Of a DNA stretch of 61,513 nucleotides, positions 1 to 61,513 are shown in pieces; within the stretch, counting starts at the first letter, position 1, and each line of letters begins with the position of its first letter. The DNA lies in the NCBI RefSeq assembly GCF_004010195.1, contig NC_057752.1, positions 10,075,322 to 10,136,834 of the forward strand, given 5' to 3'. The DNA comes from Chiloscyllium plagiosum. Taxonomy: Eukaryota. Made by a program: the position numbers and the translations under genes. Under the pieces are notes generated by a model. The model saw nothing but the letters and a program-made list of their open reading frames with translations. It ran no database searches and was not told the DNA's origin.

Positions 1-292
1 ACTTCCAGCTCAGCACTGTCCCCATGACTTGTCCTACCTGCCTATCTCCTTTTCCACCTATCCACTCCACCCTCTCCTCCCTGTCCTATTACCTTCATCC
101 CCTCCCCCACTCACCCATTGTACTCAATGCTACTTTCTCCCCACCCCAACCCTCCTCTAGCTTATCTCTCCACGCTTCAGGCTCAATGCCTTTATTCCTG
201 ATGAAGGGCTTTTGCCCGAAACGTCGATTTCGCTGCTCTTTGGATGCTGCCTGAACTTCTGTGCTCTTCCAGCACCAATAATCCAGAATCTG
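1..292 (+). mobile_element. 3' end of a Penelope-like element with hammerhead motif
   Basis: Pyrimidine-rich tract, then CTGATGAAGGGCTTTTGCCCGAAACGTC and the GATGCTGCCTGA..TTCCAGCACCA tail shared with other copies in the window. Confidence 0.65.
194..229 (+). ncRNA. Minimal type I hammerhead ribozyme motif
   Basis: CUGAUGA (198-204), extra A, stem II GGGC/UUUU/GCCC, GAAA, palindromic ACGU in place of stem III, GUC triplet (223-225). Stem I is weak. Confidence 0.6.
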
Positions 293-414
293 CTAGCGTC
301 CTGTTTTGTGGAGATTTTAGTAGTGAACCAATTGCAGAATTTTACACAGAATTGGAGGTAACCCTGTTGCATGAGCTAGGAAATGGTTGGGAGGTAGGGA
401 TAAAAGCAATGAAG

Positions 415-1415
415 TCTGATGTACTGGTCATCTCAGCTCCAGGACGTCTCTGCAGGAGTTCCTCAGGGTACTGTCTTTGGCTCAACCATCTTCAGCTGCT
501 TCATCAATGACTTTGCCTCCATCATAAGATCAGAAGTGGGAATGTTTGCCGATGATGGTACAATGTTCAGCACCATTCACAACTCCTCAGATACTGGCGC
601 AGTCCATGTCCAAATGCAGCAAGACTTGGACAATAACCAGACTTGTCAAGTAACATTTGCGCCACACAAGTGCCAAGCAATGACCATTCCAACAAGACAG
701 AATCTAACCATCATCCCTTGACATACAGTGGCATTGCTATCAATGAATTTTCCACTATCAACATCCCGGAGATTATCATCGACCAGAAACTGGATTGGAC
801 TAGCTGTATAAATACAGTGGTTATAAAAGCAGGTCAGCAGCTAGGAAGACTGCAGCGACTAACTCACCTTCTGACTCCCTAAAGTCTGTCCACCATCTAA
901 AAGGCGCAAGTCAGGCGTATGATGGAATAGTCCCCACATCCTTGGGTGAGTGCAGCTTCAACAACACTCAAGAAGCATGATAACATTCAGGACAAAGCAG
1001 TTTGTTTGATTGGCACCACATCCATAAAAATTCACTCCCTCTACCACCAGTGCTCAGTAGCAGCAATGTGTACCATCTACAAGATGCACTGCAGAAATTC
1101 ACCAAGGCTCCTGAGAAGCAAATTCCAAACCCATGACCACTATCATCTCGAAGTACAAGGGCAGCATATATATGGGAGCACCACCAGCTGCGAGTTCCAC
1201 TCCATCCTGATTTGGAAATATATTGTCGTTCCTTCAGTGTCTTTTGTTCAAAATCATAGAACTCTTTCCTTAATGGCATTGTGGGTGTACCTGCACCGAA
1301 TGGACTACAGCAGTTTAAGAAGGCAGTTCACCATCACCTACTCAAGGGCAACCAGGAATTGGCAATAAACACTGGCCCAGCCCGTGATGCCCACCACTCA
1401 TGAGTGAACACAGAA
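415..1415 (+). mobile_element. CR1/L2-clade LINE, degenerate RT and 3' end
   Basis: Translations GVPQGTVFG and MFADDG; stops and frameshifts. Confidence 0.85.
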
Positions 1416-1577
1416 AAATTCTGATTGGTGGAATCTGACTTGTCATCTTGCTCAGGGGACCATACTGGGTTCTCAACAAAAAACACTATTATTCAATGCT
1501 TTGGATGAAAGAGTGGAGAGTTCTATAGCCCAGGTTTGTAAATAACACTAAATTAGGAGGCATTAGTGGCTTGTTGA

Positions 1578-2330
1578 GTGATGGGGGTGGTGGCGGAGGG
1601 TTGTTTTTCAGACTGGAGGCCTGTGACCAGTGGAATGCCACAAGGATCGGTGCTGGGTCCACTACTTTTCATCATTTATATAAATGATTTGGATGTGAGT
1701 ATAAGAGGTATAGTTAGTAACTTTACTGATGACACCAAAATTGGAGGTGTAGTGGACAGCGAAGAGGGTTACCTCAGATTACAACAGGATCTGGATCGCA
1801 TAGGTCAATGGGCTGAGAAGTGGCAGAAGGAGTTTAATTCAGATAAATATGAGGTGCTGCATTTAAGATTTACAAGGATGTTGCCAGGGTTGGAGGATTT
1901 GAGCTAAAGGGAGAGGCTGTTTTCCCTGGAGCGTTGGAAGCTGGGTGGTGACCTTGTAGAAGTTTATAAAATCATGAGGGGCACGGATAGGATAAATATA
2001 CAAAGTCTTTTCCCTGGGATGGGGGAGTCCAGAACTAGAGGGCACAGGTTTAGGGTGAGGGGGGAAAGATATAAATGAGACCTAAGGGGGCAACTTTTTC
2101 ATGCAGAGGGTGGTATGTGTACGGAATGAACTACCAGAGGAAGTGGTGGAGGCTGGTACAATTGCAACATTTAAGAGGCATTTGGATGGGTATATGAAGA
2201 GGAAGGGTTTGGAGGGATATGGGCCAGGTGCTGGCAGGTGGGACTAGATTGGGTTGGGATATCTGGTCAGCATGGACGGGTTGGACTGAAGGGTCTGTTA
2301 CTGTGCTGTACATTTCTATGACTCTATGCT
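1578..2330 (+). mobile_element. CR1 LINE 3' fragment
   Basis: GMPQGSVLGPLLFIIYINDL and FTDDTKIGG; tail ending TCTATGACTCTATG. Confidence 0.9.
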
Positions 2331-3474
2331 CAACACAGCAACAGGACAAGACCTTTGAGCCTTTCAAGGTTGTTCCACCATTCAGTTAGACCATGACTTA
2401 ACTCCATCTATCCCCCTTTGTAACATAATCCTTACCATGCTCACCTAGCAAAAATCTATCATTGTGGTTAGGAACAGGAAGTTAGAAAGAGGCAGTCTGT
2501 ACACCGATGAAGTGAGTGGACTAAAGTATGCCAGGTGGGAGTCAAGGTGGTGAAGTGTGAGAACGCCTACTTTGGAGCTGATAAAGTTGATTCTGAATTC
2601 TGTCTTAATAGCGAGAGTCTATGATTAGTGGTGGAATAATGTGATTAAGGGAGCCATGTGCACAAATCACAAGCAAACTATTATCAAAAAACTAATAGCG
2701 TGTTGGGCTTGAACTCATGGTTGATGGAGATGCAAAACCAGGAAGTGAAACTTCAGTTTTACAGAACATTGGACAGACCTCATTTGGAATACTTTCAGTA
2801 TTTGGCACCAAACTGCTTGCGGGCAGTTTTCTATATACGATTAGATGTTCTTTCTGCTCCTTAGAAGGTTCTTGGACATTGAGACCATCATTCATCGTTT
2901 ATTAAGCATTAAGAGCAATTGCATCTATTTCACGGATAATACTCACAACCACATCAGACCATGGCTGGGTTGCAAAGTCAAACATGTTACAGTCCTAAGC
3001 TGGGTTATGTTGGTTGATTATACCTTGAGATGTTTTTGTCTGGAAATCAATAAGTTTCTACATTATATTATGACTCAAAATATAATTCCATGTCAGAGAA
3101 TTATCAGAGATGAGGCTGGTGGGAGACAGAGAGGAGCACAGAGGCAAGCAGAGAGAGAGAGAGAGAGGTCAAAGGGAGACAAAAAACCAACAGACAGGGA
3201 CTGAGACGGAGAACTATAAGAGCTCGCTGAGCTGCATAGCTACCAGAATGAAGACACGATATCCAGATTCAAATGCAATGTAATTGTCGTCAATGAGCTA
3301 TTTATCGTCGGTCTGAAGATGAAAGTGGTCCAGAGGATTCCAGATGTTGTCTCAATAAAACAGTCACAGCAAGGCGTTCCTTCATGTCGACGGCCAATTA
3401 ATATGAAGTGCAGAAGTAAAATAGGTATGAGAGAGATGAGAGCTCTATGTTTGTCATAAAAATCAAGATAGTCC

Positions 3475-3745
3475 TTAGAGTAAAGGGAAGACCTTTTCGA
3501 ACAGAGATAAGGAGAAACTTCTGCAGCCAGAGAGTGGTGAATCTATGGAATGCATTGCCACAGAAGGCTGTGGAGGCCAGATCACTGAGTATATTTAAGA
3601 CTGAGATGAAGATGTTCTTGAATATCAAGGGGATCAAGGGTTATGGGGAGAAAGTGGGAGAATGGGATTGAGAAACTTATCACCCATGATTGAATGGTGG
3701 AACAGATTCGATGGGCTGAATGGCCTAATTTCTGTTCCGATGTCT
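3475..3745 (+). mobile_element. CR1 LINE 3' end
   Basis: RRNFCSQRVVNLWNALP ORF2 C-terminus and GGGCTGAATGGCCT tail. Confidence 0.8.
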
Positions 3746-4837
3746 GGAGGAGAGAGTGACCTATGTTTAACCTGAATCACACCCCGACATTGCAAACCCT
3801 CAAACTAACTGAGGGATAGACATCCATAAAATACTTCCCCTGTCAAAAAAAAGGAGAACTCGACTGAGCTTGTCCCTTGTTGCCAACTTTAGTTCATAGT
3901 TCCCATAATGTACTTAATGAACTCTTCAGCTATTGAGGTACTGAATGGTATAATTTTTCTTTATTACTTTGTTAATATAAAATGTAAAACAAGAGTCTTG
4001 TCAGTCTCTGCTGTTATGTTTTCTGCTGTGATTTAAATTGACTGACCACTTTGGCTGTAAGAAAGCCCTGATTTACAAGTTGAAAAAAACCTCTGCACCT
4101 TTTCCCCTCTAGTTTTTGACAGGCACCCTGTTTTGAAATGGAAATAGGACACCATCTATTGTCAATTTCAGGCAATGTCGCTGGAAGCTTTTCGATGGCA
4201 GTTATGGCCACTATGAATCCTTGGATGGGTTTCAAAGCGAGATCTGGCTTCAAATCAATGAATAGTCTATTGATCCAAGGAGAATATTTTTTCAGAAGCT
4301 ATAATAATTGAACATATCTTTTTTTTGTGTGTTTACAGATCTAAGGTACTTAACGGTACTTACTTGCATAGTTTTTACGCGTTAGTCTTTCTTCCTTTTG
4401 TTTCAATGATAGTGAGGTTGGATTCAGGATTTTATGAGATTGTTAGAGGTTTATTTTGTTAACAATGATTTTAAAATGATTCCCATCGCTATTGTACAGC
4501 TCTTGTACATAATGAATACTGGGAGAGTGGCTAAGCTGGATATATGGGAGGCATGGAAGAGGCATGAGTTTGGATGGGGGACAACATAGCATCTCACTGG
4601 GATAGCAAACTGGAAATCAGGCCCAATTCCAGGAGTCATCACAAAAGTTCCCCAATTTACCTGTCTTTTACACCCAGGTCGATTGAAAGCATGGTCCAGG
4701 TTTCTGTACATAATGACTATTTATTAGAAGTAATTAGACTCTAGCTACAAGTAAACAGTTACTAATGGTCACCTCTGCTAGTTAAAACTCTAATCTCTAT
4801 CTAAACTCTCTACACACAGACAGACAAACAGGATTAT

Positions 4838-5178
4838 TGTGAGAGACGATTTCGGTACAAACAATTGAGATGTGCATGACCCCAGAGTCTAAGGGGAATA
4901 GAGCCATAGGGGTAGGGTAAAACATGCTTCTCTATAATAAAGGACGAGACAGAGTAGAAAAACAAGTCCTTGATTGATAAGACCACTAACTCTGACAGAG
5001 AAGAATAAGTCCTTGACTGATAAGACTGCAGGCTAGAAAAACAACTAGGGAGACATATACTGCAGACTGGCGCGCCTTTTTCTCAGAAGGGTGCCCAACT
5101 CTGCAGACTTGCTAATAAAACTTTGTTCTCCTGAATTTGTCTAGAGCGATTATTGAGAAGCGATTTTCGTTTCTAACA
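4838..5178 (+). mobile_element. Solo LTR (341 bp)
   Basis: TG...CA ends, 10/12 terminal inverted match, TTAT duplicated on both sides, AATAAA at about 5114, internal duplicated motif. Confidence 0.75.
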
Positions 5179-5857
5179 TTATGGGCAGAGTGGAGAAACT
5201 GGCAGAATAGTTCAGTAGTTTTATTCCTATTGTCTATTGTTGAGATGACCCTTATGATTCTTCTGCTGGCCAACACGTTGCTTCAGTCATCTTTCTTCGG
5301 ATGCTTCCATAAGTTGGTAAGAGACTTAAGGTGATCAGTTCCCTCATAAAATGTGTCTGACTGATCAGTTGAAAGTCACTGCATATAACAATTGTTGCAG
5401 GGAGGATAGACTGGTTTTCTTCAGGTTTACAGTTTTGATGGCAGAGAACAGAGAGACTGCTCCTGAGCTGGGGAAGAACTCAACACTTTTCTCTTGCTTG
5501 ATCTAGATCCAAGATGCTCAGTGACCTGAGATGCATTCACACAGTGCACAGGCAAAAGGGTCTCTAACTGGTCACTGGTCCATAGATCAATCAATTTCTT
5601 TTTGCTGGCAAAAGCTGCATCATCTCCCCTCCCCCCAAGCTCCAAATTGTCTGCAACCCAAACTTCAGTTACTGCTTGCTCTAACAGTTGTTTAGGCCAT
5701 GCTTGCAATGGGTGTCAGATTACTTGCTTTCAAAGCTCTCAACACTGTAAGAATCTGTGTGTGCAATCATGTGCTCCCACATGACTATGGCTGATCAGGA
5801 GACTCTCCCACTCTTAATACCTGCCATAGGCATATCGGAAAGATTTTACAGTTTGAT

Positions 5858-6400
5858 AATAGAACATAGAACATAGAACAATACAGCGCAGAACAGGCCC
5901 TTCGGCCCTCGATGTTGCGCCGACCTGTGAACTATTCTCAGCTCATCCCCCTACACTATCCCATCATCATCCATATGCTTATCCAAGGATTGTTTAACTC
6001 TCCCTAATATGGCTGAGTTGACTACATTAGCAGGTAAGGCATTCCATGCCCTTACCACTCTCTGAGTAAAGAATCTGTCTCTGAACATCTGTCTTAAATC
6101 TATCACCCCTCAATTTGTAGTTATGCCCCCTCTTACAAGCTGACATCATCATCCTAGGAAAAAGTCTTTCACCGTCTACCCTATCTAATCCTCTGATCAT
6201 CTTGTATGTCTCTATCAAATCCCCTCTTAGCCTTCTTCTTTCCAATGAGAACAGACCCAAGTCTCTCAGCCTTCCTCATAAGACTTTCTCTCCAAACCAG
6301 GCAACATCCTGGCAAATCTCCTCTGCACCTTTTTCAATGCTTCCACATCCTTCCTGTAATGGGGCGACCAGAACTGTACACTATAATCTGGGTGTGGCTG
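5858..6400 (-). mobile_element. CR1 LINE 3' fragment
   Basis: Minus-strand VQFWSPHYRKDVEAL and LFSLERRRLRGDLIE; (AACATAG)n tail. Confidence 0.9.
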
Positions 6401-7004
6401 CACCAGTCTCTTTAACCATGCTGTGATACATCTTCCATCATTTGGGACCTGATCCTGGAGTTCCTGGCTCAGAGGCAGCAACACTACCCACAGTGCCACA
6501 AGACCTTATTTTTTAGGCAGCCTGAAATAACTGGAGAGAGGCCGGTATCCTGTGATCAAGTCACCCTTTATTTGCATGTGTACAGTACATGGACTCTGAC
6601 CAGCTGGACCAGAGCCAGGGCCTAGAATGAGGAGACTCTCTGAATCTCCTGTTTTTTTTCCCCTTCTTCCTTTCCCACAATCCCACTGCACCCAAAGGGG
6701 GCCCAGCAGCAGTTCTTAGATGTCCCCAAATCACCAGTGGCTGTGTATGTATGTCACAAGATCTTCTAAAGGTAAATTAGATATTTGCTACAAAAGAGCG
6801 ATAGTTAAGCATATTATTAACAGAGGAGTGACTCTTCCTTGCTGAGAAGCCACATTTGGTAGCTTTACTTTGTGTTCAGACTGTTCAATTGGATCTGATT
6901 TGTTGTGACCAACCTGAAATGCTAACGTAATTATTCTCTCAGGGCCCTTGTGGGGTTGTCAAACAATTTTTTTTGTTGTTTTGCTTCAAATACAATTGCT
7001 TGAC

Positions 7005-7235
7005 TTAAATGTGTCGATGAATTAACCCCGTGGCGAGGGATTGCCGCGTTGTAAGTGGTGGACCCTGACTATAGGGGCGTGCTCTGCAGATTGGAGGCGG
7101 GATTGTAATTGACGCGAGGTTTTAGTGATCACTGTTACTGACTTTTTGTCATTTTAGTGCCTTCAGAGAATAGCGAATGTGAACTGGTACTTTTAAATTC
7201 CCGGTAGTTTAACAGACACGTTTTGTTCGTTAGGA
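7005..7235 (+). promoter_or_regulatory. Probable CSAD promoter / 5' leader
   Basis: Local CpG enrichment, GC-box-like GGGGCGTG (7074) and GAGGCGGG (7094), inverted CCAAT (ATTGG 7090) and CRE-like TGACGCGA (7110), directly upstream of ATG 7236. Confidence 0.55.
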
Positions 7236-7275
7236 ATGGCAACTAACCAACAGCAGGAGAGACCGAGGGAAAGTG
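7236..7275 (+). CDS. CSAD: Probable coding exon 1 (MATNQQQERPRES, phase 1)
   Basis: GGAATGG Kozak context. 40 nt ending G|GTACTG; phase 1 matches the phase-1 acceptor at 14989. Exon 2 has no in-frame ATG of its own. The donor is weak. Confidence 0.6.
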
Positions 7276-8101
7276 GTACTGTTGTATTTATTTTCTACTT
7301 GTAATCACAATAATAGTAACTTTACAAATGCACTGTTGCAGATATTTATCGTTTGTTGAGTTATTGTAAATCGAGGACATGTGAACATAAGTTTTCTAAA
7401 TCAGAGCTGGAAAGGGCCTGTTCCCCAGATCACTAATATTTACTCGTTGAATTGAATCCAGCATTTCAAATGGAAGCAGTTGTTAAATATTGAGTGGTGA
7501 AGGACGGTACTCTCTTTGCAGTGTAATCTTATTAAAATTCAAGCCCCACTCTTTTGTAATTAGGGTGTGGCTTGTCTTCCCCGCCTGTTTTACCTTGTTG
7601 TCACGTCCGCGTCGATGAAAGATGTAGCACTTGATTTGTACTGTTATTCCAATCCAGGGGAGTGGGAGCAGAGTGGCCGCCGTGATCACAAGATAGTGAT
7701 ATAGAGATGGCAGCCACTTAGTTAAAGAGCTCCTTTTTTTTTGATCGGAGATGATTGTAGTAGAGGTTTATGAGAATGAAGTGATTCCTCTTAGGAGGAT
7801 AAATGGGAGAAGTTGGGAATGCTCCTCTTGGAGGGGGAAATAGTGGCCACAGTGAACAAAGAGAAACTGTTTCCCACTGGTGGACAGATCAGGAATCAGA
7901 TTTAAAGTAGTTGCTTCTTTCACCAATGGTAACATGAGGAAGAGGACAGTTAAGAGAGCCGTAACGTGTGGAGATAGATGCTTGTCTGAAGAAAGCGGGA
8001 ACGCAGAGCACCACTAGGTGGCCTGCTCTTGTGATGAGTAGGTGTTACTGATAGGATCGGCTGAATGGTCTCCCTCCGTGCTGTGTAACCGTTTTGTGAT
8101 T

Positions 8102-8756
8102 CAAAGTTTGTGCGAAGATTTGTAGCTCGGGTGCTCGTTGTTGTGGTTCTGTTCGCCGAGCTGGAAGATTTTGTGCAAACATTTCCTCAGTGCATGGGAG
8201 CCTCCTGTGAAGCGCTTCTGTGGTGTTTTCTCCGGCATTTATAGTGGCCTGTCCCTGCCGCTTCCGGTTGTCAGTTTCAGCTGTCTGCTGTAGTGGCCTG
8301 TATATTGGGTCCAGGTCTATGTGCTTATTGATTTGAATCAGTGGATGAGTGCCATGTCTTTTAGGAATTCCCTGGCTGTTCTCGGTTTGGCTTGTCCTAT
8401 AATAGTAGTGTTGTCCCAGTCGAATTCATGTTGCTTGTCATGGGAATTCGACTGAGACAACACTACTATTATAGGACAAGCCAAACAGAGAACAGCCAGG
8501 GAATTCCTAGAGGCATGGCACTCATCCACTGATTCAAATCAATAAGCACATCGACCTGGACCCAATATACCGACCACTGCAGCGGACAGCTGGAACTGAC
8601 AGCCGGAAGCGGCAGATTCAAAGCACTATAAATGCTGGAGGAAAGATCACAGAAGCGCTTCACAGGAGGCTCCCAAGCACTGAGGATGTCACCTAGACAG
8701 GGGACGAAAAGTCTGCAACACACATTCCCAGCTCGGTGAACAGAACCACAACAACG
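8102..8756. mobile_element. Fold-back Penelope-like element fragment (GIY-YIG C-terminus plus hammerhead-bearing terminal repeat, present twice in inverted orientation)
   Basis: Arms 8136-8427 and 8444-8756 are reverse complements; peptide EFDWDNTTIIGQAKxRTAREFL; flanking GTTTTGYGATT duplication. Confidence 0.8.
8677..8716 (+). ncRNA. Minimal type I hammerhead ribozyme motif (second family)
   Basis: Stem I GCA/UGC, CUGAGGA core (8680-8686), extra U, stem II GUC.CCU/AGG.GAC, GAAA, then A-GUC. Confidence 0.55.
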
Positions 8757-9964
8757 TTTTGCGATTTGTTATCGAGATCGCTACTCGAGTGCCTTTTTCC
8801 AAGCTGGAGTAAAATTGAAGGCAAGGAGCTGTATGCGATTCTCCACTTTCTAGGCTTAATTCCTATCGCTCAGGCCTTGGTATTTGCTTCTGTGTTACGA
8901 ATCTAGCAATGGGCAAAAGTCAGACTATTGGAGTTTGGGTTTGTTTTTGTAATGAAGACTGGAGAACTGAACACTAGGTAAGGTGGGTCTGAATGGAGCT
9001 CTATGTGGGTGGATCCTGGCATTCTCTTGGCTATATATTTTACTGCTTGTACTGTATTTCAGCATCCCATTGTCTTTGCCAATTGCTGTGCATGTTGTGT
9101 ATTCCCAAGGCTTCTTGCAGGTTCCCCTTTTTTGTTTCCACACATTAGCGGAAAAAATTGCAAACGCTTGAACACATTCTAAATCCCAATCTGAGTTCTC
9201 TCCTTCTACTGACCCGAGTCATTAACTATCAGTGCTGACTTGGGCTTTGACGTTGTTTCCACGTTGCTGCTTTTAAAAACATAATTGGTGTCCTTGGGTA
9301 TTTTGAGAATGAAGATAGGCTCCGTGACATTTAATGAGCAACACTGTCCGAAACAAACACAAAAACAAAGGGTTTTGCTTCGACTTGGTGCACATGGAAT
9401 AAAAGGGACAACAACAACTGGCTGAATGATATTAAACAGAGTAACAGTGAATGGTTCATTTTCAGAATGAAGGCGGGGATATATTGAGACCCTTGTTCTT
9501 CCTAATGTATATGAATAATGCAGACTTGAGTAGGACACAAATTCAAAATTTCATATACACAACTTAAATGTGAACTGAGGGGCATGTTGATGGGCTTTTA
9601 TTTTTGAGGATAGAAGCAAACGGGTTTCACGTGAAGTTTAGTACAGACCTGTGCAATGAATGTCTTCCTTTTCTTCCAAAAATCAACATAAAATAGCAAG
9701 TGCAGGGTATAGAATCAAAGGAACCTGGGGCTATATGTGCACAATCACTGGGGGTGGGACAGGTTGAGAAGGTGGTGAATGAAGCACATATGCTGAGTTC
9801 TATAGGCAGAGACAGTCTTAACTGAGCAAGAAAGTGATGTAAAATGCTGGCTTGGTCTCAATGGGTTCAGCATTCCATTATGGACCCTTGGGTAAGGTAT
9901 CACACGTTGCAGATTCTGCTCATTTCGACTTTGTAGTTGAACAGCAAATCTTATGACACACACA

Positions 9965-11066
9965 GGAAGTTTTCATTCTCCTGCACAGCCCTTTACTCAC
10001 TGAGCCAGGTGCTTCCCCACCCCCACCCCTCACGCACACTGAAGATTTCTCTGACCAGACAGAAATTGAGCACTTGTTGGAGGGTCTGGTCCAGGCCATC
10101 CAAGAAGTTTAAGGGGCTTCCTGAGAATATCAAAATCCTCCTCCTCAATCTGGGCAGTTTGGAATATAGGTCACCATTTCTGGCCTGCACAAAAGAACCT
10201 GAATCCAGTGCAGGAAGAGAACAAACACTCTTCTCCACCTCAATATTGCAAGTGGCACCATTCACTCACAGCAAGCTGTCATTCCTGTGGCATAGCTCAT
10301 TGACAGAGATATGGCATCGTTACAGAAAGTGATCACATGCATGATGTATACTGGCTGACATCTATCTCCATATTCTATACAGTCAACATTCTGCCAGGTC
10401 GACATAAGGTCTCATGGCTTGGTCTGCCTATGTCTGCTGACACACCCATTACAATTGCACTTGCTTAACCCTTTTATTTTCCACTTTACAGAACAGTGAT
10501 ATTTTGATGGACCTCCAGCCCCAACCATTTATGAAGCAATGTAAATGGGACATTTGATCAGAGTCTCCTCTCAAATACAAGTGTCATAAAGTATATCACC
10601 ATAAGAACTAATCAGGTAACATATTTACATGAAGACCAACATAGGCTGACTTCATGCCTGTAAATATGTAACTATCCTACCGATAAGATACAGAAGTCAA
10701 GTTGAATTTTAGTCTCTTCCCCCCCCCTTAATTCAGCATCTGTTGAAACATTAGTGTTCTCTTGTTTGCTGTATTATTTAATGCTTTAACCCCACAAGAA
10801 CAGTAGTAATGGTCAATAAGTAGCCCCAGGCCTGGTTTACTCTTCCCTCTGCACCCATGGGTACCAGCACTCCAGCCAGGTGGCCATTCATTACGACCAT
10901 TGACAGGCTATTTGACAACAAACTCCCATCTTCTCTGCCCTATGGAGCTCCTGTCACTTTGACAGTTGCAGAGTGTCACCTAGAGAAATTGTTGAGTATC
11001 AAATTGAAATTGCTCCTCGTGACCCATGTTGCTGGCACCAGTATATTAACAATTACAAACCTATTG
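9965..11066. repeat. Left arm of ~1.1-kb inverted duplication in intron 1
   Basis: Collinear reverse complement of 12309-13460. Confidence 0.9.
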
Positions 11067-12308
11067 TCCATCCAGCAGAGAAAGCAATGCCATAGGTCAA
11101 TGACACTCTCAAGGACTGCTACTGACCATGGTTCTGTTGCATCCCTTTGCAAATGACGTACCTCTGTACTCTGCCATTAGCAAGATGTTGAGCGTACAGC
11201 AACAGGAAGGGGAATGCACTACCTGAGGTTTGTGGTAGAGGCAGATGCAATTGAGGTTTTCCAAAAAGAAATAGATTTGTTATCTGAAGAGAATTGTGGT
11301 GCTGAGAAAAGGCAGAATAATGGAATTGGGCCAATGGAGTTGCAGTAAGTCAGTATAGACATGATGGACCGAATGACCACCTCCCTGTTTTCTAGCAATT
11401 CTGTAATTTGTGCTATGAAATCTTTATGGAGGGACAGGATGAAAATGACAAGTAAGAAAATCTTTGTGATCACTGTATAAGTTCCTATTAATTTGTGATC
11501 TGGATGTTGCTGGTAAGGGCAATGTTTATTGGCCATCCCTAATTGACATTTAATAACTGCTCTCTTGAAATGGCTTGGAGTTAAGAGCAATAAAAAGCTT
11601 CTGCTTTATCCTGTGCAAGATTTGTGGACATGCCTTGCTTTTTAAATAAACAACAAAGGGATAAATGCATGCCAAAGATCTTTAAAATATAGCTATAAAA
11701 TGCTGCAAGTCTGTGGAGACACAGAATGTGCCAACATTCCAGCTGGGTGACCTTTCATCGGATCTGTCAAAAGATGGAAAGGTCACGGGATTTAAGTACA
11801 AGAGGGAGGGGATGGAAGACGCACAAGGATAGACTGTGATAAGATGGAGGGTAGGAGAGATTAAATGACAAAAGGGTTCATGGTGCAAGTCTGGAAGCCT
11901 TAATGAAACAAATAAATAGTCAAAAAATGGATTTTGAGAGCCAAAGTGGAAAAAAAAGTGTAGCTGTCATGCAAAACACAAAATGGGGACAGTTTTTTTT
12001 TCTCAAAGGGAAATAGGTGTTTTAAAGAGTGAAGGAAATGTTGTGTTTCTTGTCATTGATTTATATTTGCATTTTCATAGACCCTTTGTTTTGGTGTTAC
12101 TGGACAAGGCAGGTCAGCAAGTCTCTTCATTCTTGTCCCTGCAAAGTCAAGTCTCTCCCTTGGCTTTGTCTGTTACTGCAGCTGTCATTATGAAGGTGAG
12201 ATTGGGGGAGCAGTCACTAAAAATGGATTTATGGATCCAGGTGTCATTTTGAATTCTCAGAATATACTTGGTACTCAATGGAGCAACCTTTGCCCGAGCT
12301 CCCAAGTG

Positions 12309-13460
12309 CAATAGGTTTGAAATTGTTAATGTTATGAAGTCAGCAATTTCAATTTGGTGCTCAGCGATTTTCTCTAGGTGACACCCTGCAACTGTCAAAG
12401 TGATAGGAGCTTCATAGGGCAGAGAAGATGGGAGTTTGTTGGTGGGCTATTCAACAATGGTCATAACGAATGGCCACCAGGCTGGAGTGCTGTTGGGAGC
12501 CTGGCACCCATGAATGAGAAGGGAAGACTAAACCAGGCCTGGGGCTACTTATTGACCCTTACTACTGTTCTTGTGGGACTAAGCATTAAGGTTGGAGATG
12601 CAATAATGCAGCAAACAAGAGAACACTAATGTGTTTCAGGAGATGTTGAATAAATGGGGAAAAAAATCGACTTGACTGCTGTATCTTATCGGTAGGATAG
12701 TTACATATTTACAGGCATGACGTCAGCCTATGTTGGTCTTCATGTAAATATGTTACCTGATTTGTTCTTATGGTGATATACTTTTATGGCACTTGCGGTA
12801 TTTGTGTGAGGACTTTGATCAATGTCCCATTTAAGTTGCTAATAGTTGGGGGGCTGAAGGTCCATCAAAATATCACCTTGTCCTGGAAAATAGAAAATGA
12901 AGGATTAAGCAAGTGTGATTGTAATGGGTCCTGGACCTGGTAGAACATTGACTGTATAGAATATTGAAGTAGCTATCAGCCAGTATACATCATGCATGTG
13001 GTGCTAAGGTGCAGGTGATCATTTTCTGACAGATGTGGCACTGTTACATTGAGCTATGCCACAGGAGTGACAGTTTGAGTGGATGGTGCCACTTGCAATT
13101 TTGAGGTGGAGAGGAGTGTTTATTCTCTTCCTGCACCGGATTCAGGTTCTTCTGTGCAGGCCAGAGGTAGTGAACTGCACTCTGACCTCATTCCACACTG
13201 CCCAGATCGAGTGGGAGGATTTTGGTATTCTCAGGAAGACAAGCCCCTTAAACCTCATGGATGGCCTGGACTGGACCCTCTAACAAGTGCTCAATTTCTG
13301 TCTCATCAGAGAAATCTTCAGTGTGTGGGGGTGGGGGCACCTAATCCAGTGATACACAGGCTCATGGTGGGTAAAAGGCTGTGCAGGTGGCCTTTAAATA
13401 TGGCACCTGATTGTTCAGCCCAAGGAGGTGCTGGGGAGTGGGGGAAGAATGAGAACTTCT
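12309..13460. repeat. Right arm of ~1.1-kb inverted duplication in intron 1
   Basis: Collinear reverse complement of 9965-11066. Confidence 0.9.
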
Positions 13461-13619
13461 TACACCTCTTTCTCCTTTTCTCATCCCTCATTGTGCGAGA
13501 GCAGATGGACGTGGGATATCTGTGAAAATATTATTGAAGTGAAAGGGTCATTTGAGAGAGCATGTACTGGGCGTTAATGGTCATTGTGGGTGTAAAGTAC
13601 AAAAGAAACACTATTCTGA

Positions 13620-14150
13620 TAACCTACTATTTCAGCCTTCGCTGGCATATTGTGTCCAGTTCTGGGCACCACACTTTAGGAAGGATGTGAAGGCATCAGA
13701 AGGGTGTAGATAAGATTCCAGCCAATGGTTCCAGGGATTAGGTGCTACAGTTACGTGGTTAGATTGGAGATGCTTTGGCTGTTCTCCTTGGAGAAAAGGC
13801 TGAGAGGAGAGTTTTGTAGTGCCTTCAAAATCATGAAGGCTTTGGATGGAGTAAAAGTAGGGAGAAGCTGGTGCCACTGGTGGGTCGGGTCAACAAAGAG
13901 AGCATCGATTTACAGTTTTGTTTATTTTTTTGGCAAAAAGCAATGGTGACATGAAAATTTTATTTTATCGCAAGTTGTTCAGGTCAGGAGCCCACTACCC
14001 AAGTGCAGTGGAAGTAGACTCTGTTGGATTGCTACAATAATTTTGCAAGGGTCCAGGCTATAAGATTAAGGGGAGAAAAGTGTTGCATTTGTCAAATTAT
14101 GGATGTGCTGGCTCAATACCAGATCAGATGGCCTCCCATGTGTAAGCTAA
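13620..14150 (+). mobile_element. Old CR1 LINE 3' fragment
   Basis: TGTGTCCAGTTCTGGGCACCACACTTTAGGAAGGATGT and LFSLEKRLRG remnants. Confidence 0.75.
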
Positions 14151-14205
14151 ATCCGGATACCGCAATTCCCTCTGGCACAGCATGGTGGGTTTGCAGCAAT
14201 TCCGG

Positions 14206-14530
14206 GGTAGCATGGTGGCTCAGATGATTAGCATTGCTGCCTCCGTGCCAGGGACCCTCTGGTGATTTTGCTTGCGTGGAGTTTGCACATTCTCCCCATG
14301 TCTGCGTGGGTTCCCTCCAGGTGCTCTAGTTTCCTCCCACAGTCCAAAGATGTGCAGGTTAGGTAGATTAGCCATTGGAAGGGCAGGGTGGTGGTGGTGG
14401 TGGTGGTGTGTGGGGTGGGGGGGGGGAGAAGAAAGAGGTGGTCTGGGTGGGATACTCTTCATAGTGTTGTGGACTCGATGAGCTGAATGGCCTATTTCCA
14501 CACCGTAGGGATTTTAAGAATTCTATGACC
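14206..14530 (+). mobile_element. HE1-like tRNA-derived V-SINE
   Basis: A-box-like TGGCTCAG head, V-domain GGAGTTTGCACATTCTCCCCATGTCTGCGTGGGTT...CCCACAGTCCAAAGATGTGCAGGTTAGG, CR1-like tail. Confidence 0.8.
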
Positions 14531-14988
14531 AGTCTGCTCATCACCACCTTCTCAAAGGCTGTTTGGGATGGGTAATCATTGCTGGCCTAGTCAGTAATGC
14601 CCACATTCTGTGAACAAATTTTCTTGCAGGATTTTTTTCTATTCCCCTCCTTTCTTTCTCAACCTCTTTCCCTGTCTCCTCCTTTTTTGATTTTTGCCCT
14701 CTGATTTCTTTTTGTTTGTTATCCCTCTGTTTCTTTCTCCTTTCATAGCTCACCATTTCTTTTCAAGTGTAACGCATCAGTTGTGTATATGTCCAAACGC
14801 CCCATTGGCCTTCCTCCAACCTTATCCATTTCTACTCTGAAACCTGTGGCATCACAAAAAAATGGTCTGAAGGGTAATAGTTTAAAATGCAATGTGCAGA
14901 CCTCTCACAACTTGGCGCCTTCTATTTTCCTTGTCCTGTGATCAAAGTGTTTCTTGGATTGTCTTCTCTCTCGTTCTCTTTGTTTTAG

Positions 14989-15146
14989 AGTTCAGTGGAC
15001 TATCGAGGAAACATCCCAATACTGTTGATAGTGTTTTACTGGATGGACCCTTGACTGACCCTGAAGCAGGCGAACAATTTGTACAAGATGCATTTCAGAT
15101 CATTTTGGAGGAGGCCATCAAGAAGGGGACAAATGTCAATGAGAAG
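14989..15146 (+). CDS. CSAD: Coding exon 2 (EFSGLSRKHPNTVDSVLLDGPLTDPEAGEQFVQDAFQIILEEAIKKGTNVNEK)
   Basis: Polypyrimidine tract with TTTTAG acceptor, AAG|GTAAGA donor; resembles the CSAD/GADL1 N-terminal helix. Confidence 0.9.
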
Positions 15147-15899
15147 GTAAGAACAATCTCAATTAATCATCGCACATTCAGCAAGTAGATATCAAGTCAT
15201 TTGCACGCTGGCCATTTCCATGCAGTTGTTGTCTTGTTGGTGGCGTGATACATCTAGGATTGAGAATCCCATGTGATTCTCCAGGCAAAGGGAAGAGTTT
15301 TGAGGTTGCTTGCCACTTAGTCCAGAGTTTTTTTTTTTAAAATTGAGGCATCTTCCTCATGAAGATTGGAAATGAGGCTAAAGGAGCCTGTCTACTCTTG
15401 ACTATGTCAAACACAAGTACTCCTGAATGTCAACCTAGTTTTTTTAATAAAAAAAACTATCCTTTTTCTGGGTTGTGGGTGTTGCTCTCAAGACAGGCGT
15501 TCGTTGTCCATTCCTAATTTTCCTTGAACTGAATGAATTGGCCTCTCAATCCATGTGGCAGTTGAGTCAACCGCATGGCTGTGGGTCTAGAGTCACACAT
15601 GGGCCAGACCAGGTAAAGAGGGCAGATTTTCTTTGCATATTTTATGAAGCAGATGGGTCTTCACTACCTTTGGTCATTTGCTCATGGTCACCGTCATTTG
15701 AGACAAACTTTCCGATTTTATTCCTTGAATTTGAGTTTGACCAGCTGCATGAGGGTGAATTCCACTAATGTCCCCAGAACATTAGTATGGACCTCTGGAT
15801 TACTTGTCCATTATGGCAATATGAAACAGTCTCTGCTCACTTGTGTTGCCTGAACTGGTGATAAGGAAGAGTCCTATCTGTTTTTAAAATTCTTCCATT

Positions 15900-16400
15900 A
15901 GTGGGCTCTTTGCAGTGCTGTCATTTATTTTCCCTGTCCTTAATAGTCTTTGGGAAAATGGAGGTGAATCATTACCATAAACTCTTCTACTGTGTAGTTG
16001 TAGGGGCACCCACAATGCAGTGAGGGAGGGAGTTTCAGGACTTTGAAACAATGATACTGGTTGTAGTCTTGGGTTTTGAAGGTGCTGTCTGAGGAGTCTT
16101 GTAGATGGTGCCCACTGCTGCATCTGTGGTGGAGGGAATGAAAGTTGAAGCTGGTGAATGTGGTGCAAGTCAAGCAGGCCATTTTGTTCTGGATAGTGTC
16201 AAGCTGCTTGTGTTGTCAGAGCTGTACCCATCTGAGCAATTGAGTATTCCATCACACTCCTGACTTACGCCTTGTAGATGGTGAACAGGCTTTGGGGAGT
16301 CAGATGAGTTACTTACTGCAGGATTCCTAATACGGCGAGTGCAGTTCAGTTTCTAATCCATTGTAAATCCCAAGGAATGCTGATCGTAGGGGATTCGGTG
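15900..16400 (-). mobile_element. CR1/L2-clade LINE 3' fragment (same family as 415-1415)
   Basis: Reverse-complement similarity to about 760-1320. Confidence 0.7.
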
Positions 16401-16499
16401 AAGTGATACCCCAGAGACTGGGTCATTCTGATATTTCATGTGTTGATGCTACTTTGCAAACAATAAAATTGCACTTAAGATTAAACGCCCCTTTCTCAG

Positions 16500-17325
16500 T
16501 GAAGGGTCAACTATACCTCTACTCCTAATAATGCCTGGGACCTTGACCCGATGGGCCGAGGAGTGGCAAATGAAGCTTCGTTTAATGTGAGATGTTGTGT
16601 TTTAGTCTGGCAAACCAGGGCAGGACTTGATACCGTTAATGGTAGGGTCCTGGGGTGTGTGGCTGAACAAAGAGACCTCGGTGCACATTCCTTGAAAGTG
16701 GAGTCATAGGTTGACAGTGGTGAAGAAGGTATTTGTTTTGCAGTGCATGAGTATAGCAGTCGGGTTGTCATGTTGTCACTGTATAGGACAATGGTGAGGC
16801 CATTTCTTTTGGAATACTGCATTCAATTCTAGTCTCTAAACTTGAAATGGTTCAAAAAGATTTACAAGAATGTTGCTCTGGTTGGAGGGTTTGAGATATT
16901 GGGAAAGGCTGAGTGGGTTGAGGCGGTTTTCCCTGGAGTGTCGGAGACTGAGTGGTGGCCTTATACAAAATCACAAGGGGTATGGATAGTGTAAATAGAC
17001 CAGGTCTTTTCCCTGGGGTCGGGGAGTCCAGAATGAGAGGGCATAGGTTTAGGGTGAGGGGAGAAAGATATAAAAGGGACTTAAGGGGCAACTTTTTCAG
17101 AGGGTGGTGCGTGTGTGGAATGAGCTGCCAGAGGAAGTGGTGGAGGCTGGTACAATTGCAGCATTTTAAAAGGCATTTGGATGGGTATATGAATAGGAAG
17201 GGTTTGGAGGGATATGGGCCGGGTGCTGGCAAATGGGACTAGATCAGTTTTGCTCAGCATGGATAAGTTGGACCGAAGGGTCTCTTTTTATTTTTTATTT
17301 TTCTTATTCTTTGCTATACATCTCC
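16500..17325 (+). mobile_element. CR1 LINE 3' fragment
   Basis: Close similarity to 1860-2330 and 36780-37600. Confidence 0.88.
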
Positions 17326-17644
17326 ATAAAGCATGTGTTGAAGGAATGATGTCATAACATCTGCTAACATGGGACTGAGACCTGATGAAAGAAGGTACTT
17401 CCCAAACCATGCTCTACCATGTTTTTATAACTAGTTTAATTGGCAACTGTTCCTCCAGTCTGATGTTAATTCATCTCGTCGAGTTGTGCCTGCTCTCACT
17501 GCAGGACCTGTACCCACTAGTCCTGTCTCCCAAATGTTACAAGAGACAGACCTGTATGCAGCTTTTGTTTGAAGTCTTGACTAGTGCTGGAATTTTTTTG
17601 CATGTGACTCAGGAAACACATGGTAGTGCATCCTGAGTGTGGTT

Positions 17645-18810
17645 TGCATGTATTTGGAAAGGCAAGGACTGATTAGGGACAGTCAGCATGGCTTTGTGCA
17701 TGGGGAATCCTGTCTCGTGAACTTGAGTTTTTTTTTTTGAAGAAGTAACAAAGAAGCTTGAGGGCAGAGTGGTGGATGTGATCTATGTGGACTTCAGTCA
17801 GGCGTTTGACAAGTTCTTCATGGTAGACTGGTTAGCAAGGTTAGATCACATGGAATACAGAACTGGCTCAAAGGTAGAAGTGATGTGGATATGCTGGTGT
17901 TGGACTGGGGTGGATAAAGTTTAAAAATCTCAACACAATGTTATTGTCCAACAGGTTTAAAATAAACATGTTGGACTATAACCTGGTGTTGAGATTTTTT
18001 TTTTTTAAAACTTGGGAGAGTGGTGGTGGAAGATTACTTTTGAGACTGGAGGCCTGTGACCAGTGGTGTGCTACAAGGATTGGTGCTGAGTCCACTGCTT
18101 TTTGTCACTTTTTTTATATAAATGATTTGGATGTGAGCATAAGAGATATGGTTAATAAGTTTGTAGATGACACCAAAATTTGGAGGTGTAGTGGACAGCA
18201 AAGAAGATTACCTCAGAGTACAATGGGACCTTGATCAGGTGGGCCAAGGAGTGGCAGAGTTAATTGAGATAAATGAGGTGCTGCATCTTGGGAAAGCAAA
18301 TCTTAGCAGGACTTATATACTTTTAATGGTAAGGTCCTTGGGAATGTTGCTGGAAAAAAAGAGACCTTGAAGTGCAGGTTCATAGCTCCTTGAAAGTGGA
18401 GTTGCCGGTAGATAGGATAGTGAAGAAGGTGTTTGGTATGCTTTCCTTTTTTATTGGTCAGAGTATTGAGTATAGGAGTTGGGAGGTCATGTGGCTGTAC
18501 AGGACTTTGGTTAGGCCACTTTTAGATTATTGTGTGCAATTCTGGCCTCTTTCCTATGAAAGATGTTGTGAAACGTGGCAACTTTTTCACGGAGGGTGGT
18601 ACGTGTATGGAATGAGCTGCCAGAGGAAGTGGTGGGGGCTGGTACAATTGCAACATTTAAAAGGCATTTGGATGGGTATATGAATAGGAAGGGTTTGGAG
18701 GGATATGGGCCAGGTGCTGGCAGGTGGAACTAGATTGGGTTGGGATATCTGATTGGCATGGATGAGTTGGACAGAAGGGTCTGTTTCTCTGCTGTACATC
18801 TGACTCATGA
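17645..18810 (+). mobile_element. CR1 LINE RT fragment interrupted by a short fold-back insertion (about 17881-18012)
   Basis: QHGF, YVDFS and YINDLD..FVDDTKI remnants; the insert resembles 42713-42997 and 45512-45720. Confidence 0.85.
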
Positions 18811-18978
18811 GTACCCTCTCAAATGGCCCAGCAAGTCTGTCTGTTCAAGTGCAATTCTGATTGGGTGATAAATGTTGGTCTGTGCAACAAAACCCAGAAG
18901 CCTTGAAAGGATTCCTTCAAGCATGTTACTTACCTCTTGCAATGTGGTAACCTCTGTTCCTACTTATTTTGGCTGTAG

Positions 18979-19105
18979 GTATGCGAATGGAAGGGACCAG
19001 ATGAGCTACAGGATCTTCTTGACCTTGACTTAGTTGATGCTGGTGAACCCCCTGAGAAACTCCTGGAGCGGTGCCAAGACATCATCCGATATAGTGTCAA
19101 AACTG
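18979..19105 (+). CDS. CSAD: Coding exon 3 (VCEWKGPDELQDLLDL...IIRYSVKT)
   Basis: TGTAG acceptor, G|GTCAGT donor; VCEW and YSVKT family motifs. Confidence 0.95.
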
Positions 19106-20204
19106 GTCAGTGACATCATCTGTTGTCATTTCTTGGGGTTTAAAGTGTCCTGTATTTTATTGTGCATGTCAAAAGGCAGGTGGAGCATTTTGGTTTTTTA
19201 ACTCAGCTGTACGTTTTCAAAGTTTGTTTCAAATTCGTAAAATCACTGTCAAATATCATATGTCCCTGCACCATCGTATTTCCTTTTTTTGGTCTCTAAC
19301 TAGTCTTACTCTTTTTTAAACTGAAGTCCTACTGTTTTTATATGCCTTTTGAAGATTTTGCAATTTTCCCTTTTTATGCTCGTTGCTGTCTTTTCTTACC
19401 ATCCCTCTTTTTTTTTTTTGCTTTTTTCTACCTTTTTTCCCCTGAACAATTTTGTACAAAGGAATATTTAACGCCCTGTCTTCCCCTTGATTCGGTCAGG
19501 ACACACACTGCTACAACGTCATAATTCCACACACTGCAATCTGGGTTTGTAACTCCCCAACCTCATTTAGTATATTTTGTGCATTTACAAATATGCATGT
19601 TAACTCTTTTTAGTACTTTCTTTCCTTTGCCCTATTCTAATCTAACCTATTATCTGACTCTTTCTCGGCTGGTGCCAGCTGTATCCTTGCATTTTGAGTC
19701 CTGCTGTTCACCCCCAACATACACTCGTGGTTTCCACTTCACGCCAAGTTAGTTTAAACCTCTCCCCATCGGCACTAGCCAAATGCCCCAACAACAGCCT
19801 CAGTCCTAGCTCTGTTTGGGTACAACGTAGATGGCTTCTACAAGTGCCATCTTCCCCAGAGCCATGGCCAGTATTCCAGGAATTTAAAGCCCTCTGTTCT
19901 GCACCCTCTTTCCAGCCATGCGTTCACCTGCCTTATCTTGCTATTTCTGTACTCGTGCGCGGCACAGGGAGCAACCTGGAGATTACTACTTTTTTGTTCT
20001 GCTTGCTAACTTTCGACTTGGTTCCCTAACTTCTGATTTTCAGGACTTTTTTTTTTTTCTTTTTTTTTCCCCCTCCCACCCAAGTCATTCCTCCCAATGT
20101 GGACCACAACTCCTGGCTGTTCACCTTGCCCCAGCTTAGATGACATGGTGTTTATTGTGGTTGTGCCATCAAGATGTCTGATTTGGTATTACTAAGTAAA
20201 TTGA

Positions 20205-20632
20205 TGTTATGGACTAGGCCAGACCACTCAAAACATTCTTAAGCAAGCAGCCCAGACCTCATAACTTTGCAATTTGTTTTGGTAAGTGTATAGTGAAAAT
20301 TACCCAGTGTAAGCTAGCTAGGTTGACTAATAGATTTTAAAACAAAAAATTTATTCACAAAATTACACAATGAAACCAAACAGAGTAAAGAACCCCTACA
20401 GAACTCAGTCTATCTAAACTAGACTTCATTATACTGTTCCGAATATACACAACAGTCCCAATAAGCAAATCCCCTTTAAAACACAGTACAAAATAGGTCA
20501 GATACTTACAGGCTGAAAGTAGAAGTGCTGAAGAGTTTCCACACCACTCACTGTTGAACTGCCAACCAGTTCTGGACTGCACTAAAGTGCTCAGCTAGAG
20601 AGCTGACCACTTCCCTTTCATTATACAGGTCT
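20205..20632. mobile_element. Truncated LTR-like repeat
   Basis: Starts TGTTATGGACTAGGCCAGACC; homologous to 28234-28910. Confidence 0.55.
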
Positions 20633-22116
20633 CCCCTCTAGTTGGCAAATCCACGTATTGAGTCGGGAATCCTTCCTGGACGCACCTGACAAAATTTGCT
20701 CGCTCCCTCCAAACTATTGGCACTAAGGAGGTTCCAATCAATATTAGGGAAGTTGGAACATCGAAATCCCTGAACAGGCAACAAAGGAGGCTAGTACAAT
20801 TGCAACATTTAAAAGGCATCTCCCATGGGTAAATGAATGGGAAGGATTTGGAGGGATATGGGCCAGGTGCTGGCAGGTGAGACTAGATTGGTCAGCATGG
20901 ACAGTTGGGCCGAAGGGTCTGTTTCCGTGCTATGCTTCTCTATATCACTTTGCACACATGTCTGCATTAAATTTCATTTTTGTCATCAGTCTGTTTTGTC
21001 AGCCTGTCTATTTTCTTGAAGTTTGTTGTTCTCATTATTTAGTATGATTCCAAGTTCTGTCCTCAGCAGACATTGAAATTCTGCCTTGTATACACAAGGC
21101 CAGGTTGTTAATGAGAGCGTTGCTACTAGCATTGGCCTGACTGGCCTGTGATCTGCAAATTGATCTCCTTGCTTTTTGTTTGAAATTGGGCTCAAACACT
21201 GACAATCCTCCAGTAGTGCTCAGCTAGAGAGCTGACCACTTCCCTTTCATTATACAGGTCTCCCCTCTAGTTGGCAAATCCACGTATTGAGTCGGGAATT
21301 GCTTTTTGTTTGAAATTGGGCTCAAACACTGACAATCCTCCAGTCCTCTGACACTATTGTTTTTTTTAACCAAGTATGGTCAGAGGTTTGTGGCCACAAC
21401 CTTGCCAACTTTGCTTCCCTTGGTGACCTAGGATGCATCCCATCCAGATCTTTTCATGGAGGACTGCTAACCTTTTCTGTTCATCCTCTTCGGATATGAT
21501 GGCGTTATTGTACAAGCTCCATCTCACTGGGCGAGGCTGAGAGTTGTGGGGCTTAGGAAGGGTCGGCCTCTGCTAAATAGATATATGAACTCCCTTCCTT
21601 GTTGAGAGCACTTGCCTTGTGGTTAGCGCCACACTTGCCTCAGTTTGTTGCAATGTTGATCGTGTCAGAGCAACCCTTGAAGATTTTGAGGAGAATGGAA
21701 AACATCAGACTCTGGCATCTGTTTGAACACTTCCCTACCGGGATTGAGATCAAGTCTGACTCAGCCAGCATGTAGAACTTGGTGTCCAAGGTGAAAGATC
21801 CCTGTTCAGTCTGCTGTTAGTCAGGACTGCAACTCACTCGGTGAAGTGACTGAGTCTTTTTGATGTTGTAAAATATTCTGTAGTGCTTCACAGGAGCACT
21901 AGTGAACAAAGTTTGACACACAACCACGTTAAGAGATATTCAAACATGTCTGAAATCTTGGTCAAAGAGGTAAACTTTTAAGGAGCCTCTGAAGGGGGAG
22001 AGGGGGTTTTAGTGCTAGAAGCCTAGGCAGCTGAAGTGGACTGAAACTTGAGTTGAAGGGATTTCTTGACATTGTTTCTAAATAAACTGAGATGTATCTT
22101 TGTTTATTCCCTTCAG

Positions 22117-22207
22117 CTCATCCTCGATTTTACAACCAGCTGTTTGCAGGACTGGATCATCATTCCTTGGTTGGTCGTTATATAACAGAAACCCTGAATA
22201 CAAGCCA
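22117..22207 (+). CDS. CSAD: Coding exon 4 (AHPRFYNQLFAGLDHHSLVGRYITETLNTSQ)
   Basis: CTTCAG acceptor, CA|GTGAGC donor; HPRFxNQL motif. Confidence 0.95.
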
Positions 22208-23264
22208 GTGAGCAACATTTACTGATGGTCCAATCCAAGCACTTGCAGGGGTATTCTAAACAATGCCATTTGATTAGAAATTGGAGAACAAAGCCCCCCC
22301 TTTTTTTTTTTGGGGTTTCCTTTGACCCACCCCCTTGCCCTCCAGCTGAGGTGTCTCTAGGTTTGTGCCAATGTTAAGGTGCACGTTGGATTCTCTTTCT
22401 CTTCTATTGGGTTCATACAGATACAAGTCATACACCCCCATTTTCCTTTATATGGTGGTATTGTAGAATATTGTGTCAGCCGTGGCTCAGTTGCTAGCAC
22501 TCTATCATTTCCACTGGGGGTAGTGGGCTGGAAATCATGCCTCTGCTATTCCTGAGGTTGCCACACAAGTTCAAGATTTTCTGCAAATATGCAGAATTCT
22601 CCAAGTTCCCTGTATTTTTAGACCCAGGATAACAGCATGGTCCAAGGTCCTGTACTTAATGAGAATGACTGCCTATTTATTTCAAATAAATAGATTGTAG
22701 CTATAAGTAAACAATTATGAACTATTCCACATAAGCTTTCTAACAGTTAAGTCTCTAGCCCGCTGTATAAAATTGTGCATTCTGATGACTTGTATGAAAG
22801 CAGGAGCATACAGCAACAAGTAAGGCAAAATAAACTGGTTTTCTGCAGGCTTTAGGTAATTTTCTTCTGAGACCTCCCATAGTCCGAAGGCTTCTGGCTA
22901 TCATTCATATCCACAAGCTGTTCAGCTTCTTGGGAACCAATCACAATTGTTGATGGGCAGAAGCCTTTGCCACTGACAAATGGTTACTCTACAGCCTAAT
23001 CAGTTGTCTGTTGCTGGCCTGATCTCATTTTGTATGCATCCCTTAATGCCAGTTATTTTTAACCCCCCCCCCCCCCCCACGAAGAAACAACAGTGTAAAC
23101 AGCACTTACGTTACGTCTTAGTTTGCTTTTCAAAAGTGCAGCCATTCTTTCCACTGTCCTTTTCCCATTTCAGACCACAATCAAAAATACCAAAGAGAAA
23201 AAGTATTCCGAATTCTCTTCTGAAGCACAAAACTATGGGTACTAGGGTCGTCAGGGAAACCAGG

Positions 23265-23490
23265 GACTCCCACTTTACAAAAATCTGGGCTGACGCTTCA
23301 GTGTTACACTGAGGGAGTACTATTTTGAGAGAGCGCGCAGTGGAGCTATTCTAGCCAATATTCATCCCTGAACTAATATTACAAGAAACAGTTCGGTCAT
23401 TATCGCATTGTCGTAAGAATTTGCTGAGTTTCCTGCCTTTACAATGGTGACCACACTTACAAAAGTATTCTACCGGCTGAAAGGTGACTT
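23265..23490 (+). mobile_element. Deu-domain type SINE remnant (tRNA-like head probably at about 22478-22530)
   Basis: CTGACGCTTCAGTGTTACACTGAGGGAGT and GCCAATATTCATCCCT..GGTCATTATCGCATTG segments; similar remnants near 32100-32290. Confidence 0.5.
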
Positions 23491-25224
23491 TCGTCTATGT
23501 ATTTGTTTTGTATTTTATTTTATTTATTTTGTTAGTGGGCCTGCATTTATGCTCATCCCTGTTTGCCCAAAGGTCAGTTAAGAGTTAAACATTGTTGTGG
23601 ATCTGGAGTTGTGTAGGCCAGATTGGGTCAGGAGGCAGATTTCCTACCCTAAAGGACATTCTGGGGCTGGAACGTGCTGCAGAAATGCAAGTCTATCTTT
23701 TTAAAATTTGATTTGTCATTATCTCTAAAGCACGTTCGAGGACTTGCAAACACTGACACATCTGGGTTGTAGTCATTTCTATTAAACAAATTAAATAAGA
23801 TGGTTAAAACCTTCCATGAGAGAGAGGTCCCATTATTCTCCTGTCAAGGACTCCTTCAGGTATCCCAAGTGGTGCCTTGATTGTTTTTCCTCAGCAGGAC
23901 TGTATGATTGTTCCCCAAAGTGTTCCAGTGCATTCTGCAAAATATGGCATTACATAGCAGCATACACTGCCCTACTTCTGTGTAGACGATTGACGTGCAC
24001 TATTGTTAATGCTGAGGTTTTTGCTACCATTTGTTGTGCAGACCTTTTGTGGTGGCTTTATGACAATGCAGACATTCCACACGTGTCCATCTGGTTCTGT
24101 CATGGTCAAAAACCCATATAGGTACAATAGAACAGGAACTTTTATGTGGTTATCCATTTTAAAAGCATCCTGTGTGTATAATGTCTACACTTGTGCCCTC
24201 CTGGCACAGTATGGCCAAATGGCACCCTGAGGGCAAGTTTGCACTTTGTCCAGCAAAAACCCTCCTATAAGAGTTCTTGTTTATCCGGTCTCCATGCTCA
24301 TGTTTCCCTCTTGAGAATTACGTGTTTGGAAATTGAACCTTTTCAATAGAAAGGGGCACACTGAGATCCTGTCTCCTTTTTAATGGCTTTCCACCCCAAC
24401 TTACCCCACCACCACCACCTCTCCTCTGATCTACCCATTTGAGTTAATCTTCTGCATTCAGTTCTCCACTAATATAATTCCATGAATGTTTCAGTCTCCA
24501 ATTCCCACTTCTGCACAGGAAGCCCTGAACTACCTGAAATGTTCAGTCATCCTTGTTTTAGATTTGAAGGGGCCTTGTTTGACATTTTCTGCTCTTGGTT
24601 GTGATGAATTATTGGTGTTAAGAAAAAGCAATATTGGGATCCCAGTAGGACAATTTCAGCACTGGGTTAGATGCAGGGTAATGCGCCCCTACTTTTTATT
24701 TTTAAACTGGAAGCAAAGCTCCCTGTCTATGGTCCCCATCAACATTCCCAGGAGAGGGACAGCATGGGGTTAGATATAGAGTAAAGCGCACTCCTACTAT
24801 CCTGTCAACTTGCTCTGTTCCACCTTCAGAAAAACACTTTCCAGGCTGAATCTGAAGTTGGCCAATATGGGATGTTAATGGAAAACTGCAATGGGACTTT
24901 GTGCCTACTGGCAGTTTTCAATCCTAAAACGGAATATCAGTGAGTACTGAACCCAAATGTTTGGTTGAGGGTGCCTAGTATATTTTCTGCTATTGTTTGT
25001 GACCAACTGAGTATTATTTCAGTCAAATGGCCTGCATACTTGCTGTCTGGACTTGTAGATAAGGAATGGCCACTTGACTGAGGTGCTGCTGGTGCCTCAA
25101 GTCTTGCAAAGGTCTTCTGTCGAGGTTAATGTGGGCAGTTTTGGCATTTGCCTCCCTGACTGGGCTGTTAAGTAATATTAGTCTTGCAGTTTCGGATTTG
25201 GTACCAGCACTCTGTATTGATTGC

Positions 25225-25388
25225 GAAACAAAATGCTGGAAAATCTCAGCAGGTCTGGCTGCATCCGTGAAGAGAAAGGAGTGAACATTTCCAGTCCATC
25301 AAAGGGTCACTGGACCTGAAATATGAACTCTGATTTTCTCTCCACACATGCTGCCAGACCTGCTGAGATTTTCCAGCATTTTTGTTTC
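25225..25388. mobile_element. Short fold-back element with decayed central hammerhead-like motif
   Basis: Arms AAATGCTGGAAAATCTCAGCAGGTCTGGC / GCCAGACCTGCTGAGATTTTCCAGCATTT; centre AAGGGTCACTGGACCTGAAA. Confidence 0.65.
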
Positions 25389-25647
25389 ACAATCAGTCTG
25401 CACTTTTTTCTACTGGGTATAGATTGTTCTTTCTATCATGCTACCACTCTTCCCATCCTTTGTCTTGTGATGTTTTTTTCTTCTTCCCCACTCCCTCCTA
25501 TACCATTGCCAGTCGTCTTCTCTCCTGCTTCTCTCTTGCCTTGCTGCCTTCATTCTTTCATTGGAATGTCTTACACTCATTTCATGCTTCTTTCTCTTCA
25601 TTTTTTTTCCCCCTTCTTCCCCCACCCTGAAACACTCTCGCCCGCAG

Positions 25648-25754
25648 ATACACCTATGAGATTGCACCAGTTTTTGTACTGATGGAGGAAGTGGTGTTGA
25701 AGAAGCTTCGTGCATTTGTTGGATGGGAGTGTGGCGATGGAATCTTTTGCCCAG
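25648..25754 (+). CDS. CSAD: Coding exon 5 ([36 protein letters not shown])
   Basis: CGCAG acceptor, CAG|GTTAGT donor; YTYEIAPVF motif. Confidence 0.95.
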
Positions 25755-25897
25755 GTTAGTGCCACAACTCGAGGAATTTGGCCTACAGTCAGATTGGGTG
25801 TCTTTTTAAATTTTAAATCCCAATTTTTCAATGTTTCTTCTCCCATGTGGATAACATGCCATCCTTGTCCAATGTTCTATGCAGCAAGCTGTGGAAT

Positions 25898-27440
25898 ATA
25901 GGAAGTAGGAGGAGGCGATTTGGCCCCTTTTTAAGTCTGCAGCACCATTTCACATGATGGCTGTCATCTACCTCACTGCCATTTTCCCACACTGTCCCCA
26001 TCGGCCTGTGTATGCCTCAATATGTAAAAAATCTATCCATTTGTGTCTTGTGTGTTCTCTATGACTGAGCTCCCACAATCCTGAGGCAGGGGTTTCCAAA
26101 AATTCTGTACCTGCTGAGTGAAAAAGATTCTCCTTCTCCCTCCTTGGTGAAAGAATCCAAAATCAAATGGCCATTTTATATAAAATTTGCAGTTTGTTGT
26201 GAACGAGCAAAACCGTTCCAAAACGCTTGGTATGTCCAGAGTGTCCCTAAGACCAGAGTTTAGTAGAGATTTAGTGCAAGTGGAAAATAATTCTCCGACT
26301 CCTTCCACCCAATGACTTCAAATCTGTGTCCATTAGTCACTGACTTCCTAAAGAAATTTATGTTCTTCCTATCCAGACCCATTGTGATTTTAATATACCC
26401 TCCATAAGATCCCTCTGCCTCATCTGTTCCAAATGCATAAACCCCAGCCATTCCTGATGACTTCGAGTTCTCTGGTCCTGGTGACATTCTGAAATCTCCC
26501 TTTAACCTCTCGAGTGGATCAGGTCCTTCCTGTAATAGTAACTGGCCTACAATGACTTTCTCCCTTCCTCTTTTCTTGGTTGAATCCAGGAAATTTTAGC
26601 AAGCCATAACCAGTGCCTCTACAAATGAGAAGCTGGAGTAGGCCACCCAAACCTGCTCCACTAGTCAATAAGATCATGACTGATCTGATCAATCCATGTT
26701 CCTGCATACTTCCAATAACTTTTTTTTTCACTTTTTTTTTCCCCTCCCCTTCTTACCAAGAACCCATCCACCCCTGTCTTTCAAAATATTTGAAGATTCT
26801 CTTCCTCAGAAGCTGGTGGAAGTAGAGAGCGAAGTCTTCTGAGGACAAAATAATATTCTTATCCGTCTTAAATGGGCAATCCCTTTATTTTTAACCCTGT
26901 GATACCTGAGCTCTAGTTTCTCCCACAAGAGGAAATATCCTCTTCACTTTCACCCTCTCAAGACTCCTGAGGATAAGGTCCACTAGCTCTACAGCTTCCA
27001 CCTTTTGTTGTGGGTTCCCTTGCTTTGTTTGCCCTCCCCTAGCTGCATTAGTTTCTGCTTCTCTGGATTGAATTCCAATGGCCACTTTTCTCTCCACCTT
27101 TCATTGATGTCTTCCTCCAGTTGATAGCTTTCTCCTTTGCTATTAACCATGCAGTCAATTTTTGTTGCATTCGGAAACACATCTACACATAATGATTAGA
27201 GATTTAAGTGGAGGTGATATGAAGAAGGACTAATTATCCTTTTGGTTCCTTTAGCTGAGCCTGCCTTGAATCTAACTTTCACTTGAATTGCTTGAGCTAT
27301 TCACTTTCTGAACTGTCTGCCATGTATGCTCTTGTCAAAAACCTTAGTAAAATCCATACAGCTGACAGAAAACATGTGAACCTTATCAACCATCCTTGTT
27401 TTTGCCCTTTAAAATGTTAAGTTCAATTAGTCAGACACCA
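25898..27440 (-). mobile_element. Cluster of old CR1 LINE fragments
   Basis: Minus-strand remnants FFTQQVQNFWKPLP and LEEDINE..EKWPLEFNPEK. Confidence 0.6.
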
Positions 27441-28233
27441 CCTTTCCTCTGTCTCCAAATGATTTCTGCTGCCTGTAGTTTGCCATGACAGAATTTTTAG
27501 GTTGACTGGCCTATGATTCCTTCCTCCCTTGTGTTACAGTCCTCTCTGGCACTGTGCCCATGTTGGACAATGGTCAGTTACTTCCTCCCCCTCTTTTTAG
27601 CAGTCTGGGATACATTTTAAGTGTGGGACTAGAGGTTCATCCATGTTCAAAGATCCACAACTTTTTTTTTGATGCTTCCCACCTCACTATGCTATTTATT
27701 ATTTCACACTTGCTGCTAACCAAGTCTGCTTTGTCCCCTCCATTGTGAACTTGGACTAGTCGTGAAGAGCCTTACTCACATCATCCACAAGTGTGTTTTG
27801 GTCCCTAATGGGCTCTACCATTGCCTTTAGTTCTCATCCTGAACTTTTGTTATACCTCACTGGGGCAGTGCACTGGAAGTTAAGCCTTGCCATTTCTGGA
27901 GTTGCCACTAAAGTTAAAGTTAATAGAAAATATTGTATGTACATCTATGAAAAGAAATGTGGGTATGGGCAGAGGAAAGACTGGGAAAGCAGTTCAGTGC
28001 TAGGTTTGCTGAAATGGTTCTTGCGCTGATTAGAACGCTACTTCTTTATCTTCCTTCTCCAATACTTCCTCTTGTTTGTATGAGGTACAGAGTAGCTACT
28101 TCCCACTTGTTAAAGATCTTTTGATGTACCAGTTAAAAGTTACAGCTTGCAGCAATTGGGAAGGGAAAAGAAATTGACAGTCTTCAGGCATGAGGATGGA
28201 TTTCTTCTTAACAGTTCCTAAAACACAGCTCTA

Positions 28234-28910
28234 TGGTTTATGGACCAGGCCAGACCACCTCAAAACATTTCAAGAAAGTAGCCCAGACCCTAACTTTGCT
28301 CATTGTTTTAAGCAGGTGTAACGCAGATATTACAGGAGGGATGCTGCTGGTCAAACCACTTAGTTTCAAACAATACAGAAATTTATTTACAAGATTACCA
28401 AATGAAATACCAACAAAAGAGAACAGAATATAGAATAACTTAATCTATCTGAAATCCGAATAGATTATCCCAACTTAATTATGCTGTTCCCAATACTTGT
28501 ATCAATCCCCATAAACACCCCTTGGCCCAAAAGATAAGATCAAACACGGGGGAGGGAGGGGGAGGCGGAGATTGTGAGATTCAGCATGAACACTACCTTC
28601 CATGTAGCTGTTTCCTGGATCAGCAGCCTCAAACTGACTGCCTGCTTTGTGAACAGCCAAACTCCTGAAACCAAACCAAACCAGAGACAAGCTGAGCTGG
28701 GAGAACTGGCCACTTTCCTTTAGTTGTGCAAGTGTTTTTTTTTTTAAAAACTCGAGCCTTTTGTGTGAGGCAATATCTGTTAGTTATAATCAAACTGGCC
28801 CTAAAAACCATCCAAGCCAGACTTTTCGGAATCGCTGCTTTTATAACCTCTCTGGAGAGGGAAAAAACCCCAAGGACAGCATAACCTTGTTAAAGGAGCA
28901 GTATCATCAC
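28234..28910. mobile_element. LTR-like repeat, near full length
   Basis: Homologous to 20205-20632; ends ..TCACA; no TSD confirmed. Confidence 0.55.
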
Positions 28911-29000
28911 AACTCTCTTTAGAGTTTTGTAACAGTGATTAGAGAAATTGGTAACGGTGAATTTATTAACAATATTTTGGAATGATTCTTCTATCCACAG

Positions 29001-29116
29001 GAGGCTCCATGTCCAATATGTACGCTATGAATTTGGCCAGGTACAAGCTCTTCCCTGAAATTAAAAAATGTGGCCTATGGGAGATGCCGAGATTGGCCGT
29101 CTTCACCTCTGAAGAA
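29001..29116 (+). CDS. CSAD: Coding exon 6 (GSMSNMYAMNLARYKLFPEIKKCGLWEMPRLAVFTSEE)
   Basis: CCACAG acceptor, GAA|GTGAGT donor; GGSxSN PLP-binding motif. Confidence 0.95.
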
Positions 29117-31100
29117 GTGAGTTCTTTAGGGATTGACTTGTAGCTTGGTCTGTTTCTATGGCCTTTTTTAAAACAAAAAATGAAATGATTTTTGTCATTT
29201 AATTAGCCTCTGAAATAAATCTTTGTTTTCTCCTTAACATTCCTTCTTGCAGTCTGCAACCTAAACCTCTCCAGAACTTTAATACTGTTCCACCCCTGGA
29301 AAAAGCCTCACTCGCCTCCATCTTGAGTGCGTGATGTCTTTCTCACAATATTTTGTTTTGTCTATATCTCTCCTATCTTGCACTGTAAGCTGAGTAAGTC
29401 CCCTGAGCTGTACTATCAATATGATCTTGGCTGATCTACTACATTAACTTCACTTTGTCTCCCCTTCAAATTGTTACATGTCATGAGTGACCAATGATCT
29501 CAACCTTGAATATATTCTATAATGGAGCATTTACAATCCCAGGGGATAGACCAATCCAAAAATTCACAACCCTTTTGAGTGAAGATATTTGTCTTGATCT
29601 CAGTCCTCAGTGAGTGCCTTTTTCTCAATCCCCCTGTTCAGTGATGTTATTACAAATCTCTGGAGCAGGTGGAACTTCTTCCTCTGGCACCCTTGATGCA
29701 TAGCTCCAGTAACAACCCAGTTTACATCTCTACTTTGGACTAGAGCTTCTTCAGCTCTCCTCAAATGTCATTCTGAGTTCCATTGTGGATCTGCTCCCTC
29801 CTGCTCTAAGCCTGCCCGATTCCAGCAATGAAGTGCATTCCTTTTGTGCTGGTAGCTGGCAAATTACAGCTTCTCATTGCTGAAGTGGTGATCAGTACCT
29901 GTCTCCCTGATAGCATCTCCTCCATTTTTGTCTGTGTCTGTGTCTCCTCCTACCGATCAAAGTTATGTGCTGTCCCTCATCGCAGCCAACTGTAAGTTTT
30001 CTATTGCACCCAATGGGTGTGACTGCCTTCTAAAACAACTGTCCAGATATGTCTTCCATTAACACCGTGCCTGATGTCCCACAGTATCTGCAAATTATAT
30101 TCTAGCTCAGCAACTCTGAGCCCAAATTTCCTTGGCTACAGGCCTCCTCAGTAGATAGGCGGTCATGCTTTCCACAAATTTTGTGATGTTCCACTTATGG
30201 TACACCAACTGATGTCTATCAATTGATTTTTATTGATTAAATAGCTTTTAATTCAGTGAAGTATACCAAACGTTTTTTTACCAACACCTTTGAGTTGGTA
30301 TGCTTGATAACCCAACACAAATTATATGCCTCAAATACCCTGAAGTGTTCTATATTGTTTTCTGTCCAATTATGATAGTGTTTTTAAAAATATTTACCTC
30401 AATGCAATCAAACTTGTTCAATCGAATGGCCACATGAAATATCGACAGGTTTGTCAATTTTTCCTCAAATACTGCAATCTACTGCGACATCCAAGTAGTC
30501 AGTTGAGGTGCAACTGAGAAGGCTCTCTGCTGGTAAGTATCTTATAACAATGCAATGCCTGAAAGCAAAAAGTATAACTGTATACCCTCTGCATTAAATT
30601 TATTTGTTTTTACATTGTTTATGTGGATCTTGTGATTATCTGGAATATTTGACCAATTGGCGCGCTCCTCGTCCCATATGTGCCAAATAATTTTACTGCA
30701 ATATCCAGTTCACTTCCTAGATTAGAGATAAGCCCCCTTTAGCTGCTCCAAGTGTTTTGAATAGGAATACAAAGCAACCCCTCTCTCGCTTTGCATCAAA
30801 TTCCTGACGTTTTTTCCCTTTTTACAAAACTCTTTTAATCAGTCCCTGTTCTTCTTCCTTCTGAATTTTTGAAGGATAGCCCTCCCTTCTTTTAGAATAT
30901 CTTGGGCAAAGTGCCCTGCACCTCAGTGAACACTGCACAGCCTTCCTTCACCAAGGTTTGTTCTCTAATCAGCCTCTGATCTCCTCCAATGACCTTTTTT
31001 TTTGCCATTAATATTCCTTTTAGAAGACCTTTTTTGTTTTATGCCATCATGCTGAAAACTGCATAAAATAATGAACTGGTATGATTTCCTTCATTCCCAG

Positions 31101-31180
31101 TGCCATTATTCTGTGACTAAAGGAGCTGCATTCCAGGGTCTGGGTACAGACAATGTCTATTTGGTAAAAGCTGATCAACG
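31101..31180 (+). CDS. CSAD: Coding exon 7 (CHYSVTKGAAFQGLGTDNVYLVKADQR)
   Basis: CCCAG acceptor, CG|GTGAGT donor; HYS motif. Confidence 0.95.
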
Positions 31181-31744
31181 GTGAGTCACTGGTGTGGTGT
31201 TAGCTTTTAAGTAACTATATCCCTCCTAAGGATCTAAACAAGAACTTGTACGTTTTACACAAAAATGTCTCAAAGCATTTCTCAGAAGTGCTATAGCTCT
31301 CGGAGAAAGAAAATATCAGGAGAAATGACTTGCAGCTTGGTCAAAGGGAAGCCATCTCCTTCCGGGATTGATTTCTCTTAGGATCTCTTTGTGGAGCTCC
31401 TTCCATATGTTTTAAAACCAAAATTTGGTGGTTGTCGTCGTCGTCCCTCCCTCCCTTCCTCCCCCGCCACAACCTTGGTGTTCTCCTGCACTGCTGTGCT
31501 ATTCCCAACTTCTACTTTTTTTTTTGTTTTTCTGGGGATGTGTCCCAAGCTCCAAACTTCAGTGGGTCTTTCATTACCTGCTGAAGTCTGACTGCAACAG
31601 AACACTTGAAACCACCATGCTCATTGCAAATTTAAGATTTTGTTAGGAAGTCTCCTGTACTGTACTCTTACAGAGATGACCTATTCCTTTTTCAAGTGGT
31701 CTCATGAAGAAAAGTTCAATAGGAAGGTGAGAGACAGACAGTTA

Positions 31745-32052
31745 TGTGATGGTAATATCACTGGTCTAGTAATCCAGAGGCCCAGACTAATGCTCTTCAA
31801 ATACCATCATGACTGCTAATGGATTTTAAATTTCTATAATTAAAGGTTACTCTGATAGTTGTCACCAACTATCACCAAGTATTGTAAAAACGCAGCTTGG
31901 TACTCATTTCCTTTTGGGAAGGAAATCTGCCATCCTTACCTGGTCTGGCCTACATGTGATTCCAGTCCTACAGCAATGAGGTTGACTGTTAACTTCCCTC
32001 TGAAATGTTCTAACAAGCCATTCTGTTCAAAGGCTTTTGGGAGCGGGCAATA
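31745..32052 (+). mobile_element. SINE (reverse copies at about 15470-15810, 23540-23660 and 51070-51300)
   Basis: GGAAGGAAATCTGCCATCCTTACCTGGTCTGGCCTACATGTGA body recurs in the window; tail resembles the LINE tail at about 1355-1400. Confidence 0.6.
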
Positions 32053-32812
32053 GCGTGTGTGTGTCTGTGTCAAGGGCTTAAGCATCAGAATCTGCAAATC
32101 AGTGAGGGAGTGTCATATTTCCAGGGGTACCACCTTTCAGACCTACAATGAGGTTGCAGCCTCCATCTCTTGCTGGTTTATGTAGAAGATTACTGTTTTG
32201 AGCAAGGGAGGCCTCCCATGACATTGCGCACAATGTTCATCCCTCCATCAGCAGCACGTATGCATTATCTGGTCCTTGTCTAAATAGTTATTTGTCCTCC
32301 ATTCCCTTTTGAGGGCAGAATGGGACCTTGGCTTCATGTCCCATGTGAACGATTGAATCTGACAACAATGCACCAGAATAACAGCATAGATTGTGTGCTC
32401 CAGATTCCAAAATGGTTCTTAAACACAATGACTTGTGAAGGCATGTGTGCTATCTACGGAGTCTTGTCTTGTATCTCTAACTATTTCATTTGAGGAAATG
32501 GCGTGTTATGCAATGTTTACTCCAGTACTTTTAGTATTGTCATTTGGTAGTACAAATTAGAGTATTGCTTGGAATAAATCCACTTTTTTTTTGTCTTGCA
32601 TGTGTCAAGACACTTGTGACAATGCCAAGGTGATGGAAGAACATCTTATACTGTTTGAGAAGAGTGGTTGGTTGGAAATTGGACTCTGGTAGAGATGATT
32701 GGGAGACTGTGTACCTGTTAATGCTGGCTCACTGTTACCCGCTAAGCTTGTTGGTGTGGGAGGTCTGTATCATTCTTTAAAAATGTTTTTTCATGTGTTA
32801 ACATTTGAATAG

Positions 32813-32867
32813 GGGCAAGATGATTCCAGAAGAACTGGAAAAGCAGATTTCTGCAGCCAAGTCCAAG
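32813..32867 (+). CDS. CSAD: Coding exon 8 (GKMIPEELEKQISAAKSK)
   Basis: AATAG acceptor, AAG|GTATGT donor; GKMIP motif. Confidence 0.93.
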
Positions 32868-34148
32868 GTATGTACCACTTGCATTAAATGGGCAATGCTA
32901 GTTTGTTTTGTTTTGGTGTCTTGATTTCTCCCTGCCCCATTTTCCCCTGTTTCCTGACATCTGGGTTCCACATATCTTGCCCAATTAGTCCAACTCATTG
33001 GGTGAATGTAGAGGGAATTCTGTCCCACCCATGAGCATTGAAGCCAGTAGTGATAACCCTATGACTCCAGCACAGACTAGGGGACATGATTATGTGGGAC
33101 CCTGAATTGCAGAGTTCTCCTTCTGTAATCTTATGAAGATGTGGGTGTACTGCAGTTTTAAGAGTAAAAGCTAGCAGTGACGGCACAAAGTGTTCTCAAA
33201 TAAGATAGAATGGAAATATGTGGTTCAGCTACTGGGGTAGCTAGTTGCCTGGAGACCGAAACAGATTTGAATTAGGCCAATCAGTTTAAATATACCCCAA
33301 AACAAACACTAACTCTAATCCAGTTTGGATTTGGTATATTGGCCATCTTTTAAAAGCCAATGACGCCAATCTGATGCTTTGGGGGGGGGGGGGGGTATAA
33401 CACTAGGGTAAATTGAACAGTTGGGAGGAGAACTGCCAAGCCAATGACATCTGCACACTGTCCAGAAAAATAGCTCTTAAAGGTATCTTTTATCGATCAG
33501 TAACCTGTGAAGGAGAATCCCCAAGAAGAAAAGACGACAGGAATACGGAGAAAACTGAAAGCTGCCTGGTTTTGAGAAGAAACTTTTTTTATTTTGTAAA
33601 TCTTTTAATCAGGGGTTTTATCGGGCTAGTATTGTAGAAGGGGGAAGGTAAAAGATAGGTGAGAGGAAGGAGTTGTAAACACTAATTATTCTCTGTTATA
33701 CATTCAGAAACTTGTTAATTTTTACTTCTTTGTCTCTTGAATTTTCACAGGTTATTGTATGAGAAAAATCTTGTTGCTGGTTTAAATTAAGCAGGAGAGT
33801 TTACCCTGTGTCATAATAGTTACAATTGAACAAATTTCCTCTTCAGTGGCATTTTTATTCTTTCTGTTAATCCATGTTTTCTGATGTCCAGTGGGAGTTT
33901 ACCACAGATGATTGGAGTGCGGAGACTCTGAGGCGCTGACATCAATGATTAGTAGGGCTCCTATAGCGACCACTGAAACATGACTTGCGCTCTGTGGGTG
34001 GGCGGTTTTTATGTCCAGCTGTTTCTCTGGTATTATGAAATTCACCCAGCCACGTTAGTGGGGGACACTACAGTTGCAGGGACCCCTGTGTTTGACAAGC
34101 CACTGCTACTCTAAGGCAACTCACCCAATACTCTTTTTCTGGTTTTAG

Positions 34149-34265
34149 GGAGCAGTTCCATTCCTTGTGAGTGCTACAGCTGGAACAACTGTCTTTGGAG
34201 CATTTGATCCCCTGCCGGAAATTGCTGATGTCTGTGAAAATTATGGAATCTGGCTTCATGTTGAT
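34149..34265 (+). CDS. CSAD: Coding exon 9 ([39 protein letters not shown])
   Basis: TTTTAG acceptor, GAT|GTAAGT donor; GTTxxGAFD and WLHVD motifs. Confidence 0.95.
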
Positions 34266-36194
34266 GTAAGTTGGATGATGGATCCAGTGATTATAGCTGG
34301 ATGATCATTCAATATTTCTGGTATTTGAGTGAATTTTGAACAGTCATGTTCTCTGTCTGATCAGCCTGATATTTACCAGTTGTCTTTTGTCAGGGGTCTT
34401 TGACCAAATCTCCTGGGTGAGGGGAGTTCGTGGGTTTTGCTCCATAAATGTTGCCAGCAAAATCAATTTGTGGATTTTTCAGTTGGAAGTAATGGGAAAA
34501 TAGAGCCTCTGCCTAAGTAAGGGGGACAAATAGATGCCAGGATAATGTATTATTGACTTGACATCTAAGGAGCATTGGGCACAAGTAGTGGGCATGCACT
34601 CTTGGCCATTAAGTGTTGCAATAGGGCGCAGTAGCTGTGGGATGTGGCAGACATTAAAGGTTTAACTGGCTGATTTTTGCCTATTGCGAGAATGAAAGCA
34701 ATAAGTGCAAACCTCTCCCCGACCTAAAAAATGTTTGGCTGGCACTTCTACTTAAGCTCTTGTGCGGCTGCTGCAATGATTTTCCTTCTTACTCCCCTGT
34801 CCCCATAACTCGAGCAAATATTTCTTTGCCCATACTTTTAGATCCATTGCAACTGCCTCAGTGAAGTCTTTTTGCTAATGCAAGGCTTAAAATGTTCTAA
34901 AGCTCTACAACCTTCACACTTGCTGATCTCTCTATTGACTTCGTATACACTTACTACTTCAGCTGCATCTTTTGAGCAGAATATGGAGGTTGTGATCAAA
35001 TTATCCATGTAACTTGAAGACTCTGCTATATTTCTCTCCAGTTGTCGTCCTCTGATGCCATTAATACTTAGCTAACACTGAGAAACTTCTTTGCAAATTT
35101 TCTGAAGAAACTTCTGCTTTAGTCTGGGGTGGACTGGTTGAGGAATGCTAATATGGATCGACTGAAGATCCACTGGTTTGTTTTTTCTCCAAAAATAATT
35201 GTAGCTGTATGCTCAAAATATTTCTGATCAACCTATTGAGATGTCTCTCTTTGACATGAGTCTTTCAACCCAGGCCTTCTAGTCCAGAGGTTGAACGAGT
35301 CTAAATTTTATTTCTGTCTATTTCATAAAAAGGTTTACTCATAGCATAGAAACTGGCAGTACTCTGAAACTGCAGTACGCCATTTCATATGGAATTGCAA
35401 CTTGTGTTGTTTATTACCTGCTTTATTTTTTTTTTTACTGCTTTCATAATCTTTAATCTTGCATTGATCAGCACTACTTGGTGAATAAAGGAATACTTTA
35501 AACAATTTGTTCTGCAGCCTTGAGTTGAAGTGCAGGTACTCTCCAAACTTACACCTAACCCAACAGCTGCAGTTTTGGTCTGTCTGCTCAGTCAAGAGGT
35601 ATAAGCAACAACTTGAACCAAAGGCTCTATTTATTTGAATTTGAATATTTAAAACTCTGGGAGGATATCAGTGCCATTGGCTGGGCCCATCCCTCATTGC
35701 TGTTCAGAAGGTTGTGCTGAGCTGTCTTCAGATATGCCCACTATACTGGTAGGGAGGGAGTCTCAGAATGTTGACTGACTGGGAGCCAACAGTGGTTCAT
35801 TGGATGCTGGTGTGGCTTGCTGCGCCAGTGTTTAATTCCCTAGCTGCCTTTGAGAGGGTAATGTGATGCTGCCTTGAACCACTACAGTCCATGTCTTGTA
35901 GCTGGACCCACAATGCCTTTCAGGAGGCAATATCAGGATCTTGACCCACCAACAGTGAAGGATATTTCAGTCAGGTTGGTGAGTGACTTGGAAGGGAGCT
36001 TGCAGATGGCAGTGTTCCTATCTATCTGTTGCCCTTTTCCTTTTTAACATGGTGGTTACCGTGAGTCTGAAAGGTGCTGTTTCAGGATTTAGTTCCAAGC
36101 AAACCAGTCCTGTTGACCTTGTAAAGTGCTTCTTACTAACATTTTGGAGGCTAGTGCATCATTGGGAGAACTGTCTAAAACTTTGTATCATCGA

Positions 36195-37600
36195 TAGTCA
36201 CAGGTAAGGTGCCGGAAGACTGGAGGTTGGCTAACATGGTGCCACTGTTTGCTTAAGAAAGGTGGTAAGGACAAGCCAGGGAACTATAGACCAGTGAGCC
36301 TGATGGTGGTCGGCAAGTTGTTGGAGGGAATCCAGAGGGACAGGATGTGCATGTATTTGGAAAGGCAAGGACTGATTAGGGGTCGTCAACATGGCTTTGT
36401 TTGTGGGAAATCATGTCTCAAACTTGATTGTTCCTACTTCAAAGAAACTGAGGATTGATGAGGACAGAGCATTAGATGTGATCTATGTAGACTTCAGTAA
36501 GGTGTTTGATAAGGTTCCCCATGGGAGACTGGTTAGCTAGATTAGATCTCACTGAATACAGGGAGAACTAGCCATTTGGATACAGAACAGGCTCAAAGGT
36601 AGAAGGCAGAGGGTGGTGGTGGAGGCCTGTGACCAGTGGCGTGACAGTGGTGCAGGGTTCACTACTTTTTGTCATTTATCCAAAATGATTTGGATGTGAG
36701 AATAGGAGGTACAGTTAGTAAGTTTGCAGATGACACCAAAATTGGGGGTGTAGTGGACAGTGAAGGAGGTTACCTCACACTACAACAGGATCCTGATCAG
36801 ATGGGCCAATGGGCTGAGGAGTGGCAGATGGAGTTTAATTCAGATAAATGCGAGGTGTTGCATTTTGGGAAAGCAAATCTTAGCAGGACTTATACACTTA
36901 ATGGGAAGGTCCTGGGGAGTGTTGCTGAACAAAGAGACCTTGGAGTGCAGGTTCATAGCTCCTTGAAAGTGTCCCAGGAAAGTGAAGAAGGTGTTACTGA
37001 GTACAGGAGTTTGGGGGGGGGTCATGTTGCGGCTGTACAGGACATTGGTTAGGCCACTGTTGGAATATTGCGTGCAATTCTGGTCTCCTCCCTATCTGAA
37101 AGATGTTGTGAAACTTTAAAGGGTTCAGAAAAGATTTACAAGGATGTTGCCAGGGTTGGAGGATTTGAGCTATAGGGAGAGGCTGAACAGGCTGGGGCTG
37201 TTTTCCCTGGAGCATCAGAGGCTGAGGGGTGACCTTTATAGAAGTTTATAAAATTACGAGGGGCATGGATAGGATAAATAGACACGGTCTTTTCTCTGGG
37301 GTGGGTGAGTCCAGAACGAGAGGGTTTAGGGTGAGGGGAAAGATATAAAAGAGACCTAAGGGGCAACTTTTTCACGCAGAGAGTGCTACATGTATGGAAT
37401 GAGCTGCCAGAGGAAGTGGTGGAAGCAGGTACAATTGCAACATTTAAGAGGCATTTGGATGGGTATATGAATAGGAAGGGTTTGGAGGGATATGGGCCGG
37501 GTGCTGGCAGGTGGGACTAGATTGGGTTGGGATATCTGGTCAGCATAGATGAGTTGGACCGAAGGGTCTATTTCCCTGCTGTACATCTCTGACTCTAGTC
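36195..37600 (+). mobile_element. CR1 LINE, RT domain to 3' tail, degenerate
   Basis: KKGGKDKPGNYRPVSL, QHGF and KFADDTKIGG; frameshifts. Confidence 0.92.
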
Positions 37601-37651
37601 AAGCAACAGCCTGATATTTTCTCCTACGATGTGACTGAGGACTGGAGATCA

Positions 37652-37803
37652 GTCGAGTGTGGTGCTGGAAAAGCACAGCTGGTCAGGTAGCGTCCGAGGA
37701 GCAGGAGAAGAGCTGATGAAGGGCTTGTACCTGAAATGTTGACTCTCATGCTCCTCGGATGCTGCCTGACCGGCTGTGCTTTTCTAGCACCACACTTTTT
37801 GAC
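37652..37803. mobile_element. Fold-back Penelope-derived element with central hammerhead motif
   Basis: Inverted arms 37656-37796; CTGATGAAGGGCTTGTACCTGAAA at 37713. Confidence 0.7.
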
Positions 37804-38212
37804 AATGTTTGTTTGAGACACTATCGTCACCATAATAAAACAAAGCACCGTGGATGTTGGAAATCTGAAATGAAAACAAATTGTTGTCCGAGATTGACAT
37901 CCTTCTACATAGGCAGGAGTGTCTGCAATACCTTAACTCTGACAAAGGGTCACTGGACTCGACGTTACCTGTGTTCTTCTCTCTGCAGATGCTGCCAGAC
38001 CTGTTTAGTTCTCCAGCATTTTCTTTTTGTTTCAAACTTGCAGCGTCTGCAGTTCTTTGTTTTAATCTTAATTGTGTCACTGGTTACCTTGAAAGATGTG
38101 GTTTGATCCTATCCCTTGTCCAGCTGCCCAGAGTGTGAATGCCTTTTAATGTAGTGCTCTTGCCTTTTGCTGTTTCTCACTCTCCTCCCCCTCTCTCTCC
38201 CCATCTTCATAG

Positions 38213-38277
38213 GCAGCCTGGGGTGGAAGTGCCCTCGTCTCCAGGAAACATCGGGATTTGCTGACTGGAATCGAGAG
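38213..38277 (+). CDS. CSAD: Coding exon 10 (AAWGGSALVSRKHRDLLTGIER)
   Basis: Long pyrimidine tract with CATAG acceptor, AG|GTGTGA donor. Confidence 0.93.
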
Positions 38278-38744
38278 GTGTGAACTGTAATTCTGTACTT
38301 TCTACACTGTTTCTGTTTTCTAAAGGGTACGTTTATTAAAAGATGCCAGCACATTAATGGGCATTCTTATGTCCAAGATTTGATTTTTGTTATAGTCTTT
38401 TCACTTAAGAGCATGTTACCATTAGTTTGTGGGCAGGGCTAACTGCTCAATGAGAAGTCATGTTCTTGTACTGTTTGATCTTTAAACATTTTTAAGACCG
38501 CGTTGCTTTCTGATGAGCAAATGATTTGTGATGGTCAGTGATAATTAGTGTTTATCGCCACATGGCTAAAATACTGTTTGTTTACTTTTTAAACAGATGT
38601 CAGGCATGCCATTTATTTTATGCTCCTATCCCTTGAGACTGTGGTGAAAAGATATTCAATGGCTTGGATACATAGTGACTTTTTTTAAACGTTCAGGTTT
38701 TTTGCATAATTGCCTGGATTTGGAAGTGAAGTGTGGTTAGGACT

Positions 38745-39390
38745 TTGCAGATTGTTGAATCCAAGGTAGACCAGCAGGAGGCTGGAAGAACACAGCAAGA
38801 CAGACAGTATGAGGAGGTGAAGTCAATGTTTCGGGTGTAACCCTTGAGGACTGTTTAGGGGGTGTGGGAGGTGGTGCTGTGAGATGGTGAGGTAGGGATA
38901 GGTGAACATAAGTAGAGGGTATGACCTGGTTGGTGGATGGGAGGAATGAATCCAGTTGGTAGCTGGAAGGGTAAGTCAGAGGTATGGAAGGGAGGGGGAG
39001 GTGTCGGAAGTTGGGAAGGGAGGGTATTTGAAATTGGAGCCCTCCATGTTGAGTCCTCCAAGCTGTAGGCTGCCCAGGTGGAAGATGAGGCGGTGTTCCT
39101 CCAATTTGTGGTCTGATTCATTGTGGCAATGGAGGAAGCCCAGGATGGTCGTGTCGGAAAGAGTGGGAAGGCAAATTAAAATGGGCAGTGACTGGGAGGT
39201 CAGGTCGGCCCTTGCGGGCCTGGTTGAGATGCTTGGTGAAACGTGCCCTGAGTTTACGTTTGGTCTCACTGATTTGTAGAGAAGACCACATCGGGAGCAC
39301 CTGATGCAATCAACTAGGTTGGAAGAGAGTCAGGTGAACCTCTATCTTACCTGGAAGGACTGTTTGGGGCCCTGGATGGTGTTGAGGGGG
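38745..39390 (-). mobile_element. Penelope-like element 3' fragment with GIY-YIG endonuclease remnant
   Basis: Minus-strand ISETKRKLRARFTKHL..PVTAHFN and KLEEHRLIFHLGSLQLGGLN; downstream decayed AAGGGTTACACCCGAAACATT motif. Confidence 0.8.
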
Positions 39391-40014
39391 AAGCCCTGAC
39401 CTGTTATGAAAAACTGATCAAGCTGTTTAATTTGATCTGCTGTTTGTGAGGGTGTACAGCCAATGTACCTGCATTGAAATCATGAGGATGTGACTCCTGT
39501 GCCTTCAAAATGACATTTGACCAGTTGTGCCAAATAGAGAATCATTCCTCAGTTCCACTTTGAGATCTATGTCTTTTTTCTTGCTGCCTGTGGTCTGGTC
39601 CAGGTTTGTGATCTGTAGTCACTGGGAGCAAGGGTGCTTTCTCTGTCTGAGAGGCCTGACCTACATTACTGTCTGCTACCTTGGCTACAAAATGTTGTGT
39701 TGTGTGAAAATAAGGGTGAGTAAGCAAAATATTGGAATTTTTTTAAAAACGCCTGTGAATGGTGGTGATTCTGAAATAAAACCTGAAAATTTAGCAGCTA
39801 AGTCATTACTTGGAGGTTGCCTGAGGGGGAATGTTGGTTTGGATAGGGCTTGTTCCACCAGGCTGGGAATTGATCCAACCCCATCCTTGCACCATTCCCC
39901 TTTATAATGTTGGTGGTTGTTTAGTGCATTTCCAACATCTGTTTTAACGGGACAAACTAAGAGCACCCTGAATATGTTGACGTTAATCAACTTCTCACTT
40001 TTCTCCCCCTTCAG

Positions 40015-40096
40015 GGCTGATTCTGTTGCCTGGAACCCCCACAAAATGCTGTTGGCAGGGCTGCAGTGTTCTGCCTTTCTGCTCAAAGACAACACT
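40015..40096 (+). CDS. CSAD: Coding exon 11 (ADSVAWNPHKMLLAGLQCSAFLLKDNT), contains the PLP lysine
   Basis: TTCAG acceptor, ACT|GTGAGT donor; NPHK Schiff-base motif. Confidence 0.96.
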
Positions 40097-41419
40097 GTGA
40101 GTGGAAATTTAGCTTCCTGGCACAAAGGGTTGTTCCATGACACATCCCAGCTCCCAGTGGTACTATTGACACTTGGGCTCCTGTTCTATGGGCATTGGCT
40201 GTCCCCGTTGCCTTACCTATGTGGTCATTCTTGATGCTTGTTTGCTTCCAGGCTTTTCGAGCAGTGGATGGTGCAATGTTGAGCCTGTCCCATGCCTTCA
40301 GGGATTTGCAGTTATGCACATTCCAAAAACCATCGCTGGCTTTTAATTGCAGTACACCTTCCACATTGTACTTGCCACTGGCTGTGGTTTCAGTACAGCC
40401 CTCATTTAGGCGGTTATCCACTGTGTCTCGAGTACCTTGTGATTATCATGCTGTGGGAGTTTGCTGTGTGGAAATTAGCTTTGTTACATCTCTCTCATTA
40501 CAATGATGTTGACACTTCAAACTCTAAAGCACTTCAGGAACTCCCTGAGGTTATGAAAGGTGCTATACAAAACTTAAGTTGTCATATCCTCCAGCCGCCA
40601 CCTTGTAGCTCGGTCATTTAACCTGCCTGTGTCTCTTTTTCCTCCCCTCTGTTTGCCTTCTCATCTCTCTTTCTATTGGCAAATCTGGATACATTACTCT
40701 CTGACCCTTCTTTATAGGTCGTCTCATTTTGATTGCAATTAATTGAAGCTCCAGCACTGACCCTTGTCGGATTCTGCTAGTCACAGTCTGCCAAGTTCAA
40801 AATACCTCACCTTATCCTTATTCTCTGCTTCCTATTTGTTAATCAATTCTCTATCCTGTGCCTTTTGCTTGTGTATCAGTCTTTTGTTGTTTTACCACCT
40901 TACCAAATGATTTTGGAAATCCAAGTATATGACAGGCTAAATAAAAGGGGAGTGAGTAGTTATCAGTTACATCCTCCGGAAAAATAATGTTAATAGCCAA
41001 TCTCTTGAGATCTTTCTCAAATCTATTTTTTTTTTTTGTTTTTTTGTTTAAAGGCTAATCATCCAATGTGATTATTGCAATAGTGTTGCACTAAATTGAG
41101 ACTCTGCAATGGGAAATTATTTTCAAACCCATTGTGCTACCACATTAAATGCTGGGTACTGCAGAAGCTAAAGTTACCTCTTCACTCTCAGGGTAGGCAC
41201 AGCATGGGGTTAGATACGGAGTAAAGCTCTTTTTTTTTTTTAAAACAGTTATCATTCACCCAGTTTCTCCAGAGCCTGCCTTTTTGTGCTTGCTTTACTT
41301 TTTTTTTTTTTCTTTCTTTCAATAACCTTCCTGTCTCACCTCTGTTTGACTTTTGTAGCTTTTTAATGGCTCCCAGACGGTTTTGCATGGGTCTCTGTAC
41401 AGGTTGCTTCATTTGACCA

Positions 41420-42480
41420 CTAGCCATTCTGAGAATTGGCTCCAAGGTAGAAAACCGGGTGGTGGTGGAGGGTTGTTTTTCCCGACAGGAGGCCTGTGAC
41501 CAGTAGAGTGCCACAAGGATCGATGCTGGGTCCACTATTTTTTTGTCACTTTATAAAAATGATTTGGGTGTGAGCATAAGAGGTATAGTTATTAAGTATG
41601 CCGATGACACCAAAATTGGAGATGTAGTGGCCAGCAAAGATTATCTCCGATTACAACAGGATTTTGACCAGATGGGCCAATGGGCTGAGGTGGCAGATGG
41701 AGTTTAATTTGGATAAATGAGAGGTGCTGCATTTTGGGAAAGCAAATCTTAGCAGGACTTATACACTTAATGGTAAGGTCCTTGGGAGTGTTGCTGAACA
41801 GAGACCTTGGAGTGCAGGTTCATAGCTCCTTGAAAGTGGAGTCACAGGTGGATAGGATAGTGAAGAAGGTGTTTGGTATGTTTTCCTTTATTGGTCAGAG
41901 TATTGAGTACAGGAGTGGGGAGGTCATGTTGTGGCTGTACAGGACATTGGTTGGGCCACTTTTGGAATATTGTGTGCAATTCTGGTTTCTTTCCTTATCA
42001 GAAAGATGTTGTGAAACTTGAAAGGGTTCAGAAAAGATTTACAAGGATGTTGCCAGGGTTGGAGGGTTTGAGCTATAGGGAGAGATTGAATAGGCTGGGG
42101 CTGTTTTCCCTGGAGCTTTGGAGGCTGAGGGGTGACCTTATAGAGGTTTATAAAATCATGAGGGGCATGGATAGGATAAACAGGAAAAGAACTAGTGGGC
42201 ATAGGGTGAGAGGGGAAAGATATAAAAGAGACCTGAGGGGCAACTTTTTCAGAGGGTGGTACGTGTATGGAATGAGCTGCTGGTGGAGGCTGGTATAATT
42301 GCAACATTTAAAAGGCACTTGGATGGGTATATGAATAGGAAGGGTTGGGAGGGATATGGGCCAGGTGCTAGCAGGTGGGGCTTGATTGGGTTGGGATATC
42401 TGGTCGGCATGGACGGGTTGGACTGAAGGGTCTGTTTCCGTGCTGTAGATCTGACTCTGACTCTGACTTTGACTTTGACT
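41420..42480 (+). mobile_element. CR1 LINE 3' fragment with (GACTYT)n tail
   Basis: KYADDTKIG, LEYCVQFW and [15 protein letters not shown]. Confidence 0.92.
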
Positions 42481-42712
42481 GAGCTCCAGTTGAGCCCTGG
42501 TCCTCCTAATGTGGAGGTGTATTTTAAACTTTTATTTCCCCTGTAATGGTTCTGTTTTTGGTTGTGTAGAATGCTGCTGCTGCTGCGGCTCAAAATGTGG
42601 GAGCAGGGCCAGTGGGTGGTGTCAGAGCTGTTTGCTAATTTGGTTGAGGGAATTTTGAAGAAAAAAAAAGTAACTACTTAACTAATTGGTGAATAACCTA
42701 ATGCTTTTATTT

Positions 42713-42997
42713 CTCACAACACCAGGTTCTAGTCCAACAGATTTATTTGGAAGCATTAGCTTTGAGTGCCACTCCTTTTATCAGACATTGGCATCTGAAG
42801 GCACAAACACCAATTGCAGACAAAACTGAAATGAGACGTTCAAAAGATCAAAATTGGAGGAACACAGGTGTCAGACAACCACCTGATGGAGCAGCGTTCT
42901 GAAAACCAATGCTTCCAAATAAACCTGTTGGACTATAACCTGGTGTTGTGACTTTTAACTTTGTTCACCCCAGTCCAACACCAACACGTCAATCATG
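42713..42997. mobile_element. Fold-back Penelope-derived element (third hammerhead family)
   Basis: Arms CACAACACCAGGTTCTAGTCCAACAG / CTGTTGGACTATAACCTGGTGTTGTG; GCTTTTATTT on both flanks. Confidence 0.7.
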
Positions 42998-43083
42998 GCT
43001 TTTATTTGTGTAAGAGGACTGTATGCTGTGGCTGTAACCTTTCTTGCCCAATTTGTTGTGAATTCTGTCTCTTTTTTTTCTAG

Positions 43084-43283
43084 GACCTCCTGAAAACTTG
43101 TCATGCAGCCAATGCCAGCTACCTTTTCCAGCAAGACAAGTTCTACGATGTCTGTTATGATACAGGTGACAAGTCTCTGCAGTGTGGCCGGAAAGTGGAT
43201 TGCCTCAAGCTGTGGCTGATGTGGAAAGCCATTGGTACTCGAGGGCTGGAGGAAAGAGTTGACCGTGCCTTTGCCTGCACTAG
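43084..43283 (+). CDS. CSAD: Coding exon 12 (DLLKTCHAANASYLFQQDKFYDVCYDTGDKSLQCGRKVDCLKLWLMWKAIGTRGLEERVDRAFACTR)
   Basis: TTCTAG acceptor, AG|GTTTGT donor; YLFQQDK and DTGDK motifs. Confidence 0.96.
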
Positions 43284-43298
43284 GTTTGTATTAGGACT

Positions 43299-43385
43299 AT
43301 TCTGGATTAGTGGTGCTGGAAGAGCACAGCAGTTCAGGCAGCATCCAAGGAGCTTTGAAATCGACATTTTGGGCAAAATCTTGCA
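43299..43385 (-). mobile_element. Penelope-derived terminal fragment 15 bp after the exon 12 donor
   Basis: Reverse complement of about 205-290. Confidence 0.7.
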
Positions 43386-45329
43386 TTGACAACTTGGGGT
43401 CACACACTTAAGATCACAACTTTTCTCAGGGTTTTTGTCTTTGGAACAGTCTTTCACAAAAGACTGGAAGCAGGGTCCTTGAATAATTTTTTCAGGCATC
43501 AGTAGCTTGATCCCTTGATCTTAACAAGGGAATGGAAGGTTGTCGTGGGCAGGGAAAGTGAAGTAATCCAATTAGCCATTATCTTATTGACTAGAGGAGC
43601 AGGCTTGAGGGGCCACATGGTCTACCCCTCCGCATTGGTATGTTTGTAGACCTCCAAACTTGATTGTTCAAATCCCTCCATGGTCTCTTGCTTCCCTATC
43701 TCTAATAATTTCCTCCCGCTGTTTTAATTCTTTGTGATATCTGCATTCCTCCAATTTTGATCTTTTGAACGTTTGATTTCTGTTCTCTGCCATTGGTGGT
43801 TGTGCCTTCAGATGCCAAGGCCTGAAGCTATCCCCTAAAACCGATCTTGCTGTTTGAATGAGCTTCTGATCACCAGTCCTAATCTCCAGCGTCAAACATG
43901 GCTTGATGCTATTATGAAGAGACTTGGGCATTTTGATTGTATTTAACTGTTACAATGTGGGGTGGTTGGAGGGGTATCTGGCACACTCTGCCTAAAAAGA
44001 TGGCAGAGTCCGAAACCCTGAACCAAATCTTGTCGTTAAAAGGATTATGTCCTTGAGATACCATCACCTCAGGTGGGTTCAGACCAAGAGCTGGCAGATG
44101 TGATAGCTGGACAGTTCATCAACAAGCATGGATACAATGGACTGAATTGCCTCCTGATCTATAAACTTCTGCAGTGCTACACTGCTATATAAATCTAAGT
44201 TGTCATTTAGTTTTGGTAAGAGCTCATTTGGTTGTGTTACCTAGTACATATCCATTGCAAAACTTCTTGATTGTGGGTGCTGATTGGAACTTCTGAATGG
44301 TATGAGAAGCTTCATACTGAGGAAACGAGCTACCTGAATTCTAATGGCTGGCAAATTGAGGTCCACGAAAAGTAATATCTGTAGTTCATTGTCCTAAATG
44401 ACTTTGACCTTTTTCTGAAATGGTACCTTCAAAGAAATGTAACCAAAACTCTTTACTCTTTAAAATCCAAATTTCCAAATGAATATTATAATCCTTTATC
44501 ATTTAATGCTGACTTTACCAACAATGCTTGCGTTCCATGAAAAAGCAAAATGTACTTGATTGTTTTTGGAATATCCTAAGGTTGTAAAAGAATGAGCATG
44601 CTCTTTCACAACAGCACTAAAGTGCCAATTGGCATATCTCTTGTCTACCAGCGCTCAGCAAGAAGAACTTGACTAGTCTTGCCCTCTTGCCTTTTCTTGT
44701 TGTCCTGCAACTTTTTTTTTCATACAATGATCTAATTGCTTTTTGAAAGCCTTGATTGAATCTGAATCTGTCTCTACCACACTCTTGACAGTGCGTTCTA
44801 CATTTCACTGCGTAACAACAAAGTTGTTCTTCCTCATGTCGCCATTATTTCTTGAAGCAGTCGCCCCAAATGTCCTGAAATTCTTGTAACTTCTCTCAGT
44901 GGGAACCGTTTCTGTGAACTCCTCATTTTGAACATCTCTATTAAATCACCTCTTGAATTCTGTAACTGAAGTCCCTCATCCTGGGGGCCGTTCTTTATAA
45001 ATTATTTCTGTACCTTCCTTTTATATCAATGTACAGTTTAATCTACAGTGGAATGCCTGTTTCCTACTTGTCAGGACTTTTGCAGGCTGCAGCATTGAGG
45101 AAAGATTGTCTTGCTCTGCATTGCTAATATCCTTCTGTTAATTGTATTTCATTCTTTTAGTACTCTATTATTTCTCTGGAGATATTCATTGTTGTGCCTC
45201 TTGTTTGAAGATCATTCGTGAAAGATTCCTGACTAACTGCAGTGGAGGATGACGACAGCCCCTATCACTGGATGGAAAGACTGGCATAACATTTGCTTTC
45301 TCTCTGTCACTATATCCGTAGAGAGGGAT

Positions 45330-47660
45330 GGGAGCAGACAGTCTGGGCAAGTACTTAATTGGGGGAGGGGGGAATGACAATGCAATGACAGGCAAGAACT
45401 GGGGTGCCTGAATTGGAACAGATGTTCTCCGGAAAATGCATAATAGAAATGTGGAGGTTGTTTAGGAAGCGCCTGCTGATCGTGCTGAACAGGTTTACCT
45501 CACTGAGGCAAAATTTTAAAATCTCACACCAGGTTATAGATCAACAAGTTTATTTGGAAGCACTAGCTTTTGGAACGTTGCTCCTTCATCAAGTAGCTGT
45601 GAAGGAGCAGTGTTTTGAAAGCTAGTGGTTCCAAATATATCTGTTGGACCATAACCTGGTGTTGTGATTGTAACTTTTTTCCACTCCAGTCCAACACTGG
45701 CCTCTCCATGTTATGGCTACCACTGAGGCAAGGGAGGGGTGGCAGGTTGGAAGAAACTTTGGTGACAAGGGATGTGGAACATCTAATCAAGAGAAAGAAG
45801 GAAGCTTGCTTAAGATTGAAGAGGCAAGGTTCAGACAGGACGCTAGAGGGTTACAAAGTAACCAGGAAGGAACTGAAGAATATTCTTAGGCAAGCTAGAA
45901 GGGGGCATGAAAAAGTTTTAGTGGGTAGGATTAAGGAAAAACCAAAGGCATTCTACACTTACGTGAGGAACAAAAGGATGGCCAGAGTGAGGGTAGGGCT
46001 GATCAGGGATGGTGGAGGGAACTTGCGCTGGAGTCTGAGGAAGTAGGGCAAGTCCTTTAATCAATACTTTGCCTCAGTTTTCACTACTGAGAAGGACCTT
46101 GATGTTTGTGAGGACATCGTAAAACAAACAGATGCTTGAACAGGTTGATGTTAAGAAGGAGGGTGTGCTGGAAGTTTTGAAAAACACGAGGATAGCTAAA
46201 TCTCCTGGGCCAGACCGGATGCGCCCTAGGTTACTACAGGAAGCCGGGGAAGAGCTTGCTGTGATGATCTTTGCATCCTCACTGTCCACTAGAGTAGTGC
46301 CAGATGTTTGGAGGGGGGCAAATATTATTCCCTTGTTCAAGAAAGGGAATAGGGATAATCCTGGGAATTACAGACCAGCCAATTTTTCGTCCGTGTTGGA
46401 CAAAGTATTGGAGAGTACCCTGAGAGACCGGATTTGTGATTATTTGGAAAACCATAGTCAGCATGGCTTTGTCAGGGGCAGGTCTTGCCTAACAAACCTT
46501 ATTGAATTCTTTGAGGATGTGACAAGACACAATGATCAAGGTAGAGCAATGGATGTGGTGTATATGGATTTTAGCAAGGTGTTTGATAAAGTCCCCCACG
46601 GTAGGCTCATTCAGAAATTAAAGGGGCATGAGATACAGGGAAATTTGGCTGGCCCATAGAAGACCTGAGGGTGGTGATAGATGGAAAGTATTCAGTCTGG
46701 AGCTTGGTGACCAGTGGTGTTCCGCAGGAATCTGTTCTGGGACCTCTGCTCTTGGTGATTTTTTTTTAATATATAAATGACTTTGAAGAAGTGGACGGGT
46801 GGGTTAGTAAGTTTGGTGATGACATGAAGGTTGGTGGAGTTGGATAGTGTGGAGGGCTGTTGTAGGTTGTAACGAGACATTGACAGGATGCAGAACTGGG
46901 CTGAAGTGGCGGATGGAGTTCAACCTGGAAACGTGTGAAGATATTAACTTTAAGGGTTGAATTTGAATGCAGAATACAGGGTGAAAGGCAGGAGTTTTGG
47001 CAGTGTGGAGGAACAGAGGGATCTTTGGGTCCATGTCCATAGATCCCTGAAAGTTGCCACCCAGGTCGATTTTAGGGTTGTTATGAAGGCATTTGGTGTG
47101 TTGGCTTTCATTAGCAGGGGGATTGAGTTTAAAGAATCGTGAGGTTATGTTACAGTTCTATAAAGCCCTGGTTAGACCACAGTTTGAATATTGCATTCAG
47201 TTCTGGTTGCCTCATTATAGGAAAGATGTAGATGCTTTAGAGAGGGTGCAGAAGAGATTCGCCAGAATGCTGCCTGGATGGGGGGCATGTCTTGTGAAGA
47301 GAGGTTGAGTGAGCTAGGCTTTTTACACTGGAGAGAGAGGGGTAACTTGATAGAGGTGTACAAGGAAATAAGTAGCATAGAATAGTTGGCCAGAGACTTT
47401 CCCCAGGGCAGAAATGACTGTCACGAGGGGTCATAATTTTAAGGTGTTTGGAGGAAGGTATAGGGGAGATGGTCAGAGGTAGGTTCTTTATGCCGAGTGT
47501 GGTGGGTGTGTGGAATGCACTGCCAGCAGTGGTGGTAGAGTCAGAGACATTTAAGCAACTGCTGGACAACCACATGAATGGTAGGAAGTTGAAGTGTGTA
47601 GGTTAGGTTGATCTTGGATCAAGATAAATGTTTGGCACAATATCATGAGGTATACTGTTC
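45330..47660 (+). mobile_element. Long degenerate CR1 LINE (linker, RT, 3' end)
   Basis: KSPGPD, NYRP, QHGFVRGRSCLTNLIEFFE and YMDFSKVFDKVPH. Confidence 0.92.
45512..45720. mobile_element. Fold-back Penelope-derived element nested in CR1
   Basis: Inverted arms with two opposed GAAGGAGCA..AAAGCTAGTG motifs; CACTGAGGCAA duplicated at 45501-45511 and 45721-45731. Confidence 0.78.
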
Positions 47661-47904
47661 TATCTCATGACCTTTTTGACCTAATGAATCTGAAATGTTG
47701 TCCCCATCTGTAGATCATCTGCTCCTCCCTGCCACCACCGGTTTTGCTCGGACAATCAATACTCCACTTCCACGTGCTCTCTTGCTTCTCCTTCAATCAG
47801 TCACTCCACCTCTCCCACACTCTGAGCACCTCATTCCAAGCTGCTTTCCAACTGCTTGAGCTTTTGTAGTTGGGGTTCAATGTGGAGTCTCAGCCCTTTC
47901 TTGC

Positions 47905-48720
47905 TTGAGCTGTTATATTGCTCTAGGTGGTAGAGGTTGTGGGTTTATAAGGTACTGTTGAAGGACCCTTCTTTGGTTGCTGCAGTGCATCTTGTGGATG
48001 GTACAGACTGCTGCAGCTATGCATCAGGGATGAAGGGGAGTGAATGTTGGTGGTGGATGTGGTGCCAATCAAGCAGCCAGCTTTGTCTGGGATGGTGTAA
48101 AGCTGCTTGAGTTGGAGCTGCATCCATCCAGGCAATTGGGGAATCTTCCATCACCCTCCTGACCTGTGCCTTGTCGATGGTGGGACAGGCTTTGGGGAAT
48201 TATTTGCTGCAGTATTCATAGCCTCTGACCTGCACTTGTTTCACAGTTCTTTGGGTTTCTGACCCATGATAATCCCAGGATAATGTTAGTGGGTTTCAAC
48301 AATGGTAATGCCATTGAATTCTAAGGGGAGGGGAAGAAGTGATTTAGATTAACTTTTTTTTTGTGAAGATAGTCTTTGCTTGACAACTGTGTGGCATGAA
48401 TGTGACTTGCCACTTACCAGCTGGTCTGAATACTGTCTAGGTCTTGTTGCATTTGGACTTGAACTTCTTTTAGTATTAAAGTTGTGAAATGGTGCTGAAC
48501 ATAAAACAAGCACCCCCACTTCTGACTTTATGATTTGACCTTGATATCAAGGACAGTCACTGTCTCATCTCATCTCGTCTTTGGAATTCAGCTGTTTGTT
48601 TGTTTGTTTTTTTTTTTTGCCCAAGTTTGAGCATGTAATAAGATCAGGAACTGAGTGACCCTGGTGGAACCCAAACTGCACATCAGTAAACAGATTATTG
48701 CTAAGCAAGTGCTATTTGTT
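47905..48720 (-). mobile_element. CR1/L2-clade LINE fragment (same family as 415-1415)
   Basis: Minus-strand DKAGCLIGTT; reverse similarity to about 520-1160. Confidence 0.7.
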
Positions 48721-49074
48721 ACACCTCACTGGAGTAGCATGCTAAAACTCGAGCCCTGTTACTCTTAGAATTGTCATAAAAGTTGTATTTTGAAAAATAC
48801 AGAAATGGGGGAATTTTCTGTCTTTTAGACCCTGATAGTACAGACCAAGTTTGTATACTTAACAAGAATTACTATTTATTACAAAATTCAATTCTAGCTA
48901 CAGATAAAAATTATAAACTGACAGCATGTAACTCTACTATATAAAATGCTAACCCCCTTAAACTACTCTTTCATGGGGGTGGTACTGGTGTTATGTTTGA
49001 GGTAGAAAGACTGGGTGTGGAATGAACTTCCTGAGGAAGTGGTGAATGTACGTATAATTCCAATGTCCAAACAT

Positions 49075-49818
49075 ACTTTGATTTATTGTCACATGTACTG
49101 AAGTACAGTGAACAGCTTTGTTTATGAGCAGTACAGGCAGATCATAGTAAGCAAGGATATACTTGACGCATACAGGTTATATTGCACAGGATGTGCGCTA
49201 GACAAGATCAAACGTTTGCAAGATCGGCATTTTTTTGAGGCTGGAGAGTCCATTCATCAGTCTGATAACTGCTGGGAAGAAGCTGTTTCTGAACCTGCTG
49301 GTACGTGTTCGGGCTTCTGTATCTTCTGTCTGATTGAAGAGGTTGTAGGAGATCATTGCCAGGATGGGAGGGGTCTTTGACGTTGGCAGCCTTTCTGCAG
49401 CAGCAAGCTGTGTAAATGGAGTCCATAGATGGGAGGTTGGCTTCTGTGATGGTCTGGGCTGTGTACCCAACATTCTGTAGTTTCTTACAGTCCTGGGCAG
49501 AGCAGTTGCTGTGCCAGGCTGTAATGCACCTGGACAGTATGCTTTCTATGTTGTATCTGTTTAAGTTGGTGAGGGTCCATACAGATGTACCAAATTTCCT
49601 GAGACACCTGAGGAAGAGATGTTGTGCTTTCTTGACCATCTCATCTACATGGGAAGTTCAGGATGGGTTGTCGGTTACTATCACTCCTAGGAACTTGACG
49701 CTCTCCACTCCCTCAACCTCTGTTCTGTTGATGTAGGTGGAGGCATGTTCTTCTTTCTTTGAGGTCAATGATGAGTTCTTTAGTTTTGCGGTGTGTGTGC
49801 TCATTGCACCATGTCACC
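49075..49818 (-). mobile_element. Rex1/Babar-type LINE 3' fragment nested in a CR1 tail
   Basis: Minus-strand KKAQ.LFLR.LRKFG..IESILS.CITAW..DPSHPG..RFRNSFFP; CR1 tail sequence on both sides. Confidence 0.8.
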
Positions 49819-51489
49819 ATGAATAGGAAAGATTTGGTGGGATATGGGTGAGGGTAGCCAGGTGGGACTATTTTAATTTGGCATGGACTGGTTGGACTAA
49901 AGGGTCTGTTTCAGTGCTGTATAATTCTATGACTCAAATGTATAAAAGCACTTCACTTCAGCTGGCTCCCGTTCACAGGATTAGGTGAGATGATTCTTGT
50001 GCTCAATCACAATGCTGCTTCCTTTCTCTATGTACTTTCTTCTGTTTGCTCCTCACTTACAATTATCTGACTTTTTTATCAATTAGAAGTTAGTTCACAG
50101 CAGCTACTGTAGGAAAAATAAATTGGCTTCGTTTCCAGGCTTGCGGTATTTTTTTTACCGCAGAGATGGCTTCAGAGTCTATGGACCTTTTTGATAGAGA
50201 CAAGCTATCTTGTTCACCCATCCAATCATGTTGGCAGGTAGAAGGCCTTTGGGGACTATTGATCAGTTATTGATAACAATCAGCTACTTGTTTGCTGGTT
50301 GGATCTCCATTCCTACACTGCTCTTGGCTCCAACTCATCTGCAAACTACACTTCAACTACTGCTTGAATAGCAGCTGTGTAAACAATGTTTATAGTGAGT
50401 GTCCAGTTACTTAAAGCCTCTGAACAATCCTCTATTTTTAGAACTATTACGTTCTCATTTCGGTCATTAATCAAAACTGCAGGAAAATAAAATATGCGGT
50501 CTTAAAGTTGAAACTCTTCATTACTGCTTTTTTCCAACATTGTGCACTTGAACAATTTTCCACATTACTGGGTGGATGCCAGTAATGTCTCTACTGGAAT
50601 GGCTTAATGAGGATGTGACTAGTTCTGGCACTCAACCTTTCAGCATGACTGCTGAGGTATTGTAGCCTTTCACTGTTCAGTACCTTCAGCCATTTCTTCT
50701 TTTATGAAGTGAATTGAATTGGTTTAAAACTGCAAACTATGGTGGTGGGGACCAAGGTGGATTAGTCATTTGGTACTTCTGCCTGAAGCAAATGCTTTAT
50801 CCTTGTCTATTGCAATTATGTTGGAGTCAGCTGTCATTAGGAAAGGTTATGCAGACATATTGCCCTTTGTTTAATTACTACCATGCGTGAGGGTTGAAGA
50901 GCTTTTATCTGTTCTGTTTGCTGTATGATCATGTTGCATCCTGAGTAGACCTATGCTGTTGCTGTAGAAGGTTGTCATCCTATTTCTCAAGAATCCCTGT
51001 TGCTGCTCTGGGAATGTTCTTTGTTGGTTTGAGTATTGGTCACTTGGCTTGATAGCCTTTGTCTACCATTGTGTTTGCAGGTCTGGAGTTGCAGAGCCCA
51101 GATTGTGTAAGGATTCTTGCCCACAAGGGCATATGTGAACCCATTTGAACATTTTCAATGCTTTTTGTAGTTATGGTCCTATCTTTATTCTTTGTCAAAA
51201 TTTATTTAATTTACTTCAAATTGACAGTGGAGATTGAAGACTCATCTCTAGATGATTAGTGCACATCTCTGGACCACCAGTATACCCATGATAACGGATG
51301 CCATACACAATACCCTGTGAGGATGTATTAGTATGAGGAGGCTACAATTCTCACCACTGCATATGAGAGGTTGTTGCTTTCCCCTGTCCCTTCCATCGCA
51401 CTGTTTTACTTGCTGGTTTTTAGATGTAATTCTGAGGTTTCCTTTTGTGTTTTAATATCATTCGGTCATGGAATTTTTCTTTCCCTCAG

Positions 51490-51541
51490 ATATTTTGTCA
51501 ATGAGATGAAGAAAAGAGAATGTTTTCGACTACTGATGGAG
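51490..51541 (+). CDS. CSAD: Coding exon 13 (YFVNEMKKRECFRLLME)
   Basis: CTCAG acceptor, GAG|GTAAAA donor; phases match neighbours. Confidence 0.92.
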
Positions 51542-52384
51542 GTAAAATGCCACTTTAACTGCACTTCAAAGTTTTCCCCTTTTCCATACTTGACACTTCA
51601 GCCTCTGATTTCATCTCTCCATAATTGTAGTTGTAAAATGGAACATTATTGAATAATCCCCCTTTTTTTTTATTGAAATGGATGAAAATCCCTGCTTCTC
51701 CCAATTTCATCAAACTCCTCTGCCTTCTCCTGCTCAGTAATACTTCATATCTCTCTTCCCATGGCACTGCCTCCAGGTCCCTGACAGATTTACTTGCTAT
51801 TGCTGTGGGAGGGTGAGTGGGGTGCTCCTAGTTGGGTTGGAGACTGGCAGGATTCCTGAGCGTTTGGTGGGGGAGGAACGAGGTCCAAGGTAACTATGGG
51901 AAGTAGTCACCATGGTGTGATGTGGAGGATCGCAGAAATAAAGGCATCTTTTTGTGTTGGGATTGTCAGGGAGGGTCTTTAACAGTCCATTTTGAGATAG
52001 TAAGTCTGATTCTTTTCAAAATTTAGGTGCCACTTAATGTCTGCCACTTTGTTTTGGTCACTTTTAATGTCTGTCCAGTGTGATTCCAACAGACTGCTCC
52101 TCCATTGAATTGTAGTTTCTTCTTGCTAACCTTCAGGATGACCAAAGGTTTTATTTACTGGTGACCCCAGCTACACATTCCTCACTTGTAGAGATTCTGC
52201 TCCTTCCCAGTCATTGAGCTATTCACTATCGTGGAGCCGTATTTGGTCTACGTTGCATCACCCAAATGTCTCGTCAACCCCGGCATTACTTACACCTGCC
52301 TTTATCTCTGCTTTTCTTGGCTCAGTGTGAGCTTTCCCTACAGCTTCTATTTCAAACCGCTTTCCCAGTGCTTTGTGTAACAGT

Positions 52385-52586
52385 CCAGCAGTGTGGCACT
52401 GGGAAAGCACAGCAGGTCAGGCAGCATCCGAGGAGCAGGAGAGTTGACATTTCTTCTGAATGATTCCTGATGAAGGGCTTATGCCTGAAACATCAACTCT
52501 TGCTTCTCGGATGCTGCCTGACTTGCGCTTTTCCAGTCCCACATGTTTTGACTGACACTCCAGCATCTGCAGTCATCACTTTCTCC
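52385..52586. mobile_element. Fold-back Penelope-derived element with hammerhead motif
   Basis: Inverted arms about 52390-52545; CTGATGAAGGGCTTATGCCTGAAACATC at 52467. Confidence 0.72.
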
Positions 52587-52805
52587 CTTTTTTTTTTTGT
52601 GACAGCTTGTTTATACATGTTACAGGCTTGTATTCCGAAGTGACATCGTCCCTTTTTTAGGGAGGGGGTCGGTGTGAAGTGGGTCTGTTGGCTGCTTTTA
52701 TTTATTTTTTGGCTGATCTTTTGAAGTACCTTTGATTTGAAAGATCAGTTTTAAGGATGGGAAAGCTGGCATCTTAACGAGTACAGATTTCTCGTTTTCT
52801 TGCAG

Positions 52806-52895
52806 CCTCAGTATGTCAATGTTTGCTTCTGGTATATCCCACCCAGCCTGCGAGGGAAAGAGCAGAGTTCTGACTTCTGGCAGAACCTTGGAAAG
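52806..52895 (+). CDS. CSAD: Coding exon 14 (PQYVNVCFWYIPPSLRGKEQSSDFWQNLGK)
   Basis: TTGCAG acceptor, AAG|GTAAGG donor; NVCFWYIPPSLR motif. Confidence 0.95.
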
Positions 52896-53601
52896 GTAAG
52901 GACGTGCTGGGTTGTTTTGTTTTTGTTTTTTTTTTTCCCAGCTGACTTGTTCAGGAGGGGTAAATTATAATGATGGAATTGTTTTAGCATAATCTATTAG
53001 AGGAGAGTAAGAGGGGTAGCTATAGTCATCGGTTTGGTCAGAAAAGCGATGGGGAGCCCCTGCCATTCACCATCATCCCACCTCTGGAGTTATGACTGAC
53101 TATACCCAGTAGTAGTATATTCACTGCTATACCAGTACGGAGTATAGTCATGACCCACAATACTCAGTCACTATAATTGCTCATGACTTGGATAACCCAA
53201 CTCCCGTAATTCATACAGTTCATGTGTCTTGCAGTATCCATGAACAAATAGGCAAAGAAGTTAGACTGGGTGTTTTAGTCCAGTTTCAGATTAAGTAAAA
53301 ATGCGTAGTCCATTTATCTTGTTGCTTGAATGCAAAGCTTAACTTGGACCTTGCATTCTCTAGTGACTACTGTAGTATAAGTAAGGCAGTCGGCAAAAGA
53401 CCACTGTTGAAGACTCCCTGTGCCAGAACCATTCACAGTTAGATGGTGACTACTTGGAACCAAAACGTGACCTCCCTGGAATTTTAATACCTGAAGATGC
53501 AAGCAGAGTGTTGGCAGAAAGGAAAGACTTTAAAAGGTGGCTGTGCCTGTTCGCTTACCTGTTTCTCATTCACCTTTTTGACCACTATATCTGTTTTTCA
53601 G

Positions 53602-53784
53602 GTTGCCCCATTTATCAAGGAGCGAATGATGAAGCGAGGCAGCATGATGGTGGGTTACCAGCACCATGGAACCAAAGTGAACTTCTTCCGACAGGTCCTG
53701 ATCAGTCCGCAGGTCAGCCGGGAGGACATCAACTTTTTTCTGGATGAAATTGAACGGCTGGGAAGTGATTTCCAGCCGGAGTAA
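53602..53784 (+). CDS. CSAD: Terminal coding exon 15 (VAPFIKERMMKRGSMMVGYQ...LDEIERLGSDFQPE*)
   Basis: TTTCAG acceptor; NFFR motif; TAA stop ending at 53784. Confidence 0.95.
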   Translation, partial: VAPFIKERMMKRGSMMVGYQHHGTKVNFFRQVLISPQVSREDINFFLDEIERLGSDFQPE

Positions 53785-53893
53785 TGTATCAGTGCTCTTA
53801 CTTTGCTGTAATCTGTCCATTGGTGATCTCTCATTCTCCGGTGGATATTTCCAGAAGAAATTCTTGCTCGAACAATTCAGTTTATGGGAGCAA

Positions 53894-53899
53894 AATAAA
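53894..53899 (+). terminator. Candidate proximal polyadenylation signal AATAAA
   Basis: First AATAAA about 110 nt after the stop, with ATTAAA at about 53915. The real 3' end may be more distal. Confidence 0.4.
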
Positions 53900-56800
53900 T
53901 TTTTGAAGATTTTGATTAAAACTATCAATTAATGTACACACACACAGATCTTCCTGCTGACTGTATGTGTTCCATATTAGATATTTTGCCAGTTTCTGCA
54001 GACAATGAATCCAGAGACATCAATCTGTCCCTGACCTGGCTTGTCCTATTCAGATGCCATTGGCTTGTCATTTGTGTGTGTTAGTACAGTGGAGGAAACT
54101 CATCTGGGGTGTCAGCTGATCTACTGAGAACAAATTAGAAGCAATGTTAACATGTATTTAATCCTTTGCTGTCCCTGTTCTCGGTGTGTTTGGTGTAGAG
54201 GAAGCTTCACCCTGTATCTAACATTATGTTGTATCTGACCTGGGAGTGTTTAATGAGACATACATTTTAATAATGTGATGTTCATATTGAAGGAAAAATG
54301 AATTGTTTGGTAAAAATCTGACTGTTCAGCTGATGGGGACATCTTTGAAATGATAAATATTTTTGCAAACAAGAAATCTTGTTTAATGGGAGGGGAGTGA
54401 CTATAAAAGGGATGATCATTTTAATTTGTTGACTACTACATATAATTTGAGGTTGAGAGTAAGTGTGACTTTTTTGTTTCTTTCCATCCCTCGCCAGCAT
54501 AAATCCATGCAGAGGTTTGCCTCCTGGTTGAGTTCTTGAGAGAGATTTTGCTTTGCTCTCTGACTGTACCCAGTGTAGAGTTGAAGGAGATAAGGTGGTA
54601 TCATTGAATAGTTGTCTGCAACAGAATCTCCAGTTCTCCAATTTCTCATCCCAGGGCAGTGAGGTGGTTTGCCAGCGGTGGCAAGATTCCTCTAACGTAA
54701 CTTCAATGAAACAATTGCCAATGTTCTTCCGGTCCCTTTCAATAATGCTTGATATCCTTTCAGTAAATATTTATTTATTTCAATATGATTGGATGATGCA
54801 GAAGTGTGGAACTTCACCTTGGACTGTGTGCCATCGTCTGGCCTGGCTTGAATCTAATAGAGAGCTCTATCTACTTTGCCATTTAATGACCCTTCATACT
54901 ATTTTAAGATTATTGACACTTTCAATTTCCCTTAGTAGTCAATGTCATCTTGCTGAGTGCACAAGCCCAAGGCATTCCTTAACTTTGTCTGGTGCACTGG
55001 TATTAACTCTTTTTTTCGGTCTGGTATAGAACCAAAAAAAAAATGCAGTTTGCATGCTCAGCTCTTTAATGTAGTTGATTCCTGTGAAGTTATAAATTTG
55101 AGATCTAATGTTATCTGTATAATGGTTGAGGGTGTCTGGGATGGGTTACTGATCAGGTGCAGTCCCTTTTTTAGTTAAAAAGGAAAATCCCAAGGTGTTT
55201 TTTTTTTTTTTTTTTTGAATGAGCTTTTAGTCATCTTCTACAGTATACCATCTTTATACTAAAGACTGTTTCTGTATTATGTCGGTAGTTTTCTGCTGTA
55301 ATGGGCATGTGGTCAAATTAATTAGTTTGTCAAAAAGATGTCATCTTTTAATCTCTCTCATGCTCGTTGTCATCACTTCCATAGTTTTGTGCCAATAACT
55401 GATTTTGAAATTACTGGAAAACATTAAAGTGACTTGACTCTACCTTCAATTTGATGCTGAGTACCTTTTTTTTTTGCTTTAACCCCCCCCCCAAATTTTG
55501 CGAGGTCTCTGAGCAATAGCCAGAAAATACTGGAAATGTAAAGAGTCACTCAATTTCTGGGGAAGAGAAGTCTATCTTTGCTTTCAGATATTGAACAGCT
55601 GTGATGTGAAACCTCTCCACATGAACTGTTACCTTCAAAAATGACTTTTGTTTTCCTTTTTTACCTTGGCATTTGAAAATATCAAATGGTGTGAGTGTTT
55701 GTCGACTTGAACAGCTTGCCATGGCAAGTTTAAGGCTTGTTATTAGTGTAGTGTAAGTACACTATACTTCTGAACTTCTGACAGTGAAAACAAATTTATT
55801 GCCAGTGCTGAGTCTAATTCCTGTTGGTTAAAATCCTGAAACCCTCCCACTAAGTATACTTGAGTGAATTGAAGTGGCTTAACAGGCAATTCATGTCACC
55901 CTGTCAGTGGTGGAGGGAGTAAGTAGTGGATAGAGTACTGATCAAGTGGCCTACCTGGCCTTTTGAATGTTCTCAGAGCTGACATCCAGGCAGGGAAGAT
56001 TATTCCATCAGCTTCCTAACTTTTATATCTTGTAAATGGTGGACAGATGTGAGCAAATGTTCCCAAACTTTGGCTGGCTTTGGTGACCACCGCGTTCATA
56101 GATATTGTCTACTCAACTGGGGGGGAGAAGAGAGTCATTGATGAAGCAACTGAAGATGGTTGGGTTTAGTACGCTACCCTGAAGAACTCAAAGTAATGAA
56201 GTCAGGAGCTGAATGGCCCAAGCAGAACTTTGGTTGAGGGCACCGGGTACGTGGAAACACCACCAGCTGCAAGTCCCTCTCCAAGCCACTTATCATCCTC
56301 ACTTGGAAATATATTGCTGCTCCATCAGTCTCATCAGGAACTTCCTCTGAACAGCAATATAAGAGTACTATACCACACCGACTGCAGTGGTTCAAGGTGG
56401 TTCACCACTGCCACCTTGAGCGTGACTCTGGATCAGCAACAAATGCTGGTCTAGCCAGTGATGCCTTGATTCCATGCATAAATAAATTTAAAGTAATGCA
56501 TAAAGTTAACCATTCGTGAGGATAGATGAAAAATTGAATGGGTCCTGTGTAAGTTAAAGGGAAAGTGCATTTGGAGATAGGTCTTCCCTTTTGTTCTGTC
56601 ATGGGATTTGGGGTGGGCAAGTGAGACTAAATGACAAAGTTTCCTGTTTTTTTTTTAAAAATAGAAGTCAAGGCAGTGAGTATTTCTTTACTTTTCCCAA
56701 TGTGTCCTGATGTGGTGTGAATGCATTTGGACAATTGCTATCCCCTCATTCAAAGTGGAAGAAATTAGGAAAAAACTACCAGCAAAAGCAACAGTAAACA

Positions 56801-57754
56801 AAATGGAGTTAAGTTATGGCCTAAACTTGTTGAATTCAACAGCCTGGAAGGCTATAAAGGGCTGAGCCTAAAGATGAGATTGAGATTGTTTCTCAAGCTT
56901 GTGGTGATCTTCACCAAAACAATGTAGCACACCGAAGACCAGAAAGCTCAGGAGTGTAAGCAAGATGGAGATTAAAATGCTTGGCAACAGGAAGGTCAGG
57001 GTCATGCTTATGGTCTGAACAAATTTTACTGTTTTGTAGAGTACCTTTTTTTTTAATCTGTGATAATGTAGACTACTTAAATCACTGTTCATGGATTAAA
57101 AGAATCAGCAATAATTCTGTCCTTGTCCTTTTAGCAGTTTGTTCCAGACAAACTGTTATACAGGAATTGAAAGGAATTCAGCATTCCTGGGAAAAGGAGT
57201 CAAAGCTACACATATAAAACTGTTTTAACATCTGTTTGATAACTAGCTGCCTTACATCATAACAATATGATCGACCTACAGAAGAATTTAAGGAGTTAAT
57301 CACAAAAAAGCTGTCTCTTCAAATAGACAGTCAATTGTCAGATGTAACAAGGAACAAATGTGATCAGGCAAGCTGCAGACTTGCAATATTGTGGAAGAAA
57401 AAAAATCTAAAGGATCATCAATACTGTCTTGAAGGACACATTGTATAAAAATTCAACTGCAGGACTTCCCGATAGCAGAATATTGAAGAATAACACTGCA
57501 CAAAAATTGAACCCGGGACACATCCACAGAGAGATGCTGTTGGTTGGAATTTGTAGCTAAATTCCACCATTTAATTGGCAAAATTGGGTTGTGAGGCTTA
57601 ACTTATGTAAAGGATTGTCTTTTTAGTTGGTACATGCAATAAAGTATAAATAATTGTTGCAGTATTTGATTGATTGTGATTCATTATAAGTAGCTGAATT
57701 AAAAGTAGCTTGTGGTAATTTATCCAAGCTTAAATCATGAGCAGCACATATTGT

Positions 57755-58365
57755 ATGTACATGTAGCAGGCTATTTGGCCCCTTATGTCTGCTGTTAAGG
57801 CTGATCTAATTGTAACCTCTAATCCACATTTCTGCCTACCCATGATATTTTTCGTTCACTTAGTTACATAGATTATTGGTAAGCATGTCTCCTTTTTTTA
57901 AAAAAGAAATCCATGACACAGCTTCCACAATATTTTCAGGAAGTGAATTCTAAAGCCATGTACTTCACTGAGAATTTTTTGCCTTTGTTTTAAATGGGCA
58001 ACACTTTTTTAAAAATGTTTAAATCGTTACTCTTTTTTTTATACAGATTTTCCCACTGGAGGAAACCTCCTTTCCACAACTACTCTGTTAAGGTTTCTCA
58101 TGATCTTTCTTATCTTGCAATCAAGTTACCTCTCACTTTTAACTCGAGTAGACAAAAACCTAGCCTGTCTGACCTTTCCTCATAAAGTAAACTGTTCAAG
58201 TCATGTATTTGGCTTATACCCGAAATGTCGGTTCTCCTGCACCTCGGATGCTGCCTGACCTGCTGTGCTTTTCCAGCACCACCCTCTCGACTCATGCCAC
58301 CTATTAGTCCTGTAAACCTTTTCTGAATTGCTTCCAATGTTTCTACATCCTTCTTTCAATAAGGT
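57755..58365 (-). mobile_element. Old CR1 3' fragment with nested Penelope-derived piece (58211-58292)
   Basis: Minus-strand EAIQKRFTGLI and LYEERSDRLG remnants; insert GGCTTATACCCGAAATGTCG..TTTTCCAGCACCAC. Confidence 0.65.
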
Positions 58366-58589
58366 ATGCTTATTTAAGCTTGTAAATTCCTTGTTGTTTA
58401 TGTCTAAGCTGTAAATTATATTCATGTTCTAGAGGCCTTCTCATGGCTGAAGGTTCTAATGTAGATATCACAGAACTGTCTGTTCATGTTGGTATTGGTG
58501 CTTGTAGGAATATCTTCTGCTGTTGGCATTCCTTGAAACGTTAGATCCAGAATTGCAGATTACTAAACTGAAAATATAACTAACTGACA

Positions 58590-59250
58590 GTACAGTCTCG
58601 TTTCGGGTCGTAGGGCGAAATGCAGGAGTTATTTGAAGTGGGAGTTTTGAATCTGTTGGGATATTTGAGCATAACTTTAGAACTCGCAGAAAAGTATGGT
58701 GGCCAGTGACGCAAAGAACAAGGGGGAAAAGAGCCTTAGAAAATATTTTTTTAAGATAAAAGACATCTTTAATATTTCCAGACATTTTAAAGAGCGGAAC
58801 GAACCAGTTTTGTGGAAGATACATTTGCTAGCTTGGAATTCGCCAGTAGTTAAAATGGCGGCAGTGAATAGTTAGTGTCGACGCTAGTTGCCAACAGTAG
58901 GCATGGCTGCGCTGGCTTCAGATCCCGCTGTGGGACAGATGCGGTATTTCCCGGCGTGCTGTTGGCAGACGCGACAGGGTGTTTTTTTTTCCCCCCTCAT
59001 TTGCGCTGCGGTCGGGGGTTTTGTTTTGTAAACTTGCCGCCCGAGGCTGATGCAGAGCGGATGCTGTGAGGAGCGTGTCTCCCGGTGAGTCACTCGATCC
59101 AACCGCTCACCCGAGCCAGGGAAGCAGGCTCTAGGAGCTCGGTTGTGTGGAAGCGGGAGGGTGGCCTGGATATTTAGGCCGTGTAACTCGGCCAGGCCCC
59201 AGCCTGGGTTCTAGGGCGACCTTGTTCAAGAATAAGCCCAGAGTGCAAGC
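58590..59250 (+). promoter_or_regulatory. CpG-island promoter and probable first exon of an unidentified downstream gene
   Basis: Strongest CpG density in the window; CRE-like GTGACGCA (about 58706); YY1-type AAAATGGCGGC (58852-58862); consensus donor CCG|GTGAGT at 59084/59085. Confidence 0.65.
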
Positions 59251-60030
59251 CCTCAAGCGAGGAGAATAGGGAAGAAAAGCCACTTTAAAAGTACCACTCC
59301 TGGTTTACCAACCTTAATCCAAGTTGGAGTTTGGCTTAACCCCCCTCTCTGTTGTGTGTGAAGCGGAGATGGTGTTCAGGCCTTTTTACTTTTTCTATAG
59401 GCCTGAGGTATTTCTTTTTTGAGGATCTGGTCAAAGATCTGAAGTTTTGATGTCTGAGTTTCATTTTAATCATTCTACATAGAAACACGCCTTTCTCCAC
59501 ACCCCCGCCCCGTTTCCCTCTCTTCTCTCCCCTCCCCTCCCCCCCCCCCAAGTGTTCATGCTCGCCTTAAATCAGACTCTACAGCTTTGTAGTCTCAACT
59601 ATTTTTTTAAATGTACCTACTTCTCAGAACTATTGACGGGTCGTAGGCACTTGTGCGTTAATTACCACTTTGCCCATGCTGCGCGATGTTCCCCTTCTTT
59701 ACTTTCTGAAATCTGTATATGTTTTTGAAAAAAATAAACGCCATATCTGTCCAAAGTTTCAACTTGGATCGTCCAGTTTCCCCACCTGTCTCCCATGTTA
59801 GCTGAAAAAGTTTGAGATACACGGCAGGTCGGGCAGCATCTGTGGAGGGCGGAACAAAGCTAACGTTTCATGTCATGAACTTTTCGTTAGAACTTTTAAG
59901 ATTTCTGCTTTTGGTTTACTGACTCTTCAGATGTTATCTCTCTCAATCTATTGTCACTGCCTCAGTCTTTAAAATATCTGCATATCTCTAAATGTGAGAG
60001 ATACTGAGGCAGCCCAAACGCCCCATCCTC

Positions 60031-60230
60031 CTGGATTAGAGTGGTGCTGGAAAAGCACAGCAGTTCAGGCTGCACCCGAGGAGCAGGAAAACCGACGTTT
60101 CGGGCAAAAGCCCTTCATTTTGCCTGAAACGTCGATTTTCCTGCTCCTCGGATGCTGCCTGAACTGCTGTGCTTTTCCAGCACCACTCTAATCCAGAATC
60201 TGGTTTCCAGCATCTGCAGTCATTATTTTT
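60031..60230. mobile_element. Young fold-back Penelope-derived element
   Basis: 79-bp inverted arms with an 8-nt loop; GCCCCATCCTCCTG duplicated at 60020 and 60231. Confidence 0.8.
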
Positions 60231-61044
60231 GCCCCATCCTCCTGTCGCAACATTGCCTCACTGTACACTTTGTTGACCAGTTGGAGATCTTTATTGACAG
60301 TTCAATGCCAGTTCACTTTAGGTCACCATCTGCCATGTTCAGTAGGAGCTTACTGCATGACCTGATGGATAGGAGGTGATTGTGTAACTTTGGTGACATG
60401 GCCAAGCCAGCTGAACTGTTTTTGTGGCCATTGATGTATGAAACTGGAGGCTGTTCTGTGTCTTCCTTTTTCAGAGATAAAATCCCATCAGTGTATGCCT
60501 AGAATTGTGCAAAACCATCTGACATCAAATGCATGTCATTATCACCCATCTCCTAACAGTGCTTGACCACTTGACACTTGCAAACTACTGCCCTATCTCC
60601 AACCTCCCTTTAAGTCCATGAATGTGTTGTCACCTCCATTTCCATCTTTTCCCAGATTTCCATATTTGAATTCCTCTGATATTAAAGGGCCTTTCCATGA
60701 TCCAGAAACGGCTTCTATTAAAGTCACAGGACATCCTATGTGACTGTGACAAAGGTAAATGTTTCTCCTCATCCTTTTTGACCATTCACCATGTAGTATG
60801 CAACATTTGACATCATGTCCTCCAACACTTCTCCATAAAATATAGGAGTATAAGTTGATCATTCAGCCCATTGTGTCTGCTCCACCATTCAATGAGATCG
60901 CAGCCCTTAATTCTCAATTCCACTTTCCTGCCTTTTCCCCCATAATCCTTGATTTCTTTATTCATTAAAAATGTCTATCTCAGCCTTGAATGTACTCAAT
61001 GATGCAGCCTTGACAGCCTTTTGTGGTAAAGAATTCCTCTAAGA

Positions 61045-61513
61045 ATATTTTGATAATAGCGAGCTAAGCTTCAATCTGCAATTTGAGAGGGAGAGGGTAC
61101 AATCGGAAGTGACAATATTTCTGTTGAATAAAGGGAACTATGGGAGCTATGAGGGAGGAGTGGCCAAAGTTCAATGATGCAATACCTTAGCAGGGATGAC
61201 AGTGGGTGCAATACCTTAGCAGGGATGACAGTGGAGGAACAATGGCAGATATTTCTGTGTATAATGCAGAAGTTGCAGGATCAGTTCATTCCAAAAAGGA
61301 AGAAAGATCCTCGGAGGAGGCATGGGTGGCCGTGTCTGACGAGGGAAGTTAAGAAACATATAAAGTTAAAAGAGAAAAAGTATAACACAGCAAAGATAAG
61401 TGGGAAAACGGAGTACTGGGAAGCTTTTAAAGAACAGAGGATTACTAAGAAGGAAATACGCAGAGGAAAAATGAGGTACGAAGGTAAACTGGCCAATAAT
61501 ATAAAGGAGGATA
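61045..61513 (+). mobile_element. CR1 LINE ORF2 endonuclease-RT linker fragment, runs off the window
   Basis: Resembles 45330-45970 (EEQWQIF..FIPKR..PCLTREVK..LANNIKE); a reverse CR1 tail lies at about 60835-61040. Confidence 0.7.

What the first reader, a model, noticed from the sequence alone, without database searches (positions are those of the whole stretch)
10588..12784. Near-identical ~106-bp hairpin core inside two otherwise diverged inverted arms in CSAD intron 1
Seen: 10588-10693 and the reverse complement of 12679-12784 differ at only 2 of 106 positions by manual alignment, while the surrounding arms carry many substitutions and indels. The core is itself an imperfect palindrome. 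On the + strand at 12681-12781, ACAUAUUUACA pairs with UGUAAAUAUGU, and the stem extends both ways through several G-U pairs to a ~100-nt hairpin with a CAGCCU loop; it folds better in this orientation. The core also carries opposed forkhead-type TATTTAC/GTAAATA sites, a GATA site and a perfect CRE (TGACGTCA at 12718; TGACTTCA in the other copy). Inference: a constrained element, either an unannotated pre-miRNA-like RNA or a duplicated enhancer. Local gene conversion is the neutral alternative. I do not recognise it as a known family.
Basis: partly seen in the sequence, partly recalled or inferred. Interest (0 to 1): 0.75.

Follow-up and report, generated by a model that had tools for sequence, protein, structure and literature searches.

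The report
Gene-converted patch in shark inverted duplication
A 1.1-kb stretch of an intron in a shark's taurine-synthesis gene (CSAD) has a mirror-image copy nearby, and the 106-base patch where the two copies are almost identical was likely evened out by DNA-repair copying between them rather than kept by function, though an untested liver-type enhancer there is not excluded.

Summary
In detail: 2 differences in 106 bp, inside single-copy inverted arms (9978-11066, 12309-13389) that differ at 12.8% of positions, in the first coding intron of CSAD. The patch is only moderately beyond chance (P about 0.004-0.04; 3 of 25 unlinked repeat pairs also reach P<=0.01). Of 2 other single-copy inverted duplications in 1.75 Mb of this genome, one has a stronger patch (250 bp, 0 differences). 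In a second species (about 4% diverged) the core has 1 change in 106 (about 4 expected; P 0.05-0.11). Its two arms share an exact 30-mer just outside the core, where this genome's arms differ at six places. One older conversion tract of about 155 bp fits all of this without selection. A pre-miRNA is unlikely: no Rfam match, the long hairpin dissolves in sense context, and the cores are predicted to pair with each other. It is not a MITE (two copies). An enhancer remains the serious rival: three forkhead sites plus a CRE occur in 0 of 16,374 control windows. However, arm 1 lacks the CRE and the GATA site is non-canonical. Verdict: probably ordinary non-allelic gene conversion.

The parts
9978..11066 (+). 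Arm 1 of a single-copy local inverted duplication
   Evidence: alignment; only 2 matches in G000; no hit in 1.8 Mb control DNA
12309..13389 (-). Arm 2, 12.8% events relative to arm 1
11067..12308 (.). 1.24-kb spacer with fragments of dispersed repeats; its one ORF of 90 aa or more (11219-11605) was not scanned against Pfam
   Evidence: (high repeat depth 11151-11996)
10588..10693 (+). Near-identical core, copy 1
   Evidence: arm-1 contig of run X1 covers the part equivalent to 12702-12784
12679..12784 (-). Near-identical core, copy 2; 1 substitution (12691, a CpG) in organism B
12703..12753 (.). 11-bp perfect inverted repeat with 29-nt loop (mirror copy at 10619-10669), centred on the core; predicted DNA hairpin -8 to -10 kcal/mol
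12706..12750 (.). Three forkhead-type TRTTKRY matches (12706, 12731 plus; 12744-12750 minus) around a full CRE at 12718-12725; the CRE is broken in arm 1; consensus motifs recalled, function untested
12805..12833 (.). Stretch (mirror of about 10542-10571) where organism B's two arms share an exact 30-mer while this genome's arms differ by 5 substitutions and 1 indel
   Evidence: X11 records 4, 5, 6; X11 record 2 stops matching arm 1 at 10565
7236..7272 (+). Likely first coding exon of CSAD (MATNQQQ...); 3' end inferred
   Evidence: weak tblastn match to the N-terminus of P0002, E=9.1; P0001 begins MATNHHQQ
14989..15146 (+). CSAD second coding exon

Best explanation
An old local inverted duplication of about 1.1 kb of CSAD intron carries a 106-bp near-identical patch that was likely produced by non-allelic gene conversion, one arm being copied onto the other during DNA repair, and it likely has no function of its own. 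Shown: the duplication is single-copy, 12.8% diverged overall, and present in a second species. Inferred: one conversion tract of roughly 110-155 bp (about 12679-12833), laid down around or somewhat after the split from organism B (~4% divergence), has since gathered a few changes in each lineage; the 106-bp core is its least-changed part in this genome. Speculative: the 11-bp quasi-palindrome at the exact centre of the patch could have seeded the break or template switch that started the conversion.
For: (1) Arms and core occur only twice in G000, 1.2-3.4 kb apart. Conversion is reported to be more frequent at short distance, with tracts from a few to several hundred bp (PMC3924837, passages) and a mean of 250 bp in human duplicate introns (10.1101/135152, passages). 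(2) Same-genome control: of 2 other single-copy separated inverted pairs in 1.75 Mb, L039 (same contig) has 250 bp with 0 differences in arms 8% apart (1 of 3, where L016 was also counted). A single-copy direct pair, L051, has 2 differences in 120. (3) In organism B the arm-1 contig (depth 15) is arm-1-like out to 12834 but matches this genome's arm 2 at all five diagnostic sites 12805-12815, and both arms share an exact 30-mer there. The edge of identity therefore differs between species. (4) Over 12679-12833 the A-B difference in arm 2 is 3-5 events in 155 bp, P 0.09-0.54 against background. 2 in 106 between arms is compatible with conversion at about the time of the species split (P 0.15-0.28). 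(5) One of the two arm differences destroys the CRE in arm 1. (6) Centre of core 10640.5, centre of palindrome 10644.
Against: (1) Neutral conversion predicts no drop in between-species divergence (PMC3924837 passage), yet the core has 1 change in 106 against about 4 expected (P 0.05-0.11; Fisher against the flanks 0.19-0.45). This weakly favours constraint. (2) The patch falls on a rare motif cluster (0 of 16,374 control windows) and on a hairpin in the top 0.2-1% of GC-matched windows. (3) No species-specific change shared by both arms was seen, so concerted evolution is not proven. The five sites could be one multi-base mutation in this genome's arm 1. (4) Arm 1's core and inner part were not recovered in any of the 3 B runs; B's arm-2 contig is not at double depth (9.1 against 8.6-15.4), so a longer collapse in B cannot be claimed. 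(5) The control set is tiny (n=2-3). Outside the core the arms show no further patchiness (P=0.56).
Confidence: 0.5

Rival explanations
1. The core is a duplicated intronic enhancer of CSAD. Forkhead (FOXA-type) factors would open it and CREB/ATF would couple it to cAMP signalling; selection on both copies, perhaps helped by conversion, keeps them alike.
For: Three forkhead-type sites plus a full CRE: 107 of 16,374 control windows have 3 or more such sites, 6 have a CRE, none has both. The CRE is the only one in the 61.5-kb window. There is 1 change in 106 bp in organism B against about 4 expected. A CpG is kept in both arms (10681/12690-12691) in a CpG-poor intron. The location is the first coding intron.
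Against: The motifs were picked after seeing the sequence. Two of the three forkhead sites are the palindrome itself. Arm 1 has lost the CRE and the GATA site is non-canonical. Selection on binding sites would not usually hold about 98% identity across spacers in two redundant copies (inference). Conservation in B is not significant, and it vanishes if the window is 155 bp. No paper on a CSAD intron-1 forkhead enhancer turned up in the listing.
Confidence: 0.3
2. There is no special process. The patch is the low tail of uneven divergence in an AT-rich stretch, chosen after the fact and possibly exaggerated by the particular haplotype or polishing of this assembly.
For: P rises to 0.04 when adjacent events are merged, and fragment tests are not significant. 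3 of 25 unlinked repeat pairs reach P<=0.01 with the same scan. Run X1's arm-1 contig has an extra difference at 12742. All four runs differ from the window at 12590. Arm-2 contigs of three A runs cross the core unbroken, which shared 41-42 bp runs should prevent.
Against: The unmerged scan gives P=0.004-0.006. The X1 variant has depth 3.4 and may be an error.
Confidence: 0.13
3. The core encodes a lineage-specific pre-miRNA processed from the CSAD intron or from an antisense transcript.
For: Fold z -2.5 and -3.1; MFEI 0.74 and 0.83; top 0.2-1% of GC-matched windows.
Against: No Rfam match better than E=1 in 9800-13600, and none overlapping the stem. The sense-strand long hairpin collapses in 150-nt context. 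In a fold of 10540-12840, 103 of 106 core bases pair with the other arm's core (duplex -179 against -27 kcal/mol). The best fold is antisense. The two stem 10-mers are absent from one shark liver small-RNA table (weak, because that study required a match to another species' genome).
Confidence: 0.04
4. The core or the arms are a MITE or foldback transposon.
For: Internal inverted repeat; long inverted arms.
Against: Core, arm and the 11-bp inverted-repeat pattern each occur only at these two places in G000 (the DNA search skips very common words). There is no hit in 1.8 Mb of control DNA. The 4 ORFs of the arms that were scanned gave no Pfam match of note. The arm ends are ragged.
Confidence: 0.02

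Closest known systems
Non-allelic (interlocus) gene conversion between nearby duplicates (PMC3924837; 10.1101/135152; passages read)
   Same: Short tract of near-identity inside older, diverged duplicates; close spacing; intronic; tract length of about 100-250 bp.
   Different: Here the duplicates are non-coding inverted arms inside one intron. The defining sign, a species-specific change shared by both copies, could not be shown because one arm was not recovered in the second species.
Palindrome arm-to-arm conversion on sex chromosomes, e.g. human Y palindrome P6 (PMC3723533; search listing and start of abstract only)
   Same: Inverted repeats kept alike by conversion.
   Different: Those arms are over 99.9% alike with multi-kilobase tracts; here the arms are 87% alike with one short patch.
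Liver-type FOXA/CREB enhancers (recalled; no call)
   Same: Clustered forkhead sites and a CRE in a first intron of a metabolic gene.
   Different: No chromatin or reporter evidence; CRE in one copy only; GATA site non-canonical.
Intronic pre-miRNAs and long intronic inverted repeats that form dsRNA (recalled)
   Same: Local hairpin; arms predicted to form a long duplex in the pre-mRNA.
   Different: Stem short and context-dependent; no bias towards G-U-preserving changes between the arms (36 against 28); no RNA evidence.

Membership tests
Non-allelic gene conversion tract | Locally reduced divergence between paralogous copies | tested here: met
   2 of 106 against 12.8%; P 0.004-0.04
Non-allelic gene conversion tract | Species-specific changes shared by both copies (copies group by species) | tested here: inconclusive
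   B arms share an exact 30-mer at 12805-12833, but arm 1's core was not recovered in B
Non-allelic gene conversion tract | Between-species divergence in the tract equals the neutral background | tested here: inconclusive
   1/106 (P 0.05-0.11) for the core; 3-5/155 (P 0.09-0.54) for the wider tract
pre-miRNA | Stable long stem in the context of the transcript | tested here: not met
   Sense hairpin dissolves in 150-nt context and is displaced by arm-arm pairing; the antisense arm-1 fold persists with moderate pair probabilities
pre-miRNA | Match to a known family | tested here: not met
   Rfam 15, E<=10: 3 chance-level hits, none a miRNA
pre-miRNA | 21-23 nt read stacks with a star strand | not testable with these tools
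   No small-RNA run was listed
Constrained enhancer | Cluster of binding motifs beyond background | tested here: met
   3 forkhead + CRE in 0 of 16,374 control windows; motifs chosen after the fact
Constrained enhancer | Lower between-species divergence than the flanks | tested here: inconclusive
   Fisher P 0.19-0.45; one comparison species
Constrained enhancer | Open chromatin or reporter activity | not testable with these tools
   No such data available
MITE / foldback transposon | Many dispersed copies with terminal inverted repeats | tested here: not met
   2 matches only

The most novel reading that the evidence does not exclude
The core is a palindromic FOXA/CREB enhancer controlling taurine synthesis in sharks. 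It was duplicated in mirror image inside CSAD intron 1, and its own hairpin-forming centre triggers conversion that keeps the two copies synchronised while one copy has shed its cAMP response.
Probability: 0.2. Interest if true: 0.5.

Novelty: new member of a known kind. Interest (0 to 1): 0.22.

Why it matters
If the best explanation holds, this is one more example of a common process and a caution that near-identity between nearby copies is not evidence of function. If the enhancer reading holds, it would be a testable handle on how sharks regulate CSAD, the taurine-synthesis enzyme, and a small natural model of a regulatory element evolving in concert with its own inverted copy.

Tried and rejected
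Rfam gave nothing. A full-text search for six short core motifs found 0 papers. A search for a CSAD intron-1 enhancer listed 9 papers, none on topic by title and abstract start. Look-ups of earlier findings near this place, by sequence and in relatives were empty. An apparent inversion (12818 to 13210, X14) and insertion (12820, X9) in organism B were rejected: the joints fall at GATC sites, as expected of proximity-ligation chimeras (my inference), and X11 crosses both places unbroken. I first read the missing arm-1 contigs and mirror-image contig ends (10959/12398) in B as a 460-bp fully homogenised tract. I dropped this because the control run X1 also lacks the inner arm-1 contig and depth is not doubled; the hole may be a filter effect. 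GADL1 was considered for the gene (favoured it, favoured CSAD); an integrin-beta synteny check was uninformative and settled on CSAD by a database name only. No G-U bias between arms. In the control survey L016 counted but dropped out; tandem arrays, adjacent palindromes and repeat-derived pairs were left out of the single-copy count. Loci were 10-kb pieces, so pairs crossing their edges were missed.

Full report
Observation. The window holds an inverted duplication with arms at 9978-11066 and 12309-13389 and a 1.24-kb spacer. The arms differ by 98 substitutions and 32 gaps over 1016 columns (12.8%). Permuting the differences gives P=0.004 for that window and 0.005 for a scan over ten widths. 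P rises to 0.04 when events within two columns are merged, and the fragment-length tests are not significant (P=0.16 and 0.32). The same scan gives P<=0.01 for 3 of 25 unlinked repeat pairs from different contigs. The patch is real but only moderately unusual.

Setting. The exon at 14989-15146 is 92% identical to a protein that NCBI names Stegostoma tigrinum cysteine sulfinic acid decarboxylase (2 hits among 62 candidates). That protein maps exon by exon to 53781, and a short ATG exon at 7236 matches weakly. The repeat therefore lies in the first coding intron; no RNA read tested this. PDB searches were split between CSAD and GADL1. Core, arm 1 and the 11-bp inverted-repeat pattern each match only these two places in the 3.56-Gb genome (the search skips very common words). 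The arms hit nothing in 1.8 Mb of control DNA. This argues against a MITE or transposon.

Hairpin. The four folds give -18.2, -29.7, -27.3 and -16.3 kcal/mol (z -2.2, -3.1, -2.5, -1.7). The best is antisense to CSAD. The two good folds rank in the top 0.2-1% of GC-matched windows of this window. With 150 nt of context, however, the sense-strand fold keeps only the central 11-bp stem. When 10540-12840 is folded as one RNA, 103 of 106 core bases pair with the other arm's core (duplex -179 kcal/mol), so in a pre-mRNA the local hairpin is predicted to be displaced. Rfam gave three chance-level hits and no miRNA. Two 10-mers of the stem are absent from the one supplementary file of a bamboo-shark liver small-RNA study (PMC3789328; supplement search and passages). 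That test is weak because its candidates had to map to another species' genome. Perfect 11-bp inverted repeats with a 20-40 nt loop occur 44 times in 0.97 Mb.

Motifs. With recalled consensus patterns, each core has three forkhead-type sites. Arm 2 has the window's only full CRE, arm 1 lacks it, and neither has a canonical WGATAR site. Three such forkhead sites occur in 107 of 16,374 control windows, a CRE in 6, and both in none. The cluster is rare, but the motifs were chosen after seeing the sequence and two sites are the palindrome itself.

Second species. Runs of a second organism, B, hold 50-60% of the 10 sampled words around the core (7 of 15 holders, 4 studies). B is about 4% diverged here (166 substitutions in 3741 bp over six X11 contigs, including one replaced segment). 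In arm 2, B differs once in the core (12691, a CpG) with a 1-nt deletion at its edge. The flanks carry about 8-11 events in 269 bp, some near contig ends and not listed. One in 106 is low (P 0.05-0.11) but not significantly different from the flanks (Fisher P 0.19-0.45). B's arm-1 contig in X11 is arm-1-like out to 12834. It then matches this genome's arm 2 at 12815, 12810, 12809, 12807 and 12805, and ends on the same 30-mer as B's two arm-2 contigs. On arm 1 it stops matching at 10565. So B's arms are identical over 30 bp where this genome's arms differ by five substitutions and an indel. A conversion tract of about 155 bp (12679-12833) near the time of the species split would explain this, the 2-in-106 core (P 0.15-0.28) and the A-B difference of 3-5 in 155 (P 0.09-0.54). 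A single multi-base mutation in this genome's arm 1 would also explain the five sites.

What the reads do not show. Arm 1's core and inner part were not recovered in X9, X11 or X14, and the spacer contig ends at mirror positions. I first took this for a long collapsed tract. The possible source run X1 lacks the same inner contig and B's arm-2 contig is not at double depth, so I dropped the claim. No species-specific change shared by both arms was seen. X1's arm-1 contig has a further difference at 12742 (depth 3.4) and all four runs differ from the window at 12590, so the assembly may slightly overstate the identity (P=0.018 for three differences and 0.068 for four). Joints in X9 and X14 fall at GATC sites and are read as ligation chimeras.

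Same-genome control. In 180 stretches of 10 kb (1.75 Mb without N), there were 2 other single-copy, separated inverted pairs of 300 bp or more. One of them, L039 on the same contig, has 250 bp with no difference inside arms 8% apart. In the first half of the survey it was 1 of 3, and one of two single-copy direct pairs also had such a patch. The numbers are small, but they show that stronger patches arise elsewhere in this genome. Earlier AI notes describe similar cases; I did not check them and do not count them as support.

Mechanism and verdict. Most likely (0.5) an old inverted duplication carrying a gene-conversion patch. Published tract lengths and distance effects fit (PMC3924837 and 10.1101/135152, passages only). 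The duplication, its copy number and its presence in B are shown; conversion and its timing are inferred. That the centred palindrome (10644 against 10640.5) seeded the event is speculation. A constrained forkhead/CRE enhancer is the serious rival (0.3) and is not exclusive of conversion. Chance plus assembly effects gets 0.13, pre-miRNA 0.04 and MITE 0.02. Searches of the paper library for the core motifs and for a CSAD intron enhancer found nothing on this element. The finding is a new instance of a known kind, with interest 0.22.

Noticed in passing
L039:182-917 and 3228-3982 (G000:C43, about 123 kb beyond the window's end): Single-copy inverted duplication, 8% diverged, with at least 250 bp of perfect identity: a clearer candidate conversion tract than the one reported here.
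   Followed up: partly
window 8136-8756: 620-bp fold-back with nearly adjacent arms in the same intron. Its reading frame recalls the end of Penelope-type retroelements (recalled; Pfam gave no match). Similar self-palindromes of repeats are frequent: 13 of 15 in the control DNA are repeat-derived.
   Followed up: partly
window 7000-7300: Locally CpG-rich stretch with GC-box-like and CCAAT-like words just upstream of the ATG at 7236; likely the CSAD promoter.
   Followed up: no
window 12590; 10495; 12848, 12857: The window differs from all four laid runs at 12590. Arm-1 contigs of two A runs appear to carry 2 bases missing near 10495. One A individual shares organism B's state at 12848 and 12857.
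   Followed up: no
window 12176-12385: A contig of run X3 skips 210 bp, a possible deletion allele removing the inner end of arm 2.
   Followed up: no
window 12691: Organism B's single core change turns the non-canonical GATA-like word into a canonical one (sequence reading).
   Followed up: no
window 20586-20670 / 21215-21299 and 21169-21214 / 21299-21344: Perfect direct repeats of 85 and 46 bp about 600 bp apart, in rearranged order.
   Followed up: no
L051:1929-2240 and 3362-3681: Single-copy direct pair with 2 differences in 120 bp inside 11% divergence.
   Followed up: no
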